Assembly: GCF_029239295.1 (NCBI RefSeq)
Contig: NZ_JAQZBC010000008.1
Span: 58,812-122,811 of the forward strand
DNA: 64,000 bases
DNA from: Sphingomonas sp.
GTDB lineage: Bacteria > Pseudomonadota > Alphaproteobacteria > Sphingomonadales > Sphingomonadaceae
Reading direction: 5' to 3'
In this document: positions 1-64,000 of the stretch, piece by piece
How positions within the stretch are numbered: the first letter of the stretch is position 1
How the letters are laid out: every line of letters begins with the position of its first letter
Translations under genes and position numbers: made by a program
The notes under the pieces: generated by a model
The model's input: the letters and a program-made list of their open reading frames with translations, nothing else
What the model was told of the DNA's origin: nothing
Databases searched by the model: none

Positions 1-397
1 CGTCGCGGCGGTGCTGACGATCGTCGGTTATTCGATCAACGACAAGATCGTGATCGACGACCGTATTCGCGAGAACATGCGCCGCTATCGCAAGATGGAC
101 ATGCGCGAGATCGTGAACCTGTCGGTCAACGAGACGCTGCCGCGTACCGTGATGACGTCGGTCACCATCCTGCTGGCGCTCGGCGCGCTGCTGTTCCTGG
201 GCGGACATGTGCTGCGCGGCTTCACCGCGGCGATGATCCTGGGCATCGTGGTCGGCACCTATTCGTCGATCTACGTGTCGTCGTCGCTGCTGATCACGCT
301 GGGCCTGCGCTCCGACCCGACCATCGAGCGCGCACCGCGCGGTGGCGGGATCGAGAATGCCGAGCGGATCGCCCCGCGCGAGCCGCGCGCCGAGTGA
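1..397 (+). CDS. secF: Protein translocase subunit SecF, C-terminal part (5' truncated by window edge)
   Basis: LTIVGYSINDKIVIDDRIREN and SVNETLPRTVMTS motifs, plus terminal TM helices with GTYSSIYV, are typical of SecF. Confidence 0.93.
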   Translation, partial: VAAVLTIVGYSINDKIVIDDRIRENMRRYRKMDMREIVNLSVNETLPRTVMTSVTILLALGALLFLGGHVLRGFTAAMILGIVVGTYSSIYVSSSLLITLGLRSDPTIERAPRGGGIENAERIAPREPRAE

Positions 398-404
398 TCG
401 TCGC

Positions 405-791
405 ATGAAGATGAACCGCGACCGTGACGCCGGCGGCCCGATCGTCCGCGGCTTCACGGCCTCGGGATTTCGCCTCGACGAGGCCACCGTGCTGCGCGCC
501 GCGCTGCTGACGGTGCGTGCCGCCACCGAGTGGTCGCCGCCAGCGCTCGCCGACCTGTCAGAAGAGGCGCTGGGGCCGATCCTGGCGGACGGGCCCGAGT
601 TCATCCTGATCGGGACCGGCGCCACACTCGCCCGCCCTCCCCGGGCGCTCACAGCAGCGCTTGAGGCGCGGGGCATCGGGGTGGAGCCGATGGACAGCCG
701 CGCTGCGGCACGCGCGTGGGGTATTCTTCGCGGTGAAGGTCGGCAGATCGGTGCCGCGTTCTACCCCATCGGCGAGGACCATCAGGGCTGA
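405..791 (+). CDS. Mth938-like (DUF498) domain protein
   Basis: PEFILIGTGA and GIGVEPMDSRAAARAWGIL motifs; commonly follows secF; ATG at 405 is in frame with ORF 342..791. Confidence 0.8.
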   Translation: MKMNRDRDAGGPIVRGFTASGFRLDEATVLRAALLTVRAATEWSPPALADLSEEALGPILADGPEFILIGTGATLARPPRALTAALEARGIGVEPMDSRAAARAWGILRGEGRQIGAAFYPIGEDHQG

Positions 792-840
792 CGCGTATCT
801 CAACGCGGCGCCACGCAAGGGTGGGGCTGCATCGACCATG

Positions 841-877
841 AAAAAGGCGCCCGGCGGATCGGCCGGACGCCTTTTTT
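841..877. terminator. Bidirectional intrinsic terminator
   Basis: AAAAAGGCGCCCGGC-loop-GCCGGACGCCTTTTTT between convergent genes. Confidence 0.75.
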
Positions 878-952
878 GTTGCGTGATCGCGATGCTAGCG
901 CACCATTCACAAGCCCGTTCGGGAGGAGCGCACCGCGCCCCTCCCCAAGCGA

Positions 953-2257
953 TCAGATCGCAGCCGGGCGGCGGGCAAACACGCCAAAGCCGGTGATCAC
1001 AGCATAACAAGCGACCGGCAGGACCAGCGCGAACGCCAGGCTACCCGATACGTCCGCCACGGTGCCGTACAGCGGCGGGATGACCGCGCCGCCCACGATC
1101 GCGGTGGCGATCACGCCCGACCCTTCCGCCGCGCGCTTGCCGAGCCCTTCCGAGGCCAGGCTGAAGATGGTGGGGAACATGATCGAGTTGCTGAGCCCGA
1201 CCGCGATCAGCGCCCATCCGGCTGCCGTACCGGTGCTGTTGGCCGAGAAGGCGAGCAGCGCGATTGCTGCCGTACCTGCGACTGCCAATACCTTCCCCGG
1301 CGACACCACGCGCAGGACAGCGGAGCCGATGAACCGGCCGATCAATGCGCCGCCCCAATAGAAGGGGACGTAATTACCCGCGACGTTCAGCGGCACGTTC
1401 CAGACATCAGGCTGCGCCAGATAGACCACCAGGTTGGAACCGATCGCCACTTCGGCGCCGACGTAGAGGAAGATGCACATCACGCCGAGCGCGAAGCGCG
1501 GACGCGACAGCAGCGTCAGCGGGTGGAAGATCGAGCCGGTCTGCTCTTGCTCCTCCTGCAGCCGATTGCGCCGCGTCCAGACGACGCCCGCGATCACCAG
1601 CAACGCGACGGCCAGGCCGATATAGGTATGGACGATCGTGCGCGACGCCTCGATCCGATAGGCGTCGAGCGCGGGGCCGCTGAGCGTTGCGGCGCTGACG
1701 CCGGCCAGGCCGCCAAGGATCAGCGTGGAGCCGATCCGCGGGAAGATGGTGGTGCCGAGCGAGTTGAACGCCTGCGCAAACGTCAGACGGCTGTGCGCGG
1801 TGCGCGCGGGACCCAGCAGCGAGATTAGCGGGTTTGCGACGACCTGGATCACCGTGATGCCTGCGCCGAGCACGAATAGCGCGAGCAGAAACATGCCAAA
1901 GGTCGCCGAGCTCGACGCCGGGATGAACAACAGGCAGCCGACCGTCATGGTGACGAGGCCGATCGATGCGGTGCGCATGTAACCAGCGCGCCGAACGATC
2001 GCGGCGGCAGGAAGCGAAAACAGCAGATAGGCCAGGAAGAAGGCCGAATTGACGAGGTTCGCCTGCGCATGGCTGAGCGTGAACAGCTCCTGCAGCTTGG
2101 GCATCACGATGTCGTTGAGGCTGGTGATGCCGCCAAAGATGAAGAACAGCGCAAAGACAAACCAGCGCAGATCCGGCGCGTCGACGTGCGCGCCGTCGCC
2201 ATCTTCGGGCAACGGATCGGCGCTGTTACTCGTCGTCGCGCCGTGAGCGAAAGCCAT
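953..2257 (-). CDS. Sugar MFS transporter, FucP/GluP (glucose/galactose) family
   Basis: 12-TM pattern; QVVANPLISLLG, AQAFNSLGTTI, FLYVGAEV and SIMFPTIF motifs. Confidence 0.88.
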   Translation of the reverse strand: MAFAHGATTSNSADPLPEDGDGAHVDAPDLRWFVFALFFIFGGITSLNDIVMPKLQELFTLSHAQANLVNSAFFLAYLLFSLPAAAIVRRAGYMRTASIGLVTMTVGCLLFIPASSSATFGMFLLALFVLGAGITVIQVVANPLISLLGPARTAHSRLTFAQAFNSLGTTIFPRIGSTLILGGLAGVSAATLSGPALDAYRIEASRTIVHTYIGLAVALLVIAGVVWTRRNRLQEEQEQTGSIFHPLTLLSRPRFALGVMCIFLYVGAEVAIGSNLVVYLAQPDVWNVPLNVAGNYVPFYWGGALIGRFIGSAVLRVVSPGKVLAVAGTAAIALLAFSANSTGTAAGWALIAVGLSNSIMFPTIFSLASEGLGKRAAEGSGVIATAIVGGAVIPPLYGTVADVSGSLAFALVLPVACYAVITGFGVFARRPAAI

Positions 2258-2279
2258 GAAAAATCCCCTCCGAGAACAT

Positions 2280-2291
2280 GTAACCGTTTAC
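2280..2291. promoter_or_regulatory. Candidate LacI-family operator upstream of the sugar transporter
   Basis: GTAACCGTTTAC = GTAA-N-CG-N-TTAC palindrome with central CG, about 23 bp upstream of the MFS start. Confidence 0.45.
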
Positions 2292-2324
2292 CGCGAAAAT
2301 TCGGGACTACAATCCGGGCCTTCC

Positions 2325-2996
2325 TCAGTCGTGCCGGGGGAACCAGCGCAGCACCGAGCCGGGGAATGGCGTCCATCGGCCGACCCGCACACCGGCAAAG
2401 CGAAGTGCGTCGCCGATCCAGTCGTTGCAGGTGTGGAAAGCGTCATAGCGGCCACGCGCCTGATAGAAGGCGTCGTTGCCCAAATAGCCGGGCTGCCGCG
2501 TACCGTCTGGCACCAGCGATGCCTGGATAAAGGCCGCTAATCGCCGATATTCGGCCGGGCGCACGACCACCTGGCGTACGTCACCGCCGGGCTTTGGCGC
2601 GGGGAGATGGTCGACATGGACGAGCGTGCGGTTGCTGCCGATCGCCGCCGCCAGGATCACGCCGGGCCTGAGATCGGCCCAGGTTGGCGTTTGAAGATAG
2701 AAATCGCGCTCGCCCCAGCCCACCGACACATGGTCATAAGCTGCGTAGCGTGGATCCCGCAGATCGCGCGCCGGGAAGGTCGATCGCCAGTCCACGCCCG
2801 CCGCCACCTTCGGCATGATGATGCCGGTATGGAGGCCATTTGACTCGATGTAGAGCGTGACGCCGGTGGGCGGCGGTGACCAGTTGGCGTTGCTAGGCAG
2901 CAAACTCCCGACGAATGCGGCCAACGGATAGGCCAGCACAAGCAGCGCCAGGGCGGAAAGGATCAGGACGGAGCGGCGGCGCATCGCGGCGATCAT
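2325..2996 (-). CDS. TIGR02117/DUF2459-like protein
   Basis: N-terminal TM; SNGLHTGII, GWGERDFYLQTPTW and YDAFHTCNDW motifs; start ATG 2996 or 2984. Confidence 0.75.
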   Translation of the reverse strand: MIAAMRRRSVLILSALALLVLAYPLAAFVGSLLPSNANWSPPPTGVTLYIESNGLHTGIIMPKVAAGVDWRSTFPARDLRDPRYAAYDHVSVGWGERDFYLQTPTWADLRPGVILAAAIGSNRTLVHVDHLPAPKPGGDVRQVVVRPAEYRRLAAFIQASLVPDGTRQPGYLGNDAFYQARGRYDAFHTCNDWIGDALRFAGVRVGRWTPFPGSVLRWFPRHD

Positions 2997-3131
2997 ACCG
3001 GCACCGCGTTCTTCAGCCACCCCGTAGACGACGGTGGCAACGTCAGCCCGCCCGCCGCGTTGACCGATCATGAACTTGACGCCCCCCTTGCCGATCGATC
3101 GTTTCGGCCGCTGCTGCGTCGTCGCGCCGGA

Positions 3132-4169
3132 ATGAGATCGACGATGCAGATCGACCGCGAGGCAATCGCCCAATTCGCGCTGAAGACGACGGTGGCGATC
3201 GCGCTGATCGCCTTCGCTCTCCTGATCTGGAAGCTGCACGACGCCGTGCTGCTGCTGTTCGCCGCGGTCATTACCGCGGTTATCCTGCGCGCATCAGCGC
3301 AAGCGCTTCAGCGCATCCTTCCGGTTGGCGATGGGGTGGCGCTGAGCCTCGCCACCGCGCTGATCGCGGCGTTGGTGATCGGCGCGATCGGGCTGTTCGG
3401 CCAAGAGGTCTCGAGCCAGGTCAGCGAGTTGACGGCGATGTTGCCGGGCGCGTGGGATACGCTGGTCGATACCGTCGGAGCCGAGCGCGTCGAACATCTG
3501 GTGGAGCGCTTCATGCCGGAGGGAGCGACGATCGCCTCGATCGCACAGACGGTGATCGGCTTGGTCACCAGCGCCGCGACTGGGCTCGCGCTGGCGGTTC
3601 TGGGGGGTGTGTATCTGGCGCTGTCGCCTGACACTTACCGCCGCGGGGCGCTCCGGCTGCTGCCGGACAGTGCCAAGGAGCGCGTCGCGCGCGCATTCGA
3701 CCAGACAGGCGATTCACTGCGCGCGTGGCTGCTGGGCCAGATCTTCCTGATGCTGCTCGTCGGCGTCGTTACGGGCGTCGGCCTGTGGATCATCGGCGTG
3801 CCGTCCGCCTTTGCGCTGGGGCTGATCGCCGGGTTGCTGGAGTTCGTGCCGTTGATCGGCCCGATCGCAGCGGCGATCCCCGGTGTGCTGATCGCGCTGA
3901 CCATGGGGCTGGAAACCGCCGCGCTGACGGCTGGCTTCTACTTTGTCGTGCAGCAGTCGGAGGGGAATATCCTGGAGCCGCTGGTCATGCGTAAATCGGT
4001 CTCGATCCCGCCGGCCGTGACGCTGTTCGCCATCTTCCTGTTCGGCGGGCTGTTTGGGCCGATCGGCGTGCTGCTGGGCGGGCCGCTAACGGTTGCCGCA
4101 TTCGTTCTGGTGCAGGTGCTGTGGCTGAATGATGATCTTCGTGCCGAGAAGAGGCAAAGTGCCACATAG
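3132..4169 (+). CDS. AI-2E (PerM) family transporter
   Basis: Multi-TM; LEFVPLIGP and VQQSEGNILEPLVM motifs; start 3132 or 3144. Confidence 0.88.
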   Translation: MRSTMQIDREAIAQFALKTTVAIALIAFALLIWKLHDAVLLLFAAVITAVILRASAQALQRILPVGDGVALSLATALIAALVIGAIGLFGQEVSSQVSELTAMLPGAWDTLVDTVGAERVEHLVERFMPEGATIASIAQTVIGLVTSAATGLALAVLGGVYLALSPDTYRRGALRLLPDSAKERVARAFDQTGDSLRAWLLGQIFLMLLVGVVTGVGLWIIGVPSAFALGLIAGLLEFVPLIGPIAAAIPGVLIALTMGLETAALTAGFYFVVQQSEGNILEPLVMRKSVSIPPAVTLFAIFLFGGLFGPIGVLLGGPLTVAAFVLVQVLWLNDDLRAEKRQSAT

Positions 4170-4170
4170 C

Positions 4171-4199
4171 AAAACGGCCGCATCCAGGGGATGCGGCCG
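4171..4199 (-). terminator. Intrinsic terminator of the F0 ATP synthase operon
   Basis: CGGCCGCATCC/GGATGCGGCCG 11-bp stem followed by T4 on the minus strand. Confidence 0.7.
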
Positions 4200-4225
4200 C
4201 TTGCCTGTCCAATGCGGGAGATCGC

Positions 4226-4876
4226 TCAGTTCGGGCGACCGATCCCGGCAATCGTGCGGTTGATCAACGTGCGATCAGCGTCAGGGCCGTGCCGGTCGGC
4301 AATCAGCGTGGCTGCTGCCTCCGCCGCGGCCGTTGCGGCGCGCGCGCGCACCTCATTGATCGCTGAACGCTCCGCGGCGGCGATCTTGTCCTGCGCCATC
4401 TTCGCGCGACGACCGACCAGCTCGTCCGCATCGACACGCGCCTGAGCGACGATCGCCTCCGCCTCGTGACTGGCCTGCGCGGCCATGTCAGCGGCGGACT
4501 TCTCCGCATCGGCGATCTTGCGGGCATATTCGTCGCGCAGCGCCTCAGCCTCAGCGCGGAGCGTCTTGGCCTCCTCAAGCTGCTGACGGATGCCAGCGAT
4601 CTGGCGATCAAGCCCGCCCATCAGCATGGCCGGCACCTTCTTCACCAGCATGATGATGATGAGCACCAGCATCGCCAGCGACACGATCACCGTGCCATTG
4701 GCGAAGCCGAACAGCGACGGATCGACGTGATGGTCGGGGCCGCCCTCGGCAATCGAGGTGCTGAGCGCCTCGGTACCCTCGGCGGTCATGCCTTCAGCCT
4801 CTGCCGCATGGGCGAGGTTTTCGGCGACCTGGGCAGATCCGCCGGTGGCGGCGGTCAGGATGATGAACTCAGCCAT
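4226..4876 (-). CDS. atpF: F0F1 ATP synthase subunit b
   Basis: Single TM followed by an Ala/Glu-rich coiled coil; position in the F0 operon. Confidence 0.9.
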   Translation of the reverse strand: MAEFIILTAATGGSAQVAENLAHAAEAEGMTAEGTEALSTSIAEGGPDHHVDPSLFGFANGTVIVSLAMLVLIIIMLVKKVPAMLMGGLDRQIAGIRQQLEEAKTLRAEAEALRDEYARKIADAEKSAADMAAQASHEAEAIVAQARVDADELVGRRAKMAQDKIAAAERSAINEVRARAATAAAEAAATLIADRHGPDADRTLINRTIAGIGRPN

Positions 4877-5363
4877 TCGCCATCGACGCCTTCACAGCGC
4901 CCCTCGCTTCGTCGGTCGACACCTGAATGCCGGACACGCGCGCCACGATGTCCTGCGCTGCCTCGGCGGCGATTGTCTCGATCTCGCCCAGAGCGCGGTC
5001 AGTGGCCGCCTTGATATCTGCCTCAGCTGCGGCAATCTGCTGCGCCTGATCGGCAGCAGCGATCGACAGCCGTTCCTCGGTCGCCTTGGCAGCAGCCTGG
5101 CGCGCCTCGGCGACGAGCGCCTGCGCCTTTTCGCGATTGGCCTGGTCGCGAATGCGCCAGTCGGCCTCCACCTTATCGGCAGCGTCACGCGCGGCCGAAG
5201 CGGCAGCGAGATCAGCGGCGATCGAGCGGTCACGCGAATCGATCGTCTTCTGCACCTTGGGCAGCATACCGCGGCCCACGACGAAAAAGACGATGCCAAA
5301 GGTAATCACCAGCCAGAAGAGCTGGGACGCCCATGTCGCGGCAAGTTGGGAAATCTGAGGCAT
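4869..5363 (-). CDS. atpF2: F0F1 ATP synthase subunit b'
   Basis: MPQISQ...SQLFWLVITFG motif typical of alphaproteobacterial b'. Confidence 0.9.
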   Translation of the reverse strand: MPQISQLAATWASQLFWLVITFGIVFFVVGRGMLPKVQKTIDSRDRSIAADLAAASAARDAADKVEADWRIRDQANREKAQALVAEARQAAAKATEERLSIAAADQAQQIAAAEADIKAATDRALGEIETIAAEAAQDIVARVSGIQVSTDEARGAVKASMANG

Positions 5364-5382
5364 CGAAAATCCTGCCTGAACA

Positions 5383-5403
5383 GGGCCGGCTAAACGCCGG
5401 CCC
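5383..5403. other. Intercistronic stem-loop downstream of atpE
   Basis: GGGCCGGC-TAAAC-GCCGGCCC perfect 8-bp stem. Confidence 0.6.
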
Positions 5404-5417
5404 CGTCAAGGATCATG

Positions 5418-5645
5418 TTAGGCGACGAACACCAGGATCATCGCCACGACGAACGACAGCAGACCGAGAAGTTCCGCACCGGCGAAGCCGATGAACAGAC
5501 GGCCCTGCTGTGCGTCAGCCGCACCCGGGTTGCGCAGCGCGCCCTCGAGGAACTTGCCGAACACGTTGCCCACGCCGAGCGAGGCGAGACCAGCACCAAC
5601 GGCCGCGAGACCGGCGCCGAGCAGCTTTGCGGCTTCTGCGTCCAT
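5418..5645 (-). CDS. atpE: F0F1 ATP synthase subunit c
   Basis: GAGLAAVGAG, ALRNPGAA and FAGAELLG (proton-binding Glu). Confidence 0.97.
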   Translation of the reverse strand: MDAEAAKLLGAGLAAVGAGLASLGVGNVFGKFLEGALRNPGAADAQQGRLFIGFAGAELLGLLSFVVAMILVFVA

Positions 5646-5695
5646 TTTAGTAACTCCCTATCAAGATCAAAAGGTTGGAAAAAACGGGTGAAAAC

Positions 5696-6484
5696 TTAGT
5701 GCAGGTTGACCGCATCGTTGAGATACAGCGAGGTCAACAGCGCAAAAACATAAGCCTGGATGCCGGCGACGAGCAGTTCGAGCGCCGAGATGCCGACCAT
5801 CAGGCCGAAGCTGGGGATGCCGACCAACAGGCCGACGCCGAGCCCGGCGTTACCGGCGTTGACGACGAACCCGGCCAGCACCTTCAGAAGGATGTGCCCG
5901 GCGGTCATCGCGACGAACAGTCGCAGGCCGAGGCTGAAGGGACGCACCATGAATGAGACGAACTCGATCAGCGGGATCACCGGCAGCAACCACCACGGCG
6001 TACCGTGCGGCACGAACAGGCTGAAGAAGTGAAGTCCGTGACGATAGAAACCAACCACCAGCACGATCGCGAACGACAGGATCGCGAGGATCCCGGTGAT
6101 CGTGAAGTGGCTGGTGAAGGTGAAGGGGTGAACGCCGATCACGCCGAGCGGCAGCAGGCCGAGGACGTTGGCGAACAGGATGAACATGAACAGCGAGAAG
6201 ACGTAGGGAACGTAGCGCTTCCCTTCGGGCCCGATGTTCTGTGCCAGCATGTTGTCGATGAAGCGCACCGCGCCCTCGACCATCATCTGGCCGCGCGTCG
6301 GCACAACCTTGCCCTTCGTACCGAGCGACATGAAGCCGATCAGTACGACCGTTGCCACGGCCATCCACATGGCCGAGTTCGTAAAGGCAATATTGTATCC
6401 GGCAATCTGCCAGTTCTGGGTGCCGAACAACGGCTCCACCAGAAACTGGTGCATCGGATCGATCTTGCCGCCGCCTTCCGCCAC
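5696..6484 (-). CDS. atpB: F0F1 ATP synthase subunit a
   Basis: RPFSLGLRLFVAMTAGH and QAYVFALLTSLYL motifs. Confidence 0.97.
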   Translation of the reverse strand: MAEGGGKIDPMHQFLVEPLFGTQNWQIAGYNIAFTNSAMWMAVATVVLIGFMSLGTKGKVVPTRGQMMVEGAVRFIDNMLAQNIGPEGKRYVPYVFSLFMFILFANVLGLLPLGVIGVHPFTFTSHFTITGILAILSFAIVLVVGFYRHGLHFFSLFVPHGTPWWLLPVIPLIEFVSFMVRPFSLGLRLFVAMTAGHILLKVLAGFVVNAGNAGLGVGLLVGIPSFGLMVGISALELLVAGIQAYVFALLTSLYLNDAVNLH

Positions 6485-6516
6485 GCCTGTATTTCCCTAA
6501 CGAAAGCGCCCGATCG

Positions 6517-6834
6517 TCACTTCGGGCGCTTGGTCGAAATCCGAATGATGTTTCTGAACGCAGCGATCGTCCCGAGGGCGAGCATCACGAGCAGACCCCA
6601 GGGCTGCGTGCCCGCAAATCGGTCGATCACCCAACCGATTAGCGCGCCGCCGACCATCCCCCCGGTCAATTCGGCGAGCACGCGGTTGCCGAGGCGATAG
6701 CCGCCGTCGGATTCCACCTTGCCCGCCTTTGTCCGGCTCGCCTCGTCCGCCTGTGCCGCCTTCAACCGCTCGTCGAGCGAGGTGAGACGTGCATCGGTGC
6801 CGAGGGAGTCTGGTCCGGGCTCGTTTTCGACCAT
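6517..6834 (-). CDS. atpI: ATP synthase protein I (AtpZ/AtpI family)
   Basis: ELTGGMVGGALIGWVIDRFAGTQPWGL motif; first gene of the F0 operon; ATG 6834. Confidence 0.85.
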   Translation of the reverse strand: MVENEPGPDSLGTDARLTSLDERLKAAQADEASRTKAGKVESDGGYRLGNRVLAELTGGMVGGALIGWVIDRFAGTQPWGLLVMLALGTIAAFRNIIRISTKRPK

Positions 6835-6903
6835 TCGCGCGCTCCCCAATATTCGTTGGGCAGGCGCCAAGAAGCCAAGTGGCGAGCCCGCCAAGGCGCC
6901 GTC

Positions 6904-6932
6904 CGGTTAGCCGGGGGGTCGGGGGGTGTCAA
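6904..6932 (-). promoter_or_regulatory. Sigma70-type promoter of the atp F0 operon
   Basis: TTGACA-N17-TAACCG on the minus strand upstream of atpI. Confidence 0.6.
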
Positions 6933-7003
6933 CCGTTGCACACCCCCTCGCCCGCCGGCGTCAGCACCTTATCACCCCGTTTGGCGGTGCTTTTCGGCGC
7001 GAC

Positions 7004-7384
7004 TCAGATGCAGCGCGGATCGCGGGTCGGCGCCCCGGCGCCACGAGTCTCCCACGTGCCGTCCGGCGTGCGGTACTTCTCGCCCGACTGGGTCTGCTGG
7101 ATCAGGTTGCACCCGCTGGTGAACGCCAATTGCTCCACCGTCGCGCCCGATGCCTGCGCCTTCTGGGTATAGGCAGCCTTGCGCTGGATGTTGATCGCAT
7201 TGACCAGCGCGCGCAGCTCCGCGCTGCCGGCACCGACCACGCCGAGATAGCCGTCGGGCTGCTCGCCAACCTGCCCCGCCGCGCGCGCTGCCGCATAAGC
7301 GGGATCACGCTGCGCAAAGGCAACGGTCGATACGCCGGTGAGCGCCAGCGCCCCCGCAACCATCCACATTACCTTCTTCGTCAT
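7004..7384 (-). CDS. ydbL: YdbL (DUF1318) family protein
   Basis: Signal peptide; GQVGEQPDGYLG and INIQRKAAY motifs; downstream of ynbE. Confidence 0.8.
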   Translation of the reverse strand: MTKKVMWMVAGALALTGVSTVAFAQRDPAYAAARAAGQVGEQPDGYLGVVGAGSAELRALVNAINIQRKAAYTQKAQASGATVEQLAFTSGCNLIQQTQSGEKYRTPDGTWETRGAGAPTRDPRCI

Positions 7385-7385
7385 C

Positions 7386-7607
7386 TCAAAAGATCCCCGG
7401 GTTCTGCTTGATCAGCGATTTGGCTTCGCTGTCGAGGCGGTACACCACCTCCTGCGTCACACTGATGTTCAGGTTGATGACGATCGGCTTGTCCGGCGCA
7501 GAGACGTTTACGCACGCTCCGGTTGCCAGCACCAATCCGGTCAAGACCTTCCCTTTCAGCACGGCAGAGATCGTGCGCCCTCCACCAATGTTCAACGTTT
7601 CGTTCAT
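7386..7607 (-). CDS. ynbE: YnbE family lipoprotein
   Basis: Lipobox LATGAC; APDKPIVINLNI motif. Confidence 0.85.
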   Translation of the reverse strand: MNETLNIGGGRTISAVLKGKVLTGLVLATGACVNVSAPDKPIVINLNISVTQEVVYRLDSEAKSLIKQNPGIF

Positions 7608-10600
7608 GGCATCATCTCGCTTGCGGAGGGCTGAATGGCTGGAGGCTGAGTGTTGGACGGCGGGGCGGCGGGTAACGTGACCGCCGGCGGCTGAACGCGG
7701 CGGTTCTGTTCTTCGATGAGGGCGGGCAGATTACGGTCGATCAGCCGTTTGGGATCGTAGAAGCTGGCAACCGAATCGATCAAGCCGCGGAATGGCGCGG
7801 TGATGCGGATGTTGAACACGAACGGCAGCTTCTGCAGGCGGCGAACGAGGAAGTTCGACTTTGCGCCCTCCCCCTGGCTGATCCCGGCGAACTTGACCTC
7901 GGTCACCATCTCCCCGGCGAGAGGGCCGTTCATCACCAGCTCCAGGTTGCGGTAGCGCAGCGAACGGAGCGCCTGGAACGCGATGTTGCCCCAGGTGCCG
8001 AGATCCTCTTCGGTCAGTTCGCCCAGATAGGCGATGCTGCCGCCGCCCTCGCGCATTACCAGCCGGCCGTTTTCGATCCGGCCGCCGCTCTGGTCGAAGA
8101 TCATCGGCAGCACGCCATCGGCGACGCCGGTGGCATCGAGATTCTTGAAATCGAACTTCTGCAGGAAGTGCCGCGCCTCCATCCGCTCGATCAGGAACGT
8201 CATGCGGCGCTCCTGCGGTGAGGAGAAATCAAGCAGCGTGGGCTGCAGGGTGAGGATGCCCGACGCGAACGGCCAGACCGCGCCGTTCACCTTTACGCGC
8301 AGATCGCGCAGCAGCTGATAATCGACGGTGCCATCCGTGACGGCGACCCCGGGGTTGATCTCCGCCACGGTGGCTTTCTGATTCGGCGCCGATTCCAGGG
8401 CGAGAAGATCGGTAAAGCGAAGATCGCCCTTGATTCCCGAGACCGGACCGAAGGCGGCGGCAAGATCGAGCTTGTCGGTGGAGAACAGCCCCGTCGATGT
8501 CACCCCATCGGGTGACCAGCTGATGTCGCCGGTGCCGCGCACGCTGCCCCGGACATCCGCGATGACGCCAAAGGTCAGTGGGGTCAGCTCCTCCGGCTGG
8601 AAACCGTCGCCAAAGGTGATCCCGGTAACGCCCAGCCGCGCCGTACCGCGTCCGCTGGACAACAGATGGCGGATCGCCACATCCGCGACCTTCACGTTCT
8701 TCGCTGGCTCGAACAACGTGCCATCGGCAGTGATGACGTTGTTCGCGAGCCGGAGCGTGACGGCGCGCGCGGCGAGCGGGCGGAAACGCGCGCTGTCAGC
8801 CGTGTCGCTGACCGACAAGTCGCCGTCGAGCGTCAGCACCGAGTCACGGAACCGCCAGCGACCCGCCGCATCCGCCAGCCTGAGCGGCACGGCGCCGATC
8901 CGTCCCGACCCGCCGGCGAAGGTGCCGAGGATATCGCCCGACGCAACCCGCCCGACCAGCGTCCCGAAATCCAGCTTCGTTTGCGCATCGGCCCTTCCGA
9001 TCCATGTCTCGACGCCGTCGAGCGCGAACGAGGCGCCCGCATGGCGCCACTCGGCGCGGCGGGCGCGTGCCTGAAGCGGCGATCCCCCCAGCGTGCCGGT
9101 CAGCCGCGGCTCCGAGACGGCGATGCCCCCGCCGACACCATCGCGCCCCATGCGGAACATGGCGCCGTCGAGCGGACATAGCGAAACGCGCATATTGCGC
9201 AGCGTAAGGCCCGACAGCGTCAGCCGAGTGAACGCTGCGTCCGTGCAGGAGCGGTTTAGAGCGATCGCGCCGCGCTGATCGAGCGCGGCGGACAGCGGGA
9301 TGCGCAATTCCTCGACCGCCCCGCCGCTGAGCGGGCCAGACAAGGTTGCGATGGTCTGCAGGGTTGTCCGGCCATCGGGTGCAGCGCTGAATCGCGCCGG
9401 TGTCAGTTCAAGGCGTGCGCCGCCCGCCGCATAGGGGGCAATGGTTGCGCCGCCCGTGATCGGGCCGCCTGCATGTCGTTGCGCGACCTGCACCGTTCCC
9501 TCGGGCAGGCCGCCGCCGCCGACGCGCAGCGTACCGTTGGCGCGAAGGCCGGCCGGGTCACCGATCACCACCTCCCCGCCCTCTCCGAACGCAAAGGTGG
9601 CCCCGGTTGCGGCTCGGATTGTCAGTTCGCGCACGCTGGCGAGTGGACGACCGACGGCAGTGCCCACTGCCGCCTCCCCGGCCAGTGAGAAGTCCGACCC
9701 GGCCCGCGCCAGCGCGTTCCCCGCGGCCGTCGCGAGCGGGGCGAGTGGTGTGCCGGCCGCAGCATTGCCGCCGGCGGCGAGTTGGCCCCGCAACGACGGA
9801 GCCAGCGCTACCCCTTGCCCGTCAAAGCGTCCGGCAAGGATGGCGCGCCCGGCAGCCAGGCGCCAGGTCCCAGCAAAGCCGGCCAAGCGGCTGCTGATGC
9901 CGGCTACGCTTACGCGCTCGCCGCGGAACTGGGCGCGCCCCTGGGTGCGCGCGGCGTCGCCCGCGAAGTTGATCTGGCCGCCGAGCGTTGCCACCTTGGC
10001 ACCGCTCGCCGCCACCGCCTGCGTCTGAAGCGACGCGGCACCATCCCAGTGCGTGAGTGCGGCGTTCAGGCCAACGTCCAGGCGCGCGGCGGGCGCGCTG
10101 ACCTGAACACCGCCACAGGACACCGCCACGGCGCGCAGCGGCCCGGACAGTTTCGGCGCGGCATCCCGCACCTCAACCGCCATGAAAGCAGTCGGTCGTT
10201 GGACGCGGCAGTCGGCAAGCTTCATCGACGGCGCGACCGCCGCCAGCGTGCCGCGAAAGTTTTCGTTCAGCCGACCCCGCCCTGACAAACGCACCCCGAT
10301 GACACCCAGCGGCGTTTCGAGCCGCATCCTGGCATCGGCAACCTCAAGGCCGAGCGCGGGCAAGGCAAATGGCTGACCCGAAGGTGCCGGCATCAGCCGG
10401 TCGATCGCACCAAGCGACAGGCGCCCGTCGACCAACCTGCCGCGAAGACGCATCCGTCCCGCGCGGACCGAATCGAGTTGCGGACGGCCGCCGCTGACCG
10501 ACAGACGAGTCTCGATCCAGTCCGCGACCAGATCGGGGTTCGCGGGATCACCGATCACCACATTGGTCAGACGCTGGCGGCGAAGCCCCAGATTGTCGAT

Positions 10601-10807
10601 CCGGTAGCTCGCCGGGACATTGCTGGCGGCAAAGGTGCGGTCGATCACCCCCGACGCGATCGGCACGCGCGACAGCCATAGCGCGGCGACGCCCAGCAGC
10701 AGCAAAAACAGGAGGACAAGCAGCAATCGCGCGATCGTGCGACGGCGTGTCCTCCCGGCCCCCTCGGCTGTCACCTTGCCCCTTCTCGATCCGCGAACAA
10801 ACCGCAC
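7604..10807 (-). CDS. ydbH: YdbH-like AsmA-family bridge lipid-transport protein
   Basis: N-terminal TM anchor, about 1050 aa beta-rich; C-terminal WPFASG and ALRSLRYRNLEL motifs; operon with ynbE-ydbL; true start may be slightly downstream. Confidence 0.8.
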   Translation of the reverse strand: MRFVRGSRRGKVTAEGAGRTRRRTIARLLLVLLFLLLLGVAALWLSRVPIASGVIDRTFAASNVPASYRIDNLGLRRQRLTNVVIGDPANPDLVADWIETRLSVSGGRPQLDSVRAGRMRLRGRLVDGRLSLGAIDRLMPAPSGQPFALPALGLEVADARMRLETPLGVIGVRLSGRGRLNENFRGTLAAVAPSMKLADCRVQRPTAFMAVEVRDAAPKLSGPLRAVAVSCGGVQVSAPAARLDVGLNAALTHWDGAASLQTQAVAASGAKVATLGGQINFAGDAARTQGRAQFRGERVSVAGISSRLAGFAGTWRLAAGRAILAGRFDGQGVALAPSLRGQLAAGGNAAAGTPLAPLATAAGNALARAGSDFSLAGEAAVGTAVGRPLASVRELTIRAATGATFAFGEGGEVVIGDPAGLRANGTLRVGGGGLPEGTVQVAQRHAGGPITGGATIAPYAAGGARLELTPARFSAAPDGRTTLQTIATLSGPLSGGAVEELRIPLSAALDQRGAIALNRSCTDAAFTRLTLSGLTLRNMRVSLCPLDGAMFRMGRDGVGGGIAVSEPRLTGTLGGSPLQARARRAEWRHAGASFALDGVETWIGRADAQTKLDFGTLVGRVASGDILGTFAGGSGRIGAVPLRLADAAGRWRFRDSVLTLDGDLSVSDTADSARFRPLAARAVTLRLANNVITADGTLFEPAKNVKVADVAIRHLLSSGRGTARLGVTGITFGDGFQPEELTPLTFGVIADVRGSVRGTGDISWSPDGVTSTGLFSTDKLDLAAAFGPVSGIKGDLRFTDLLALESAPNQKATVAEINPGVAVTDGTVDYQLLRDLRVKVNGAVWPFASGILTLQPTLLDFSSPQERRMTFLIERMEARHFLQKFDFKNLDATGVADGVLPMIFDQSGGRIENGRLVMREGGGSIAYLGELTEEDLGTWGNIAFQALRSLRYRNLELVMNGPLAGEMVTEVKFAGISQGEGAKSNFLVRRLQKLPFVFNIRITAPFRGLIDSVASFYDPKRLIDRNLPALIEEQNRRVQPPAVTLPAAPPSNTQPPAIQPSASEMMP

Positions 10808-10936
10808 CTCTACGGATTGATCATCGCGGTTGGAAGCGGCACCGCACCGCGCGGTCGGCCATCGCAGTGCCAGCCGAGATCAGCGCCGCCGCCGCGCGAT
10901 TGCATGGCCCTGCCGCGCAGCTTAGCCTCCGCAACC

Positions 10937-11629
10937 ATGGCCGACGACGAACCCGCCGCATCAGACAATCACGGCCACCGTGCCCGGCTGCGCAGCCGCT
11001 TGCTGGCCGGCGGCGGGGAGGCGTTGCTCGACCATGAGCTGATCGAATATCTGCTGGCACTCGCGATCCCGCGGCGGGACACCAAGCCGCTCGCGAAGGC
11101 GCTGCTGCGGGAGTTCGGTGGGATCGGCGGGCTCCTGACAGCTGACTCCGTAGCCCTCACGCGGGTTTCCGGCATGGGAGAGACCAGCGCTGCCGCGATC
11201 AAGATCGCGCAGGCGGCGGCGCTGCGCCTGCTTCAGACCGAGGCCGCGGCACGGCCGATGCTGGGAAACTGGCAGGCGCTGCTGGATTACCTCCACGCCG
11301 ACATGGCGCATCACGTGATCGAGCGGGTGCGCGTGCTTCATCTCAACAGCCGCAACATGCTGATCCGTGACGAGGTGATGAGCGAAGGGTCGATCGATCA
11401 GGCGCAGGTCCATGTGCGCGAGGTCATCCGCCGCGCGATCGACCTGGGGTCCGCAGCGATCATCCTGGTGCACAACCACCCGTCGGGCGACCCATCCCCC
11501 AGCCGTGCCGACATCGAGATCACACGAGCGATCGTCGATGCCGGAAAAGGGCTGGGCATTGCGGTGCACGATCACCTGATCATCGGCACCAGCGGCCATG
11601 TCAGCCTGCGCGCCAAGGGGCTGATGTAG
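10937..11629 (+). CDS. radC: DNA repair protein RadC (JAB/MPN domain)
   Basis: GHRARLR N-terminus and HNHPSGDPSPSRAD JAB motif. Confidence 0.95.
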   Translation: MADDEPAASDNHGHRARLRSRLLAGGGEALLDHELIEYLLALAIPRRDTKPLAKALLREFGGIGGLLTADSVALTRVSGMGETSAAAIKIAQAAALRLLQTEAAARPMLGNWQALLDYLHADMAHHVIERVRVLHLNSRNMLIRDEVMSEGSIDQAQVHVREVIRRAIDLGSAAIILVHNHPSGDPSPSRADIEITRAIVDAGKGLGIAVHDHLIIGTSGHVSLRAKGLM

Positions 11630-11644
11630 CCCCTGAGCGTCGCA

Positions 11645-11824
11645 TCAATGGCCGGCGTTCTTCTCGGCCTTTTCCTCAGCCGCCGTCTTCGGCTCGGCCA
11701 TCTGCGGCGGTTCCGACGTCAGCATCGATCCTTCAAGCGCAATGTCGAGCTTCGCATCTTCATCGAGCGGATTGCCGTCGGCGTCCGTCTTGGCGAGCGG
11801 GTCGGTCTGAGCGGGATTGGGCAT
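11645..11824 (-). CDS. Unlisted 59-aa acidic small protein, MPNPAQTDPLAKTDADGNPLDEDAKLDIALEGSMLTSEPPQMAEPKTAAEEKAEKNAGH
   Basis: Own translation; RBS GGAAGGAG 6 nt upstream of ATG; GC3-biased codons; EcfG-type promoter upstream. Confidence 0.7.
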   Translation of the reverse strand: MPNPAQTDPLAKTDADGNPLDEDAKLDIALEGSMLTSEPPQMAEPKTAAEEKAEKNAGH

Positions 11825-11844
11825 GTTGGTCTCCTTCCCACATC

Positions 11845-11870
11845 AACGGGTCAGCGGCCACGCGCGTTCC
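11845..11870 (-). promoter_or_regulatory. EcfG/sigmaT (general stress response) promoter
   Basis: Perfect GGAAC-N17-CGTT on the minus strand. Confidence 0.7.
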
Positions 11871-11877
11871 GCGCCGG

Positions 11878-13800
11878 TCATTTGGCGTGGTAGAAGTCGT
11901 ACACCTGCTGCGCGACGCCGGCACTGACGCCCGGTGCCTTCTGCAGATCCGCCAGGCTGGCATTGCGCACTGCTCGCGCGGTGCCGAAATGCATCAACAG
12001 CGCCTTCTTTCGGGCGGGACCGATGCCGGGGACTTCGTCCAGCGGGCTCGCGCCCATCGCCTTCGCACGCTTGTCGCGGTGCGCGCCGATAACGAAGCGG
12101 TGCACCTCGTCGCGTAGCCGCTGGAGGTAGAACAGCACCGGCGAATTCACCGGCAGCGTCAGTTCGCGCCCGTCCATCAGGTGGAACACTTCGCGCCCCT
12201 CACGGCCGTGATGCGGGCCCTTGGCGACACCGACCAGGCAGATGTCCTCGATGCCGAGATCCTCGAGCACTGCCTTTGCCGCATTCAGTTGACCCCGGCC
12301 GCCGTCGAGCAGCACCAGATCAGGCCAGGTATCGCCGTCGCGATCGGGATCCTCCTCGATCGCACGGGCGAAGCGGCGGGTGAGCACTTCGCGCATCATG
12401 GCGAAATCGTCATCGGTCGCCGCCTGCTTGATGTTGAACTTGCGATACTGGCCCTTGCGGAAGCCTTCCGGGCCCGCGACCACCATCGCGCCAACGGCAT
12501 TGGTGCCCTGGATATGGCTGTTGTCGTACACTTCGATACGCTGCGGCGGCTCGGCGAGGCCGAACAGGTCCGCCACCTCGCGGTTGAGCTTGGCCTGCGT
12601 GGTGCTTTCCGCCAGCCGGCGCTCCAGCGCCTCCGTGGCATTGCGGCAGGCCTGTTCCATCAGCCGCTTGCGCGTGCCCCGCTGCGGCACCTCGATCGAC
12701 ACCTTGCGCCCCGCCTGCGTGGTCAGCGCCTCGGCCAGCAGTTCCGCCTCGGGCAATACGCGATCGACCAGCACCGCCTTCACCGGTGGCACCTCCTCGT
12801 AGAATTGCATGAGGAACTGGGTCATCACCTCGTCCTCTGTCACGTCGGCGGTATGCGACGGGAAGAAGCTGCGGTGGCCCCAATTCTGCCCGCCGCGGAT
12901 GAAGAACGCCTGGATGCCGATCACGCCCTCATGGCTGGCGAGCGCGAAGATGTCCGCATCCCCCACCCCCTCGGCGTTGATGAACTGCGAGCCCTGGATG
13001 AAGGTGAGCGCGCGCAGCCGGTCACGCAGCACGGCGGCAAGCTCGAAATCCATTGCCGCCGCCGCCGCTTCCATCTGAGCGCCAAGCTTCGCCTGTACGT
13101 CGGTCGCCTTGCCGGCCAGGAACTTCTTCGAATCGGCGACCAGCTCGTCATAGCCGGCCTTGTCGATCCGCCCGACGCACGGCGCGGAGCAGCGCTTGAT
13201 CTGGTACAGCAGGCATGGCCGGTCGCGCGTCTTGAAGAAGCCGTCGGTACAGCTTCGCAGCAGGAACAGTTTCTGCAGCGCGTTCAGCGTGTTGTTGACG
13301 CTGCCGGCGCTAGCGAACGGGCCGTAGTAATCACCCTTTGCCCGGCGCGCGCCGCGATGCTTCTGGATGCGCGGAAACTCGTGATCGGCGCGCAGCAGGA
13401 TGAACGGGAAGCTCTTATCGTCGCGCAGCAGCACGTTGTACGGCGGACGATAGCGCTTGATCAGCTGCGCCTCGAGCAGCAGCGCCTCGGCCTCGTTATT
13501 GGTCGTGACGATCGTCATCGACCGCGTCTGCGACACCATCCGCTGGAGCCGCTTCGACAGGTTGTTGATCTGGGTATAGTTGGTGACGCGGTTCTTCAGC
13601 GCGCGCGCCTTGCCGACGTACAGCACGTCGCCGCGCGCATCCTGCATTCGGTACACCCCCGGCCGCGACGGCAACGTGCGAACGACATTGCGGATCGCCG
13701 CCACGCCAGCCTCCAAATCGGGCTGGTCGCTGCCGCGGATCGCGAATGTCGCTTTCTCTTCGTTGAACCGGTCAGGCGGGCCGTAGGAACCTTGCATCAC
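11878..13800 (-). CDS. uvrC: Excinuclease ABC subunit C
   Basis: GIY-YIG (PGVYRM...LYVGKA), YDNSHIQG, LDGGRGQL, RDEVHRF, C-terminal HhH. Confidence 0.98.
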   Translation of the reverse strand: MMQGSYGPPDRFNEEKATFAIRGSDQPDLEAGVAAIRNVVRTLPSRPGVYRMQDARGDVLYVGKARALKNRVTNYTQINNLSKRLQRMVSQTRSMTIVTTNNEAEALLLEAQLIKRYRPPYNVLLRDDKSFPFILLRADHEFPRIQKHRGARRAKGDYYGPFASAGSVNNTLNALQKLFLLRSCTDGFFKTRDRPCLLYQIKRCSAPCVGRIDKAGYDELVADSKKFLAGKATDVQAKLGAQMEAAAAAMDFELAAVLRDRLRALTFIQGSQFINAEGVGDADIFALASHEGVIGIQAFFIRGGQNWGHRSFFPSHTADVTEDEVMTQFLMQFYEEVPPVKAVLVDRVLPEAELLAEALTTQAGRKVSIEVPQRGTRKRLMEQACRNATEALERRLAESTTQAKLNREVADLFGLAEPPQRIEVYDNSHIQGTNAVGAMVVAGPEGFRKGQYRKFNIKQAATDDDFAMMREVLTRRFARAIEEDPDRDGDTWPDLVLLDGGRGQLNAAKAVLEDLGIEDICLVGVAKGPHHGREGREVFHLMDGRELTLPVNSPVLFYLQRLRDEVHRFVIGAHRDKRAKAMGASPLDEVPGIGPARKKALLMHFGTARAVRNASLADLQKAPGVSAGVAQQVYDFYHAK

Positions 13801-13874
13801 GTGCGATCTAGGGCCGATCAGCCGGTTTTTGAACCATGTAGCGCGTCACCCTCGGCCACGGGCAGTGCCGATGG

Positions 13875-13900
13875 GGAACGCACCGCTTGGCACGGGTGTT
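13875..13900 (+). promoter_or_regulatory. Candidate EcfG/sigmaT promoter (one mismatch)
   Basis: GGAAC-N17-TGTT ending 8 nt before ATG 13909. Confidence 0.45.
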
Positions 13901-13908
13901 GAACGGGC

Positions 13909-14247
13909 ATGACCCAGAAACGCGACAGCAGCGGCCGCTTCAAGGCCGATCATCACCAGCGCAATGTAGCTATCGGCGCTGCCACTGCGATCGGCGCGAT
14001 CGCTACCGGCCTCGCCAGCGCGATCCATTTTGGCCTGTTCGACCGGTTCTTTACCCCGAAGGACGGCCACCCCGCCCCGGATCTGGAGGGCGATCACCAT
14101 CCGGGCCCGAACGAGCGTGCGCCGGATCATTTTCGTCCGGATCCGACCGCGCCGGTACCCGCGTCGGAACGCGAGGCGCTGCGCCCGGCCACCGGCCCCG
14201 CGCCCGGCTTCGCTGCCAATAGCGGCGATCTGCGCAGCGAGCCGTAA
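13909..14247 (+). CDS. Small hypothetical membrane-associated protein (112 aa)
   Basis: Coding-like ORF with one hydrophobic segment (VAIGAATAIGAIATGLASAIHFGL) and a Pro/His/Asp-rich tail. Confidence 0.7.
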   Translation: MTQKRDSSGRFKADHHQRNVAIGAATAIGAIATGLASAIHFGLFDRFFTPKDGHPAPDLEGDHHPGPNERAPDHFRPDPTAPVPASEREALRPATGPAPGFAANSGDLRSEP

Positions 14248-14268
14248 ACCCGCTTGGTTCCGGCAGGA

Positions 14269-14300
14269 CGACGGCGGGCACCATATGGTGCCCGCCGTCG
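14269..14300. repeat. 32-bp perfect palindrome between convergent genes
   Basis: CGACGGCGGGCACCAT|ATGGTGCCCGCCGTCG. Confidence 0.85.
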
Positions 14301-14319
14301 GCTGGCCGCCATTCGGCGC

Positions 14320-16026
14320 TTACTTGGCGGGCGTCTTCACGCCCTTCGCGCGATCAAACACCTTTTCGCCACCAACCCAGGTCTGTTCGACCTTGATGTT
14401 GCGCAGGCCCATCGCATCGACCGACAGTGGATCGCGGTCCACCACGATGAAGTCGGCTTTCTGCCCCGGCGCCAGATTGCCGAAGTTCTTTTCGGCAAAA
14501 CCGGCATAGGCCGCGCCGCCAGTGAACGCCCACCATGCCTGTTCGCGCGACACCGCTTCTTCCGGGTGCCACCCGCCGGGCGGCTGGCCATTGGCGTCCT
14601 GCCGCGTGAAGGCCGCGGCCCAGCCGGCCCAGGGATCGGGCTTCTCGACCGGGAAGTCGGACCCGAACGCCAGCTTGCCGCCGTTATCCAGCACCGATTT
14701 CCAGGCATAGGCGCCCGACAGTCGCGTCGGCCCCAGCCGCGCCTCGGCCATGGTGCGGTCGCCCGTCTGGTGCGTCGGCTGCATCGAGGCGATCGTACCG
14801 TATTTGCCAAAGCTCTTGAGATCGGTCGGATCGACGATCTGGGCATGTTCGATCCGCCAGCGACGATCGCCGCCATAGGTCGCGTTCAGCACCTGAATAG
14901 CATCGAGTACCTGAGAATTGGCCTTGTCGCCGATCGCGTGCACAGCCAGCTGGAAGTTATCCATTGCCGCGCGGCTCATCTGGTTCTGCAGCTGCGTATC
15001 GGACAGGAAACTGAGCCCCTTCTCCCCGGCGGCGTCCGCATAGGGCGCTTTCAGCGCGGCGCCGCGCGAACCAAGCGCGCCGTCGAGATAGATCTTCACC
15101 CCGCCGAGACGCAGGTGATCGTCGTACAACCAGGGCGTCGGCCCCTTGCCGCCGATCTTGCTCGCCGTCTCGACGCCCGCCGCATAGCTCATGATCCGGA
15201 CGCGCATGGCGCCGATATCCGCCATACGCCGGTAGCTGAGCCAGTCGTCGATGGTCGTGCCCATATCGGCAACCGCGGTGATGCCATTGGCAAGAAGCGC
15301 CTGCTGCGCCTCGAGAAACGCAGCGTCGCGCTCCTTCGGCAGTGGCTGCGGCACCGCGCGCTCGATCAGCTGCATCGCCGCATCGACGAAGACGCCGGCG
15401 GGAGCGTTGCCGCTCTTCTCGATCCGGCCACCTGCCGGAGACGCGGTAGAAGCGGTGACATTGGCCTCACGCATCGCGGCGCTGTTCGCCCAGCCGGCGT
15501 GGCCATCGGCACGCTCCAGCCACACGGCACGATCGCCGACGACCTGGTCAAGATCCGCCGCAGTGGGGAAACGGCCGAGGCCCCAGGCCTCCTGGTTCCA
15601 GCCACGCCCCGTGATCCACTTGCGGTTGGGATTGGCCTGCGCATAGGCGGCGACCATCGCTTTCGCCTCATCCAGCGAGCGAGCGCCCGACAGGTCGAGC
15701 GACAAGGCACCGAAACCCAGGCCCATGACATGGCCATGCGCGTCGATGAAGCCGGGCAGCACGGTCTTGCCGCCCATGTCGATGCGCCAGTCGTACAGCG
15801 GCTTGCCGGCGTTCTTCTTCAGCTCGCGGCGGCTGAGCTTGGGCGGTTCCTCGCCCGGGGGCACCAGCCGGGTGACGCGGCCCTGCTGGTCGATCAGCAG
15901 CGCCTTGAAGCGAACGACCTTGCCGTCGGCGGTCGGCGCGATGCCGTTGACGTTGTCGACGATGCCGTCGGCGCTTGCCGGAACCGCCATGATGGCCGTT
16001 GCGAGCAGGAGAAGGGCGCGCTTCAT
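14320..16026 (-). CDS. Amidohydrolase family 3 (YtcJ-like), exported
   Basis: PGFIDAHGH, VKIYLDGALGSRGAAL, HAIGDKAN, RIEHAQ, FGSDFPVE motifs; signal peptide. Confidence 0.9.
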   Translation of the reverse strand: MKRALLLLATAIMAVPASADGIVDNVNGIAPTADGKVVRFKALLIDQQGRVTRLVPPGEEPPKLSRRELKKNAGKPLYDWRIDMGGKTVLPGFIDAHGHVMGLGFGALSLDLSGARSLDEAKAMVAAYAQANPNRKWITGRGWNQEAWGLGRFPTAADLDQVVGDRAVWLERADGHAGWANSAAMREANVTASTASPAGGRIEKSGNAPAGVFVDAAMQLIERAVPQPLPKERDAAFLEAQQALLANGITAVADMGTTIDDWLSYRRMADIGAMRVRIMSYAAGVETASKIGGKGPTPWLYDDHLRLGGVKIYLDGALGSRGAALKAPYADAAGEKGLSFLSDTQLQNQMSRAAMDNFQLAVHAIGDKANSQVLDAIQVLNATYGGDRRWRIEHAQIVDPTDLKSFGKYGTIASMQPTHQTGDRTMAEARLGPTRLSGAYAWKSVLDNGGKLAFGSDFPVEKPDPWAGWAAAFTRQDANGQPPGGWHPEEAVSREQAWWAFTGGAAYAGFAEKNFGNLAPGQKADFIVVDRDPLSVDAMGLRNIKVEQTWVGGEKVFDRAKGVKTPAK

Positions 16027-16862
16027 CGCGGCAGCCTCCGCATCAGCGCACTCGTATCCTGCCTGCCACCACCCATTTTCTGTACCTCGGCGTAGAATTG
16101 ATCCACGAGTGCCGCCACCGGCAGCACCGCCCCGTTCCGCTTCGCTTCGTCGAGCGCAAGGCCAAGATCCTTGCGCATCCAGTCGACCGCGAAGCCGAAG
16201 TCGAATTCGTCGCGGGCCATCGTCGGCCAGCGGTTCACCATCTGCCAGCTTTGCGCCGCGCCGCCGGAGATCGCCTCGAACACCTTGTCGAGATCAAGCT
16301 CGCTCGCCTGGGCGAAACGCAGCGCCTCGGACAAGCCCTGCAGCACCCCGGCGATGCAGATCTGGTTGACCATCTTCGCCTGCTGCCCCGCGCCGGGCGC
16401 GCCGACATGGACGATCCGGGCCGCGTATGCCTCCATTACGGGGCGGGCGCGGTCGAAAGCGGCCTCGCTGGCGCCGCACATGATCGACAATTGGCCCTTT
16501 TCGGCGCCTGCCTGGCCGCCCGACACCGGTGCATCGACGCTGAGCGGTCGTGTCGCCGCCAGACGGCGGGCGATGTTGGCAGAGACGGTCGTGTGGTCGA
16601 TGAATACGGCGTCATCGCCCATCGCGGCGAACGCCCCATCGGGACCCAAGGTGACGGCGGCGAGATCGTCGTCATTGCCGACGCAGGTGATCACCGCATC
16701 GGCGCCGGCAGCGGCGGCGGCCGGCGTATCGGCCACGGTCAGCCCCGTCGCCTCCGCCTTTGCCCGTGTCCGGTTGTAAACGGTGACCTGGTGACCGGCG
16801 CTAGCCAGATGCCCGGCCATGGGCGCACCCATGACGCCGGTGCCGATAAAAGCGATCCTCAT
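16023..16862 (-). CDS. NAD(P)-dependent oxidoreductase, 3-hydroxyisobutyrate/tartronate semialdehyde reductase family
   Basis: FIGTGVMGAPMA, DAPVSGGQAGA, KMVNQI, KDLGLAL. Confidence 0.9.
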   Translation of the reverse strand: MRIAFIGTGVMGAPMAGHLASAGHQVTVYNRTRAKAEATGLTVADTPAAAAAGADAVITCVGNDDDLAAVTLGPDGAFAAMGDDAVFIDHTTVSANIARRLAATRPLSVDAPVSGGQAGAEKGQLSIMCGASEAAFDRARPVMEAYAARIVHVGAPGAGQQAKMVNQICIAGVLQGLSEALRFAQASELDLDKVFEAISGGAAQSWQMVNRWPTMARDEFDFGFAVDWMRKDLGLALDEAKRNGAVLPVAALVDQFYAEVQKMGGGRQDTSALMRRLPR

Positions 16863-16940
16863 GCCCGGCGGGATAGGGCCTGTTTGCACCGCGCGCCAGA
16901 TGCTCCTACTGGCGACGTCTGCGAACCAGGATCAATGATC

Positions 16941-17021
16941 CCGTTCGGGCCGAGCCTGTCGAAGCCCCTGCCCTTCTTCTTCGAAGAAATGACAGCCCTT
17001 CAACACGTTCAGGGCGGACGG
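16941..17021. repeat. Degenerate REP-like inverted-repeat element
   Basis: Arms CCGTTCGGGCCGAGCCTGTCGAAG and CTTCAACACGTTCAGGGCGGACGG are imperfect inverted repeats resembling the CCCTTCGACAAGCTCAGGGCGAACGG repeat family. Confidence 0.55.
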
Positions 17022-17039
17022 GCGGTAGGACCTTTGCGT

Positions 17040-18284
17040 ATGGCGACTGCGGTGCACCCCACGACCGAAACCCTTCCCGTCAGCCTGGCGGACGTGCGCG
17101 CCGCTCATAGCCGAATTCGCGATTCGATCGTCCATACCCCGACGCTCGTCAGCAAGACGCTGTCCGCGCTGGCGGGAGCGACGATCTACCTCAAATTCGA
17201 GAATCTGCAGTTCACCGCAGCCTATAAGGAACGCGGCGCGCTCAACACGCTGCTGCTGCTCGACGACGACGCCAAGGCGCGTGGCGTGATCGCAGCATCG
17301 GCCGGCAACCATGCGCAAGGGCTGGCCTATCATGCCAATCGCCTGGGCGTGCCGGCCACGATCGTGATGCCGATGACGACCCCCATCGTGAAGATCGTCC
17401 AGACCGAAGGCCATGGCGCGACGGTGGTCTTGCACGGCAACACCTTCGACGAGGCCTATGCCCATGCCCGCGTGCTGGAGGCGGAGCGCGGCTACACCTT
17501 CGTCCATCCGTTCGACGACGCGCGCGTCATCGCCGGCCAGGGCACGGTGGCGATCGAGATGCTGGAGGAGATCCCGTCGCTCGACACGCTGGTGGTGCCG
17601 ATCGGCGGCGGCGGGCTGATTTCGGGAATGGCGACCGTCGCCCGCGCGGCGGACCATCCCATCGAAGTGATCGGCGTTCAGGCCGAGCTGTTCCCGTCGA
17701 TGTACAACAAGCTGCGCCACACCGACCTGCCGTGCGCCGGCGATACGCTGGCCGAGGGCATTGCGGTGAAGCAGCCGGGCGGCCTGACGGCGAAGATGGT
17801 CGAGGCGCTGGTCGACGACATCCTGCTGGTATCCGAGCGCAGCCTGGAGGAATCAGTCAGCCTGCTGCTGCAGATCGAGAAGACCGTGGTCGAGGGCGCC
17901 GGCGCCGCCGGCCTCGCCGCAGTGCTCGCCAACAAGGAGCGGTTCGCCGGCAAGACCGTGGGAATCGTGCTGTGCGGCGGCAACATCGACACGCGCCTGC
18001 TGGCGAACGTGCTGCTGCGCGATCTGGCACGATCCGGCCGGCTGGCGCGGCTGCGCATCCGCCTGCAGGATCAGCCGGGCGCGCTCTACAATGTCGCGCG
18101 CATCTTCGACCAGGAGCGGGTCAACATCCTCGAGCTGTCGCACCAGCGCATCTTCACCAACCTGCCGGCGAAGGGCCTGAGCCTGGACGTCGAATGCGAA
18201 ACGCGCGATCGCGCGCATCTCGACCGGCTGCTCGCCGCGCTGGATGTGGCGCAATACCAAGTAAGCCTGATCGAACTTGCCTGA
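17040..18284 (+). CDS. ilvA: Threonine ammonia-lyase with C-terminal ACT domain
   Basis: ENLQFTAAYKERG (PLP Lys), ASAGNHAQG, PIGGGGLISG, EGAGAAGLAA, ACT tail; ATG 17040. Confidence 0.92.
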   Translation: MATAVHPTTETLPVSLADVRAAHSRIRDSIVHTPTLVSKTLSALAGATIYLKFENLQFTAAYKERGALNTLLLLDDDAKARGVIAASAGNHAQGLAYHANRLGVPATIVMPMTTPIVKIVQTEGHGATVVLHGNTFDEAYAHARVLEAERGYTFVHPFDDARVIAGQGTVAIEMLEEIPSLDTLVVPIGGGGLISGMATVARAADHPIEVIGVQAELFPSMYNKLRHTDLPCAGDTLAEGIAVKQPGGLTAKMVEALVDDILLVSERSLEESVSLLLQIEKTVVEGAGAAGLAAVLANKERFAGKTVGIVLCGGNIDTRLLANVLLRDLARSGRLARLRIRLQDQPGALYNVARIFDQERVNILELSHQRIFTNLPAKGLSLDVECETRDRAHLDRLLAALDVAQYQVSLIELA

Positions 18285-18466
18285 TCGACCCTGCTGAACG
18301 CGTGCGCCGATATGCCCCACAATGGGTCAATTCGGCGCCGCGGTAGCAATTGGTTCATTCATCGACGGCAAAACGGCGGCGCGCCGGCTTTTCACTGGGC
18401 CGGCGTCTCTTCATATCGATCACGGCACGCGCGCCAGAGCCGCGTTCGACTGGAGTTCCGCCCGCG

Positions 18467-19234
18467 GTGACCGCCTCTTTCCGTTTCCCCCGCTTCTTCG
18501 TGACGAGTTCTGCCCCCTGCCCGTATCTGCCGGGTCGCGAGGAGCGGAAGGTGTTCACCGAGCTGTCGGGGTCGAACGCCGCGGAGCTCAACGACGCGTT
18601 GGGGCGCATCGGTTTTCGCCGCAGCCAATCGGTCGCCTACCGCCCGTCGTGCGTCGGCTGCGCCGCCTGTGTATCGGTACGGGTGCGCACCAAGGAATTC
18701 GTGCCCAATGGCAGCCAGCGAAAGCTGATCCGACGCAGCGCCGACCTGGACGTCACTGCATGCAAGCCCTGGGCGACCGACGAGCAGTTCCAGCTGCTCT
18801 CCCGCTACCTCGCGCATCGTCACCCCACCGGCGGCATGGCGGGGATGGACGAGCAGGATTACGCCGACATGGTGGAGCATTCCCCGGTTAACACCGTGAT
18901 CGTGGAATATCGCGAACCTGCGACCGATGGGCGTCAGGGCAAACTGCTGGGTGCCTGCCTGACCGACCAGCAGGTCGACGGGCTGTCGATGATCTACAGC
19001 TTCTTCGATCCCGACATGCCGACGCGGCCCGGACTAGGCAATCTCATCATCCTCGACCACATCCTGCGCGCCGCGCGGGCCGGACTGCCCTATGTCTATC
19101 TGGGCTATTGGGTGAAGGGCGCCGAGCGGATGGCCTACAAGACGCGCTATCAACCGCTGGAAGCGCTGGGTCCACGCGGCTGGGCACTGATGCCGACCGA
19201 AGGCAAAGCGGCCGGCGTCGAACAGATCGCTTAG
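18467..19234 (+). CDS. bpt: Ate/Bpt-family aminoacyl-tRNA--protein transferase (N-end rule)
   Basis: CPYLPG, GFRRSQ...[21 protein letters not shown] motifs; GTG 18467 with GGAG upstream. Confidence 0.88.
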
Positions 19235-19266
19235 CGCCCGACCGGCGCCGCCGCGCCGCTAGGCGG

Positions 19267-20064
19267 TCAATCGGCGCCCTGAACCGTCACATCGACCTCC
19301 AGCGCCTCGCGGCCGTCGCCAAGCCGCGAGCCAGCGATCGGCGCCGCCTGCGCGGCGTCGAGCCCCACAGCAACGCGAACGTGATGTTCCTCTGGCGACT
19401 GACCCAACCAGGGATCGAAGCCGATCCAGCCAACACCCTCCTGCCACGCCTCCGCCCAGCCGTGCGGCGTGGGCCGGTGATCGCCCGCCAGATCGCAATA
19501 GCCCGAGACATAGCGCGCGGGCACGCCGATCGCCCGGGCGGCGGCGATGAACACCTGCGCCATGTCGCGCGCGGTGAGCGCCTCACGCCCAAATGCGTCC
19601 GTGGCGGGCAGCCCCGTTTCCGGCCGCCCGGCGTCGTCGGCGAAACGATCACGCACCGCATGGTTCAACCGGTGAAGCGCGGGGATATCCGTGCCGCGAG
19701 ACGCGCTCGCCGCGAAGTCGGCAATCTCCGCCCCCGCTGCGGTGGTCGGTGTCGTGCGCAGGAAGAAGCGGGGCGGCAGAAGCTCATGCGCGCCGTGGAG
19801 CACGCCGGCGGACGGGCTGGTCACCACCTCCCCCGTCACCGTCAATTCGAGCTGATTAAGTGGCCCCTCGCAATATAACATCGTTGTCGCATTGCCGAAG
19901 CCGTCGTGATGATGGGTCATGCGCGCGTCGCAATCGACCGCGATGTGCCAGGAGGCGACCGTCTGGTCGTGCAGGTCGGCCGGCGTCAGGCGCAGCAGCT
20001 GGACGACGCGCCCCTGCGGTGCGGTGAAGGCGTAGAAGGTGCGGTGATCGATCGAGACGCGCAT
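19267..20064 (-). CDS. Transglutaminase-like protein (Bact_transglu_N plus core), catalytic Cys replaced by Ala
   Basis: RVSIDHRTFY N-terminus, VPARYVSGY, HGWAEAW, GWIGFDP; canonical CQD position reads ARD. Confidence 0.85.
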   Translation of the reverse strand: MRVSIDHRTFYAFTAPQGRVVQLLRLTPADLHDQTVASWHIAVDCDARMTHHHDGFGNATTMLYCEGPLNQLELTVTGEVVTSPSAGVLHGAHELLPPRFFLRTTPTTAAGAEIADFAASASRGTDIPALHRLNHAVRDRFADDAGRPETGLPATDAFGREALTARDMAQVFIAAARAIGVPARYVSGYCDLAGDHRPTPHGWAEAWQEGVGWIGFDPWLGQSPEEHHVRVAVGLDAAQAAPIAGSRLGDGREALEVDVTVQGAD

Positions 20065-20999
20065 CAGGAAAACTTGAACTGGCGGCCGATCGCCGCGTGA
20101 AGTTGATCATTCTCGGCGATCAACGCCTCGAGATGCTGGTGCAGACCGGACAAGATCACGTCGCTGGTGCGCGTCTTGCTGACGCGCGCGTGGCGGGTGC
20201 GGGCCATGCGATCGGCCTCCCCATTGGTGCCGGTACGCTTGGCAAGCTGGGTCAGCACGTCTGTCACCTCCTCGATCGCGCCGGCAATGCTGCGCGGCAA
20301 TTCGACGCGCGACAGCAGCAGATCGATCACATTGGCGGGAAGCAGCCCGTCATTGTAGATCCAGCGAAACGCGGTCACCGCCGACACCGTCTGCAGGATG
20401 GTGGTCCATTGATCGCGATCGACCGCGCCGCCGACCTCCTGCCCTTCCGGGAGGAGGATATGGTATTTGACGTCGAGCAGGCGGGCGGTGTTGTCGACCC
20501 GCTCTGTCGCTTGTCCGAGGCGGATGAACAGCGTCGTCTGGTTACGCAACATGCGATGCAGCGCGCCCTCGAAGCCGCGAGTCTCCGCCTTGACCGCGTC
20601 GACCAGCGCCAATGCGCGGTCGGGATCGAGCCGGCTGACGCGCTTGTCGAACACCAGCCAGGCGCCGTTGATCGCGGACCATGCCTCGCGCGTCAGCGCG
20701 GTGCGCACCGCTCGCGCGTTCATCCGCGCCATGTCGAGGCTGCGCATGAGCGAGCCGGGGTGCGAGGAATCGCTGGTGAGGAAGCGTGATACCGCCTCGC
20801 GCGTCAGGCTGGCACCAGTCGCCTTGAAGGCTGCCTCGGTATCGGTGACGGCGAGCGCGGACAGCCATGCTGCCTGGCCAGCGGGGCGCGCGGAAAGGAC
20901 ATCGAGGCGGATTGTCGCTTCCACCAGCCGGGCGATGAAATCAGCGCGCTCGACATAGCGGCCCAACCAGTAGAGCGAGCTGGCGGTACGGCTCAGCAT
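20064..20999 (-). CDS. Alpha-E domain protein (DUF403)
   Basis: MLSRTASSLYWLGRYVERAD and a second ER motif (LGQATERVDNTARLLDVKY); TGATG coupling to the next gene. Confidence 0.92.
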   Translation of the reverse strand: MLSRTASSLYWLGRYVERADFIARLVEATIRLDVLSARPAGQAAWLSALAVTDTEAAFKATGASLTREAVSRFLTSDSSHPGSLMRSLDMARMNARAVRTALTREAWSAINGAWLVFDKRVSRLDPDRALALVDAVKAETRGFEGALHRMLRNQTTLFIRLGQATERVDNTARLLDVKYHILLPEGQEVGGAVDRDQWTTILQTVSAVTAFRWIYNDGLLPANVIDLLLSRVELPRSIAGAIEEVTDVLTQLAKRTGTNGEADRMARTRHARVSKTRTSDVILSGLHQHLEALIAENDQLHAAIGRQFKFS

Positions 21000-21036
21000 C
21001 GCGCACCTCCCGGGCAGGCCGGGCGCAGCGCGGCGC

Positions 21037-22512
21037 TCACAGGCTCTGCTCCTGAACCATCGTGCCCATCGTCTGCGATTGCCGCCACTGATCGTCGAGC
21101 AGCACGAACGAATCCTTCGTTCCCCCGCCTTGCGACGAGTTGACCACCAGCGACCCTTCGCGCAGCGCGACGCGGGTGAGGCCGCCCGGCACCACCTGAA
21201 CACCCTTCGACCCGGTGAGGACGAACGGGCGGAAATCGACGTGACGCGGCGCGACGCCCTGATCGACGAGCGTCGGCACGGTCGACAGTGCAAGCGTGGG
21301 CTGCGCGATGTAGCGGTGCGGCTCCGCCTCCACCACGGCACGGAAGGTGGCGATTTCGTCCCTGGTCGCGGTGGGACCGACCAGCATGCCGTAGCCGCCC
21401 GACCCGTCGACCAGCTTCACCACCAACTGGTCGAGATTGTCGAGCGTGTAGCGAAGCGCCTCCGGCTCGCGGCAGCGCCATGTTTCCACATTGGGCAAGT
21501 TGGCCTCGCTGCCGGAATAGAAGCGGACGATCTCCGGCATGTAGCTGTAGATCGCCTTGTCGTCGGCGATGCCGTTGCCGGGCGCGTTGATGATCGCGAC
21601 GTTGCCGGCGGCATAAGCGGCGATCAGGCCCGGCACGCCGAGCAGCGAATCGGGACGGAACACCAGCGGATCGAGGAAATCGTCGTCGACGCGGCGGTAG
21701 ATCACGTCGACCTTCACACGGCCTGCGATGGTCCGCATGTAGACCATGTCGTCATCGACCACGAGGTCAGCCGCCTCGACCAGCTCGATCCCCATCGAAT
21801 CGGCAAGGAAGCTGTGTTCGTAGTAAGCTGAGTTGAAATGCCCCGGCGTCAGAACGACGCAGGTCGGGTTCTGCGCGCAGCCGCGCGGCGCGACCGAGCG
21901 CATCGTTTCGAGCAGGCGATCGGGATAGCTGTCGACGGCGGCGACGCGGAATTGCTCGAACAATTCGGGGCACAAGCGCACCATCGCCTCGCGGTTTTCC
22001 AGCATATAGCTGACCCCCGAGGGTGTGCGGGCATTGTCCTCCAGAACGTAGAATTCGTCCGCGCCGGTGCGGACCAGATCGATCCCGCAAATGTGCGCCC
22101 AAATCCCGTGCGGCGGACGAATGCCGAAGATCTCGGGCCGGAACTGCGGATTGTGGAAGATCAGATCCTCCGGCAGCACGCCGGCCTTCAGAATCTCCTG
22201 CGATCCATAGATGTCGTCGAGGAAGGCGTTGATTGCCTCGACCCGCTGGACCAACCCCTCCGACAGGCGCGCCCATTCGTCGGCCAAAAAGACACGGGGC
22301 ACAATATCGAACGGGATGATCCGCTCGCTCGCGTCACTGTCACCATAGACGGCGAAGGTGATGCCTAATTGGCGAAAGGTGGTCTCTGCTGACTCCTGGC
22401 GCCGCCGCAGTTCGTCGGAGGGTGTTTCCTCCAGCCAGCGGACGAGTTCCGCCAATTCGGGGCGCGCCGTGTCGCCCAGCCCCATGATTTCGTCGAATGC
22501 CCGCGTCCCCAT
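21037..22512 (-). CDS. Circularly permuted type-2 ATP-grasp protein (DUF404/DUF407)
   Basis: IIPFDIVPR, LEDNARTPSGVSY, VIYRRVDDDFLDP, NAPGNGIADDK, VVNSSQGGGTKD. Confidence 0.93.
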   Translation of the reverse strand: MGTRAFDEIMGLGDTARPELAELVRWLEETPSDELRRRQESAETTFRQLGITFAVYGDSDASERIIPFDIVPRVFLADEWARLSEGLVQRVEAINAFLDDIYGSQEILKAGVLPEDLIFHNPQFRPEIFGIRPPHGIWAHICGIDLVRTGADEFYVLEDNARTPSGVSYMLENREAMVRLCPELFEQFRVAAVDSYPDRLLETMRSVAPRGCAQNPTCVVLTPGHFNSAYYEHSFLADSMGIELVEAADLVVDDDMVYMRTIAGRVKVDVIYRRVDDDFLDPLVFRPDSLLGVPGLIAAYAAGNVAIINAPGNGIADDKAIYSYMPEIVRFYSGSEANLPNVETWRCREPEALRYTLDNLDQLVVKLVDGSGGYGMLVGPTATRDEIATFRAVVEAEPHRYIAQPTLALSTVPTLVDQGVAPRHVDFRPFVLTGSKGVQVVPGGLTRVALREGSLVVNSSQGGGTKDSFVLLDDQWRQSQTMGTMVQEQSL

Positions 22513-22633
22513 CCGACCGATAACGCTCCAATTTCGTTTCGGGTGCATGCTGCGCGAGAATGTTGCGCCGCACAAGAGCGCGGCGCACGGCGGGCGGAAA
22601 TCACGGGCCGGCCAGCGGGCCTCCCGTCGGCGA

Positions 22634-23236
22634 TCAGTCGGCGTATTTGACCGAACAGCCGTACGGACGCGCTTCGGCTACCGACACCTTCTTGCCCGCC
22701 TTCACATCGCCCAGTGCGGCGAGCAAGTGGTTGCGCGCACCGGCAATGTCAGCCTTGTCGGCGGTCGGCTTGTCGTCGATCCCGCCCTGGTAGACGAGCT
22801 TCCCCGACGCATCGATCAGATACATGTGCGGCGTCGTCTTGGCGCCATAGCCCTTGCCTACGCGACCCTGCGGATCGAGCAGATAGGCGGTCGGCTGCGC
22901 CTTTTGCGTCGCGACGAACGCCTTGGCCTGCGCCCCTGTCATATGGCCCTGCTTGCCCGGCGCGCCGGAGTTGATGGTGAGCCAGGCGGCGCCCATCGAC
23001 TTGGCCTTGGCCTGCGCGGCCTGCATGTTGCCACTGTCATAGTGTTTCTGCACGAACGGGCAGCCGGGGTTATTCCATTCGAGCACCACCGGGCGGCCCT
23101 TGAACTGCGACAGGGTCACGGCCTTTCCATCGGCGTCCATCAGCCGGAAGTTGCCGGCGGGCTGGCCGATCGTCTGGTCAGCGGCGGCGGGGGTCGCGGC
23201 CAGGGCCACGATTGCAAAAGGAAGCAGGCGCATCAT
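22634..23236 (-). CDS. Exported redoxin (AhpC/TSA, thioredoxin-like) protein
   Basis: Signal peptide; LEWNNPGCPFV, GAKTTPHMY, C-terminal YGCSVKY. Confidence 0.85.
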   Translation of the reverse strand: MMRLLPFAIVALAATPAAADQTIGQPAGNFRLMDADGKAVTLSQFKGRPVVLEWNNPGCPFVQKHYDSGNMQAAQAKAKSMGAAWLTINSGAPGKQGHMTGAQAKAFVATQKAQPTAYLLDPQGRVGKGYGAKTTPHMYLIDASGKLVYQGGIDDKPTADKADIAGARNHLLAALGDVKAGKKVSVAEARPYGCSVKYAD

Positions 23237-23244
23237 CGCTCTCC

Positions 23245-25275
23245 TCAACTCGTCCTGCCCCCCGGCAATGCCGCGAGCATGCCGCTGGTCAGCAGTTGCG
23301 GCAAGACCTGCGGACGATCAGCGCCCTTCGGGTACCAGAGATACAGCGGCACGCCGGCACGGTTGTGCGCCTCGATAAAGCGGCCGAGCGCCGGATCGCC
23401 ATCGGTCCAGTCGCCCACCAGCACCGCGACATTGCCGTCGGCGAAGGCGCGCCGCGCGGCGTCGGTTTCGATCGCGGTCTTTTCATTGACCTTGCACGTC
23501 ACGCACCAGTCCGCGGTGAAATAGGCGAACACCGGGCGCCCCTCGGCCCGCAAGGCGGCAAGCCGCTGCTCCGTGAAGGGCTCACTTCCCGCCATTGCGA
23601 CGGCTGCCGACGGCGGCGCGGCACGGACGAGCAGCACTGTCACCAAGGCAAGGCCGAGCGCCGGAACGGCCGGCCACCAGACCCGATCGCGACCCGCGGC
23701 CTGCCGGCGCCCCGACCACCACAGGCCGAAGGCAGCGACAAGCGTTGCGGCCAGACCGATCGTCATCCCGTCCACCCCAGCCTGCCGCCCAAGCACCCAA
23801 GCCAGCGCGAGCGCGGTGAGGAACATCGGTACCGACAGAATACGACGCAGCCGTGCCATCCACGGCCCTGGTTTCGGCAGACAACGGCGCAACGCAGGAA
23901 TGAAGCCAATGGCCAAGAACGGCAGGGCAATACCGAGGCCAAGTCCGGCGAACACCAGCATCGCGGCATGCGGTGGCAGCACCAGCGCCGCGCCCAGCGC
24001 CGCGCCCATGAACGGCCCGGTGCACGGCGTCGCGACAAAGGCGGCCAGCGCCCCGGTGGCGAAAGCGCCGCCGGTACCCGAGCGACTGGCGAAGCGCGGA
24101 GTCGGCAGCTCGAACAGGCCGGCCAAGTTGAGCGCGATCGCCATGACCAGCAGCAACAGCACGCCGATCACGCGCGGATCCTGCAACTGGAAGGCCCAGC
24201 CAACGCTCGCCCCGCCCGCGCGCAACGCGAGCAGCACGCCGCCCAGCGCCAGGCAGACCAGCACAACCCCGGCGGTATAGGCGAGCGCCTCGCGTCGGGC
24301 CGCGCTCTCTGTCTCGCCGGAGCGGGCCAGGCCAAGCGCCTTCAGACTGAGGATCGGGAACACGCACGGCATGATGTTGAGCAGCAAGCCGCCCAGCAGC
24401 GCGCCGGCGAAGGCAAGCAACGCGGGCATTAGCGCACTGTCGGTTGCCGCGGCGGTCGGTGCCGCAACCGTTCCGGGACCCGCGCTGATTGCAAAGCCCT
24501 GCCCGTCGCCCGTCGCGAGAACCCCCTCGATCGTGCCGCTGGCAGGCGACGATGGCGCCTTGGTCGCGATGATCAGCTGGTCGCCGTTGCGCGTGACCGT
24601 CTGCGGTGCGGCGTAGTCGATCGCCCCGGCGGCGAGCGGGTAGAAATAGGCGTCACGAAGCTGGGCATCGGCGGGGTAAGGCACTGCGAGGCGGAATTGC
24701 CCGTCGGCCATCTGCCACGTGCCGGTGGACCCCAGCGGCTTGGGCAGTTTCTGCCGCCATTGGTCGAAGCGGGCGCGCGTGGCTGGATCCACCGCGCCAT
24801 CGCCAACGACGAGCTCGGTCGACAGCGTCTGGCTTTCGGGAACGCAGATCTCCTTCGTGCAGACCAGATAATCCGCCTTCACCGACACCGGCAGGCGCGT
24901 CCCTGCCGCCAGCCCGGCAGGGATCTTCAGGTCAACGAGCTGCGCGAACGGTGCCTCATAGACATAGTTCATCAGCCCGCCGACGATCAGCCGCTCGGGA
25001 ACCGGATAGCGTAGCGTGCCCGCCGTCACGCCTTGCGGCAGCGTCCAGCCGAGCTGGGTCTCGATGCCGGCGTCACCTGGGTTCTGCCAATAACCATGCC
25101 ATTCGGGCTCGGGACGCGAATCGAACGCCAGTGTCACGGTACTGCCGACGGCTGGGCGCGCGGTCTCTGGCACCAGCGTGATTGCCACATGCCGGGTCTG
25201 TGCCGCCGCTGTTTGTGCCAGCAGCGTCATGACCATGAAAAACAGGGTCGTTACCCAAGCTTGCCTAGCCGTCAT
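23245..25275 (-). CDS. dsbD: DsbD-family protein-disulfide reductase
   Basis: WHGYWQNPGDAG, CTKEIC, NIMPCVFP, ATPCTGPF, TADWCVTC. Confidence 0.88.
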   Translation of the reverse strand: MTARQAWVTTLFFMVMTLLAQTAAAQTRHVAITLVPETARPAVGSTVTLAFDSRPEPEWHGYWQNPGDAGIETQLGWTLPQGVTAGTLRYPVPERLIVGGLMNYVYEAPFAQLVDLKIPAGLAAGTRLPVSVKADYLVCTKEICVPESQTLSTELVVGDGAVDPATRARFDQWRQKLPKPLGSTGTWQMADGQFRLAVPYPADAQLRDAYFYPLAAGAIDYAAPQTVTRNGDQLIIATKAPSSPASGTIEGVLATGDGQGFAISAGPGTVAAPTAAATDSALMPALLAFAGALLGGLLLNIMPCVFPILSLKALGLARSGETESAARREALAYTAGVVLVCLALGGVLLALRAGGASVGWAFQLQDPRVIGVLLLLVMAIALNLAGLFELPTPRFASRSGTGGAFATGALAAFVATPCTGPFMGAALGAALVLPPHAAMLVFAGLGLGIALPFLAIGFIPALRRCLPKPGPWMARLRRILSVPMFLTALALAWVLGRQAGVDGMTIGLAATLVAAFGLWWSGRRQAAGRDRVWWPAVPALGLALVTVLLVRAAPPSAAVAMAGSEPFTEQRLAALRAEGRPVFAYFTADWCVTCKVNEKTAIETDAARRAFADGNVAVLVGDWTDGDPALGRFIEAHNRAGVPLYLWYPKGADRPQVLPQLLTSGMLAALPGGRTS

Positions 25276-25316
25276 GCCCGGCACATACCGCGCCTCGTCG
25301 CCAAGCACCAAGGTTC

Positions 25317-26972
25317 ATGATGAAAGCTCTTCTCGCCGCGCTTCTTGCCTCGATCGCCCTGCCTGTTGCCGCGCAGGAAGCGGTTCTCGAATCCGCCCAG
25401 CCGCCAGCGCCGGTGAGCGCCGCCACCCCGCGCACGCCACCCAAGCTGATCGTCGCGATCTCGGTGGATCAATTCTCCGCCGATCTTTTTGCCCAGTATC
25501 GCAATCGCTTCACCGACGGATTTGCGAGGCTGTTGCAGGGCGCGGTATTTCCCTCGGGATATCAGAGCCACGCCGCGACCGAGACCTGCCCCGGCCATTC
25601 CACGATCCTGACCGGGATGCGGCCGGGCCGCACCGGCATCATCGCCAACAATTGGATCAACCAGGACGCGCCGCGCGAGGACAAGGAAGTTTACTGCTCC
25701 GAGGACGAGCGGATCCCCGGCACCGATCACCGCAACTACAAGGTCGCCGACCTGCACCTGAAGGTGCCGACGCTGGGCGAGATGATGAAGGCGGCGAACC
25801 CCGCCAGCCGCGTCGTCTCGGTAGCGGGCAAGGATCGCGCGGCGATCATGATGGGCGGCCACAAGGTCGATGAGCTTTGGTTCTGGGACGGCAAGGATTT
25901 CGTGTCCTACGATGGCCGCGCGGTCCCGCCCGCGGTGCAGCGCGGGCGCGAAGCCGTGGCCCGGTTGATCGCTCAGCCGCAGGAGCCGCTCGCCGTTCCC
26001 GCCTTCTGCCGGCCGCTGATGCAGCCGATCGAGGTGGGTGGGCAGACCATCGGCAACGGCCGCTTCGCCCGCGCCGCCGGCGACACACGCGCATTTCGCG
26101 CCTCTCCGGCGATGGACGGCGCGGTGTTCGCGATTGCCGCCGGCCTGATCCAGGACATGAAGCTTGGCAAAGGCAGCGCGCCCGACATCATTTCGATCGG
26201 CGCATCGGCGACCGACTATGTCGGCCATGGCTATGGCCCGGGCGGCGGCGAGATGTGCCTGCAGATGGCCGAGCTCGACAAGACGCTGGGCGGCTTCTTC
26301 GCGACGCTCGATTCGTGGGGCCTCGATTACGAGGTAGTGCTGACCGCCGATCATGGCGGCCATGACGCGACCGAACGGCAGCAGCAGCGCGCCATGCCGG
26401 GCGAAACCCGCGTGTCGCCCGCGCTGTCCGTGCAGGAAATCAGCACCGCGATCGGCAAGCAGATGGGCATCACCGGCCCGGTCCTGCTCGGGTCAGAAGG
26501 CGACGTCTATGTCGCGAAGACAGTGCCAGCAAACCGCCGCAAGGCCGTGATCGCCGAAGCCGTCAAGCGGATCAGCGCCTTTCCGCAGGTCGCCGCGGTC
26601 CTGACGCGTGAGCAGATTGCAGCAGCGACCATCCCCGCCACGCCGCCGGAAACCTGGACGCTGGAGCAGCGCGCCCATGCCTCGTTCGATCCGGAGCGTT
26701 CGGGCGATTTGCTGATCATGCTGAAGCCCCGCGTCACCGGCATTGCGAAGCCCGGTCCGGGCTATGTCGCGACGCACGGCAGCCCGTGGGATTATGATCG
26801 CCGCGTGCCCATCCTGTTCTGGCGCAAGGACATGGCCGGGTTCGAACAGCCGCAGTCGGTGGAAACGGTCGACATCGTCCCGACGCTGGCCGCGACGATC
26901 AACCTGCCGGTGAAGGGGCTGGATGGACGCTGCCTCGATCTGGACAGCGGCCCTAACGACACCTGCCGCTAA
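25317..26972 (+). CDS. phoK: Alkaline phosphatase, PafA/PhoK family
   Basis: Signal peptide; ISVDQFS, ETCPGHSTILTG (Thr nucleophile), GKDRAAI, LTADHG, THGSPWDYD. Confidence 0.8.
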   Translation: MMKALLAALLASIALPVAAQEAVLESAQPPAPVSAATPRTPPKLIVAISVDQFSADLFAQYRNRFTDGFARLLQGAVFPSGYQSHAATETCPGHSTILTGMRPGRTGIIANNWINQDAPREDKEVYCSEDERIPGTDHRNYKVADLHLKVPTLGEMMKAANPASRVVSVAGKDRAAIMMGGHKVDELWFWDGKDFVSYDGRAVPPAVQRGREAVARLIAQPQEPLAVPAFCRPLMQPIEVGGQTIGNGRFARAAGDTRAFRASPAMDGAVFAIAAGLIQDMKLGKGSAPDIISIGASATDYVGHGYGPGGGEMCLQMAELDKTLGGFFATLDSWGLDYEVVLTADHGGHDATERQQQRAMPGETRVSPALSVQEISTAIGKQMGITGPVLLGSEGDVYVAKTVPANRRKAVIAEAVKRISAFPQVAAVLTREQIAAATIPATPPETWTLEQRAHASFDPERSGDLLIMLKPRVTGIAKPGPGYVATHGSPWDYDRRVPILFWRKDMAGFEQPQSVETVDIVPTLAATINLPVKGLDGRCLDLDSGPNDTCR

Positions 26973-27028
26973 GCCTGGCATCAGCGCGGCGCCGGTCACC
27001 TGCGGGTGGCCGGCGCCGCACCGACCGA

Positions 27029-27964
27029 TCAGGGCTGGCGCACCTCATAGGCGCGCACGCCCGCGCCCAGGCTGTTCGTGCCGATCGCCAGCCGGTCTCC
27101 GCTGACATTCGCGACAAAGGCCGGGCTCTTCTCCTGTCCTGGTGCCAGGCTGGCGACATTGTCGTGGATGGAAAGGCCGGCGGCGCTGTATTTGCGCTGT
27201 TCGGCCGAGACCACGATCATCCCGCCCCAGTTCTCCTTCCGCGGCCCCTGCACGAAGGTGTTGCGTGCAATCTCGCCGGTGCCGCCCTCGGGCAGATCGA
27301 TCATGTAGTTGGTGCGGTTGCCGCCGCTATCGTCGAAACTGTTGTCGATGATGCGGACGCGAGGGGCGCGCAATTTCACATAATGGCCACCCTGCCCCCG
27401 CTCGAAACGCGAATTGGTGATCGTCACGCTGCCGCGATTTGCGAGGTAGATCGAATGCGCGCAATCCTCCGTCTCGTGGCATTGGCCAAGGCCGGAGAAG
27501 GTCGACCGATCGATTGTGACGCTTGCCTGATCGTCCGTCGCGCCCAGGATACCTTCCTGACTGTCGAGGAACATCGAATTGCGCACCACAAGGTCGCCGA
27601 TCTCGATTCGGATTCCCGCGCCGTTCCCGTCCGGCACGCGGATGCCGCGAAAGACGATGCCGTCGATCGTCGATCCATTGCCGCGCAGGACCAGTGCCGC
27701 TTTCCCCTCACACGCGCCCTCGAAGATCGCGGTGCCGGGTTTCACCGCCTTGAAGGTGACCCGGCCAGCCTGCTGGATCGCGCACTCGCGATACGTGCCA
27801 GGCGCAATTAGAACGGTGAAGTCGCGGCCGCGGTTCGCCTGCAGCGCATCGTCAAGCGTGCCATAGATCTCGCCGGTCTCCGCAACGGTGAATGGCGCCG
27901 GACGCGGCTGGCTGGCGACGGGAGCGGCGATCAGTACCGCCAGGAGAATGGAGGCTGGGCGCAA
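27029..27964 (-). CDS. Exported right-handed parallel beta-helix repeat protein
   Basis: Signal-like N-terminus and PbH1-type repeats (GAGIRIEIGDLVVRNSMFLDSQEGIL); start uncertain (TTG 27964 chosen; ORF extends to 28042). Confidence 0.75.
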   Translation of the reverse strand: MRPASILLAVLIAAPVASQPRPAPFTVAETGEIYGTLDDALQANRGRDFTVLIAPGTYRECAIQQAGRVTFKAVKPGTAIFEGACEGKAALVLRGNGSTIDGIVFRGIRVPDGNGAGIRIEIGDLVVRNSMFLDSQEGILGATDDQASVTIDRSTFSGLGQCHETEDCAHSIYLANRGSVTITNSRFERGQGGHYVKLRAPRVRIIDNSFDDSGGNRTNYMIDLPEGGTGEIARNTFVQGPRKENWGGMIVVSAEQRKYSAAGLSIHDNVASLAPGQEKSPAFVANVSGDRLAIGTNSLGAGVRAYEVRQP

Positions 27965-28186
27965 GATTGGATCCTTCTGTCTGCCGCCGGCGCGGGGACG
28001 GACGGGGTCGGTCCATCCTTTTCTTCTGACCGCTTTACCCAAGCGCAGGCGCGACGCAGCCCATCACGGCGCAACGCCGTGTCCCGTCGCGGCACGGCAG
28101 CAGCGCGTCTCGTTTCCTGTTGCAACTGACTTAATCGCGCCCCACACATGGAGGGAAACGTCGGTTCCAAGAGACGGAGAGGCATC

Positions 28187-29617
28187 ATGCAAAGCTATCT
28201 GAAACACTATATCGACGGCGCCTGGGTCGACAGCGATGGTGGCAAGCGCCACCAAGTGATCGATCCCGCGACCGAGCAGCCCACCACCGAAATCACGCTT
28301 GGCAGCGAAGCCGATGTGAACAAGGCGGTCGCCGCCGCCAAGAAGGCGTTCAAGACCTGGTCGCAGTCCACGGTGGAAGAGCGGATCGCGCTGATGGAGC
28401 GGATCATTGCCGGCTATAAGGCGCGCATTCCGGATCTGGCCGCCGCCACCAGCCGCGAAATGGGCGCGCCGATTTCCTTTGCCAATATGGCTCAGGCACC
28501 CGCCGGCCTTGGGCACTTCATGGGCACGCTGGCCGCGCTGAAGGAATTCAGCTTCTCCGAGCAGGCCGCCAAGGGTGCGCGTGTGGTTCACGAGCCGATC
28601 GGTGTCGTTGCCATGATCACGCCGTGGAACTGGCCGCTCAATCAGATCTGCGCGAAGGTCGCGCCGGCGCTGGCAGCGGGCAACACGATGGTCCTGAAGC
28701 CGTCGGAAGAAGCACCGACCAACGCGATGATTCTGGCCGAGATCCTGGAAGAGGCTGGCGTCCCGGCTGGCGTGTTCAACCTCGTCAATGGTGATGGGCC
28801 GACGGTCGGCGCCGCGCTGTCGGCGCACAAGGACGTCGACATGGTGAGCTTCACTGGCTCCACCCGCGCTGGCATCGCCGTCGCGACCGCCGCAGCCGCT
28901 ACCGTGAAGCGCGTCCATCAGGAACTGGGCGGCAAGGCCCCCAACGTCGTGCTCGAGGGTGCGAAGCTGGGCGAAGTACTGCCCCCCACTCTGGCAGGCG
29001 TCATCGCCAACACCGGCCAGAGCTGCATCGCACCGACCCGCCTCCTGGTGCACAAGAGCCAGGTCAACGAGGCCGAAGAGGTCGTAAAGGCGATCATGGA
29101 AGCCACCCAGGTGGACAGCCCCGAGAAGCAGGGCGCCCACATCGGTCCGGTCGTCAACAAGGCCCAGTTCGAGAAGATCCAGGACCTGATTCAGTCCGCG
29201 CTGGACGAAGGCGCTCGGCTAGTCACCGGCGGCGTGGGTCGCCCCGACGGCCGCAACGCGGGCTATTACGTGAAGCCGACCGTGCTTGCCGACGTGACAC
29301 CCGACATGCGCATTTACCGTGAGGAGACGTTCGGGCCTGTCGCAACGATCACGACCTACGAAGACAGCGAGCAGGCCGTCGAGATGGCGAACGACACCGA
29401 TTACGGCCTGTCGGCGACGATCTCGGGCGATCCTGCGGAGGCTTCCAAGATCGCCGGCAAGCTGCGCGCCGGCCTGGTCACAATCAACGCCTGGGGGCCG
29501 AACGGCGCCACCCCGTTCGGCGGCTACAAATCGTCCGGCAACGGGCGTGAGGGCGGCAAATGGGGCCTGACCGACTTCATGGAAGTGAAGACCATCATCG
29601 GCGAAAACGCCGCCTGA
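28187..29617 (+). CDS. Aldehyde dehydrogenase
   Basis: ITPWNWPLNQ, LKPSE, SFTGST, QELGGK, NTGQSCIAP, EETFGPV. Confidence 0.95.
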   Translation: MQSYLKHYIDGAWVDSDGGKRHQVIDPATEQPTTEITLGSEADVNKAVAAAKKAFKTWSQSTVEERIALMERIIAGYKARIPDLAAATSREMGAPISFANMAQAPAGLGHFMGTLAALKEFSFSEQAAKGARVVHEPIGVVAMITPWNWPLNQICAKVAPALAAGNTMVLKPSEEAPTNAMILAEILEEAGVPAGVFNLVNGDGPTVGAALSAHKDVDMVSFTGSTRAGIAVATAAAATVKRVHQELGGKAPNVVLEGAKLGEVLPPTLAGVIANTGQSCIAPTRLLVHKSQVNEAEEVVKAIMEATQVDSPEKQGAHIGPVVNKAQFEKIQDLIQSALDEGARLVTGGVGRPDGRNAGYYVKPTVLADVTPDMRIYREETFGPVATITTYEDSEQAVEMANDTDYGLSATISGDPAEASKIAGKLRAGLVTINAWGPNGATPFGGYKSSGNGREGGKWGLTDFMEVKTIIGENAA

Positions 29618-29630
29618 TCAAAAACAATCG

Positions 29631-29665
29631 CGGGCGTCCCCACACAAGGGGGCGCCCGTTTTCTT
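29631..29665 (+). terminator. Intrinsic terminator after ALDH
   Basis: CGGGCGTCCCC/GGGGGCGCCCG stem plus TTTTCTT. Confidence 0.65.
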
Positions 29666-29679
29666 GAGGGGAGAGGAAA

Positions 29680-29976
29680 ATGATCGTCAGTGTTCTGTAC
29701 CCGAATCACGACGGGGCAAAGTTCGACGCGAGCTACTACAAGGCCAAGCATGCCGAGCTCGCGAAGGAGATCTGGCAGCCCGAGCGGGTCGAGCTGATCG
29801 AAGGCCAGGCGCCGGGCGGCGGCGCTGCCCCGTTCGCGCTGATCGCGCATTTCCATTTCGCTTCGCCGGAAAGCATGGGTCAGGCAATGGCCAACCCACG
29901 GATCGGCGAGCTTCAGGCCGACGTGCCGAACTTCACTGACATCACGCCTACCATCATGGTCGGCCGGGCGCTCTGA
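29680..29976 (+). CDS. EthD family protein
   Basis: MIVSVLYP...FDASYYKAKH...DVPNFTDITP pattern; RBS GGAGAGG. Confidence 0.8.
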   Translation: MIVSVLYPNHDGAKFDASYYKAKHAELAKEIWQPERVELIEGQAPGGGAAPFALIAHFHFASPESMGQAMANPRIGELQADVPNFTDITPTIMVGRAL

Positions 29977-30269
29977 GCCCGATTGCCTCCGGTCGGTACG
30001 TGCCGGCCGGGGGCTTCTTATCTGCGCTGCGACGAGGCCATTCGTCAGGACAGCGTACAAATTCCCGCTCCGTCTGATCCGCAGGTCGGCCTCTACCATA
30101 ATCTCTCCGGCAGTGGGTCTAGGCGATGACCGCAACACCCGCCGGTTCGTCGCTCGCCAGCAGCTTTCGCCTCGCTGCTCCGTCCTTGCCGTCGACCAGC
30201 GACACAAGAAAACACCGCCGCCGCTAAACGCGATGACGGTGCGAGAACCTCAACGATTGTGCATTAAGG

Positions 30270-30851
30270 TCAGCGACCCTGCGGCGGAGCCTCAGCGCCC
30301 GGCTGCGGGGCACCCGGCATCCCCGGCATTCCGGCAGCGCCACCCATCTGCTGCTGCTGAAGCTGGCGAATCACCGCCTCAGGCAGGAAATCGAGCAGCT
30401 CGACGTCGAACACGAGCGTCGAATTACCTGGGATCGGGCCCTTCGTCTCCGCACCATAACCAAGCTCAGGCTTGATCCAGAAGCGGTACTTCGCGCCCTT
30501 CGGCATCAGCTTCAGGCCTTCGGAGAAGCCCGGAACGACGCCGGTGACAGGAAATGGCGTCGGCTGCTGGGACTTGTCGAACGTGGTTCCGTCCAGCAGC
30601 TTGCCCTCGTACATCACCAGAGCGACGTCGGTGTCTGTCGGCTTGGGCCCCGAGCCCGGCTCGATCACCTGATACTGCAGCCCGGACGGGGTCGTCACGA
30701 CACCCTTGGCGCGGGCATTGCGGGTGAGGAAATCATCCCCCTGCACCGCGAGTGCGGCGGCCGCCATGACAGCGGCCAGGATCCCCACAATCAACCAGAC
30801 AACATAGCTGCGCTTCACCGGAGCGATCGGAACAGCAGTAACGGTCGACAT
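30270..30851 (-). CDS. FKBP-type peptidyl-prolyl cis-trans isomerase
   Basis: TTPSGLQY, YEGKLLDGTTFD, GFSEGLKLMPKG, IPGNSTLVFDVELL. Confidence 0.93.
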   Translation of the reverse strand: MSTVTAVPIAPVKRSYVVWLIVGILAAVMAAAALAVQGDDFLTRNARAKGVVTTPSGLQYQVIEPGSGPKPTDTDVALVMYEGKLLDGTTFDKSQQPTPFPVTGVVPGFSEGLKLMPKGAKYRFWIKPELGYGAETKGPIPGNSTLVFDVELLDFLPEAVIRQLQQQQMGGAAGMPGMPGAPQPGAEAPPQGR

Positions 30852-30949
30852 GGCGATCCCCAGTCAAGGTCGAGCGCGGTTCACCGCGCCCGGTGGCAGC
30901 AATTTAGAAAGCGAGTCGAACCGCCGATGCGATTCATCCCCGCCGGTTG

Positions 30950-31156
30950 TTACCGGGCGCCGTCACGCTCCGCGCGCTTACGCTCCAGCTTACGCGCACG
31001 GCGGACAGCAGCTGCCCGCTCGCGAGCGCGCTTTTCCGACGGCTTTTCATAGTGCCGGCGCAGCTTCATCTCGCGGTACACGCCTTCACGCTGCAGCTTC
31101 TTCTTGAGCGCACGCAGGGCCTGATCGACGTTGTTGTCGCGAACAATGATCTGCAT
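30950..31156 (-). CDS. rpsU: 30S ribosomal protein S21
   Basis: [25 protein letters not shown]...HYEKPSEKR. Confidence 0.97.
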
Positions 31157-31353
31157 AAAACCGACACTTCTCCGAGATCTGAAACAACCCGATTCCGTCA
31201 AACGGAAACGGCGGCACCAAGCATAGCCTGCGCCGTGAACCCGCTGCGTCTACCACCGCCCCGCCACCCGCGCAAGTCGCTGGTCTGTGGCGATTACATC
31301 ACAGCGTCAGCGCCGCCCTTTTCGCCCGCCAATCCCGGCGGTAGAGCGAACGC

Positions 31354-32784
31354 ATGACGCCGTTATCGCTGTACGACAGCCTGTCACGCTCCTTGCGCGT
31401 GTTCGAACCGCTCGACCCGCAACGCGGCGTGCGAGTCTATTCCTGCGGTCCGACCGTCTACAATTATGCGCATATCGGCAATCTACGTGCCTATGTGTTC
31501 ACCGACACGCTGTCGCGCACGCTGACATGGAAGGGCTATGACCTGACCCATGTCATCAACATCACTGACGTCGGCCATTTGACATCGGACGCTGATGCCG
31601 GCGACGACAAGATGGAAGCAGCGGCCAAGCGAGCGGGTCAGGACATCTGGGCGGTGGCGCGTCATTATACCGACGCGTTCAAGCGCAACTTGGCGGACCT
31701 CAATATTCGCGCGCCGACTCATCTACCGCTGGCGACCGATCACATTGCGGAGATGATCGACTTTGCCGCCGCGATCGAGGCAAAGCATTGCTACCGCCTG
31801 GAAAGCGGCCTCTATTTCGACGTAACGACGGTGCCGGACTATGGCCGGCTCGCGCGATTGAAGGACGACGCAGGAGAAAGCCGGATCGACCCGGTGGATG
31901 GCAAGCGTCACGCACAGGATTTCGCGATCTGGCGCACGTCAGCGCCCGGCGAGAACCGCCAGATGGAATGGGATTCGCCCTGGGGCCGGGGCGCCCCGGG
32001 CTGGCATCTCGAATGTTCGGTGATGAGCCAGAAGTATCTTGGCGAATCGTTCGATATCCACACCGGCGGGATCGATCATCGCGAGATCCACCATCCGAAC
32101 GAGATCGCGCAGAACCAGGCCCATTGCGACTGCGCCGACAGCGGCGCCGCGTTCTGGATGCACAATAACTTCCTGGTCGAACGCGCCGGCAAGATGAGCA
32201 AATCCTCTGGCGAGTTCCTGACGCTGCAGGCCCTGGTGGACAGGGGATATCATCCGCTGTCGTATCGGATGCTGTGCCTTCAGGCGCATTACCGAAGCGA
32301 ATTGGAGTTCAGCTGGGACAATCTGGCAGCGGCGCAGGTGCGGCTGAAGCGACTGGTCCAGGCGATCGAGGGATTGCGCGCCCGGACCGACGCGCCATCC
32401 AAGGGATCGCCAGCCGCGTATCGAGAGGCGCTGGATGCAGCGATCTCCGATGATCTCGCAACCCCGCGCGCGCTCCCGGTGCTGGACTCCTTGATCGGCG
32501 ACAAGAAGGTGTCGCCCGCGGACCGGCTGGCCGCGCTGAGCGACTTTGTCGACGTGCTCGGCATTCCCCTCGACACCCTGCGGCGTGAGGATCTTCGCGT
32601 GCGTCCAGCGGCGGCGACCGTCACGCCGGATCAGATCGAGGCGCGGCTGGAGGAGCGGAAGGCTACCCGAGCAGCAAAGGACTTTGCCGCGTCCGACTCC
32701 ATCCGCGATTCGCTGGCGGCGGCGGGAGTCGAGGTGATGGACGGCGATCCGCTCGGCTGGGACTGGCGCCTCCCGACCGCCTGA
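31354..32784 (+). CDS. cysS: Cysteine--tRNA ligase
   Basis: CGPTVYNYAHIGN, PGWHLECS, HHPNEIAQ, KMSKS. Confidence 0.97.
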   Translation: MTPLSLYDSLSRSLRVFEPLDPQRGVRVYSCGPTVYNYAHIGNLRAYVFTDTLSRTLTWKGYDLTHVINITDVGHLTSDADAGDDKMEAAAKRAGQDIWAVARHYTDAFKRNLADLNIRAPTHLPLATDHIAEMIDFAAAIEAKHCYRLESGLYFDVTTVPDYGRLARLKDDAGESRIDPVDGKRHAQDFAIWRTSAPGENRQMEWDSPWGRGAPGWHLECSVMSQKYLGESFDIHTGGIDHREIHHPNEIAQNQAHCDCADSGAAFWMHNNFLVERAGKMSKSSGEFLTLQALVDRGYHPLSYRMLCLQAHYRSELEFSWDNLAAAQVRLKRLVQAIEGLRARTDAPSKGSPAAYREALDAAISDDLATPRALPVLDSLIGDKKVSPADRLAALSDFVDVLGIPLDTLRREDLRVRPAAATVTPDQIEARLEERKATRAAKDFAASDSIRDSLAAAGVEVMDGDPLGWDWRLPTA

Positions 32785-32821
32785 GGAGCGTAACGGCGCT
32801 CCTTCCCCGCTGACGCGGACG

Positions 32822-33775
32822 TTACTTCATCGGCTGGTCACGGCTGGCCAAGATAGGCGGTACGAACGGCCGTTGCTGTTCGCCCAAAGCGGCGGCAGCG
32901 GCCTCGATTGCAGCGACCCGCCGCTTCGTTGCCGGATGGGTTCGGCTGCGGAAAAGCCCGCCGTCGATGTCGCCACCGCGCTCGCGCCAGAAGCGGGCGG
33001 CCGATGCGGGATCGTAGCCAGCGTTGTAGAGTAGCGTCACGCCGAGCGTATCGGCCTCCAGCTCTGCTGCTTGGCCCAGACTGGCGTTGCGCCCCAGTTC
33101 GCCCAGCAGCCCGCCCTTCACGCCCGCCGCCTCCAGCCGGACACGGTGGCGCAAGATATTATGAGCCAGTTCGTGGGCGACGATCACAGCGACTTCATCG
33201 TCGCGGTATCGTTCAAAGAAGCGAACGCCGATCTGCACGACCTTGCCATCCGCCTGCGCAGTCATTTCTGGCCCGAGCAGGACTTCAAAGCGGCTGCGGC
33301 AGCCAAGCGGCGCGTTGATCGCGACCGCCTGAGTCCTTCCGCCGCGCGTGGTCGCGACGCGAATCGGTGTCGCCGCCCTCTCCAGCAAGGTCAGCGCGGA
33401 GTCGCGATCAACGCTCGACGGCGGGGCGGCAGCGGCGGTCAGCGGTCGTTCCCCGATCGACAGCACGCCATCGTTAGGGGCCACGCCGGCCGCCGCGGCG
33501 GGCGATCCTGGCACGACGGCCTCCACGCTGATCGGGGCGGTAAATCCGAACACCTGTCGCGCCGTCGGCTGCGTCTCCCGATCATATTGGTTGATAGCGT
33601 GCAGCACCATGCCGGTGGCGGGCGCCTGATCCCGGCACAATTGCGCATTGGCCGTAACAAGACGATGCGCGATGGTGGCAAGGCGAAGATCGATCGTCCG
33701 CAGCGCTTCGAGGCTGGCGGCGTCAAGGCCGGGAGGGGGAACTGGCGCCGCGGCGGCGAGGAGCAAGGCAATCAC
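32822..33775 (-). CDS. PDZ-domain M48-family metallopeptidase
   Basis: PDZ-like (VVPGSPAAAAGV), HELAH zinc motif, ELEAD, RTHP; start GTG 33775 or 33814. Confidence 0.75.
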   Translation of the reverse strand: MIALLLAAAAPVPPPGLDAASLEALRTIDLRLATIAHRLVTANAQLCRDQAPATGMVLHAINQYDRETQPTARQVFGFTAPISVEAVVPGSPAAAAGVAPNDGVLSIGERPLTAAAAPPSSVDRDSALTLLERAATPIRVATTRGGRTQAVAINAPLGCRSRFEVLLGPEMTAQADGKVVQIGVRFFERYRDDEVAVIVAHELAHNILRHRVRLEAAGVKGGLLGELGRNASLGQAAELEADTLGVTLLYNAGYDPASAARFWRERGGDIDGGLFRSRTHPATKRRVAAIEAAAAALGEQQRPFVPPILASRDQPMK

Positions 33776-33822
33776 ATGATGACGATAGGCGACCCCGGGA
33801 TCACGCGCTATCACCCTTGTCC

Positions 33823-34761
33823 ATGAAGGCAGTTCTTCCCGCGCTCGCCCGCCCGCTGCTGGAAACGCAGCTCCCCGCAGACATCGAGGTGGCGTGGTGG
33901 TCCAGCCCCGCAGAGGCCAAGACGATGATCGGCGATGCCCACATCGCGTGGGTCGACATGCAGCCGACCCGGTTGACGGAGGAGACGCTGCGCGCTGCAG
34001 GCCCTTCGCTACGCTGGGTGACGACGATCTACGCCGGGCTCGACGCTTTCCCGCTGGATACTCTACGCGAGAAGAAGGCCGTCCTGACCAATGGCGTGGG
34101 CATCAACGCCATCGCGGTGGCAGAGTATGCGGTGCTGGGCGTGCTGGCGGCCGCCAAGCGGTTCGACGAGGTGGTGCGCGCGCAGGACCGCGCCGAGTGG
34201 CTGCGCGATTCGCCCGGCAAGACGGAGCTTTCGGAAACGAAGGCGATCATCATCGGCTATGGCGCGATCGGCCGTCTGATCGGCGAGCGGCTGGCCGCGT
34301 TCGGCGTCGAGGTGACGGGTGTGACGCGGTCCGGCAGCAATGGGACGCTGACCCCCGATGCGTGGCGCGCCCGGCTAGGTGACTATGACTGGGTGATCCT
34401 GGCCGCCCCATCGACCAGTGAGACCAAGGCGATGATCGGCGCCGAGGAACTGGCAGCGATGAAGACGGGCGCCTGGCTGATCAACATCGCGCGCGGCGAC
34501 ATGATCGACGACGACGCATTATTGTCGGCGCTATCCAGCGGCGCGATCGGCGGTGCGTTCCTCGATCCGACGAACCCGGAGCCGCTGCCCGTCGACCATC
34601 CGCTGTGGACCGCACCCAACTGCATGATCACGATGCATCTGTCGGGACGTAGCCAGACCAAGATGTTCCAACGCGCTACTGCGATGTTCCTGCGAAACCT
34701 GGCGGCGTTTCGCGCCGGGCAGCCGATGGAGAATGTCGCGGATCTCGACCGCGGTTACTGA
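33823..34761 (+). CDS. D-2-hydroxyacid dehydrogenase family protein
   Basis: IIGYGAIG, LINIARG, AFLDPTNPEPLP, ITMHLSG. Confidence 0.9.
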   Translation: MKAVLPALARPLLETQLPADIEVAWWSSPAEAKTMIGDAHIAWVDMQPTRLTEETLRAAGPSLRWVTTIYAGLDAFPLDTLREKKAVLTNGVGINAIAVAEYAVLGVLAAAKRFDEVVRAQDRAEWLRDSPGKTELSETKAIIIGYGAIGRLIGERLAAFGVEVTGVTRSGSNGTLTPDAWRARLGDYDWVILAAPSTSETKAMIGAEELAAMKTGAWLINIARGDMIDDDALLSALSSGAIGGAFLDPTNPEPLPVDHPLWTAPNCMITMHLSGRSQTKMFQRATAMFLRNLAAFRAGQPMENVADLDRGY

Positions 34762-34780
34762 CAAACGGCGGCGTGATCGC

Positions 34781-35167
34781 TCAGCCGATCATGCCGCCCT
34801 CGTTTGCGGCCAGCACCCGGCCCATGGCGTCGAACAGATTGTCCATCGCAACCGGTTTGAAGATGACATCGTCGGCGCCGGCGGCCAGGCACCGCTCGCG
34901 CAGGTCGACCGCCGTGTCCGCGGTGACCACGATGATGGGAACGCGCCCCTTCTGATCGGGACGCGCGCGAATGTGGCGAATGGCCGTGATGCCATCCATG
35001 CCTGGCATCCGCAGATCGACCAGCAGCATGTCAAAATCCTGCCCGTCGAGCAGGCGCAGCCCCTCTTCCGCGCTTTCCGCCTCGATCATATCGGCGCCGG
35101 CGACGTTGAGCATGTCGCGGACGACCCGACGATTCATCCTATCATCCTCGATGAAGAGGACGTTCAT
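34781..35167 (-). CDS. Single-domain response regulator
   Basis: IEDD acid pocket, LVDLRMPGMDG, VVTA, FKPV. Confidence 0.92.
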   Translation of the reverse strand: MNVLFIEDDRMNRRVVRDMLNVAGADMIEAESAEEGLRLLDGQDFDMLLVDLRMPGMDGITAIRHIRARPDQKGRVPIIVVTADTAVDLRERCLAAGADDVIFKPVAMDNLFDAMGRVLAANEGGMIG

Positions 35168-35221
35168 GGCCGTTTGCCACAAAGGCAGTCTGATTGTTCC
35201 ATTACCGATACTATTATCGTC

Positions 35222-37627
35222 TCAAGCTGCCTTGGAGACAAGTCCACTTGCGTGCGGTTCAGCTCCGAAAAGCACGTTAACCAAGTTATCTTTCGCAATC
35301 GGCTTGGTGATGAACTGGGCAACGCCTGATGCGGCAAATGCAGCTTGGTCTTCTGCCGGCAGCGACGGCCCAAGTAGCGCAATCCGCGCATGCGGCGCCA
35401 CCGCCACGATTTTCTGAATGCCTGCAATCACATCCTCACTGCCGCCGTGCAGCGTCGCGTGATCGATCAGCACCATCGCGGGCTGGCGTTCGGCCAGTAT
35501 CTGCTCTGCCTCGGATGCGCCGGCCGCAAAGATCACGGTGCCGCCGCGCGGCTCCAGCAGCGCCTTGAACATCGCGCGGGTGATCGGATTGCGGTCGATC
35601 ACGAGTACGCCGTCTCCCGTCGCACGAGTATCACCCGCCTCCACCAATTCCGCAGGATGGTACGGCAGTTCCAGCGTGAAGGTCGCGCCTTCGCCCTCGG
35701 CACTGGCAACGGTGACGTCGCCGCCCATGGCGCGCGACAGGTTTCGACAGATCGACAGGCCCAACCCCGTACCGCCGAACTGACGGGTCGTACCGGCGTC
35801 GGCCTGACGAAACGGTTCAAAGATGATCTCGTGCTTCTCGGGCGCGATACCGATCCCGGTATCGGCGACGATCAGGCGCCAGCGCTCGCCGACGATCTCG
35901 GCGCGCACGGTTACTGATCCTTCCGGTGTGAACTTCACGGCATTGGAGAGCAGGTTGAAGATGATCTGCCGCAGGCGCATGCCATCGACCAGCGCGCATT
36001 CCGGCCCGTTATCGATGGCAAGGGTGAACGCCAGTTTCTTCTCGCGCGCCGGCCCTTCCCATAATTGTCCGGCTTCCTTGAGGACCCGCTGAATATCGGT
36101 CGGCGCTTCCTCAAGCGTCATCTTACCGGTTTCGATCTTGGCGACATCGAGAATGTCGTCGACCAACGCCCGCATGGTGATGCCGGCGCCGTGCACGACC
36201 GACAGCCGTTCGCGTATCGCGCCATCCACCCGCTCGTCGGCCAGCATCACCTGCGTCATGCCAAGAATGCCGTTGAGCGGGGTGCGGATCTCGTGACTGG
36301 TCGTCGCTAGGAATTCGGTCTTGGCAGCCAGTGCCTTGCCCAGTGCGACGTTGGTGCGGGCGAGCGCATTGCGGCTGCGACGGATTGTGATCAGGCCAAA
36401 TGCCAGCAGGCTGATGATGAGCAGCGTGGTCACGCCGACTCCGATCGTGATCCACTGCTGCGCCTGCGCCCGCGCGCGTTCGAACGCGACTGTCTTCTGC
36501 AGGTCGGCGGCCTTTAGCTGCGCAATCCGCAGTTCCTGATTCGCGAAATCGAACCGCGCCCCCGCGATCGCTGCACTGTTGGAGCGCGCGGTTTCGGTCG
36601 CTTGATCATCAAGGCGCTTCAGGGCGGCGAGGTGCTGCAAGGCGAGGTAGTTGCGGCCAGCCTTCGCGTAGATCTTATACGCGACATCATGCGCCTGCCG
36701 ATCGGGCGACAGCGTTGCCGTAAGATCCTCACCCGCAAATCGCTGCGAGATGAGTTGCTCGGCACGCTGAAGGTCCCCACGACGAAAGGCCGAATCGGCG
36801 GCCAACGCGACGAAACTGGGATAATAGGCCGACGCGCCGGCCTGGCGGGTTAATGCCAACCCTTCGGCAATCACCTGATCGGCACCGGCGGCGTTTCCGC
36901 GATCGAGACGGACGTCGGCTACGTTCGTCAGGATCTGAGCGTAGACAACCTTGCTCTTCATCTCGCTGGCGTAGGAAAGTGCCTTTGCCAGCTCTGCTTC
37001 CGATTCGGGGAGGCGCTGGAGCTCCTTCAGGGCCAGTCCGCGTCCGTTGTGAATGGCAACAAGCAAACCCGGATCCGCGCGGTAGGCATCCAACGCCTGA
37101 TCGAAGTAGCGCAGCGCAGTCGTATGATCCTTGCCATTCGTATGCACGACCGCAAGCATGATCAGCGCTTTCGCCCGGCCCCGCGTATCGTCCAGGTCGC
37201 GAAACATATGATGCGCGCGGCGCAGATCCTCGAGCGCCCGACCCACTTGCCCGGTGGCGTAGAGGACGCCCCCTTCCGAAAGAAGGATATCGGCGTTCAG
37301 CTGTGATCCCGGCGCGGCGCGCTCGACGAGCTTTCGTGCGGTCGCAAGATCCTGGGCGGCGGGCTGATACTGGACGATACGGCTTCTCGCCTCGCCCATC
37401 AGCCAGCGAGCGGTCGCCTCCATCAGCGGCGACTTCATTTGCCGCGCATAGTTCAATGCTGCGGTTGCCTGATCCACCGCCGCCGCGGGATCGGTCAGCA
37501 TCTCTGCTTTGATGCCCGCGGCCATGACGTCAAATCGTGCATCTCGGCCGGGCGCCGTTGGAGCAGCGCCAGCCAGCAGCAACGGCGCCAAGGCAGCCAT
37601 GAAGTACCGGCGCGTTCTCCGCGCCAT
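35222..37627 (-). CDS. Hybrid sensor histidine kinase with extracytoplasmic TPR-like domain and C-terminal receiver
   Basis: Signal-like N-terminus, helical Ala-rich TPR-type repeats, TM, SHEIRTPLNG H-box, QIIFNLLSNAVKFT, DTGIG, GGTGLGLSI, REC tail. Confidence 0.88.
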   Translation of the reverse strand: MARRTRRYFMAALAPLLLAGAAPTAPGRDARFDVMAAGIKAEMLTDPAAAVDQATAALNYARQMKSPLMEATARWLMGEARSRIVQYQPAAQDLATARKLVERAAPGSQLNADILLSEGGVLYATGQVGRALEDLRRAHHMFRDLDDTRGRAKALIMLAVVHTNGKDHTTALRYFDQALDAYRADPGLLVAIHNGRGLALKELQRLPESEAELAKALSYASEMKSKVVYAQILTNVADVRLDRGNAAGADQVIAEGLALTRQAGASAYYPSFVALAADSAFRRGDLQRAEQLISQRFAGEDLTATLSPDRQAHDVAYKIYAKAGRNYLALQHLAALKRLDDQATETARSNSAAIAGARFDFANQELRIAQLKAADLQKTVAFERARAQAQQWITIGVGVTTLLIISLLAFGLITIRRSRNALARTNVALGKALAAKTEFLATTSHEIRTPLNGILGMTQVMLADERVDGAIRERLSVVHGAGITMRALVDDILDVAKIETGKMTLEEAPTDIQRVLKEAGQLWEGPAREKKLAFTLAIDNGPECALVDGMRLRQIIFNLLSNAVKFTPEGSVTVRAEIVGERWRLIVADTGIGIAPEKHEIIFEPFRQADAGTTRQFGGTGLGLSICRNLSRAMGGDVTVASAEGEGATFTLELPYHPAELVEAGDTRATGDGVLVIDRNPITRAMFKALLEPRGGTVIFAAGASEAEQILAERQPAMVLIDHATLHGGSEDVIAGIQKIVAVAPHARIALLGPSLPAEDQAAFAASGVAQFITKPIAKDNLVNVLFGAEPHASGLVSKAA

Positions 37628-38949
37628 CAGCCGCGCTTCCAGGCGGTCGCCAAACCGTTGAAGGACGCCCGTGTGTCACGCGACACGTGTTGGTGCTGAT
37701 CTTCCTCAAGGAAGGCCAGCAAGGCTGGCAGCGCGACCGGACGGCTGATGAGGAAGCCTTGCACCATGTCACAACCCATGACCGTCAGCAGTGCAAGGGC
37801 GGAATGTGTTTCCACTCCCTCTGCCACCACCTCCATCTCCAGTGCGTGAGCGAGGTCGATCGTCGAGCGGACGATCAGCGGATCGCGATTGGAGCTAGTC
37901 AGTTGGGTGACGAACAGCTTGTCGATCTTCAGCTCCCGCGCAGGCAGTTGCTTCAGATAGGCAAGGCTCGACAACCCGGCGCCGTAATCGTCGATCGCGA
38001 CGATGATCCCGATGTCGGCGAACCGCTGAAGGTTCGCAATCGCCGACTCAGGGTCGCGAATGACGGACGTTTCCGTGACTTCGAACCCGAGCTTCGCATC
38101 CGCCTCGATGACCAGGCGGCACGCCGCGTCGACAAAGTTCTGGTCGCCCAGAAGCTGTCCCGAAATGTTGATGAAGATCCGAAGATCGTGCCCTGCGGCC
38201 TGTAGGGTGCGCTGGTCATCAATCGCGCGGCGGATCGTCCATAGGGTCAGCAGGTCGATGACCTCGCCGTCTTCGGCAGCGCCGATGAAGTCCCCGGGCA
38301 GCACCAGCCCACGATCGGGATGGTTCCATCGAACCAGCGCCTCTGCGCTGCCGATTTCTTGCCGTCTGACGTGGATCTTCGGCTGATAGGCGAGAAAGAG
38401 CTGATCTTCCGTGATCGCGGCACGCAACTCATCCGACACGCGGCGGATATCCCGCGCTTCTGGGCCCGCGAGATCATGGCGCACGGGCGAATGAACCGAG
38501 CGCGCTTCCACCAGCGCAGCTTCGGCCTCTTCCACCAGCCTTACCTCGTCAGCCTGTGGCACGCGGCCAGCCGCCGCGCCAAAGACAAGCTCGATCTCGT
38601 GCAATTCGCCGTCCAGGTCGAACATCGGCTCGCATAGGTCCCGCAGCCGGTCGAGCGTCTCATCGAGATCGCCTGCGCGGTCCCCTTCAAACGCGATTTC
38701 GATGGTCGTTCTGCTGGTCGCTGCCAGCCGCAACGTCGGCAGCGCCGAGCCAATGCGTGACTGGACATCGGCGACCAGTAATTCGGCACGCGCGCAGCCC
38801 AGATGCCGCCGGATCTTCGCGAAGTTAGCGATCTCCCCAAGCACGAGGAATTGCCACGTGGGACGCTGCGCCGCGAGCGCGGACAGAGTCGCAAGTGCCT
38901 GCTCTCGCGATGCGGGAACGTCGACAGATTGTGAGCCGGGGCCAGCCAT
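37627..38949 (-). CDS. EAL-domain c-di-GMP phosphodiesterase with degenerate GGDEF-like N-terminus
   Basis: YQPKI, EALVRW, INIS, EVTET, DDYGAG, LKIDK, EGVET, QGF; no GGDEF motif; TGATG overlap with the kinase gene. Confidence 0.88.
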   Translation of the reverse strand: MAGPGSQSVDVPASREQALATLSALAAQRPTWQFLVLGEIANFAKIRRHLGCARAELLVADVQSRIGSALPTLRLAATSRTTIEIAFEGDRAGDLDETLDRLRDLCEPMFDLDGELHEIELVFGAAAGRVPQADEVRLVEEAEAALVEARSVHSPVRHDLAGPEARDIRRVSDELRAAITEDQLFLAYQPKIHVRRQEIGSAEALVRWNHPDRGLVLPGDFIGAAEDGEVIDLLTLWTIRRAIDDQRTLQAAGHDLRIFINISGQLLGDQNFVDAACRLVIEADAKLGFEVTETSVIRDPESAIANLQRFADIGIIVAIDDYGAGLSSLAYLKQLPARELKIDKLFVTQLTSSNRDPLIVRSTIDLAHALEMEVVAEGVETHSALALLTVMGCDMVQGFLISRPVALPALLAFLEEDQHQHVSRDTRASFNGLATAWKRG

Positions 38950-39044
38950 ACCGTGCTGGAGCTACCGCCCGATGCCTAAACATACCTTTAATCACCGTCC
39001 AAAGTCGGAACGATAAGCATCGAGCAGCTAAATACCCTTGTGAT

Positions 39045-39063
39045 ATGGTAAACAAATCGTTAA
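39045..39063. promoter_or_regulatory. Candidate CtrA binding site
   Basis: Minus strand TTAA-N7-TTTACCAT, one mismatch to TTAA-N7-TTAAC, in an AT-rich divergent promoter region. Confidence 0.45.
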
Positions 39064-39109
39064 ATCATAGCACGCACCTTCTGGGGTGCTAAAAACTAGG
39101 GAGTTCGAC

Positions 39110-39163
39110 ATGATCGCTTTCATTATCGCGCTGATTTACGGCACCGACGTTAAGCCCTGGTAA
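39110..39163 (+). CDS. 17-aa micro-ORF MIAFIIALIYGTDVKPW
   Basis: AGGGAG RBS with 6-nt spacing; hydrophobic N-half; terminator hairpin overlaps the stop codon. Confidence 0.55.
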   Translation: MIAFIIALIYGTDVKPW

Positions 39164-39174
39164 GGGCTTTGTTT
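39152..39174 (+). terminator. Terminator-like hairpin overlapping the micro-ORF stop
   Basis: AAGCCCT-GGTA-AGGGCTT followed by TGTTT. Confidence 0.5.
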
Positions 39175-39224
39175 GGCTATTTTGCTCGGCAGAACTGCGG
39201 CTAGGCAGTAATCTTCCGCTCAAT

Positions 39225-39323
39225 CGCCAAACTGGTTCGCTACAATGAACCAATTTATGTTAGATCTAGCCGTCCAGGCTAGTGAAGCGGGAAGCCCTCA
39301 TCGCCAGCGATGGGGGCTTTTTT
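39225..39323 (+). ncRNA. Candidate small regulatory RNA (about 100 nt; 5' end uncertain)
   Basis: Hairpins TGGTTC/GAACCA and CTAGCC/GGCTAG, an AU-rich linker, and a strong terminator (AAGCCCTCATCG/CGATGGGGGCTT + T-run) with no upstream CDS to terminate. Confidence 0.45.
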
Positions 39324-39492
39324 GCAGCTGATTCAGAACCCGGCTCGGGAAATGGCGCTCGCCTTTTCTAACCTGCACAGATTCGAGCGTGCCAGACACG
39401 ACATAGCGCGGCCGCTACGCAGACGTTCGGCAAGGGCTGAGGGGACGCAAGCTTCGCGTACAGTCAGCCGTGAGCTTCGGGCGATGTGACGC

Positions 39493-40377
39493 TCACCCGC
39501 GTGGGTGGGCGTTTCGATATACGTCTAGGAGATGGGCCGCATCGACGGCGGTGTAGATTTGCGTCGAACTGAGGCTCGCGTGGCCAAGAAGCTCCTGCAG
39601 CGCGCGCAGGTCGGCCCCTCTGCCAAGCAGATGCGTGGCAAAGGAGTGGCGCAGCGCGTGCGGAGTCGTTCGGCTTGGCAGGTTCAACGCGCCGCGGGCG
39701 GCCCTTACCTTGGCGCGCACTACGCCCGGGGACAGCGGACCGCCCCTCACCCCGCGGAAAAGCGCGACGTCCGGCTCAGGCGACCACGGCGCCGCCGCCA
39801 CATAAGCCTCCAGTGCGCTTCGTACCGGCGGGATCAAGGGCACGACACGCTGTTTGTCGCGCTTGCCCGTCACAAGAAGAGTTTCGCCGAGCGGTAAAGC
39901 GGCGCCGGTAAGCGTCAGGGCCTCTCCGATTCGGAGGCCGGCACCGTAAAGCAGGAGCAGCAAGGCCCAGTCCCGTTGACCGACCCACGGCTCCCTGGCT
40001 TCTTGTGCCACTTCTTCCGCCAACGCGACTGCTTCGTGGGGCGCGATGGCTCGCGGAACGCCCTTGCGAACCCGTGGCCCCTTCAGCCGAGGCGCACTGC
40101 CTTCGCCACCCGCCCACTCCAGAAACGCGCGTGCCGCAGACAATTCCCGCGCCGCTGAGGCATTCGACAGGCCGTCGCCGCGGCGCCGTGCCAGAAATGC
40201 GCGCAGATCTGCGGCAGTTATCTCCCTCAACTCGGATCGGCCCACTGCGCCGCCGAGATGATGCTGGAGAAAATTCACCAGCCGCTGTGCTGTCGCACGA
40301 TAGGCTCTGACCGTGTGGATCGACCGACGCCGATCGCGGATCAGGTGTTCGGCATAGCGGGCGGGCAAGTCTTCCAC
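39493..40377 (-). CDS. xerC: Tyrosine recombinase XerC
   Basis: [44 protein letters not shown]; adjacent to priA. Confidence 0.88.
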
Positions 40378-40423
40378 GGCAATTCCGTATCACCTGCTTT
40401 CCTCCGAGTCGCCTGCGCCCCAT

Positions 40424-42604
40424 ATGCGCAGGCCAATGTCCCGTGCCCGTGTCCTCCTCCTCAATGCCGCTCTTGGTCCGCTCGACTACCGTGTGCCGCA
40501 CGGCATGTCGGTCGAGCCTGGATCGATCGTCGTTGCCCCTCTTGGACCGCGGCAGTTGGTCGGCGTGGCGTGGGAACCGGAGCGGATGCCGTCCGACGCA
40601 GAGGTGGGCGACAATCGGCTACGCAACCTGCTGGCGGTTGCTGACGCGCCGCCGCTGCGCCCAGCACTTCGCCGGCTGATCGAATGGACAGCGAGCTATT
40701 ATCTGGCGCCCCCTGCATCGGTGTTGCGGATGGCGCTGTCCTCCACCTCCGCGCTGGAGGGAACACGGCTGGCAACCGAATATCGTGCGACCGGCCAGCG
40801 CCCCGAGCGAATGACGCCGCAGCGCGAGCAAGCGCTTGAGCGAATTGGTGATCGGCAAGGCCTGATTCGTGAGCTCGCCGCGGTCGCGGACGTGTCCGAC
40901 GGCGTCATTCGCGGGCTGGTGAAGCTGGGCGCGATTGAAAGCGTCGAAGTAGATATCGACACCCCCTTCCCGATCCCCGATCCTGATTTTGCCGCCCCGG
41001 TCTTGTCTGACGACCAGCGTGCAGCAGCCGAATCGCTGGTCGGCGATGTGGTGGCGGAGAGGTTTCGCCCTACCCTTCTCGATGGTGTCACGGGATCGGG
41101 CAAGACAGAGGTCTATTTCGAGGCTGTCGCTGAGGCGCTGCGGCGGGGGCGCCAGGTTCTGGTGTTGCTGCCTGAGATCGCGCTGACCGAGCCTTTTCTC
41201 CGGCGCTTCCACGACCGGTTCGGCTGTGAGCCGGTTCCGTGGCACTCGGGATTGCGGTCGACGCAGCGGCGCCGCGCCTGGCGCGCCATCGCCAGCGGCG
41301 AAGCCCGTGTCACCGTGGGCGCGCGATCGGCGTTGTTCCTGCCCTATGCAAACCTGGGACTGATCGTCGTCGACGAAGCGCATGAGACGAGCTTCAAGCA
41401 GGAAGACGGCGTCCATTATCACGCACGCGACGTCGCGGTGATGCGGGGCAAGTTCGAGGAATGTCCCGTCATCCTCGCCTCTGCCACGCCCGCGATCGAG
41501 ACCAGGCAGCAGGTGACGCTGGGCAATTATGCCGAGGTGAAGCTGCCGGGCCGATTCGGTGCGGCGACGATGCCGAAGATCGAGGCGATCGATCTGCTGG
41601 AGCACAAGCCTGACCGCGGGCGCTGGATCGCGCCGCCGCTGGTGAAAGCGATCGAGGAAACGCTGGAGCGGGGTGAGCAGTCCCTGCTCTTCCTCAACCG
41701 GCGCGGCTATGCACCGCTGACACTTTGCCGCCATTGCGGGCACCGCTTCCAATGCCCGAACTGCACCGCTTGGATGGTAGAGCATCGTCTGACGCGGCGG
41801 CTGGCGTGCCATCATTGCGGCCACGTCGAGCCGATCCCCCGCGCCTGCCCGGAATGTGGGGAGGAGGACAGCCTGGTGGCCTGCGGCCCCGGTGTTGAAC
41901 GCATCGCCGACGAGGCGACGGCGCTGTTTCCAGAGGCCCGCGTTGCCATCGTGACGTCCGACACGATCTGGTCACCGGCGAAGGCAGCGGAGTTCGTCGC
42001 CCGGATGGAGGCGGGCGCGATCGACATCGTGGTCGGCACGCAACTGGTGACGAAGGGCTATCATTTCCCCAATTTGACGCTGGTGGGGGTGATCGATGCC
42101 GACCTGGGCCTGGAGGGCGGCGACCTTCGGGCGGCGGAGCGGACCTTCCAGCAGATCCGGCAGGTGTCAGGCCGCGCCGGGCGCGGAGAGAAGCCGGGCC
42201 GCGTATTCATCCAGACCCATTCACCCGGCGCGCAAGTGATGCAGGCGCTGATCACCGGGGATGCCGATGCCTTCTACGCCGCCGAGATCGAGGCACGGCA
42301 GGATGCCGGGGCGCCGCCCTTCGGGCGCTATGCGGCGATCATCGTGTCGAGCGAGGATGCTCCCGCTGCGCAGGAAGTTGCCCGACTGATCGGGCGAAGC
42401 GCGCCCAAGGTGGAGGGCATGCACGTCTATGGCCCTGCCCCCGCGCCGCTGGCGATGCTGCGCGGGCGGCATCGGTTTCGCCTGCTGGTCCATGCGCGGC
42501 GCACGCTGGATGTGCAGGATGTCATTCGCGAGTGGCTGGGGTCGCTGGACTGGCCGAGCAAGGTGCGGGTCGCGGTGGATGTCGATCCCTACAGCTTTCT
42601 CTAG
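40424..42604 (+). CDS. priA: Primosomal protein N'
   Basis: GVTGSGKTEVY, DEAH, four CxxC zinc knuckles, QVSGRAGR, GPAPAPL; start 40424 or 40436. Confidence 0.97.
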   Translation: MRRPMSRARVLLLNAALGPLDYRVPHGMSVEPGSIVVAPLGPRQLVGVAWEPERMPSDAEVGDNRLRNLLAVADAPPLRPALRRLIEWTASYYLAPPASVLRMALSSTSALEGTRLATEYRATGQRPERMTPQREQALERIGDRQGLIRELAAVADVSDGVIRGLVKLGAIESVEVDIDTPFPIPDPDFAAPVLSDDQRAAAESLVGDVVAERFRPTLLDGVTGSGKTEVYFEAVAEALRRGRQVLVLLPEIALTEPFLRRFHDRFGCEPVPWHSGLRSTQRRRAWRAIASGEARVTVGARSALFLPYANLGLIVVDEAHETSFKQEDGVHYHARDVAVMRGKFEECPVILASATPAIETRQQVTLGNYAEVKLPGRFGAATMPKIEAIDLLEHKPDRGRWIAPPLVKAIEETLERGEQSLLFLNRRGYAPLTLCRHCGHRFQCPNCTAWMVEHRLTRRLACHHCGHVEPIPRACPECGEEDSLVACGPGVERIADEATALFPEARVAIVTSDTIWSPAKAAEFVARMEAGAIDIVVGTQLVTKGYHFPNLTLVGVIDADLGLEGGDLRAAERTFQQIRQVSGRAGRGEKPGRVFIQTHSPGAQVMQALITGDADAFYAAEIEARQDAGAPPFGRYAAIIVSSEDAPAAQEVARLIGRSAPKVEGMHVYGPAPAPLAMLRGRHRFRLLVHARRTLDVQDVIREWLGSLDWPSKVRVAVDVDPYSFL

Positions 42605-42613
42605 CGCCGCACG

Positions 42614-43159
42614 CTAGGAGCGGGGGCGGCGCAGGACGATGTAGAGCGCGCCCTGCCCCCCGTGGCGCGGATGGGCGTTGCGGACGGCGGCGATGGCAGC
42701 GGCGTGGCGCGAGCCAGCGAGCCAGTCGCCGATCGCAGCTCGGATCGCACCGCGAGCATGGGGGCGCTCACTCTCCGGACGGGGCGGTTTTCCGGTGACG
42801 AGGAGAACCACGCGGTCGCCGCGCGCAACCGAGCGGGCGAGCGCACCGTCGAGCATGTCATAAGCGGAATGGAGCGTGTGGCCGTGGAGGTCGATCGTCG
42901 CGTCGGGGCTGACCAGCCCGCGCGACAGGCGCTTGTCCCAGCCGCCATCCAGGGTCACGCCCGGCCCCGGACGTGCGGGCGGCGGAGTCTTCACGGGGGT
43001 AATCGGCCTGTTTGCGGCGACTTTTGGCCGCCGATCAGCCGGTGGCGGCTCCGGCGCCGGACGCGGGACGATCGTCACCGCGGCCGCGCGCAGCGGACGG
43101 ACGGTTGCCATCACCCGCGCCCAGAGCGCGGCCTCGTCAGGATCAAGGGCGCGCGACAC
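42614..43159 (-). CDS. Smr/MutS2 C-terminal domain protein
   Basis: IDLHGHT, LLVTGKP, HGGQGALY. Confidence 0.9.
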   Translation of the reverse strand: MSRALDPDEAALWARVMATVRPLRAAAVTIVPRPAPEPPPADRRPKVAANRPITPVKTPPPARPGPGVTLDGGWDKRLSRGLVSPDATIDLHGHTLHSAYDMLDGALARSVARGDRVVLLVTGKPPRPESERPHARGAIRAAIGDWLAGSRHAAAIAAVRNAHPRHGGQGALYIVLRRPRS

Positions 43160-44399
43160 CGAGCCGGGCCAGCGTGCCGACCGGCACGAGCAGGAAGGCG
43201 GTGCCCCGCGCGCTCATCCCGCCAGCGATGGCGCGGGCCTCGTCGCCAGCGCCCCAGAAGGTGTCGAAGCGATTGGTGCCCTTGATCGCGCCGCCGGTAT
43301 CCTGCGCCACCCACAGGCCGGTGGCGGCGGTGCGGTCCATCGACAGGAACACCGGCGCGCCGAGCGGCACGAAGCGGACGTCCGCGGCCACGGTGGCCTG
43401 ATCCGACACCGGAAGGCCCATCGCGCCGAGCGGCGGGCCGTCGAGTTCGCGGAAGAACACGTAGCTCTTGTTCTCGCGCATGATCTCGCGCCCCTGCGCC
43501 GGATTGGCGTGGAGCCAGGCGACGATGCCCTGCATGCTCGCCTCACCACGGCCGATCAGCCCGCGATCGAGCATCAGCTTGCCGATGCCGGTATAATCGC
43601 GGCCGTTCTGCGTCTCATAACCAATCCGCAGCACCTGCCCGTCGGGCATGCGGACGAGACCCGAACCCTGCACCTGGAGGAAGAACAGCTCCACCGGATC
43701 GACCGCATAGCCAAGGATGCGGGCCTTGCCGGACAGGGCGCCTTCCTCGATCATCGTGCGATCGTAATAGGGCACGAAATTGGTGCCTTCGACCCGGCCG
43801 CGGATCTTCTTGCCCTTCAGCGCCTCGGAGAACTGACCGAGGTCGACGTCGACGAGATCATTCGGGCGGCCGTAGATCGGGGCATAGCCGGGGCGGTGCG
43901 AGCGCGAGCCGGCGATTTCGGGAATGTAATAGCCGGTGGCGAACGCCTTGCCGTCGCCGACCTGCACGGTTTCGAACCAGCGCGTGAAGAATTCGCGTGG
44001 GTCGCCGCCGCGTGACGCGGCGTCACAGGCCGGCTTCCAATCGGCACCGCGCGTCAGCCCGGTGGGATCGGTGCGGCGGACAAGCGATGGGCAGCTGATA
44101 CGGAACGCGGCAAGCGCGCGGTCGGCCGCCTCGCGGGTGATCGGAAGACTGGCCACCGACGGCCCGCGGGCGAGGCCGGCGGCGACGGCGGTGGTCGCCG
44201 CAGGATTGCTGACGCCGGGCAGCGGCGCCATCGGCGTGGCGGGCGTCGGCTGACGCACGGGCCCGCTGGTGCGCGGTGGTTGTTGCTGTGACGAGCCGCG
44301 CGGCGGCGCTGAACCTGGCGTTGGCGGCACCACGCCGCCGACACAGGCCGACAGCGCCAGCGCCGCGGCCAGCGTAATCCCCCCCCGAAGATGCATCAC
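43143..44399 (-). CDS. mltA: Murein lytic transglycosylase A
   Basis: Lipobox LSAC; TGYYIP, FFLQVQGSG, AQDTGGAIKG, DTFWGAG. Confidence 0.93.
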   Translation of the reverse strand: MMHLRGGITLAAALALSACVGGVVPPTPGSAPPRGSSQQQPPRTSGPVRQPTPATPMAPLPGVSNPAATTAVAAGLARGPSVASLPITREAADRALAAFRISCPSLVRRTDPTGLTRGADWKPACDAASRGGDPREFFTRWFETVQVGDGKAFATGYYIPEIAGSRSHRPGYAPIYGRPNDLVDVDLGQFSEALKGKKIRGRVEGTNFVPYYDRTMIEEGALSGKARILGYAVDPVELFFLQVQGSGLVRMPDGQVLRIGYETQNGRDYTGIGKLMLDRGLIGRGEASMQGIVAWLHANPAQGREIMRENKSYVFFRELDGPPLGAMGLPVSDQATVAADVRFVPLGAPVFLSMDRTAATGLWVAQDTGGAIKGTNRFDTFWGAGDEARAIAGGMSARGTAFLLVPVGTLARLGVARP

Positions 44400-45040
44400 G
44401 CTTCGTCGGTGTCCGACAGTTTCCAGTTCGGATCGCTGCTGCGCAGGGTGCGCGCAAACGTCCAGACATCGTGCGTTTCGAGCGCGTCGCTGGTCGAGCC
44501 GGCGATCACGTTGCCCTCGCCGTCGCGGGTCACCGCGGCGATCAGCGCGTCGAAGCGCACGGTAATGCGCGCATCCTTGCCCTGCAGCGAGGCGCCGGTG
44601 ATCGTTGCCTTGTCGATCGACACCAGCCGATTGTCGAGGACCTGCCCGGCGGCCTGACGTGCTGCGATCGCGTCGCCGAACGCACGACCCACGTCGGGCG
44701 ACACCAGGTCGCGCAAGGTTTCCTCGTCACCCTTCCAGAAGGCCTCGAGGATCATGCGATAGGCCGCCTGCGCGCCATCGACGAAGCGATTGACGTCAAA
44801 CCCCTGTTCCGCCGCAATAATCGCGCGAATACCAGGTTCCGCAGTTCCCTCAAACGGCTTCACCACCGGCTCACGCGGTTCGGCGGTCGTTTCCACGGCG
44901 CGCGGCAAGGCACTGGCCACGACGCGGTCCTCCGCCGGTTTGGGCAATGGCTGCTCATGTCCTGTACGCTTGCCCAGCACCGAATAGAGCCGGAGCGCAA
45001 GGAATGCCGCAACCATCGCAAGAAGGACTATGTAGAACAC
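44396..45040 (-). CDS. Tim44/TimA family protein
   Basis: N-terminal TM with LYSVLGKRTG; DVWTFAR C-terminus; conserved synteny with secB and mltA. Confidence 0.88.
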   Translation of the reverse strand: MFYIVLLAMVAAFLALRLYSVLGKRTGHEQPLPKPAEDRVVASALPRAVETTAEPREPVVKPFEGTAEPGIRAIIAAEQGFDVNRFVDGAQAAYRMILEAFWKGDEETLRDLVSPDVGRAFGDAIAARQAAGQVLDNRLVSIDKATITGASLQGKDARITVRFDALIAAVTRDGEGNVIAGSTSDALETHDVWTFARTLRSSDPNWKLSDTDEA

Positions 45041-45066
45041 CCGACCTCCGATACGCTAAGGTTCCA

Positions 45067-45095
45067 ACATAGGGCGCAACGCGCCATGTTTCAAA
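45067..45095 (-). promoter_or_regulatory. Candidate RpoH (sigma32) promoter of the timA-mltA-smr operon
   Basis: TTTGAAA-N14-CCCTATGT on the minus strand, about 27 bp upstream of the GTG start. Confidence 0.5.
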
Positions 45096-45221
45096 TGGGT
45101 GCTGCGGTTGTCACGAAGATGGTCGAATGGGGCCGCCGTTGAAACGCTGCTGCCCCCCTGCTAGGCGCGACCGCCATACGCGCGGGAGGCCGCGCGCCCA
45201 TCATCCTCAAGGAAGAAGCAC

Positions 45222-45749
45222 ATGGACGAGCAGGACAACGGCGCCGGGATCGGCAACCAGACCGGCCAGGACGGCGCGCTGCCTAATGGCGCGGACAATG
45301 CCCCGGCGGTCGGCCTGCTGTCGCAATATGTGAAGGACCTGTCGTTCGAGAACCCGAATGCGCCGGCGGTTTTCCAGGATGCGCAGGGCCCGGAAATCAA
45401 CGTCCAGTTCGACATCGCCGCCAACCAGGTGGCCGATGACGCGCATGAAGTGACGCTGAAGGTCGAGGTTCGCGCCGAGACGCAGGGCCGCGTCACCTTC
45501 CTCGTCGAGCTGGCTTATGCCGGCCTGTTCGGCGTGCGCAACGTGCCGATGGACGCGCTGCAGCCGTTCCTGCTGGGCGAAGCACCGCGCCTGCTGTTCC
45601 CGTTTGCCCGCCGCGTCGTGGCCGACACGATCCGCGACGGCGGCTTCCCGCCACTGCTGCTGGAGCCGATCGACTTCAACTCGCTGTACATGCAGCAGGC
45701 CGAGCAGCGCGACGCGCAGCTGGCATCGGGCAATTTCGGCCAGGCCTGA
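45222..45749 (+). CDS. secB: Protein-export chaperone SecB
   Basis: QYVKDLSFENPNAP, LLFPFARRVVA, PLLLEPIDF. Confidence 0.96.
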   Translation: MDEQDNGAGIGNQTGQDGALPNGADNAPAVGLLSQYVKDLSFENPNAPAVFQDAQGPEINVQFDIAANQVADDAHEVTLKVEVRAETQGRVTFLVELAYAGLFGVRNVPMDALQPFLLGEAPRLLFPFARRVVADTIRDGGFPPLLLEPIDFNSLYMQQAEQRDAQLASGNFGQA

Positions 45750-45885
45750 ACCCGGCCACGCGATCAGCCGCCGGTCGGCGCGGGAACGCGCCGGCCAGCG
45801 ATTGATCGCCCGACCGATCCGCCCGCGGCCGGTCGGCAAAAGATAAGCGGGCGCCTTTGATGTCCGTCGAGCGGGACGTAGCAAG

Positions 45886-47445
45886 ATGAACCTGACGCGC
45901 GCGCTTGGCTCGGTTGGCGGGCTGACCCTGGCCAGCCGCATCCTGGGGCTGGTGCGCGATTCGCTGTTCGCGCGCTTCGTCGGCGCGGGGTTCGCCTCCG
46001 ACGCGTTCCTGATCGCGTTTCGCCTGCCGAACATGTTTCGCGCGCTGTTCGCGGAAGGCGCCTTTTCCGCTGCCTTCATCCCGATGTTCAATCGCAAGGT
46101 GGCCGACAAGGACGGCAAGGGGATGACGGACGGGATCGGGTTCGCCAGCGACACGCTGTCGATCCTGCTGCCGGTCCTGATCATCTTCACCATCATCATG
46201 GAACTGGCCGCGTGGCCGGTGACATGGCTGTTGTCGGGCGGGTTCAACGACGCCGGGCGCGAGGAATTCGCCTTTGCCGTTGAACTGTCCCGGCTGACCT
46301 TTCCCTATCTGATGCTGATCAGCCTGGTGTCGCTGCTGGGCGGTATCCTCAATTCGCTGCACCGTTTCTGGGTCGCGGCGGCGGCGCCGATCCTGCTCAA
46401 CCTGACGCTGATCGCGGCGCTGCTGTTCTTCCACCATCAGGACAATCTGATGACCGCGCGCAACCAGGCAATCGCGGTGACGATTTCGGGTGCGCTCCAG
46501 CTGCTGTGGCTGATCTGGGCGTGCCGCAAGGCGGGCGTGGTGCTGAAGCTGAAGCGGCCGACGCTGACGCCGGACGTGAAACGGTTGATGTCGCTGATCT
46601 GGCCGACCGCCGCCGGTGCGGGCGCGGTGCAGATCAACCTGGTCATCTCCACCGCGCTGGCGGCGAGCCTGCTGTCCGCCGGGTCGGTCAGCTATATCTA
46701 TTATGCCGACCGGCTGAACCAATTGCCGCTGGGCCTGATCGGCATCGGGCTGGGCACCGTGCTGTTGCCGACGATCTCGGCGCAGCTGGGCCGCGGCGAG
46801 GATGCTGCAGCGATGGAAACGCAGAACCGCGGCATGGAGCTGGCGCTGTTCCTGACATTGCCGGCGACCGCGGCACTGATCGTGTGCGGCCAGCCGATCG
46901 TCGCCGCGCTGTTCCAGCATGGCGCCTTCACCCCCGCCGATACGGCGGCGACCGCCCAGTCGCTTGCGGCGTTTTCGGTTGGCCTGCCGGCGTACATCCT
47001 GGTGAAGGTGCTGACCCCCGGCTTCTACGCGCGGCAGGATACGCGCACCCCGGTGCGCTATGCCACGGCGTCGATGGTGGTGAATCTGGTGCTCAACCTC
47101 GCCTTCATCTACCCGCTGGGCCATATGGGGCCGCCGCTGGCGACGGCGCTTGCCTCCACCGTCAACGTCGTCCTGCTGTGGCGGGCGCTAGTGGCGCGCG
47201 GGCATTTCGTGGTGGATGCGCAGCTGAAGCGGCGGGCATGGCGGCTGGTGCTTGCCGCGCTGCTGATGGGCGTGGTCATGTGGTTCGCCAACGACCTGTT
47301 CCGCCCCTACACCACCGGGCCGAGCCTGCACCGCTGGGGCGCGATGCTGGTGCTGGTCAGCGCGGGTGCGCTGGTCTATTTCGCCGCCACCTTCCTGTTC
47401 GGCGCCTTTCGGATGGCCGACGTCAGAAGGCTTGTTCGTCGATAG
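45886..47445 (+). CDS. murJ: Lipid II flippase MurJ (MviN)
   Basis: SRILGLVRD, AFRLPNMFRALFAEGAFSAAFIP, YYADRLNQLPLG. Confidence 0.95.
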   Translation: MNLTRALGSVGGLTLASRILGLVRDSLFARFVGAGFASDAFLIAFRLPNMFRALFAEGAFSAAFIPMFNRKVADKDGKGMTDGIGFASDTLSILLPVLIIFTIIMELAAWPVTWLLSGGFNDAGREEFAFAVELSRLTFPYLMLISLVSLLGGILNSLHRFWVAAAAPILLNLTLIAALLFFHHQDNLMTARNQAIAVTISGALQLLWLIWACRKAGVVLKLKRPTLTPDVKRLMSLIWPTAAGAGAVQINLVISTALAASLLSAGSVSYIYYADRLNQLPLGLIGIGLGTVLLPTISAQLGRGEDAAAMETQNRGMELALFLTLPATAALIVCGQPIVAALFQHGAFTPADTAATAQSLAAFSVGLPAYILVKVLTPGFYARQDTRTPVRYATASMVVNLVLNLAFIYPLGHMGPPLATALASTVNVVLLWRALVARGHFVVDAQLKRRAWRLVLAALLMGVVMWFANDLFRPYTTGPSLHRWGAMLVLVSAGALVYFAATFLFGAFRMADVRRLVRR

Positions 47446-47457
47446 GATTTGTCCCCC

Positions 47458-48465
47458 ATGCGCGTCGTTTCCGGCATCAAGCCCACCGGTAACCTTCATC
47501 TCGGCAATTACCTGGGTGCGGTGAAGCAGTGGGTGGCGATGCAGGACGAGATCCAGGCGCAGGGCGGGGAGACGATGTATTTCATCGCCGACCTGCATGG
47601 CCTGACCGAGTGGATCACGCCCGCCGAGTTAACCGCCAACACGATCGAGATGACCGCTACGCTGGTCGCCGCCGGGATCGACCCCGAGCGGTCGATCCTG
47701 TTCAACCAGACGCGCGTGCCGGCGCACAGCGAGCTGGCGTGGCTGCTGAACAATGTCGCGCGGGTCGGATGGCTCAATCGCATGACGCAGTTCAAGGACA
47801 AGGCGGGCAAGAACCGTGAGGGCGCGAGCGTCGGCCTGTACGACTATCCGGTGCTGATGGCGGCCGACGTGCTGCTGTACAACGCGACGCACGTGCCGGT
47901 GGGCGAGGATCAGAAGCAACATCTGGAGCTGGCGCGCGACATCGCGACCAAGTTCAACCAGGATTATGAGACCGAGCTGTTCACCCTGCCCGCGCCGCTG
48001 ATCAGCAAGGCCGCGCCGCGGATCATGAGCCTGCGCGATGCATCGGCCAAGATGTCCAAGTCCAACCCGTCGGCGCAGTCGGTGGTGAAGCTGATCGATA
48101 CCGACAGCGAGATTGCCGACAAGTTCCGCAAGGCGAAGACCGATCCCGAGGCGCTGCCCGATACGTGGGACGCGCTCGCCGAGCGGCCGGAGGCACGCAA
48201 CCTGGTGACGATCTTCGCCGCGCTGGCGGATCGTACGCCGGAGGACGTGGTGACTGAGTTTGCGGGCCAGGGCTTCGGGCAGTTCAAGCCGGCGCTGGCC
48301 GATCTGGCGGTAGCGAAGCTCGGCCCGATCCGCGACGAGATGGTCCGCCTGCTCGACGATCGCGGCGCGATCGACGCGATCCTGGCGCGGGGTGCGGAGA
48401 AGGCACGCGACCTGGCGGCGCCGGTGCTGGCGACGGCGCAGCGGGCGATGGGCCTGCTCGCTTAA
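47458..48465 (+). CDS. trpS: Tryptophan--tRNA ligase
   Basis: PTGNLHLGNY, VPVGEDQKQH, KMSKS. Confidence 0.97.
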   Translation: MRVVSGIKPTGNLHLGNYLGAVKQWVAMQDEIQAQGGETMYFIADLHGLTEWITPAELTANTIEMTATLVAAGIDPERSILFNQTRVPAHSELAWLLNNVARVGWLNRMTQFKDKAGKNREGASVGLYDYPVLMAADVLLYNATHVPVGEDQKQHLELARDIATKFNQDYETELFTLPAPLISKAAPRIMSLRDASAKMSKSNPSAQSVVKLIDTDSEIADKFRKAKTDPEALPDTWDALAERPEARNLVTIFAALADRTPEDVVTEFAGQGFGQFKPALADLAVAKLGPIRDEMVRLLDDRGAIDAILARGAEKARDLAAPVLATAQRAMGLLA

Positions 48466-48493
48466 GCCCCCGCCGGCGCGCCGCTGCCGACCA

Positions 48494-48727
48494 TCAGAGC
48501 AGCAACAGTGCCAGCGCGATCAGCGACCAGAGCAGCGTCGACAGCGCGATCCAAGTGCCGAGCGAGACCGGGTCGATCGTGCGCGCCGCGGTGACCTTGT
48601 CGTCGGCGGCCTGCCTGTAGTGGGCAGGCGTCGCGCCGCCGCTGCCCTCGTCCGTCGGCTGGGCGAGCATGCTGCTGTCGAAATACACCTCAGCGACCAT
48701 CGGCTCATCCATCCGTTTCGAAGCCAT
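48494..48727 (-). CDS. Small hypothetical protein with C-terminal TM helix
   Basis: Coding-like segment ending in GTWIALSTLLWSLIALALLLL; start uncertain. Confidence 0.45.
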   Translation of the reverse strand: MASKRMDEPMVAEVYFDSSMLAQPTDEGSGGATPAHYRQAADDKVTAARTIDPVSLGTWIALSTLLWSLIALALLLL

Positions 48728-48977
48728 TCCTGCTGGAGCCGGCATCGCGCGGGCGAGTAAAGAACAAGATAACGTGGGATCCCACGGCACCTCATCTGGA
48801 CGAATACTTTCCCCATAATGGATACATCGTCCGTTCTTCATTCAGAATAATGCTTGACCCATAATCACCCCTCAAGGCACCAGTTTCGACAAGATAAGAC
48901 GCAATGCTACGGGGAATCAGCTGTAGTAGCAGCGGGGTCTCCGCTTCGTTTTCGTGCATCGCCAGGCATGAAACATC

Positions 48978-50405
48978 ATGATCCTGGCCATCCAGAGGGG
49001 GGCGCAGGTGACGATGTTGTCCGAATTCCCTCTGACGCGGGACTGGCTGACGCCAGTTGGTACCATTAGCGCGCCGACCGATGGCAAGCGGGCATTGCGG
49101 CTGCGCTTATATGTGGCGTTGCTGGCGTGCGACATCCTGTCGCCATTGTTCGGTTTCGGAATGGGGCGGTTGATAGCGGCGCTGCGCGGCCTGCCGATGA
49201 GCAACCTGGCGCTGCTCGCCGCGATCCTGCCGATCTACCTGTTGCTGGGCACACGCACGTACAGCGCACCGACGCTGGAACGCTGGCGCGCGGCGGCGTG
49301 GTTCGCCTTCGCCAACCTGCTGACCGCCTTTCTCCTCACGATCTTCGTCGCGTTCCTGTTGCAGGAAGTGTCGCCGATCTCGCGGGTGAGTGCGATGGTC
49401 ACGTTCTTCTGTTCCGCCGCAATGCTGCTGCTGGGGCGGAGCATCATCGGCCTGTGGAGCGATCGGGTGTTCGGTGGGTCGGCGCTGAGCCGCATGTTGA
49501 TCCTCGAGGGGGTGGACGTGCCGCTGCCGCGCGGGCTGAAGATCGTGGCGAGCGAGCCGCTGGATACCACCGCGACCACCATCCATCCGCTGGCGCTGGA
49601 CCGGCTGGCGCGGCAATTGCGCGGCGTGGACGAGGTGTTCGTCGCCTGCCCACCATCGCGCCGCGCCACCTGGTCCACCGTGCTGAAGGGCAGCAACGTC
49701 ACCGCCCGGCTGCTGATCCCCGAACTGGACACGATCGGGGTGATCGGCCACCGGCATTTCAACGGGATCGCATGCGTCCTGGTATCAGCCGGCGGGCTGC
49801 AGTTGCGCGATCGCCTGCTCAAACGCGCGCTCGACCTCGCAATTGCCATTCCGACGATCCTGTTCCTGGCGCCGCTGCTGATCACCGTCGCGGTGCTGGT
49901 GAAGATCGACAGCAAGGGGCCGGCGTTGTTCATCCAGACGCGTGTCGGAAAGGGAAACCGGCTGTTCGCGATGTACAAGTTTCGCAGCATGCGCCTGTCG
50001 GCCTGTGATGGCGACGGCGGGGTTTCGACGGCGCGCGACGATGCGCGGGTCACCCGGATCGGCCGGTTCATCCGCGCCACCAGCATCGACGAGCTGCCGC
50101 AGCTGTTCAACATCCTGCGCGGCGACATGAGCTTCGTCGGCCCACGCCCCCATGCGATCGGATCGCTGGCTGGGGATCAGCTGTTCTGGGAAGTGGATCA
50201 GCGCTACCATCACCGCCACGTCTGCAAGCCAGGGCTGACCGGGCTGGCGCAGGTTCGCGGCTTTCGCGGGGCCACGCACCGGCGGGAGGATCTTATCAAT
50301 CGCCTGCGCGCCGACCTCGAATATGTGAACGGCTGGAGCCTGATGCGCGACATCATGATCCTGGTGGCGACGCTGAAAGTCGTCGTGCATCGGAACGCCT
50401 ATTGA
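48978..50405 (+). CDS. Priming undecaprenyl-phosphate sugar-1-phosphate transferase (WcaJ/SpsB-like)
   Basis: N-terminal TMs; KRALDL, KFRSM, RATSIDELPQL, SFVGPRP, KPGLTGLAQV. Confidence 0.9.
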   Translation: MILAIQRGAQVTMLSEFPLTRDWLTPVGTISAPTDGKRALRLRLYVALLACDILSPLFGFGMGRLIAALRGLPMSNLALLAAILPIYLLLGTRTYSAPTLERWRAAAWFAFANLLTAFLLTIFVAFLLQEVSPISRVSAMVTFFCSAAMLLLGRSIIGLWSDRVFGGSALSRMLILEGVDVPLPRGLKIVASEPLDTTATTIHPLALDRLARQLRGVDEVFVACPPSRRATWSTVLKGSNVTARLLIPELDTIGVIGHRHFNGIACVLVSAGGLQLRDRLLKRALDLAIAIPTILFLAPLLITVAVLVKIDSKGPALFIQTRVGKGNRLFAMYKFRSMRLSACDGDGGVSTARDDARVTRIGRFIRATSIDELPQLFNILRGDMSFVGPRPHAIGSLAGDQLFWEVDQRYHHRHVCKPGLTGLAQVRGFRGATHRREDLINRLRADLEYVNGWSLMRDIMILVATLKVVVHRNAY

Positions 50406-50706
50406 CGCGATGGTCGGACCCGCGTGTCGGTTACGACAGGTTCCCCTGCTTCATCATCATCCCGCGGCGCATCTTCCGCGGCACATCTTTCGACGCGACG
50501 TACGACAGCCTTGGATCGCTTCACAGACGGCCGGCACCTAGTCCCTGGCAGATGTCGTCGATCCTCTTCACGTCACGGTCGGGCAACGCCGACACACTCC
50601 TCAACGCCGTAATGCGGGAGGTTAACTGTGAACGCGGGCGCCTGCCGTGCCGAAATGCTCCTAAAACGGGCCGCCGGGAAATTGGCGATAGAGCTTCACG
50701 GTAGGG

Positions 50707-50744
50707 ATCAACACGCCGGGGCCGGCGCGGCCGGGGGTGTTGAT
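50707..50744. other. GC-rich hairpin in an unexplained intergenic region
   Basis: ATCAACAC...GTGTTGAT arms enclosing a GC-rich core. Confidence 0.4.
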
Positions 50745-51632
50745 GAGGGCCAAAGCGATCGAACGCCTGTTGGCAACTGCGACCTCTCACCGGCTGGTGA
50801 GTAGTCGTGACGCCGGGCGTTCATGACAACGATGGCTGACTCGAAAAATAGTTGCGCGTTCCGATCGCGGGGCTCTCGTCGAAGCAGCGGCGAGTGTCTG
50901 CTGCGAGCGTGACTTGCGCGCTGTTGGGCTGCACGGGAGCGGGCAAGGTTTTCCCGGAGGATGATCCGAATGGCTCCTTCTCAGCGGAGCAATAGCGTTG
51001 CTCCGTCCGGATACGCTTCGTCGATGTTCGTTTCGTCTTCCGTCGGTTCTTCGCCCATCAGGTGGGTCAGCCTAGTTCGTGGACAAATGTGCCCGAGGCT
51101 GCCGGTCGATCCGTCCTGTCTTGCGTGGCGTGCGGCGGTCGAGCTTTCCGCGAGGGTGCGACGCAGGGTGTAAGCGCCCCGATCGCACACCGAAAAACCG
51201 GCTACCGGCGGCGTAGGTAGATACCTGTCTAAGCAGGCATCATGCATTGCGTGCCGGCAGTGCTGTCTTCAGGTAGGTCGAGAGCGGGCTGATAAGGCTG
51301 CTCCATTCCGCGAGGCGACGCTTGACCACCTCGAGACGGGACGGCGGCACTTCGGATCACTTGCTGTTGGGCGTACGCTTCGCTGACATTGCAATTACGC
51401 GCGGCCGGTGAGTTGAGCAGCAGTATGTAAGCCGGACGCCGTTTGCGCTGAGGATTACAAGCGCCGGCTCAACCATTCGCACGGCGACCGAACGACGGCT
51501 GCCCTCGTTGCCGCGCAAGACTTCTGTTCGAGCGCTCAGGCTCACTGCATGCCGGCGCTTCCACACCGTCGGCAATCGTCAGCCACAGCGGCTCGGGATA
51601 TCTCCCCTCTCCCGCTGCACCGACCCGCAGTA

Positions 51633-53785
51633 TCAATCCGCCGGGTAATAGCTGGCGTAGCGTTTGGCGTAGTGATGCATGCCGCCAGCAGCGCGGGCGG
51701 TGGGGTCGACCTGGGTGAAGAGGATGCCGATCGGATTGCTGCCGTCGCGGCGCAGCCATTCCACCGCCGAAAGCGCGGCCGGCACTGGCGTGCTGTTCCA
51801 CTTCACCACCAGCAACGTGGCGTCGGCGAGCGCGGCGAGGAAGCGGCCGTCGGCCAGTCCCATAAGCGGCGGGAGATCGAGCACGACATGATCATAGCGC
51901 CCACGCAGCACCGCGAGCAGTTGCTCCATCCGGCCATTGCCGAAGAGATCACCAGCCGCCGTCGACGGGCGCGCCACCAGCAGGTGATCGAGGCCGGCAA
52001 CATCGCCGGGCTGGATCGCGTCGTCCAACCGGACCTTGTCGCGCAGCACCTCGACCAGCCCGGCCCCCGGCGTCCGCGCGCGGACCATCTGCCGCACGCT
52101 GGCGCGCCGGGTATCGCAATCCACCAGCAGCGTCCGTGCGCCTGACAGTGCCATCGTGCGGGCCAACGCAATCGCCGACGTGGATTTGCCTTCTGCTGGC
52201 AGGGAGGAGGCAAGCGCGAGGACCTGTGGGGCAACATCGCTGTTCGTCGCGGTGCCGTCATCGCTGCTCGCCCTGCTGCCGGCCCCGCTGCCCGCATTAC
52301 CGAGGGCAGCCCATGCGACGCGGAAGCTTTCCGCGAACATCACGGTCGGCCGCTCCAGCATCAGATCGAGCGGATTCAGCCCGCGGGCCACCGATGGCAC
52401 GATAGCTAGAACCGGCAGGCCAAGCCGCCTTTGCACCTGTTCGACCGAGGCGAAGCCGCCGCTGATCATGTCCAGCGCGAGGATCGTGACCGAGCCGGCG
52501 ACCAACCCGCCGAATAGCGCCAGAGCGTAGAGCAATGGCTTGTCCGGGGCGCTCGGTGGTTCGGCGCGTTCGATCACCTCTGCCTGGGCCATCGAGAGGC
52601 GCGCGTTCTGCATGCTGTCCAGCGAGAGCTGCGACATGCGGTCGTAGAGCGCGCGCTTGGCGGCTGCCTCACGCTCCAGGGCCGCCGCCGCGACCGAATC
52701 GCGCGTGCTGCGCGCGCGTTCGCTTTCCAACCGGCCGAGCGCGCTACGAAGACTGCCGGCGCGCGCATCGGCCGCAGCGGCGGTCGCTTGAAGCGCGCCG
52801 ACGACGCGGCGGGATTCGGCCTCAAGCTGGCTATCGAGCGAAGCCAGTTGATCGCGGACGCGAATGCTTTCGGGGTGTCGCTCGCCGTAGCGGGCGTCGA
52901 CTTCGCCCCGGCTACGCAAGGTCTCGGCGCGTTGACGCCGCAGATCGGCGATCACTGCCGAGCCGAGTACCTCGGAAACCGCGTCCAGCCCGCCATGCGC
53001 GACCTGGATGCGCGCGGCGGCGAGATTCGATCGCGCAGCCGCCGCGTCGGATTCCGCACCGGCCAGACTGCTGGCGAGTGGGGCGACCTGCTGATCGTTG
53101 ATCGTGCCGAGCCCACCGCCCGAGCGGCTTTCGAGGATACCTGCCGCGGCGCGGAACTCCGCAGCGCGCGCCTCTGCCGCAGCGGCCTCGCCACCGAGTT
53201 CCTCCAGCCGCTGCTGAACCAGGCGCTTTGCCGTGCCGCTGTGCCGAGCTTCCCGTTGGTGCGCCGATCGATGTATCCATCGGCGAAAGCGTTCGCGAGC
53301 GTCGCCGCCTTCACCGGATCAGCCGAGGTGAAGCGGACCGAGAGGACGAAGGCAAGCGCCTCCCGGTCGACGGTGAGGTGCGACAGCACGGACGCGGGAA
53401 CCGCAAGCGAGCGGGTGGCCGCGGGATCGAGCGACCCGGTGAATTCAGGATCCGCGAACAGTCCGGATGACCGAGCAATGCCCGTTGCCAGTTCGAGCGA
53501 GCGGATACCGCTGACCTCGGTCTCGATCGCCTCTGGCGTCAGCTCTGTGCGTTGCGCCTGGGGGTTGCCGGCCAGGGGACTGCGCGATGGGTCAAGGCGG
53601 ATACGCGCCGTGGACGTGTAGCTGGGAGTGAGGCGTGCGACCGCCATGGCACCGATCGCAGCAACGAGCATCGCCACCATCAGCAGCATCGGCCAACGCC
53701 GGTTCAGGGCATCGCGCGCGTAACCCAACGTGTCGGCGAGCGGCGCGTCATCGTCATCGGGCTTGGTTCTGGCAGGCATGCGCAT
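51633..53785 (-). pseudogene. wzc: Wzc/GumC-type polysaccharide co-polymerase/tyrosine kinase split by a 1-bp frameshift near 53216
   Basis: The N-terminal ORF (TM, YTSTARIRL, ETEVSGIRS) goes out of frame after RQSAWF; the other frame continues QQRLEELGGEA... without stops into ORF 51633..52955 (second TM, Walker A LPAEGKST, VVLDLPP, Tyr-rich tail). Confidence 0.8.
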
Positions 53786-53793
53786 GTCCGATG

Positions 53794-55080
53794 TCAGAGG
53801 TGATAGGTAAGGCCCGCCTCGGCGCGCATCTCACGCGCGGCGGTGGCGGGATCGTCGCGGTCGTAACGGCGGGCGACATGGCTGATCGCGCCGTCCAGCG
53901 TGACCCGGCGGGACACGAGGTAGCGGGCGCTGGCGGCGAGGCGGTCGGCGGTGCCGCGACGGCCCGACGCAATCTCGCGCTGGCGGGCCAGGTCGGCCGT
54001 GGCCGAGAGGATCAGATTGGCGAGCAGCTCGTAATCCGCGCCGAGAGACAGACGCTCGTCCCAGAACGGCTGGGGCGCCCGATTGCCGTAGGTCGCATCC
54101 TCGAGCGAGCGCCGGGCGCGGACCACCAGCGTCAGCCGCTGCGTCGGAAACGCCTCCCCCTGCGCCTCCGCCACGAGGCCGCGCTCATGCGTGCCGTTTC
54201 GGTAGCGGCGGTCGGCGTAACCGACCGATGCGGTGCCGCGTGCGCGCCCGGCGAGATCGAAGTTGAGGCCGGCCGCGGCGCGGACCATGTCGGAGCCGAT
54301 CGCGGCTCGGCCGGTGGTGTCGAAGCGCGTGCTGATATGCCCTGCCTGAACGAACAGGGAGACGCTGGGTGAGCGGGCATATTCGACCTGGCCTGTTATC
54401 CGCGTCACCTCGCGATCGCGGAAGCTTTGGTCGAAGCGGGTGCCGCCGGCGCGGCGGATCGGAGCAAAGCGGAAGGCCGCCGTATCAGCGATCGCAAAGG
54501 CACGGACGCGGCCGCCGACATAATGGACGCGGAGCGACAGCAGGTCGCGGCGGAAGCGCGAGACGGAGACCAAAGCGGGGGCCACCTCCCCCGACAGCGG
54601 CCCTTCCAGCTGCTGCGACGCGACGATCCGCGTGGTGACGCGCAACGCAGACCCAAGCTCCAGATCCCCCTCGCCAGCGAGCGCCCAGGTCCGCTCGTCC
54701 CGGCGTGGCTGCGCCAAATAGCGCCGTTCGAGCGCCTGCGCGTCGAGGCGTAGTGCGTGGCGCGACCAGAGCGAGGCGACCTGCACTGCCGGCGCCAGCG
54801 AGACGAACGGCGCGGTGATCGCATCTTGCGGCGTCAGGTAGGTGTTGGTGGTGCCGCCGGCCGCCATTCGCAGCTGCGGATAGATCATCAGCCCGCCGAT
54901 CCGCGCGCCCGTAGGGGTGTAGGATGGACGGGGCTGCTGGGCGACGCTGACGTTGCGGCCGCGATCGAACCCCTGGGGAACGCCGGGTGACACCACGAGC
55001 CCGTCCTGCGCACGCGCAGCAACCGCCGTGCCGGCCATGACAAGCGCGAGCAACGCCCGCGCGAGCCTTCCCATCCGCAA
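53794..55080 (-). CDS. EPS-associated outer-membrane beta-barrel protein
   Basis: Signal peptide, alternating amphipathic beta strands, terminal GLTYHL; lies between OPX and wzc. Confidence 0.75.
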   Translation of the reverse strand: MRMGRLARALLALVMAGTAVAARAQDGLVVSPGVPQGFDRGRNVSVAQQPRPSYTPTGARIGGLMIYPQLRMAAGGTTNTYLTPQDAITAPFVSLAPAVQVASLWSRHALRLDAQALERRYLAQPRRDERTWALAGEGDLELGSALRVTTRIVASQQLEGPLSGEVAPALVSVSRFRRDLLSLRVHYVGGRVRAFAIADTAAFRFAPIRRAGGTRFDQSFRDREVTRITGQVEYARSPSVSLFVQAGHISTRFDTTGRAAIGSDMVRAAAGLNFDLAGRARGTASVGYADRRYRNGTHERGLVAEAQGEAFPTQRLTLVVRARRSLEDATYGNRAPQPFWDERLSLGADYELLANLILSATADLARQREIASGRRGTADRLAASARYLVSRRVTLDGAISHVARRYDRDDPATAAREMRAEAGLTYHL

Positions 55081-55155
55081 TGCATGATCCCCCCCGAAAC
55101 CAAGGGGATAGTGTGGTTAACGCCGCCGCAACGCAACACCTTTATGGAACAGCGC

Positions 55156-55734
55156 TCAGAAGAAGCGTTCCCCGATGCGGATCGTGTCACCGGGCCGCAC
55201 GATCAACTCGGGCGTCAGGCGATAATTGGCCTCTGACGCTGCGCCATCCCCGCGGATCCGCACGACGGCGCGGTTGGCGCGCGGGGTGAAGCCGCGCGCC
55301 AGAGCCACCGCCTTCATCGCGCTCATGCCGCTGGCGTAGGGATATTGGCCGGGCGCCGCGACTTCGCCGAGGATGTAGAAGGGCCGGAACGCCACCACTT
55401 CCATCGCGACGACGGGCTCGCGCAAATAGCCGTCGGCGAGCCGGGCGCGCGTTTCCGCCGCGACATCGGCCACTGGCTTGTCCCGCGCCGGGACGCTGCC
55501 GATCAGCGGCAACGATAATGTACCATCGGGATTGATCCAATATTCGCCGCTGAGCGACGGTTCGTTGTAAACGCTGACCCTCACCTTATCCCCGGCGCCA
55601 AGGCGATAATCGGCCATGAGCGCCGCTGGTTCAACATAACGGTCGCCGGCGGAAAGAACCGGCCCCTCACCCTGCTCCGCACAGGCGGTGAAAAGCCCCA
55701 AAAGGCCGAAAAGAAGTGCTGTCCGGCCAGTCAT
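55156..55734 (-). CDS. Short OPX (Wza/GumB-like) polysaccharide export lipoprotein
   Basis: Lipobox LFTAC; YRLGAGDKVRVSVYNE, DGTLSLPLIG, FYILGEVAAPGQYPY, ends GERFF; ATG 55734. Confidence 0.88.
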   Translation of the reverse strand: MTGRTALLFGLLGLFTACAEQGEGPVLSAGDRYVEPAALMADYRLGAGDKVRVSVYNEPSLSGEYWINPDGTLSLPLIGSVPARDKPVADVAAETRARLADGYLREPVVAMEVVAFRPFYILGEVAAPGQYPYASGMSAMKAVALARGFTPRANRAVVRIRGDGAASEANYRLTPELIVRPGDTIRIGERFF

Positions 55735-55822
55735 TTCGCCCCGCTCACCCGTGCTGTTGCTTCGGTGAAGCTTGCACAGGACTTTGGCCGACGCAACGAC
55801 GTGCTGCATCGCCAATCATGGA

Positions 55823-58800
55823 TCAGTAATCGCGCGAGATGCGCACGTTCGCACTTTGCCGACCCAGCGTGGAAATACTGGAAAGCAGGGATAGCCAGCG
55901 GGTGACCTGATATTCGACGCGGGTGGCGGAATAGCCCTGACCGTCGGTGACGATTTCCGCATAGAGCCGGCGCGTGACGTACTTGCCGGCAGCGATCGAG
56001 GTGCTTTGCCCCGTCTGCGGATCGGCGGGGAGGATGCGCAGGCGATCGAGCCCGGCCGCGCGGCGCACCGCGTTGATCGGGTTGAGCCCGCCATCGCCGT
56101 CGCGCAGCGCGGCGACCGCGGCGGCGAGTTGAAGCGCCTCCGGGGCGGACAGGTTGGTAATCGAGGTGCCGAACAGCAGGCGCGAGAGCAGTTCATCCTG
56201 CGGGAGAGCGGGCGTGCTGCTGAAAGTGATTTCGGGTTTCAGCGCGACGCCAGTGACGCGAATGGAAGCGTTGAGCCCCGTCGTGTTGGCATCCGCCTCG
56301 ATGTCGAGCGCAGGGTTGGCGGGCACCTCACCGGCGAAGCGGATCACGCCGCGGGCAAGCTCAAACTCCCGCCCGGCGAATTCATAATCGCCGCGCACCA
56401 GATCGGCCCGGCCGGTGATCGCCGGATTGTCGGGCGCGCCGCCGATCGCGAGATCAGCCGACCATTCGCTGGTGAGGCCCAGCCCGGTGACGAACAGCTG
56501 ATCGGCGGCGCGCGCCTTGATATCGAGCCGCCACGGCGCGGGCGGTGCGCTGGCGTCCGCGCCGCCGCCGGTCTCGTTGATCTCGCGGATCTTGAGGCGG
56601 GGAACGGCACTGGCGGCGGTCGCCTGACCGAGGCGATAGCGGCTGCGATCCAGCTTCACCGCGCCGGAAATGGTGCCGCCGCGGCCGGTCGACTGGAAGC
56701 GCAGCGGCCCGGTAACGGTAGCGCCGATATCGTCGCGGTTGATCATCACCGCGCGGTCGGCATTCAGCGTCAGATCAAGGCCGATGCCGCCGCGTCCGGC
56801 AAAGTCGAACCGGCCAGTGCCCGTCACCTTGCCCTCACGCCCAGCGTTGGCGGTGAATTGGTCGATCGACAGCAACGAGCCGGCGAAGCGGCCACCCGCC
56901 TGCACATCGGTCAAGACGGTACCGGTCGTCGCGCTTTCGATGCGCGCGCCCTTCGCCTGGACGGAACCACGGATCGCCGGATCGGCGAGGGTGCCGGTGA
57001 CGTCGGCGGCGATCGCGACCGGGCCGGACAGATCGAACAGCTCCACGCGCGTCAGCCGCCACAAGGTGTCGGCCGGCCCTTCGTAGCGTAATTGCCCGAA
57101 TACTCCGGCGTTGGCGAAGCGCGTCGCGATATCCCCCTGCCCGAGCCGCAACAGCGCCTGGGCGCGGCCGATCGTCCGCCCGCCGCTGCCGACCACCGCG
57201 CGCACGCCGGCGCGATCCGCGGTCAGGACACCGGCCACTGCCATGTCGATCGGATTGGAGGACACCAACAGCCCCGACCGCGTGAGGCCACGCACCGTCA
57301 TGTCAATGCGGCCGGTCGGCGCGCTGCCGATGGTGCTGGCGTAGCTGATCTTGCCCGTGGCGCTGCCGCCGAGCCCAAGGCCCGGGGACACGATGTCGAG
57401 CACGGCGAGCGGCATTTGCGACAGGGTAGCGTCGACCATGTTGCTGTCGTCGGTCACTCGCCCGCCGATCGTCGCCGTACCGCCGGCGAACTTGATCGTG
57501 GCCGGCGCCAGCCGCCACCCGTCGCCATCGCGTGTGACCACCGCGGGCGTATCGAGCCGTAGCGGTCGGCGATCCACCGTGCCCTGTGCGACGATCCGGT
57601 AATTGTCAGGCGCCACATCGATCATGCTTTGCAGATCGAACGAGCGACCGCGCGAGCCGGCGATCGACAGGCGGACCTGTCCCAGGCCGTCGCGCAGCGT
57701 CGCATTCGCGGCAAAACGTGCGAGACTGAGCGGACCGCGGCGAAGGCCAGTGCCGTTGAACGTCCCTTCCAGCGTGGTGCCGGCGGGATCGAGCATTACC
57801 GCCAGATCGACCCTGCCCTGACGCAGCGTTGCGCCGCCGACAAGCTGCGCATTGCGTAGCGCCAGCCGCGTCTCGATCCGCTGAACGGCATTGACCGGGC
57901 GGAGCACGACCTCCCCATCGATCCCACCGCCGCTGACCGCCAGCCGGCCGTCGAAGCCATCATCAACGATGGTCACGGTGCCCGCGGCGCTAGTCCCGCT
58001 GACATCGAGCCGTGCGACCGCGATCTGCGCGTCGGTGCCGCGTGGCAGCAGGATGTCGCCGCTTCCCTCGAACGGGCCGAGCCGCGACTGTCCGGCCGCG
58101 GTGAAGGCGAAGCCCTGCGCACTAGGATCGAGATGAAGCCGCACATCCTGCAGCCCCAGCGCTGCATTGGGACGACGGAAGACGAGATCGAGCGTCGGGC
58201 GTTCGATCCGGCCGTCCAGCTTCAGCGTCACCGGTCCATATTGGGCCTGCTGGCCGGCACCGGTGAAAACAAAGGTGCCATTGCGGCGGCGATAACCGTT
58301 ACCGACCAAACGGATCGACGGACCGGTGAGCACCAGATTGCGGAAGTGGAGAATGCCGTCGGGTGTCCGCTCCAGCCCGGTCACGATGCGCGGCAATCCG
58401 CCCGCGAGGCTACGGAAAAAGCCATTGTCGAGCCGCACCATCTGCGCCACGCCGTTGCCGATCACGCGCGTTCCGCGGCCGCCGGGACCAGGCACCACGC
58501 GAAGCCGCGACGTGACATCAACCACCCCGAGCCCGGGGATCAGGTAGCGGCCAAGCGCGCCGTTCAGGCCGACCTGGTAGACGCCGGTGCGCAGATCGAG
58601 CAGCAAGCTGATCCGCCCGGTAAGCTTGTCCGACCGCAGCCGCAGATCATCGCCAGTCAGCGTCGTCGAGGTGAGGCGCAGCACGCCATCGACCGACAGG
58701 TTGCGCAGGATGCCCCCAGCGACATCGCCGACACCGGTAACGCGCGCTGCCGTGAAGCGGACCGGCACGGCGATAGGCGCGGCGGACAACCGCCCCTTGC

Positions 58801-59935
58801 CCGACAGCCGCGCCTGTTCGAAGCCGGTATTGTCGAAGGCGATGCGCGGCGCGGTAACCCGATAATCGAAGCGCGCAGTCGCAAAGCGGCCGTCGAGTAC
58901 CGCGCGCAACTCCACATTCCGGCCGCTCATGTTGGGGAAGAGAGCAGCGGGACGAAGCAGCCGTGCGCTCAGGCGCAGGTTGCGCCAGGCACTTTCGCCG
59001 AGATCAGCAATTCCGGTTGCCTCGATCGCCAGCGCGGCGGAGCGCGCGGACAGCTGGCCTTCAAGCCGGCGGTTGACGAAGGTGCCGGCCCCGTCGAGCC
59101 GCACGCGCGGCGCAGAGAGACGCTGCACCTTCCCCTTGGTGATGCTGCCGAGCGCCAGCGTGCCGCCGAGCGTGTAGTTGCCGGCGCGATTGCCGAGCGC
59201 GAGATCGACAACCCGCGCGTCACCCGCGCGGGCCACGGCGCGCCCCTGCCAATTCGCCCAGCGGCCGTCGCCGCCGATCTCCAGCGCGAGCGGGCGGCGA
59301 AGGCCGGAAAGCCGCGCGAGAACGCCATTGGCGCTGCCGCGGGCGCGCACGTCGAGGTCGAAGCGGTTGCGATCCGGCGCCGCATCTATGCGGACGCGAA
59401 GCTGGTCGCTCCCCTCCACCAGCGCGTCGAGGGAAACGAGCGCGTTGCCGTTGGTGATCGCGGCGCGGCCCGCGACACGGCCGTAGCGAAGCGCGCCGGT
59501 CACCTGCGGCGCGACCACGAGCCGGTCCAGCGACAATCGGCCGATCAGAATGTCGAAATCGGGCAGGATCGGCCCCTGCCGGCCGGTAGGCCGCAGACGC
59601 GGCAGCTTCGCCAACATACCCACTGGCACATCGAGCGAGCGGATCTCCAGCCGGTTGGAGAGCCAGGCAAACGGCCGCCAATCGAGGTTTGCGCGCGGGG
59701 CGGCGAATACCAGCCCCTCGGGATCATGAACCCGGACGTCCCGCAGCACCGCCGCGCCATAGAGCGACCCGTCGATCCGCCCGACGGTGATCCGCAGCCC
59801 ATTGGCAGGGCGCGCCGCGTTGATCCGCTGCGCCACCCAGCGATGACCGATGTCGGTATCAACGATCCACAGGCTGGCGAGGATGATGGTGGCGAGGAGC
59901 GCGATCCCGCCCAGCAGCCAGCGCCACAGCCGCAT
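55823..59935 (-). CDS. tamB: Translocation and assembly module TamB
   Basis: N-terminal anchor, 1370 aa beta-rich; C-terminal DUF490 features (LPQDELLSRLLFG, AAGKYVTRRLYAE). Confidence 0.88.
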   Translation of the reverse strand: MRLWRWLLGGIALLATIILASLWIVDTDIGHRWVAQRINAARPANGLRITVGRIDGSLYGAAVLRDVRVHDPEGLVFAAPRANLDWRPFAWLSNRLEIRSLDVPVGMLAKLPRLRPTGRQGPILPDFDILIGRLSLDRLVVAPQVTGALRYGRVAGRAAITNGNALVSLDALVEGSDQLRVRIDAAPDRNRFDLDVRARGSANGVLARLSGLRRPLALEIGGDGRWANWQGRAVARAGDARVVDLALGNRAGNYTLGGTLALGSITKGKVQRLSAPRVRLDGAGTFVNRRLEGQLSARSAALAIEATGIADLGESAWRNLRLSARLLRPAALFPNMSGRNVELRAVLDGRFATARFDYRVTAPRIAFDNTGFEQARLSGKGRLSAAPIAVPVRFTAARVTGVGDVAGGILRNLSVDGVLRLTSTTLTGDDLRLRSDKLTGRISLLLDLRTGVYQVGLNGALGRYLIPGLGVVDVTSRLRVVPGPGGRGTRVIGNGVAQMVRLDNGFFRSLAGGLPRIVTGLERTPDGILHFRNLVLTGPSIRLVGNGYRRRNGTFVFTGAGQQAQYGPVTLKLDGRIERPTLDLVFRRPNAALGLQDVRLHLDPSAQGFAFTAAGQSRLGPFEGSGDILLPRGTDAQIAVARLDVSGTSAAGTVTIVDDGFDGRLAVSGGGIDGEVVLRPVNAVQRIETRLALRNAQLVGGATLRQGRVDLAVMLDPAGTTLEGTFNGTGLRRGPLSLARFAANATLRDGLGQVRLSIAGSRGRSFDLQSMIDVAPDNYRIVAQGTVDRRPLRLDTPAVVTRDGDGWRLAPATIKFAGGTATIGGRVTDDSNMVDATLSQMPLAVLDIVSPGLGLGGSATGKISYASTIGSAPTGRIDMTVRGLTRSGLLVSSNPIDMAVAGVLTADRAGVRAVVGSGGRTIGRAQALLRLGQGDIATRFANAGVFGQLRYEGPADTLWRLTRVELFDLSGPVAIAADVTGTLADPAIRGSVQAKGARIESATTGTVLTDVQAGGRFAGSLLSIDQFTANAGREGKVTGTGRFDFAGRGGIGLDLTLNADRAVMINRDDIGATVTGPLRFQSTGRGGTISGAVKLDRSRYRLGQATAASAVPRLKIREINETGGGADASAPPAPWRLDIKARAADQLFVTGLGLTSEWSADLAIGGAPDNPAITGRADLVRGDYEFAGREFELARGVIRFAGEVPANPALDIEADANTTGLNASIRVTGVALKPEITFSSTPALPQDELLSRLLFGTSITNLSAPEALQLAAAVAALRDGDGGLNPINAVRRAAGLDRLRILPADPQTGQSTSIAAGKYVTRRLYAEIVTDGQGYSATRVEYQVTRWLSLLSSISTLGRQSANVRISRDY

Positions 59936-61884
59936 CAGAATGCCTGCCCGAGCGAGACGTAGACCGCGACGCGCGAATCGCCCGGCTGAGGATTGAGCGG
60001 CGTGCCGACGTCGACGCGGATCGGGCCGAAGTTGCTATAGTAACGAACACCGACGCCGGCGCCGTAGCGAAGGCCCGAGAAGTCGGGCAGCGACGAAGTG
60101 TAGATGTTACCGCCATCGAAGAACGGCACGATGCCGAAATCGCCGAACGCCTTGATCCGACCCTCGATCGCGAATTCGGCCAGGCTGCGCCCGCCGATCG
60201 GATCGTTGTTGGGATCCCGCGGGCCGATCAACTGATAGCCATAGCCGCGCACCGAGGCGCCGCCGCCGGCGTAGAAGCGCCGCGACGGGGCGATTGCATC
60301 GAGCGGGGCACCGGCGATCGTGCCAAGGCGTAGGCGCCCAGCCAGAACGACGCCGTCGCTGATCGATTTATAGGCGCTGGCATCGACCTGCGTGCGGGCA
60401 TAGCCGAACGCCGATCCCTGAAGCGACACCTCCGGGCTGAACCGCCCGCCGAGGCGGAAACCACGCGTAGGGTTCAGCAGATCGTCCGAGCCATCATAGG
60501 TGAGGCTGGTCGGCGCGGCGGCGATGAAGAAGGTGCGGCGGCGCGGCTCCCCCGTGGTTATAATCACGTCGCGTTCGTCAGACGCCACCAGTTCGGCGCC
60601 GAGCGACCACGTCCATGTCTTCTGAAAGAAGATGTTGGTTTGCCGCTCGAGGCTGCCCGACAGCGAGAAGGTATTGGCCTCATAGGCCTCGCGATTGGTG
60701 TGCGCGGCGCTGATCTGCGCGGTCAGCACGCGATCGCGCCCTTCGAAATTGTTGCGGCGGAAGGTAACCGCGCCCAGCTGCTCGCGCGTACCCAAGACGC
60801 TGCGCAGCGTCAGCGCGCCTTCGGGTGGGAACAGATTGCGGTGAGTCCAGCTCGCCTCGACACGCGCGCCCTCGCCGGTGCCATAGCCGATTTCGCCTGC
60901 GATGGTGCGCGGCGGGGCAGGTTCGAGGCGAACGTCGATATCGACCGTTTCCGGCGTTGTGCCGGGCACCGGCGTTACATCCGCCACCGACACCAGCCCG
61001 GTCTGCACCAGCGCGCGACGCAGATCGTCGAGCGCCGGGGCGTAATAAGGCTTGCCCGGTTCGAAGCGGGCGATTTCCTGCACATGCGCCGCGTCGAACA
61101 CGCGGTTGTTCGGATTGGCGCGGATCTGGCCGAAGACGCGCGCGGTGCCGGGATCGACGTTGATGTCGAGCGTCGCGGTGCGCGCTTCACGGTCGATCGT
61201 CACCTCGGGCTCACCGATTTTCGCGAAGGGGAAGCCCTGTTCCCCTGCCTCGACGCGCAGCTTCGCCTCGCCGGTGGTAATGCGATCGGCATCGACCGGA
61301 TCGTCGGGCTTCACGCCAAAGGCATCGCGCAGCGCGGCGGCCTTTTCCCCCGCCGCGGCCACGCCGGCGATGGTCACGTCCTTCAGCCGATAGATCGTCC
61401 CCGGCGTGGCGGTAAGCACGACCAGCGGGCGGCCGTCGACGGTATCGATCCGGGGTTCGACCTCAGCATCATAATAGCCCTGCGCGCGCAGCAGCGTGAC
61501 CAGCAGCGTCGAATCCTCCCGCGCGCGCCGATCGAGCTGCGCGGCGTTGGCAGGCTCCCCATCGTTCTGCTCGAGGACCGAGAGCGAGGCGAAACGGTCG
61601 CGCAGCAGCGGCGTGGCAAGATCGTCCAGCCCGTCGATCCGCCAGGCATATCGGGTCTCACCGATCTGCGCCGCCGTTGCCTGTTGCGCGGCGGGTGCCT
61701 CGGGCGGGAGTTCGGGCCAGGCGACGCCGATGTCGGGCATGTCCGCGAGCGGTGCGGCCGGATCGATCGCGGGGGCCGGCGCGGGCACAGGAACAGGGCT
61801 GGCGGATTGCTGCGCGCCAGCGGGCGCCGAGACGATCGACGCGACCAGACCTGCCCCAGCGATCAGCGCCCTACGCCCGTCCAT
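59935..61884 (-). CDS. tamA: TamA/Omp85-family outer-membrane protein
   Basis: POTRA-like repeats, RFYAGGGASVRGY, GPIRVDVG, terminal LGQAF; ATG 61884. Confidence 0.88.
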   Translation of the reverse strand: MDGRRALIAGAGLVASIVSAPAGAQQSASPVPVPAPAPAIDPAAPLADMPDIGVAWPELPPEAPAAQQATAAQIGETRYAWRIDGLDDLATPLLRDRFASLSVLEQNDGEPANAAQLDRRAREDSTLLVTLLRAQGYYDAEVEPRIDTVDGRPLVVLTATPGTIYRLKDVTIAGVAAAGEKAAALRDAFGVKPDDPVDADRITTGEAKLRVEAGEQGFPFAKIGEPEVTIDREARTATLDINVDPGTARVFGQIRANPNNRVFDAAHVQEIARFEPGKPYYAPALDDLRRALVQTGLVSVADVTPVPGTTPETVDIDVRLEPAPPRTIAGEIGYGTGEGARVEASWTHRNLFPPEGALTLRSVLGTREQLGAVTFRRNNFEGRDRVLTAQISAAHTNREAYEANTFSLSGSLERQTNIFFQKTWTWSLGAELVASDERDVIITTGEPRRRTFFIAAAPTSLTYDGSDDLLNPTRGFRLGGRFSPEVSLQGSAFGYARTQVDASAYKSISDGVVLAGRLRLGTIAGAPLDAIAPSRRFYAGGGASVRGYGYQLIGPRDPNNDPIGGRSLAEFAIEGRIKAFGDFGIVPFFDGGNIYTSSLPDFSGLRYGAGVGVRYYSNFGPIRVDVGTPLNPQPGDSRVAVYVSLGQAF

Positions 61885-61933
61885 TGATGCAGCCGTAGGG
61901 CGTCCGCTCGCGGGCGGCAATGCGCCGTGTGGC

Positions 61934-62143
61934 TCAGTGCAGCGTGCCCAGCGGTTGATCGGTCGCAAGTACCCGCACCAGACGCTCGATCTGGCGCCAG
62001 CGGCAGAAGTGAATGACGTTGCCGACCGATCGGCTGCGATCGGCGCGCAGCGCGGCCTCATCCGCGGCAAACGCCCCGAACACGTGGAGCAGCGAGGAGG
62101 CGTCAGCGACCAGCTGGCGATCGGCGAGGTACAATGGTGGCAA
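61934..62143 (-). CDS. Small hypothetical protein (about 69 aa)
   Basis: Protein-like ORF (FGAFAADEAALRAD...GNVIHFCRWRQIERL) filling the gap upstream of tamA; TTG start. Confidence 0.6.
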   Translation of the reverse strand: MPPLYLADRQLVADASSLLHVFGAFAADEAALRADRSRSVGNVIHFCRWRQIERLVRVLATDQPLGTLH

Positions 62144-62266
62144 GGGTGCGCTCTGTTGCAGATGTCGGAACGGGGCTACCGCCCGAGCTCCTCAGACCGC
62201 GTGAATGGCGAGGGTTAATGGTTTGCCGCTTGGCAGCGCGCGGTGCGGCGTGGCAAGGCGCGCGGC

Positions 62267-62440
62267 ATGGCCGATCCCCTCAAGCGCCCGGGCAATGCCG
62301 GCGGATTCCTGGTTGCCGTTTCGCTGCTGGCGGGCACCGTCATCGGGCTGATCGTCGGGCAACCGTCGATCGGCTTTCTCGTCGGGCTTGCCGTTGGCAG
62401 CGCCGCCGCAGTGGCGATGTGGTTGAAGGACCGTCGCTGA
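62267..62440 (+). CDS. Small two-TM membrane protein (57 aa)
   Basis: AGGFLVAVSLLAGTVIGLIVGQPSIGFLVGLAVG hydrophobic hairpin with a basic tail. Confidence 0.65.
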   Translation: MADPLKRPGNAGGFLVAVSLLAGTVIGLIVGQPSIGFLVGLAVGSAAAVAMWLKDRR

Positions 62441-62484
62441 CGCAAGCGGCTGCGGCCGGGGCCGACGTCTGACCGCCTAGCGAA

Positions 62485-63105
62485 TCAAGGCTCGCGCAGC
62501 AGCAGGCGGACGCGGCCGATCACGGTGGCTTCGCCCTTGGCGCACGTTAGCGGAGGGTAATCCGGATTGTCGCTGAGCAGCGTCAGTCCCGCGCCGTCGT
62601 ACCGGACGCGCTTTACCAGTAGCTCCTCCTCCCGGCGAACGACGAAGATGCCGTCACTGGCCGGCGCAAGATCGCTGCGATCAACCAGCAGGCGATCGCC
62701 CGGCAGGATCGTCGGCGTCATCGAATCGCCGACCGCATCGATAATCGAGGCGGCGGGCGGCGAGATGCCCGCGTCACGCAGCAGCCGAGCGGCGAACGCC
62801 TCCTGCCGAATCGCCCGTTCCTCACCCGCTGCCTGCCCGCTGCCGGCCGAGGCGGCCACCGTCAGATAGGGCACCGACACCAGCGGCGGATCGGCAGCAG
62901 CGGTGCCGCCGAGCAGCGTTTCGTCGACGCCGAAGAATTGCGCGAGCACGCGCCGGTCGGCCTCCGCCAACCGCCGCGGGGTGCCGCGCCGGACGAATTG
63001 CTGAAGATAGGCAAGGTTACGACCGATCAGGCGTGACAGCTCCGACAGGCTGATCCCGCGTGCCGCCGCCAGCCGCTCCAGCGTCTCTCCAACCGTCTCA
63101 GACAT
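62485..63105 (-). CDS. CI/LexA-like repressor: HTH plus S24 peptidase
   Basis: N-terminal HTH (ISLSELSRLIGRNLAYLQQF), Ala-Gly cleavage site (ASAG), GDSM Ser and VKRV Lys dyad. Confidence 0.88.
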   Translation of the reverse strand: MSETVGETLERLAAARGISLSELSRLIGRNLAYLQQFVRRGTPRRLAEADRRVLAQFFGVDETLLGGTAAADPPLVSVPYLTVAASAGSGQAAGEERAIRQEAFAARLLRDAGISPPAASIIDAVGDSMTPTILPGDRLLVDRSDLAPASDGIFVVRREEELLVKRVRYDGAGLTLLSDNPDYPPLTCAKGEATVIGRVRLLLREP

Positions 63106-63117
63106 CCATCCATATTA

Positions 63118-63137
63118 GTCTAGGATTTTTCCTAGAC
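63118..63137. promoter_or_regulatory. Operator-like palindrome
   Basis: GTCTAGGA-TTTT-TCCTAGAC, perfect 8-bp inverted repeat 12 bp upstream of the repressor ATG. Confidence 0.7.
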
Positions 63138-63155
63138 AAGTTGGAAAAGTTGCGA

Positions 63156-63170
63156 GAACGGATAGGGAAC
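63156..63170. promoter_or_regulatory. Alphaproteobacterial LexA (SOS) box
   Basis: Perfect GAAC-N7-GAAC (GAACGGATAGGGAAC). Confidence 0.7.
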
Positions 63171-63191
63171 ACAGCGACTCGGGAGCTTGCC

Positions 63192-63410
63192 ATGTCCCTC
63201 CTCACCCAGATTGACTGCTACCTTCGCCGAACCGGCATCTCGCCCTCCACCTTCGGTCGCCAGGCGGTGAATGATCCGCGCCTGGTGCATGACCTGCGCC
63301 GCGGTCGAAGCCCCGGCCCGCGGATGCGCGCGCGCGTGGAAGCCGCGCTGCGCGCGCCGCCGCCGGGAGAAAAGCCCAACGGTGACACACGCCCGGGAAT
63401 GGCAAACTGA
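63192..63410 (+). CDS. Small Cro-like putative DNA-binding protein (72 aa)
   Basis: GGGAG RBS; ISPSTFGRQAVNDPRLVHDLRRGRSP is HTH-like; divergent from the S24 repressor. Confidence 0.65.
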   Translation: MSLLTQIDCYLRRTGISPSTFGRQAVNDPRLVHDLRRGRSPGPRMRARVEAALRAPPPGEKPNGDTRPGMAN

Positions 63411-63721
63411 TGCGCGGTCCCGCTCCTAGCGCGGTGATCGAGCGCGCCTTGCTGGCATCGGCGGCGCAGCGCCGCCTGGCAGTAGCGATCGAACCGCTCG
63501 GCTCCGCTGCCTGGTACAGCGCGACCTTTGCCGGCGAGCGGTATGCGATGGCGCTGACAACACTGGCGAGCGACGCGGCGCGCGACTGGCTGGCGTGTGT
63601 GCCGGACATGGACGTGACGCTGCCCGGCTGCATGCTCGCCGGCCTGTCGGTGACCGAGGCCAGCGAGCAGGACGGCCAGTGCCACGCGCAAATCGAGGCG
63701 ATTACCGTGGAGCGCGCCTGA
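63410..63721 (+). CDS. Hypothetical protein (103 aa), coupled to the upstream gene
   Basis: TGATG overlap at 63408-63412; protein-like composition (SATFAGERY). Confidence 0.65.
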   Translation: MRGPAPSAVIERALLASAAQRRLAVAIEPLGSAAWYSATFAGERYAMALTTLASDAARDWLACVPDMDVTLPGCMLAGLSVTEASEQDGQCHAQIEAITVERA

Positions 63722-63746
63722 GCAGCGCGCCTGAGCAGCGCGCCTG
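63711..63746. repeat. 13-bp tandem repeat (about 2.8 copies) spanning a stop codon
   Basis: AGCGCGCCTGAGC AGCGCGCCTGAGC AGCGCGCCTG. Confidence 0.85.
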
Positions 63747-63755
63747 CGCGGCGAA

Positions 63756-64000
63756 TCAGCCGCGTGCCATCCGGCGCAGCATGACCAGCGTATCGTCGAG
63801 GCTGCCCGAGGGCGGGGGTGACGGCGGAGCAGGATCGGTGGGCGGCGGCGTGTCCTTGCGTCGCTGCGCGCCGCGTTCCAGCCGATCGAGCAGGGCTGCG
63901 ATCGAATCGCCGGATTCCTGATTGCCGCCGTGATCGGTTTGGCCGTGCTCTGGCTCTGGCGTCGCGTCGACGGGGGCGGGCGTATCGATCGCGTCCGATG
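63756..64000 (-). CDS. Hypothetical protein, C-terminal part (truncated by window edge)
   Basis: Open frame 63998 to 63756: ...SIAALLDRLERGAQRRKDTPPP...SLDDTLVMLRRMARG*. Confidence 0.6.
   Translation of the reverse strand, partial: SDAIDTPAPVDATPEPEHGQTDHGGNQESGDSIAALLDRLERGAQRRKDTPPPTDPAPPSPPPSGSLDDTLVMLRRMARG

Follow-up and report, generated by a model that had tools for sequence, protein, structure and literature searches.

Does a 17-codon open reading frame (micro-ORF) that lies opposite a c-di-GMP signalling operon in Sphingomonas sp. encode a peptide that acts on the products of that operon, or is it the RNA, or its translation, that matters? A preliminary description of the window (the whole 64-kb stretch of DNA analysed) had favoured a peptide. 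It described an ORF with a strong ribosome-binding site and a hairpin of its own, located in an AT-rich promoter region, head-to-head with a three-gene operon. All of these are present at the positions it gave (Table 1), and the intergenic G+C content is 48%, against 66% for the whole window. The EAL and kinase genes overlap as described, the TGA of the first and the ATG of the second sharing one base. The translated EAL protein shows the motifs EALxR, DDYG, EVTE and EGVE. Its N-terminal region aligns to GGDEF-EAL proteins, with the NCBIfam alignments to DibA, GepA and LapD beginning at residue 24-38. The stand-alone receiver follows the kinase in those related loci that reach that far.

Table 1. 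Features of the micro-ORF and the divergent operon, in window positions
Feature	Position	Strand	Remarks
Stand-alone receiver protein, third operon gene	34781..35182	-	Pfam Response_reg 1e-27
Hybrid sensor kinase, second operon gene	35222..37627	-	Pfam TPR_12, HisKA, HATPase_c, Response_reg (receiver weak)
EAL c-di-GMP phosphodiesterase, first operon gene	37627..38949	-	Pfam EAL 1e-63
CtrA-type box 2, TAAACATACCTTTAA	38977..38991	.	One mismatch to TTAA-N7-TTAA; 28-42 nt upstream of EAL ATG
-35-like TTGTGA of micro-ORF promoter	39038..39043	+	16 nt from TTAAAT
CtrA-type box 1, TAAACAAATCGTTAA	39049..39063	.	One mismatch to TTAA-N7-TTAA; overlaps promoter spacer and -10
-10-like TTAAAT	39060..39065	+	TAATAA in most relatives; conserved directly 5' of hairpin
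5' hairpin of transcript (GCACCU uucug GGGUGC)	39074..39089	+	Fold
Shine-Dalgarno AGGGAG	39098..39103	+	6 nt before micro-ORF ATG
Micro-ORF, 17 codons + TAA, MIAFIIALIYGTDVKPW	39110..39163	+	Intact in 155/155 informative loci
Small hairpin AAGCCCU ggua AGGGCUU	39152..39169	+	Fold; over K-P-W codons and stop
Long stem-loop (GUUUGGC ... GCCAAAC, inner hairpin)	39171..39232	+	Fold; begins 8 nt past stop
Two further hairpins	39233..39252 and 39266..39282	+	Fold; specific to the window's species group
Intrinsic terminator, 14-bp stem then T run	39290..39324	+	Ends micro-ORF transcript; RNA-run contigs stop at 39289-39334

The linkage between the micro-ORF and the operon was approached from both sides. 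On the operon side, the EAL protein was used to find genome loci in the Sphingomonas group, and all 79 informative ones carry an intact homologue of 17-21 aa, with GGGAG 6-8 nt upstream and divergent from the EAL operon. The conservation of ORF, ribosome-binding site and position opposite the EAL/TPR-kinase/receiver operon, which the preliminary description had put forward for checking, thus extends throughout the Sphingomonas group. On the micro-ORF side, a DNA pattern describing only the micro-ORF retrieved metagenome stretches (n = 76). Every one held a true homologue, and the EAL gene is divergent next door in 68; seven others are too short there and one is a probable chimeric contig. The far-side neighbours differ (XerC/PriA, FAD monooxygenase, alanine dehydrogenase, ugd, cysD or efflux genes), and therefore the linkage is to the operon. 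This confirms an association of micro-ORF and operon far beyond chance. In the intergenic alignment, the micro-ORF is the sole part still alignable in distant species. No exporter, peptidase, importer or processing gene linked to the locus was found among the related loci.

The 155 informative loci encode 119 distinct peptides that preserve length, start, stop and frame, with the consensus M-L-x-F-I-L-A-L-I-Y-G-x-x-I-[KR]-P-[WF]-stop. The N-terminal half is hydrophobic, and at positions 2, 4-6, 8, 9 and 14 hydrophobic residues are swapped for hydrophobic ones. The C-terminal end is invariant as [ILV]-[KR]-P-[WFY], with P16 invariant and an aromatic final residue (RPW in 96 loci, KPW in 41, RPF in 12 and others in 6). 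The variation in length (17-21 aa) is confined to the middle and never affects the C-terminus. Entropies at the three codon positions are 1.06, 0.46 and 1.14, the second being the most constrained. The substitutions are therefore consistent with a coding sequence, in agreement with the earlier proposal. The start codon is ATG or GTG in all loci, and GGGAG or GGAG lies 6-8 nt 5' of it in 141 of 146 unique loci; these features are counted as putative signals of high translation. At this length the peptide has no room for a signal peptide, and none is present. Since the hydrophobic run spans only 8-12 residues (about 8 in the RPF class), stable insertion into the membrane is not a feature that the homologues have in common. 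Neither the micro-ORF nor its RNA matched a family in Rfam, Pfam or NCBIfam, and no description of either was found in the literature.

The locus yields an abundant, discrete RNA, which bears out the transcription expected from the preliminary description. In three unstranded RNA-type runs, isolated contigs lie at 39090-39334, and their depth is similar to that of the best-covered genes in 20 kb. The EAL and kinase genes have no coverage in these runs, and neighbouring genes are barely detected. Four soil and rhizosphere metatranscriptomes match a related locus essentially at the ORF only. The transcript is stable, highly structured and about 250 nt long (roughly 39071-39324), with the order 5' hairpin, Shine-Dalgarno sequence, 17-codon ORF, long stem-loop and terminator. 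Its predicted start is at about 39071-39073; in one related locus (L019), a metatranscriptome fragment flanked by adapter has its end 5-6 nt past the -10-like element. The TTG of the -35-like element is conserved at the same position among related loci. As the contigs are unstranded, the abundant RNA could also be the antitoxin strand of a type I toxin-like hydrophobic peptide (Ibs/Ldr class) held down by antisense RNA, a reading in keeping with the 17-21 aa, the hydrophobic N-terminal half and the structured mRNA with its 5' hairpin. It is very improbable, given that the promoter, Shine-Dalgarno sequence and T-run terminator are all on the ORF strand and that a conserved antisense promoter was not noticed. 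The C-terminal half is, moreover, polar and conserved, with the RPF class largely hydrophilic. The ORF is unique in the 64-kb window, and its synteny with one operon in 155 loci is neither patchy nor multi-copy.

The preliminary description overlooked that the RNA of about 250 nt is structured and has covarying helices. The fold of 39070-39322 has a free energy of -98 kcal/mol (z = -4.2). The arms of the 5' hairpin covary in relatives (e.g., GC in 32 and AU in 30 at one pair). The long stem, which begins 8-12 nt past the stop, was compared in 70 homologous sequences, with 92.9% of cells paired vs 79.5% in shuffles and 100 double-change cells vs 29; 0 of 500 shuffles reach the observed level. 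The small hairpin over the last codons is restricted to the window's own clade (L001-L007). In the 3' domain, structure is conserved and sequence is not; 28 loci have a conserved palindrome, TCCCGANTCGGGA, in their 3' part.

Such a discrete, abundant transcript, with its very stable fold, two covarying helices and palindrome, could itself be the effector, acting through base pairing or protein binding as a dual-function small RNA similar to RNAIII/hld or SgrS/SgrT. The ORF would then be accessory, or its translation would stabilise the RNA. A close parallel is agr of Staphylococcus, where RNAIII/hld is divergent from agrBDCA and a regulatory region is shared between the P2 and P3 promoters. 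There, too, the divergent partners are a two-component operon and an abundant, highly structured RNA with a very small ORF. However, RNAIII is 514 nt long with known base-pairing targets, whereas here the complementarity to the cognate EAL leader was no greater than in non-cognate controls, and no target was found. The hld product is a 26-residue cytolysin, the two loci are unrelated in sequence, and the boxes here are CtrA-type rather than AgrA sites. No candidate seed sequence is kept in the 3' domain, no Rfam family matches, and the ORF alone is conserved in sequence in distant species. The conservation across the 119 peptide variants would be hard to explain for an accessory ORF. An RNA effector is thus quite unlikely.

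The end of the ORF carries constraints of another kind, which were absent from the preliminary description. In the 60 loci ending in PW, the proline codon is always CCC or CCT and never CCG, and the stop is TAA in 58. The basic residue ahead of the proline is encoded by CGC or CGT if arginine and by AAG if lysine. These constraints are unexplained by amino-acid selection and, together with the covarying stem after the stop, point to a role at the RNA or translation level. They could reflect a cis-acting nascent peptide or termination sensor, in which slowed termination at [KR]-P-W-UAA, perhaps responsive to a small molecule, would decide whether the RNA is stable, processed or extended at its 3' end. 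The whole 17-residue chain would lie in the exit tunnel and the paused ribosome would abut the conserved stem base, which the 8-12 nt spacing puts at the front edge of a ribosome during termination. The window's own hairpin contains the stop codon. In size, and in the conserved C-terminal Pro-aromatic pair that directly precedes the stop, the peptide is similar to TnaC and other peptides that arrest the ribosome at termination. With these and with short antibiotic-sensing leaders the locus shares a short ORF, conserved residues that end in a proline beside the stop codon, and RNA structure close behind. Those ORFs lead a co-directional regulated gene, whereas the micro-ORF has no regulated gene downstream: the next gene differs among species and is usually convergent, and where it is co-directional, strong terminators intervene. 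A nascent-peptide sensor would also leave unexplained the constant co-inheritance with the EAL/kinase operon. Two further points against it are that the N-terminal residues are as well conserved as the C-terminal ones and that the 3' domain is kept in structure but not in sequence. It is considered unlikely. Nonetheless, the structured RNA, the CtrA-type boxes and the synonymous constraints keep RNA-level or cis-acting readings alive.

The likeliest target of a trans-acting peptide would lie in the kinase. It had been described as having a signal-like N-terminus and a TPR-type sensor, and Sec-type signal peptides are predicted in all orthologues. The layout is a signal peptide, a periplasmic sensor of eight TPRs, one membrane helix, HisKA, HATPase and a weak receiver. 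The AlphaFold2 model of residues 28-395 is confident (pLDDT 92) and contains 16 helices and one long helix. LGN/Pins TPR-peptide complexes head its Foldseek matches, which also include Rap and NprR. The sensor is a TPR superhelix of eight repeats in the periplasm, a class of structure that binds extended peptides. The TPR similarity is generic, which weighs against a peptide partner. Nor did the sensor stand out when peptide positions were compared with EAL or kinase columns by mutual information.

Rap and NprR belong to the RRNPP systems of Firmicutes (SHP/Rgg, ComS/ComR, Phr/Rap, NprX/NprR), in which a very small ORF likewise adjoins, often divergently, a TPR-type receptor gene. ComS of S. 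mutans also has 17 residues, a hydrophobic N-terminal half and a Trp-containing active C-terminal part. RRNPP receptors, however, work in the cytoplasm through an HTH or phosphatase output, on peptides that are processed after export and then taken up again. In the present case the TPR domain serves a hybrid kinase as its periplasmic sensor, the host is an alphaproteobacterium, and the locus has no linked genes for export or import. The proposed tuning of a sensor kinase by direct contact is shared with MgrB-PhoQ, SafA-PhoQ and MzrA-EnvZ. Small-protein tuning of a kinase does occur in alphaproteobacteria, as with the DUF1127 proteins and PhoR of Agrobacterium (PMC12501420). Those modulators have 30-70 residues, most contain a complete membrane helix or a folded domain, and none is encoded in fixed linkage with the kinase operon, whereas this micro-ORF is strictly syntenic and its 17 residues form no full-length membrane helix.

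The micro-ORF is a stand-alone, strongly expressed small gene with a defined ORF and RNA architecture and a strict genetic coupling to the operon. The reading tentatively preferred, with a chance somewhat short of even, is that its product is a peptide acting in trans as a partner of the module, with the TPR sensor as the probable contact. The interpretation in the preliminary description is to that extent partly supported. The coupling seen from both sides, selection on the peptide, expression, the TPR sensor and the absent base-pairing target argue for it. The lack of an export route, the short hydrophobic run, the ORF-end constraints and the unstranded RNA contigs argue against it.

The promoter region also contains two CtrA-type boxes that the preliminary description overlooked, the sole such boxes in the 64-kb window. 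Box 1, which spans -61 to -47 relative to the ATG, matches TTAA-N7-TTAA exactly in 95 of 145 unique loci and with at most one mismatch in 132. In roughly 129 of the 145, box 2 is present with no more than one mismatch, about 72 nt upstream of the first. The exact box occurs 0 times in 983 kb of locus background. Box 2 occupies the place expected for the -35 of the operon promoter.

Taken together, the 17-residue peptide is a strong candidate for a new partner of the sensor kinase. The structured RNA would be translated at a high rate, and the peptide, with a free C-terminal carboxylate, would act in trans on the co-inherited signalling module. Its likeliest partner would be the periplasmic TPR sensor, as such grooves hold extended peptides and C-terminal ends. 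Binding may tune the kinase/receiver phosphorelay and, through the EAL phosphodiesterase, c-di-GMP. The boxes suggest that peptide and operon are both tied to the CtrA regulon of motility and lifestyle, possibly in a reciprocal manner, with box 1 overlapping the -10 of the peptide promoter.

The micropeptide gene (micro-ORF) stands head-to-head with an operon on the minus strand that encodes an EAL phosphodiesterase, a TPR hybrid kinase and a stand-alone receiver. The ORF, its AGGGAG sequence, its hairpin, the AT-rich region (48% G+C in the intergenic region vs 66% in the whole window) and the three-gene divergent operon all lie where the preliminary description had placed them. The claimed coupling of the EAL and kinase genes also holds, as the kinase ATG overlaps the EAL TGA by one base. 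The right-hand flank carries a convergent gene for a XerC/D-type recombinase, together with priA. Residues 1-170 of the EAL protein can be aligned with the GGDEF-EAL part of the DibA, GepA and LapD models and thus probably represent a degenerate GGDEF domain.

Positions of the features at the micro-ORF locus, in window coordinates
Feature	Position	Strand	Remarks
Box 2	38977-38991		one mismatch; 28-42 nt 5′ of EAL ATG
Box 1	39049-39063		one mismatch; overlaps spacer and -10 of micro-ORF promoter
Shine–Dalgarno sequence AGGGAG	39098-39103	+	6 nt 5′ of ATG
Micro-ORF encoding MIAFIIALIYGTDVKPW	39110-39163	+	ATG to TAA
Hairpin AAGCCCU / AGGGCUU	39152-39169	+	spans last codons and stop
Long stem	39171-39232	+	fold, covariation in relatives
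Terminator	39290-39324	+	fold, T run
EAL phosphodiesterase, first operon gene	37627-38949	minus	Pfam EAL 1e-63
EAL residues 1-170	38440-38949	minus	no Pfam match
Hybrid kinase, second operon gene	35222-37627	minus	TPR_12, HisKA, HATPase_c, weak receiver
Signal peptide of the window kinase	37540-37627	minus	starts MARRTRRYFMAAL; resembles twin-arginine (Tat) motif
Stand-alone receiver, third operon gene	34781-35182	minus

Relatives of the EAL protein were taken from a single genome of each species. This yielded 80 loci, every one within the Sphingomonas group, of which one ends at a contig edge. An intact ORF of 17-21 codons is present in each of the 79 informative loci, on the strand opposite to EAL and 200-450 bp upstream of it, with GGGAG located 6-8 nt 5′ of an ATG or GTG start. 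In distant species, this ORF is the sole alignable island in the intergenic DNA. The reciprocal search, which used only the pattern of the micro-ORF and its Shine–Dalgarno sequence, returned 76 metagenome stretches, all of them true homologues (76/76). EAL is the divergent neighbour in 68 of the 76, accompanied by the kinase and receiver where the contig reaches; seven others are too short on the EAL side to be informative. The proposed gene and its ribosome-binding site are thus conserved upstream of orthologous operons, and the ORF co-occurs with the operon when approached from either side. The sole micro-ORF locus without an EAL neighbour is L133, a 2151-nt contig that is probably an assembly chimera, since a truncated groEL / groES of differing composition abuts the micro-ORF.

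Within the 64-kb window, the micro-ORF is a single-copy element. The EAL / kinase / receiver trio is present in every related locus, and the far-side flank varies, with monooxygenase, alanine dehydrogenase, ugd, cysD or efflux genes that are usually convergent. As the flank beyond the micro-ORF is not conserved and the trio is always there, the micro-ORF is linked to the operon, and sequence comparison establishes a strict genetic coupling between the two. Linkage to the XerC/PriA side was rejected, as that flank is kept only in the eight closest loci, L001-L008.

The peptide falls into three classes: the majority form M-L-x-F-I-L-A-L-I-Y-G-x-x-I-[KR]-P-W, a second form M-S-V-V-F-A-L-V-L-A-A-I-S-V-N-I-K-P-W, and a third form M-F-A-F-N-L-L-F-R-D-G-x-x-G-x-D-I-R-P-[FYVL]. 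The C-terminal [KR]-P-[WFY] directly precedes the stop in 153 of 155 loci, with the endings RPW (96), KPW (41), RPF (12) and others (6), and changes in length are confined to the middle of the peptide. The micro-ORF is under constraint of the coding type, as its reading as a peptide gene had implied: second codon positions are the most constrained (entropy 0.46 vs 1.06 for first and 1.14 for third positions), and hydrophobic residues are replaced by other hydrophobic ones. NTN codons and the rarity of TTA/CTA codons keep the in-register antisense frame open in 72/74 loci. An antisense ORF was rejected, as this frame has no conserved start, Shine–Dalgarno sequence or end.

Isolated short contigs from three RNA-type runs cover 39090-39292, 39114-39289 and 39118-39334, whereas EAL and xerC are not represented, and in one RNA-type run the micro-ORF piece is the only real window piece over 20 kb. 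In a bona fide RNA-seq run (20 kb), the depth at the micro-ORF is 16.4, second to a Tim44-like gene (22), and coverage is nil for EAL and most of the kinase gene. In four metatranscriptomes from soil and rhizosphere, matches to the 6-kb locus of another species, L019, fall essentially at the micro-ORF only. One end of an adapter-flanked fragment from this locus falls 36 nt 5′ of the start codon, at the base of the 5′ hairpin and 5-6 nt past a conserved TAATAA, which is the position expected for a transcription start. This soil metatranscriptome contig (L019:3523-3659) carries Illumina adapter on both ends of a 137-nt insert that extends from the hairpin base to 47 nt beyond the stop; being adapter-bounded at both ends, the insert suggests a short native RNA species or processing product. 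The RNA contigs are unstranded, and the strand was assigned from the promoter, the Shine–Dalgarno sequence and the T-run terminator. The micro-gene is therefore conserved and expressed on a structured RNA, and we infer that it is translated.

The fold of 39070-39322 reaches -98 kcal/mol (z = -4.2). It consists, in order, of a 5′ hairpin, a mostly open ORF, the stop hairpin, a long stem, two further hairpins and the terminator. The 5′ hairpin covaries among relatives. Starting 8-12 nt 3′ of the stop, the long stem is retained across 70 diverse sequences, which show compensatory changes in all eight of its core pairs. Its alignment cells are paired in 92.9% of cases vs 79.5% after shuffling, and double-change cells number 100 vs 29; none of 500 shuffles equalled the real values and every slid control was far lower. 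The 3′ domain of the RNA shows no sequence conservation. An Rfam covariance-model search of 38800-39600 gave a best score of 17 bits (E = 1.3) vs a gathering score of 70, and a tRNA / tmRNA scan found no match in the intergenic region.

In 28 loci (L013, L015, L016, L018, L019, L023, L025 and 21 more), there is a single copy of the perfect palindrome TCCCGA-N-TCGGGA, which the window lacks. The palindrome is confined to the 3′ part of the RNA gene, about 130-170 nt past the micro-ORF stop, and could be an RNA hairpin of conserved sequence or a protein-binding site. In many class-i loci (e.g., L013-L015, L023, L024, L033, L045), AUACC usually follows the 3′ strand of the long stem. Its pairing with the GGUA of UGG-UAA could extend the helix over the stop codon. 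Instead of this pairing, the window's clade has a separate hairpin of its own across the stop.

At the end of the ORF (39155-39163 in the window), constraint also extends to synonymous choice. In all 60 unique loci ending in PW (among the related loci L001-L080), the Pro codon is CCC (52) or CCT (8) and never CCG or CCA, with CCG being the commonest Pro codon of neighbouring genes. In the same loci, Arg is encoded by CGC or CGT and Lys by AAG, and the stop is TAA in 58/60 vs 4/20 long ORFs of the window. In the RPF class, the Pro codon is CCG and the stop TAA or TGA. The Pro-codon bias, the TAA preference and the position of the long stem, which corresponds to the leading edge of a terminating ribosome, are unexplained by selection on amino acids and are weak points of the peptide reading. 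All three lend some weight to a rival explanation, whereby the micro-ORF acts in cis as a nascent-chain or termination sensor. Like arrest and leader peptides, it is a short ORF with a conserved C-terminal end before the stop, and its last codons are under synonymous constraint. However, such peptides lie upstream of, and co-directional with, the gene that they regulate. The genes downstream of the micro-ORF vary and are mostly convergent, with terminators after the RNA, and a role as leader of these genes was accordingly rejected. A cis-acting sensor is considered rather unlikely.

The structured, covarying and abundant RNA could also be a dual-function small RNA, in which the RNA would be the primary agent and the ORF, presumed to be translated, a second product. 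Such RNAs have a conserved pairing region, whereas here the 3′ domain is unconserved in sequence and complementarity to the EAL leader, the sole target compared, showed no difference between cognate and non-cognate pairs (p = 0.68 and 0.90). This explanation is regarded as unlikely. A type I toxin would likewise combine a small hydrophobic peptide with an RNA. Type I toxin-antitoxin systems, however, are patchy and often multi-copy, with an antisense RNA, whereas the micro-ORF is syntenic and single copy in the window; as the RNA contigs are unstranded, they could include an antisense RNA. Such strict single-copy synteny makes a toxin very improbable.

The promoter region shared by the micro-ORF and the operon carries boxes of the form TTAA-N7-TTAA, cited as the full CtrA site (PMC8921679). 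Of 145 unique loci, 95 have the exact box at -61 to -47 relative to the ATG and 132 have it with at most one mismatch; roughly 129 share a second box about 72 nt nearer EAL. The locus background (983 kb) is free of exact boxes, and the only boxes in the 64-kb window with at most one mismatch are box 1 and box 2. CtrA-type boxes are thus a feature of fixed position in this region, as recognized by motif. The EAL ATG has no obvious Shine–Dalgarno sequence, so the operon mRNA may be leaderless or short-leadered. Work by Francez-Charlot et al. in 2015 reportedly placed flagellar, exopolysaccharide and c-di-GMP genes of S. melonis under the control of CtrA. A phosphodiesterase gene of Sphingomonas sp. 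WG that has a predicted CtrA site rises with ctrA (PMC8921679). Two candidates were rejected: an EcfG-type promoter (GGAAC ... CGTT), for which the spacing of 46 nt is wrong, and WelA of Sphingomonas sp. WG as an equivalent of this kinase, as WelA is a PAS-type kinase (PMC8921679).

The sensor family of the kinase is limited to Sphingomonas and nearby genera. A Sec-type signal peptide at the N-terminus and one later membrane helix are common to all orthologues, which places the TPR region of roughly 370 residues in the periplasm. The signal peptides of the orthologues are ordinary and Sec-like, unlike the Tat-resembling window copy. An AlphaFold2 model of the TPR region (pLDDT 92) comprises 16 helices, forming eight TPR pairs and a long helix toward the membrane. 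Together with the TPR_12 match, these results agree with the earlier proposal of a TPR-type sensor with a signal-like N-terminus. The nearest solved structures are LGN/Pins TPR domains with extended peptides (TM 0.68), followed by designed TPRs and the pheromone receptors Rap and NprR (TM 0.54-0.65). The predicted model fits peptide binding, but the likeness is generic for TPRs. Mutual information between peptide positions and the columns of EAL, kinase and receiver was dominated by phylogeny and gave no discrimination.

A small peptide ORF beside a TPR receptor gene recalls the RRNPP systems of Firmicutes, whose superhelical receptors the predicted eight-TPR superhelix resembles. RRNPP receptors, however, are cytoplasmic with HTH or phosphatase output, whereas here the TPR region is periplasmic and precedes the membrane helix of a HisKA / HATPase kinase, in another phylum. 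RRNPP peptides have an export signal or exporter and are processed and re-imported; here, no signal peptide was found in the 17-21-residue peptide, nor a conserved exporter or peptidase gene in the variable flanks. Small-protein modulators of kinases include DUF1127 proteins with PhoR (PMC12501420), and those of the MgrB type have a membrane helix of about 20 residues, whereas the hydrophobic run of this peptide is 8-12 residues and then gives way to acidic and basic ones. Another of the closest known systems is the agr P2/P3 arrangement with RNAIII/hld. Since each of these systems has at least one defining feature that is missing here, the micro-ORF is not assigned as a member of any. NCBIfam searches with extended or 20-residue forms of the peptide gave no family, no Pfam model matched, and no literature describing the micro-ORF or its RNA was found. 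The element is rated as a small peptide, or else a dual-function RNA, with coupling to a two-component module.

Selection on the whole peptide sequence points to a peptide acting in trans on the signalling module, which is the best reading and is tentatively preferred. With no conserved downstream gene and constant co-inheritance with the operon, the peptide would most simply be a physical partner of an operon product, and the TPR sensor is the likeliest partner, as its TPR domain is the only peptide-binding fold in the operon. The peptide would engage this putative target through its invariant C-terminal end, and engagement would tune the phosphorelay and hence c-di-GMP. This trans-acting reading is weakened by the absence of an export route, by a hydrophobic stretch shorter than a membrane helix requires, and by the lack of discrimination in the mutual-information scan. 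A more far-reaching proposal, judged unlikely, is that of an alphaproteobacterial peptide signal. An abundant, leaderless 17-mer would reach the periplasm of the producer or its neighbours via an unlinked exporter or kin lysis. Its [KR]-P-[WF]-COO- end would be read by the TPR kinase, setting c-di-GMP and the motile / sessile decision under CtrA control.

Genes of this size escape standard annotation, yet few elements nearby are conserved or expressed as well as the micro-ORF, throughout a genus that is large and ecologically important. Being small, single-copy and readily mutated, it is directly testable for function. If the RNA or nascent chain is active instead of the peptide, it would define a previously undescribed family of structured regulatory RNAs with a tie to the CtrA network. 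If the peptide partners the TPR kinase, periplasmic TPR sensors, an orphan class, would gain a defined ligand or modulator. The control of c-di-GMP and motility in Sphingomonas would then become open to manipulation, and peptide and kinase could be the first such signalling pair of alphaproteobacteria. Were the peptide also a signal, the system would mirror the peptide / TPR pheromone systems of Gram-positive bacteria in a Gram-negative host, with the receptor outside the membrane.

Follow-up and report, generated by a model that had tools for sequence, protein, structure and literature searches.

How a phage-type repressor/Cro switch comes to stand on a bacterial chromosome with no phage around it, and what it might control there, is the question raised by a locus in the 64,000-nucleotide stretch of Sphingomonas DNA analysed here, referred to below as the window. 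The locus is a three-gene leftover of a temperate phage, in which a repressor faces a Cro-like gene followed by a small phage early gene. All of the parts that the initial annotation had described are present and were recovered at the same coordinates. Separating the repressor from the divergent 72-aa gene is a gap of 86 bp (63106–63191), which contains a perfect palindrome and a perfect GAAC-N7-GAAC box, the latter located 21 bp before the ATG of the 72-aa gene (about 20 bp in the initial annotation). Translational coupling of the 72-aa and 103-aa genes is borne out by a stop and start that share one base (TGATG). No consensus terminators were found by scan, and no known RNA families in 61800–64000. 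The features are as follows.

62485–63105, minus strand: CI-like repressor of 206 aa (PF00717, phrog_4)
63112–63117, minus strand: candidate −10 hexamer of the repressor, TAATAT, read from the sequence
63118–63137, unstranded: operator palindrome (putative), unique in the window, with a conserved core
63133–63139, unstranded: invariant block (T)AGACAA, −35-like on both strands (from conservation; promoter role proposed)
63156–63170, plus strand: LexA-type box GAAC-N7-GAAC, present in 78 of 80 orthologues
63181–63185: GGGAG upstream of the 72-aa gene
63192–63410, plus strand: Cro-like small HTH protein of 72 aa (predicted; AF2/Foldseek, position in mobile elements)
63410–63721, plus strand: 103-aa effector candidate (AF2/Foldseek, phage homologues)

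The repressor is composed of an N-terminal XRE-type HTH and a C-terminal S24 peptidase domain, the latter matching Peptidase_S24 (PF00717; E-value 2.9e-19, 69.3 bits, cut-off 23.3). Its full length is spanned by the PHROG family phrog_4, ‘transcriptional repressor’ (E-value 7.7e-40), and residues 6–64 give weak, sub-cut-off matches to Pfam HTH_31 and HTH_26 (E-values of 0.015 and 0.046). The Ser/Lys dyad and Ala-Gly site, described earlier as intact, are Ser128 (in GDSM), Lys165 (in VKR) and Ala87-Gly88, each conserved in at least 90% of 81 repressor orthologues. By these features the repressor appears to belong with the self-cleaving S24 type of lambda CI and LexA, and its cleavage is predicted to be stimulated by RecA*. 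An assignment as the LexA orthologue was rejected: with TIGR00498, for which the cut-off is 110.95 bits, the repressor reaches 23.9 bits and aligns only over its S24 part, residues 93–204, and PF01726 was absent from the repressor in a Pfam search. All of the best 120 repressor homologues come from sphingomonads, and the single PADLOC match at the locus is a weak one between the repressor HTH and CapH (E-value 1.1e-4).

Opposite the repressor, the 72-aa protein has a conserved core of about 57 aa and no Pfam (HTH included), NCBIfam or PHROG family match. Its AF2 model (pLDDT 79) comprises four helices, for which the best Foldseek matches are 434 repressor, 434 Cro, P22 c2, HipB, C.AhdI and SinR, all of the lambda-repressor-like helical DNA-binding fold (TM of about 0.6, probability up to 0.98, E-values of 0.3–3). 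The predicted fold may thus resemble that of Cro and the 434 repressor, in keeping with the earlier description of this gene as HTH-like. Distant homologues are found in ICEs, a phage-plasmid and a phage, where they take the place of Cro across from an S24 repressor; the homologue is the first gene opposite the repressor in the ICE/IME loci L087–L090, in a 46.6-kb circular element of Bradyrhizobium (L092) and in phage MinM1 (L093). Judged from sequence relationships, the repressor/Cro pair is likely to be of phage or ICE origin.

On both sides of the locus the DNA is chromosomal. The 10-kb flanks hold TamAB, polysaccharide genes, aconitase and ValRS, the polysaccharide, aconitase and ValRS genes also being carried by contigs that run past the window end, and neither flank, the part beyond that end included, has an integrase, terminase, capsid or transfer gene. 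An orphan CI/Cro-type switch without a surrounding phage, and without integrase, terminase or capsid genes around it, is what the initial annotation had proposed. The edge of an intact prophage, which it had named beforehand as a finding that would overturn its reading, is ruled out for this genome by the contigs extending past the window end and by the chromosomal genes that they carry.

Searches returned 250 species matches, out of which 80 genomes of Sphingomonas and Stakelama were examined. All 80 contain the three genes together in an unchanged layout, with a 4-nt or 1-nt gene overlap (ATGA, GTGA or TGATG) kept in nearly all loci. The module adjoins tamA in about 43 of the 80 loci and a common downstream gene in about 40, and the module genes and TamA tend to diverge together (correlation with rho of 0.50–0.60); this linkage, together with the tracking of TamA divergence, points to vertical inheritance. 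Purifying selection acts on all three genes, with dN/dS of 0.16–0.20 for the repressor, 0.12–0.13 for the 72-aa gene and 0.27–0.34 for the 103-aa gene in 111 close pairs, from which these values were taken because all-pair values are saturated and unreliable. The term ‘domesticated’, used earlier for this switch, is thus upheld by genus-wide conservation, purifying selection and divergence that follows tamA. A functionless, decaying prophage remnant, or the outer end of a prophage or ICE that is otherwise intact, would be consistent with the nearest non-orthologous relatives of all three genes being in phages and ICEs, but is extremely improbable: the 10-kb flanks are free of mobile-element genes, and every genome examined has the module, with unbroken frames, a dN/dS far below 1 and regulatory sites that are conserved.

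The regulatory sites lie in the gap. The palindrome, GTCTAGGA-TTTT-TCCTAGAC, is the sole match in the 64 kb even when three mismatches are allowed (0.05 expected). Its conserved core, AGGA-(A/T)4-TCCT (63122–63133), is found in 77 of 80 orthologous promoters and in two copies elsewhere in the 913 kb of flanking DNA of the orthologues. A flanking position of the arms co-varies symmetrically, being T:A in 36, G:C in 17 and C:G in 2 of 78 sequences. These properties suggest that the palindrome is the operator of the CI-like repressor. A scan for further palindrome copies, which the initial annotation had advised genome-wide, covered the 64-kb window and the 913 kb of orthologous flanks and gave no second operator copy there. 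Across the gap, AGGAnnTTTCCTnGACAAG and GAACA-N6-GAAC are nearly invariant and the rest of the spacer is variable.

Overlapping the palindrome is a block where GACAAG shows at least 90% conservation across 81 aligned sequences. Read on the plus strand, (T)AGACAA would provide a −35-like TAGACA for the promoter of the small genes; on the minus strand the repressor promoter would have a −35-like TTGTCT at a distance of 16 nt from its −10. In an alignment of 81 intergenic regions, the leading TA of this candidate −10 shows at least 90% conservation. The hexamer stops 7 nt short of the repressor ATG, and owing to this position the repressor mRNA is probably leaderless or nearly so. As a strict sigma-70 consensus scan of the gap gave no promoters, the promoter geometry described here is a reading of the sequence. 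No usable coverage came from public RNA runs, in which depths along the contig were flat and DNA-like.

Downstream of the operator is the LexA-type box, GAACGGATAGGGAAC. By window count the motif is not beyond chance (3 matches against 1.56 expected, with 23 of 100 shuffles reaching 3), and its significance derives instead from the comparison across genomes: 78 of the 80 orthologous promoters have it at the same position and with the same orientation, whereas the 913 kb of flanking DNA contain, over both strands, a background of 5 copies. In the orthologues both tetramers are invariant and the spacer is variable, with the consensus R-GAAC-A-N6-GAAC-A. The box equals the published direct repeat of alphaproteobacterial LexA, GTTC-N7-GTTC/GAAC-N7-GAAC (PMC3323433, PMC9578287), as the initial annotation had stated. 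We therefore refer to it as a predicted LexA site near the promoter; another protein that binds direct repeats could in principle occupy it.

Mobile-element relatives of the repressor/Cro pair have TAGGA-N4-(A/T)CCTA-like sites in the equivalent place, and the LexA-type box is absent from them. Such sites, lying between homologous repressor and Cro-like genes, would be targets if the module conferred superinfection immunity, its clearly phage-type repressor (phrog_4) silencing incoming phages or ICEs of the same operator type and the other genes being passengers. This seems very unlikely, as it accounts neither for the purifying selection on the two downstream genes, nor for their conserved coupling, nor for a LexA-type box having been gained and kept when the mobile relatives are without one.

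The last gene encodes a protein predicted to form a soluble α-β-β-α-β-β domain (AF2 model, pLDDT 96.6). Foldseek matches in the PDB comprise 9j1j_A (E-value 1.9e-5, TMq 0.70), 4acv_B (8.2e-5) and 6tba_4A, a chain of the RcGTA virion (1.2e-3); tail terminators of Mu, T5, T4 and lambda match the fold as well, as does a ‘tail completion protein’ in BFVD (E-value 7.6e-5). The predicted fold is accordingly a tail-terminator-like α/β sandwich, and there is no Pfam, PHROG or PDB-profile match to tail families, among them gpU and DUF3168. Homologues in IMG/VR are limited to three phage contigs, in which the gene is situated in the early region, upstream of terminase, and neighbours Mu Gam-like or methyltransferase genes, overlapping the Mu Gam-like gene in two of the three. 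A tail protein encoded in the head-tail joining or tail module is made less likely by this early-region location in all three contigs and by the lack of profile similarity. In a single metagenome scan, six more chromosomal-type modules and zero phage copies of the family were found, and an exhaustive search gave 166 representative clusters, nearly all of about 100 aa and standalone; representatives of 162–168 aa, which might be taken for fusions of the 72-aa and 103-aa proteins, result from mis-called starts.

The 103-aa gene is likely to derive from a phage early region. Its neighbourhood with Gam-type DNA-end-binding proteins, an association sampled in three phage contigs only, favours a role in DNA-end processing, recombination or the cell cycle over a structural one. 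The best structural matches of the model, being tail terminators, do not fit such a role in DNA metabolism.

The pair of small genes could instead be a toxin–antitoxin-like pair under SOS control, in which the 72-aa protein would be antitoxin and autoregulator, the 103-aa protein would be a toxin that arrests growth, and LexA and the CI-like repressor would add further control. In gene order (antitoxin first), overlap (1–4 nt) and protein size (57–72 and about 103 aa) the two genes look like a typical type II pair; HipB and HigA, both antitoxins, are among the fold matches of the 72-aa protein, and one public source labels a homologue ‘Antitoxin Xre/M...’. However, each gene occurs without the other, the small gene at the Cro position in ICEs and phages and the 103-aa gene beside Gam or methyltransferase genes in phages; known toxins are absent from the best 50 PDB matches of the 103-aa fold, and PADLOC returned nothing for either protein. 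We consider a toxin–antitoxin pair unlikely.

Resemblance to tail terminators bears on a further possibility, which is that the module works like RogA-GafYZ, PrtR-PrtN or AlpR-AlpA and is the master switch of a gene transfer agent (GTA), tailocin or cryptic prophage at a distance. The Cro-like protein, with or without the 103-aa protein, may then activate remote structural genes, and the 103-aa protein might itself regulate assembly or be a part of the tail-terminator kind. RogA, an HTH and S24-like protein in which the catalytic residues are missing, represses gafY and gafZ through GGAA-N4-TTCC repeats (PMC9632790), and the products of these genes are DnaA-domain-IV-like and sigma-like, respectively (PMC9632790, PMC11150451). 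The logic is similar to that proposed for the Sphingomonas module: an HTH and S24-like repressor acts on a coupled operon of two small proteins, the gafY and gafZ stop and start also overlapping according to primer sequences, through an A/T-spaced inverted repeat of GGAA/TTCC type that resembles AGGA-N4-TCCT (PMC9632790). The 103-aa model moreover matches 6tba_4A of the RcGTA virion and tail completion proteins of DUF3168 type.

Compared by description, the two systems differ in that RogA (CCNA_00080) is unlinked to gafYZ and lacks catalytic residues, whereas the Sphingomonas repressor adjoins the two-gene operon and has these residues intact and conserved. Half-site spacing and register of the operators differ as well, AGGA-N4-TCCT reading as GGAA-N2-TTCC in many orthologues. 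An identification of the 72-aa and 103-aa proteins with GafY and GafZ was rejected, since neither has a DnaA_C, sigma or other Pfam match or belongs to an NCBIfam or PHROG family of such a kind, the published descriptions differ from a Cro-like HTH paired with a tail-terminator-like α/β domain, and the termini derived from primers for GafY and GafZ (MLVQALE... and MTGGLQI...) are unlike theirs. The suggested link to RogA and GafYZ was thus not borne out, the analogy being a loose one, and a master switch is rather improbable in view of these differences, of the early-region rather than tail-module location of the 103-aa family in phages, of the lack of profile-level likeness to tail terminators, and of the failure to find a second operator in 64 kb and 913 kb.

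We hold with moderate confidence that the module is a domesticated fragment of the immunity-and-early region of a temperate phage or ICE, fixed in Sphingomonas and kept as a switch triggered by DNA damage; its retention across the genus indicates that the switch probably works. A dimer of the CI-like repressor would bind (T)AGGA-N4-TCCT(A), a site that falls within the spacer of the promoter, probably a leaderless one, from which the repressor itself is made and that covers the divergent −35-like TAGACA, and owing to this position over both promoters we propose that both are repressed. LexA would occupy the direct repeat 17–22 bp downstream of the operator, at the expected −10 and start of the small-gene promoter. 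Upon DNA damage, RecA* would cause LexA to cleave itself and the CI-like repressor to do likewise, probably at a slower rate, with the two-gene operon being transcribed only once both repressors are gone. Such an AND gate would answer heavy or persistent damage. The double gating by DNA damage put forward in the initial annotation remains the most economical reading of the conserved S24 cleavage residues, operator and LexA-type box.

Once made, the Cro-like product would probably rebind the operator, shaping or limiting the response, and the 103-aa product would be the output of the switch. The idea that this protein intervenes, while damage lasts, in DNA-end processing, recombination or the cell cycle is a guess. 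The switch may, as the initial annotation suggested, control a division inhibitor or another SOS effector. Tentatively, and with less chance of being right than wrong, the genus may have recruited as a late-SOS effector an early phage protein whose family is undescribed, freed after the loss of LexA and the slower loss of the CI-like repressor, its host target being double-strand-break end processing (AddAB, Ku), recombination or division, or its action possibly being to poison the assembly of phages that are induced or infecting.

If this domesticated damage switch is real, a whole CI/Cro switch, rather than a lone repressor, has been domesticated and retained for as long as a large bacterial genus has existed, with a host LexA site grafted onto it that its mobile relatives are without. 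A gate of two repressors on one signal would be a simple way to separate brief from persistent DNA damage. UV damage occurs routinely in the habitats of sphingomonads, which are leaves, air and dust. Two protein families without any annotation would acquire a context, the 72-aa Cro-like family marking the switch region in a set of alphaproteobacterial phages and ICEs, and the target of the confidently folded 103-aa early protein could reveal a new phage–host interaction in repair or the cell cycle.

Closest in architecture is the CI/Cro switch of lambda, with which the module shares divergent genes with an operator between them, a repressor of XRE-type HTH and S24 domains with an Ala-Gly site and Ser/Lys dyad, and a gene at the Cro position, the predicted fold of which may be Cro/434-like. 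The lambda cI mRNA made from PRM is leaderless, as the Sphingomonas repressor mRNA probably is. The module differs by its single palindromic operator in place of three tandem sites, and by the missing phage, the one gene after ‘cro’, the added LexA-type box and its genus-wide fixation.

Dual control has a counterpart in PrstA of CTXphi, which LexA of the host and RstR, the repressor of the phage, reportedly repress together in work by Quinones, Kimsey and Waldor from 2005. Both promoters combine a site for an element-specific repressor with a LexA site, and induction needs DNA damage (predicted for Sphingomonas). CTXphi is, however, a live filamentous phage with an RstR that is not known to be of the S24 self-cleaving type, whereas the Sphingomonas element is domesticated and both of its repressors are predicted to cleave themselves.

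PrtR and AlpR of Pseudomonas aeruginosa are chromosomal CI-like S24 repressors that are cleaved after DNA damage, and divergent from them are the small regulators PrtN and AlpA, adjoining the pyocin or lysis genes that they activate. The Sphingomonas module likewise sets a CI-like S24 repressor against a divergent small regulator gene, and differs in having no pyocin or lysis genes nearby. We know of no LexA box described in the PrtR-PrtN and AlpR-AlpA promoters.

In Acinetobacter, a self-cleaving S24 repressor, UmuDAb, is divergent from DdrR, a small genus-specific protein of the DNA damage response; UmuDAb derives from UmuD and substitutes for LexA in a genus without it (PMC7273328, PMC11332147). 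Common to both loci is a self-cleaving S24 repressor (predicted in Sphingomonas) opposite a small gene, the Sphingomonas repressor being instead phage CI-like and LexA presumably present. In a phage-remnant locus of Listeria, two XRE regulators control a metzincin/TIMP-like pair, with neither S24 self-cleavage nor a LexA site reported (PMC8235301). Its cargo differs from the 103-aa protein of Sphingomonas, and the two loci are alike in retaining on the chromosome a domesticated phage CI/Cro-like regulator pair together with small phage-derived cargo.

The module comprises a CI-like repressor gene, a divergent Cro-like small gene and, coupled to the latter, a gene for a 103-aa protein:

62485–63105, minus strand: repressor gene, 206 aa, matching PF00717 and phrog_4
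63192–63410, plus strand: small gene, 72 aa, divergent from the repressor gene across an 86-bp gap
63410–63721, plus strand: 103-aa gene, its ATG overlapping the stop of the 72-aa gene by one base

This layout, and the palindrome and GAAC-N7-GAAC box within the gap, are as the initial annotation described them. The repressor carries a Peptidase_S24 domain (PF00717, E-value of 2.9e-19) and an N terminus with weak XRE-type helix-turn-helix matches, and the phage repressor family phrog_4 covers its full length (E-value of 7.7e-40). Its Ala-Gly site, GDSM serine and VKR lysine are each at least 90% conserved in the orthologue alignment. It is not a LexA orthologue: with the LexA equivalog model it reaches only 23.9 bits (cut-off 110.95), and the match is confined to the S24 part. 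Spanning the stop of the 103-aa gene (TGA 63719–63721) is a 13-bp unit, GCGCGCCTGAGCA, repeated ~2.7 times (63712–63746); a related strain of sequencing run X10 has one unit fewer, and the protein end is the same either way.

The flanks were read from six public contigs with an identical repressor that run beyond the window end. Beyond the 103-aa gene are a convergent 334-aa gene without a Pfam match, a GT4 glycosyltransferase, a Wzy_C protein, aconitase and valyl-tRNA synthetase, and on the other flank are a small protein of 57–65 aa, TamA, TamB and polysaccharide export genes. Genes for integrase, terminase, capsid or transfer are absent from the 10 kb on either side. The reported lack of flanking phage genes thus extends past the window end, and the edge of an intact prophage, the reading named at the outset as fatal to an orphan switch, is ruled out by these contigs, which carry no mobile-element genes within 10 kb. 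The envelope and polysaccharide genes enclosing the module (window 55823–62070; 1–9350 of contig L001) have no obvious link to DNA damage; further on, the tamA/tamB side holds Wza-like export, a BBP2_2 outer-membrane barrel and a tyrosine-kinase-like gene. The small hydrophobic protein of ~57–65 aa (62243–62440, plus strand), convergent with the repressor, adjoins it in most of 80 orthologous loci (36–69% identity) and may or may not be part of the module.

Those loci are the best 80 of 250 species found to hold a relative, one genome being scanned per species. All are Sphingomonas or Stakelama, except two implausibly labelled MAG contigs, L075 and L080 (Prosthecochloris vibrioformis and Bordetella parapertussis), which carry a typical Sphingomonas module (small gene at 58–62% identity) and are most likely mis-binned. 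In 80/80 loci an S24 repressor is divergent upstream of the small gene and a 103-aa homologue lies immediately downstream, nearly always with a stop/start overlap (ATGA, GTGA or TGATG); the 72-aa protein has a conserved core of ~57 residues. The module adjoins tamA in ~43 of the 80 loci and the same downstream gene in ~40, and the divergence of its three proteins correlates with that of TamA (Spearman 0.50–0.60, n = 37 loci), which fits vertical inheritance with some rearrangement. Across 111 closely related pairs, dN/dS is 0.16–0.20 for the repressor, 0.12–0.13 for the 72-aa gene and 0.27–0.34 for the 103-aa gene; the three are therefore all maintained at the protein level. This conservation contradicts a functionless remnant, which is extremely unlikely.

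Within the gap is a perfect palindrome, GTCTAGGA-TTTT-TCCTAGAC (63118–63137), the sole match in the 64-kb window even at three mismatches (0.05 expected). Alignment of 81 intergenic regions left three conserved elements in an otherwise variable gap: TA at the predicted repressor −10, AGGA-(A/T)4-TCCT-n-GACAAG, and GAACA-N6-GAAC. The AGGA-N4-TCCT core occurs in 77/80 promoters, with only two further copies in 913 kb of DNA flanking the orthologous loci; the window's longer 8-bp arms are lineage-specific. The base next to each arm varies symmetrically (T:A 36, G:C 17 and C:G 2 of 78), the pattern that a dimer bound to a two-fold site would leave. The core differs in three species (L070, ATAGGAACGTTTTTCCCTAT; L064, GTACGATTTTCCATAG; L052, a 5-nt spacer), possible cases of repressor and operator specificity evolving together. 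In run X10 the breaks and branch points of assembled contigs fall precisely on the operator (63120–63151), several low-depth contigs having the 25-mer 63121–63145 in common; this fits co-occurring strains with a common invariant operator, and could also signal further operator copies elsewhere.

The second element, GAACGGATAGGGAAC (63156–63170), has the form of the published alphaproteobacterial LexA site, a GAAC-N7-GAAC direct repeat (PMC3323433, PMC9578287). The motif is not unusual within the window alone (3 found, 1.56 expected; at least 3 in 23 of 100 shuffles), so the case rests on comparison between loci: it lies in the same orientation in 78/80 promoters, the other two having one mismatch, and elsewhere in the 913 kb only 5 copies occur on both strands. 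One clade (loci L010, L011, L014, L015, L017, L020, L029 and L031–L033) has a third GAAC, giving GAAC-N6-GAAC-N7-GAAC, ~45–60 bp ahead of the small gene, where the usual sequence between operator and box is GTTGGAAA; this extra GAAC could act as an additional LexA-type half-site that overlaps the box.

Judged from sequence, the repressor promoter would be TTGTCT (63139–63134) and TAATAT (63117–63112) on the minus strand, separated by a 16-nt spacer containing the palindrome; the repressor ATG starts 7 nt past this predicted −10, which would leave its mRNA with little or no leader. An invariant plus-strand TAGACA over the right operator arm may serve as a −35-like element of the two-gene operon, and the LexA-type box, 17–22 bp downstream of the operator core, falls where the operon −10 and start site should be. 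As a strict consensus scan of the gap returned no promoter, we infer this geometry.

Without a family match in Pfam, NCBIfam or PHROG, the 72-aa protein has a predicted four-helix structure (pLDDT 79) that resembles solely lambda-repressor-like DNA-binding domains (434 repressor and Cro, P22 c2, HipB, C proteins and SinR); E-values are weak (0.3–3) though the hits agree with one another (TM ~0.6), and the sequence follows the XRE pattern G-h-S...F-G-R...h..h-R-R-G-R-x-P. Its distant homologues, all profile-confirmed, are likewise the first gene facing an S24 repressor, but within mobile elements: integrative elements with TraG-type coupling proteins, integrases or a VirB-type transfer system, a circular 46.6-kb Bradyrhizobium element with phage-like early genes, and a sequenced phage. 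Their intergenic regions contain TAGGA-N4-(A/T)CCTA-like sites and no GAAC-N7-GAAC, so the operator type belongs with the repressor family itself, and the chromosomal module of Sphingomonas has gained the LexA box. Superinfection immunity alone leaves the conserved cargo and the LexA box unexplained and is very unlikely.

The 103-aa family is absent from these elements. Besides the window's own protein, a word-indexed search found only a homologue of 75% identity and a fragment of 57 aa; an exhaustive search gave 166 representative clusters, almost always standalone and of ~100 aa, the few longer members being mis-called starts. The model, from an alignment of 62 cluster representatives (pLDDT 96.6, pTM 0.86), is a compact α-β-β-α-β-β domain closest to tail terminator and tail completion proteins (monocin cap, E-value of 1.9e-5 and TMq of 0.70), with further matches to Listeria Antigen B, an RcGTA virion chain, Mu, T5, T4 and lambda terminators and, in a viral structure library, DUF3168-type proteins; sequence and profile methods gave no support for this relation. 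Viral homologues occur in only three contigs, all in the early region (profile E-values of 1e-16 to 1e-35): following and overlapping a Mu Gam-like gene upstream of terminase, portal, protease and capsid; preceding and overlapping a Mu Gam-like gene (PF07352, E-value of 3.9e-15); and after a DNA methyltransferase. This position argues against a tail role and identifies the family as phage early proteins, which in two of the three cases are associated with a DNA-end-binding protein. The stop–start overlaps with Gam come in opposite orders (L095 1001–1824, ATGA; L097 6902–7721, TGATG), which suggests functional pairing in phages.

A toxin–antitoxin pair, which the gene layout would fit, is at odds with the separability of the 72-aa and 103-aa genes and with the fold, and is improbable. 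Also unlikely is a master switch of a distant phage-like machine in the manner of RogA/GafYZ or PrtR/PrtN: the tail-terminator-like fold is suggestive, and RogA, the Caulobacter gene transfer agent repressor (PMC9632790), is a helix-turn-helix and S24-like protein that binds GGAA-N4-TTCC at a coupled two-gene operon, but RogA lacks the catalytic residues of the module repressor, GafY and GafZ belong to families other than those of the module's small proteins, and no second operator was seen in ~1 Mb of window and flanks.

With the anatomy, conservation, selection and origin of parts shown, the module is most likely a domesticated immunity-and-early fragment that now acts as a host DNA-damage switch. 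Of the doubly damage-gated, domesticated switch proposed in the initial annotation, domestication is borne out by conservation and selection; gating by repressor and LexA we infer, with binding, cleavage, timing and feedback running as follows. Through its single operator the CI-like repressor would hold both divergent promoters, LexA would separately block the operon promoter, and after damage RecA* would remove both. Because self-cleavage of phage CI-type repressors is typically slower than that of LexA, as is established for lambda, the operon would be switched on only by damage that is strong or lasting. Feedback on the operator probably comes from the Cro-like product; the output would be the 103-aa protein, whose target as an effector is a guess.

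Literature searches found no published description of this three-gene module. The principles involved, namely CI/Cro switching, LexA co-control as in CTXphi and domestication of repressors such as PrtR, AlpR, RogA and UmuDAb, are known; new are a complete mini-switch that is fixed genus-wide and has gained a LexA site, and the 72-aa and 103-aa proteins as two families lacking annotation.
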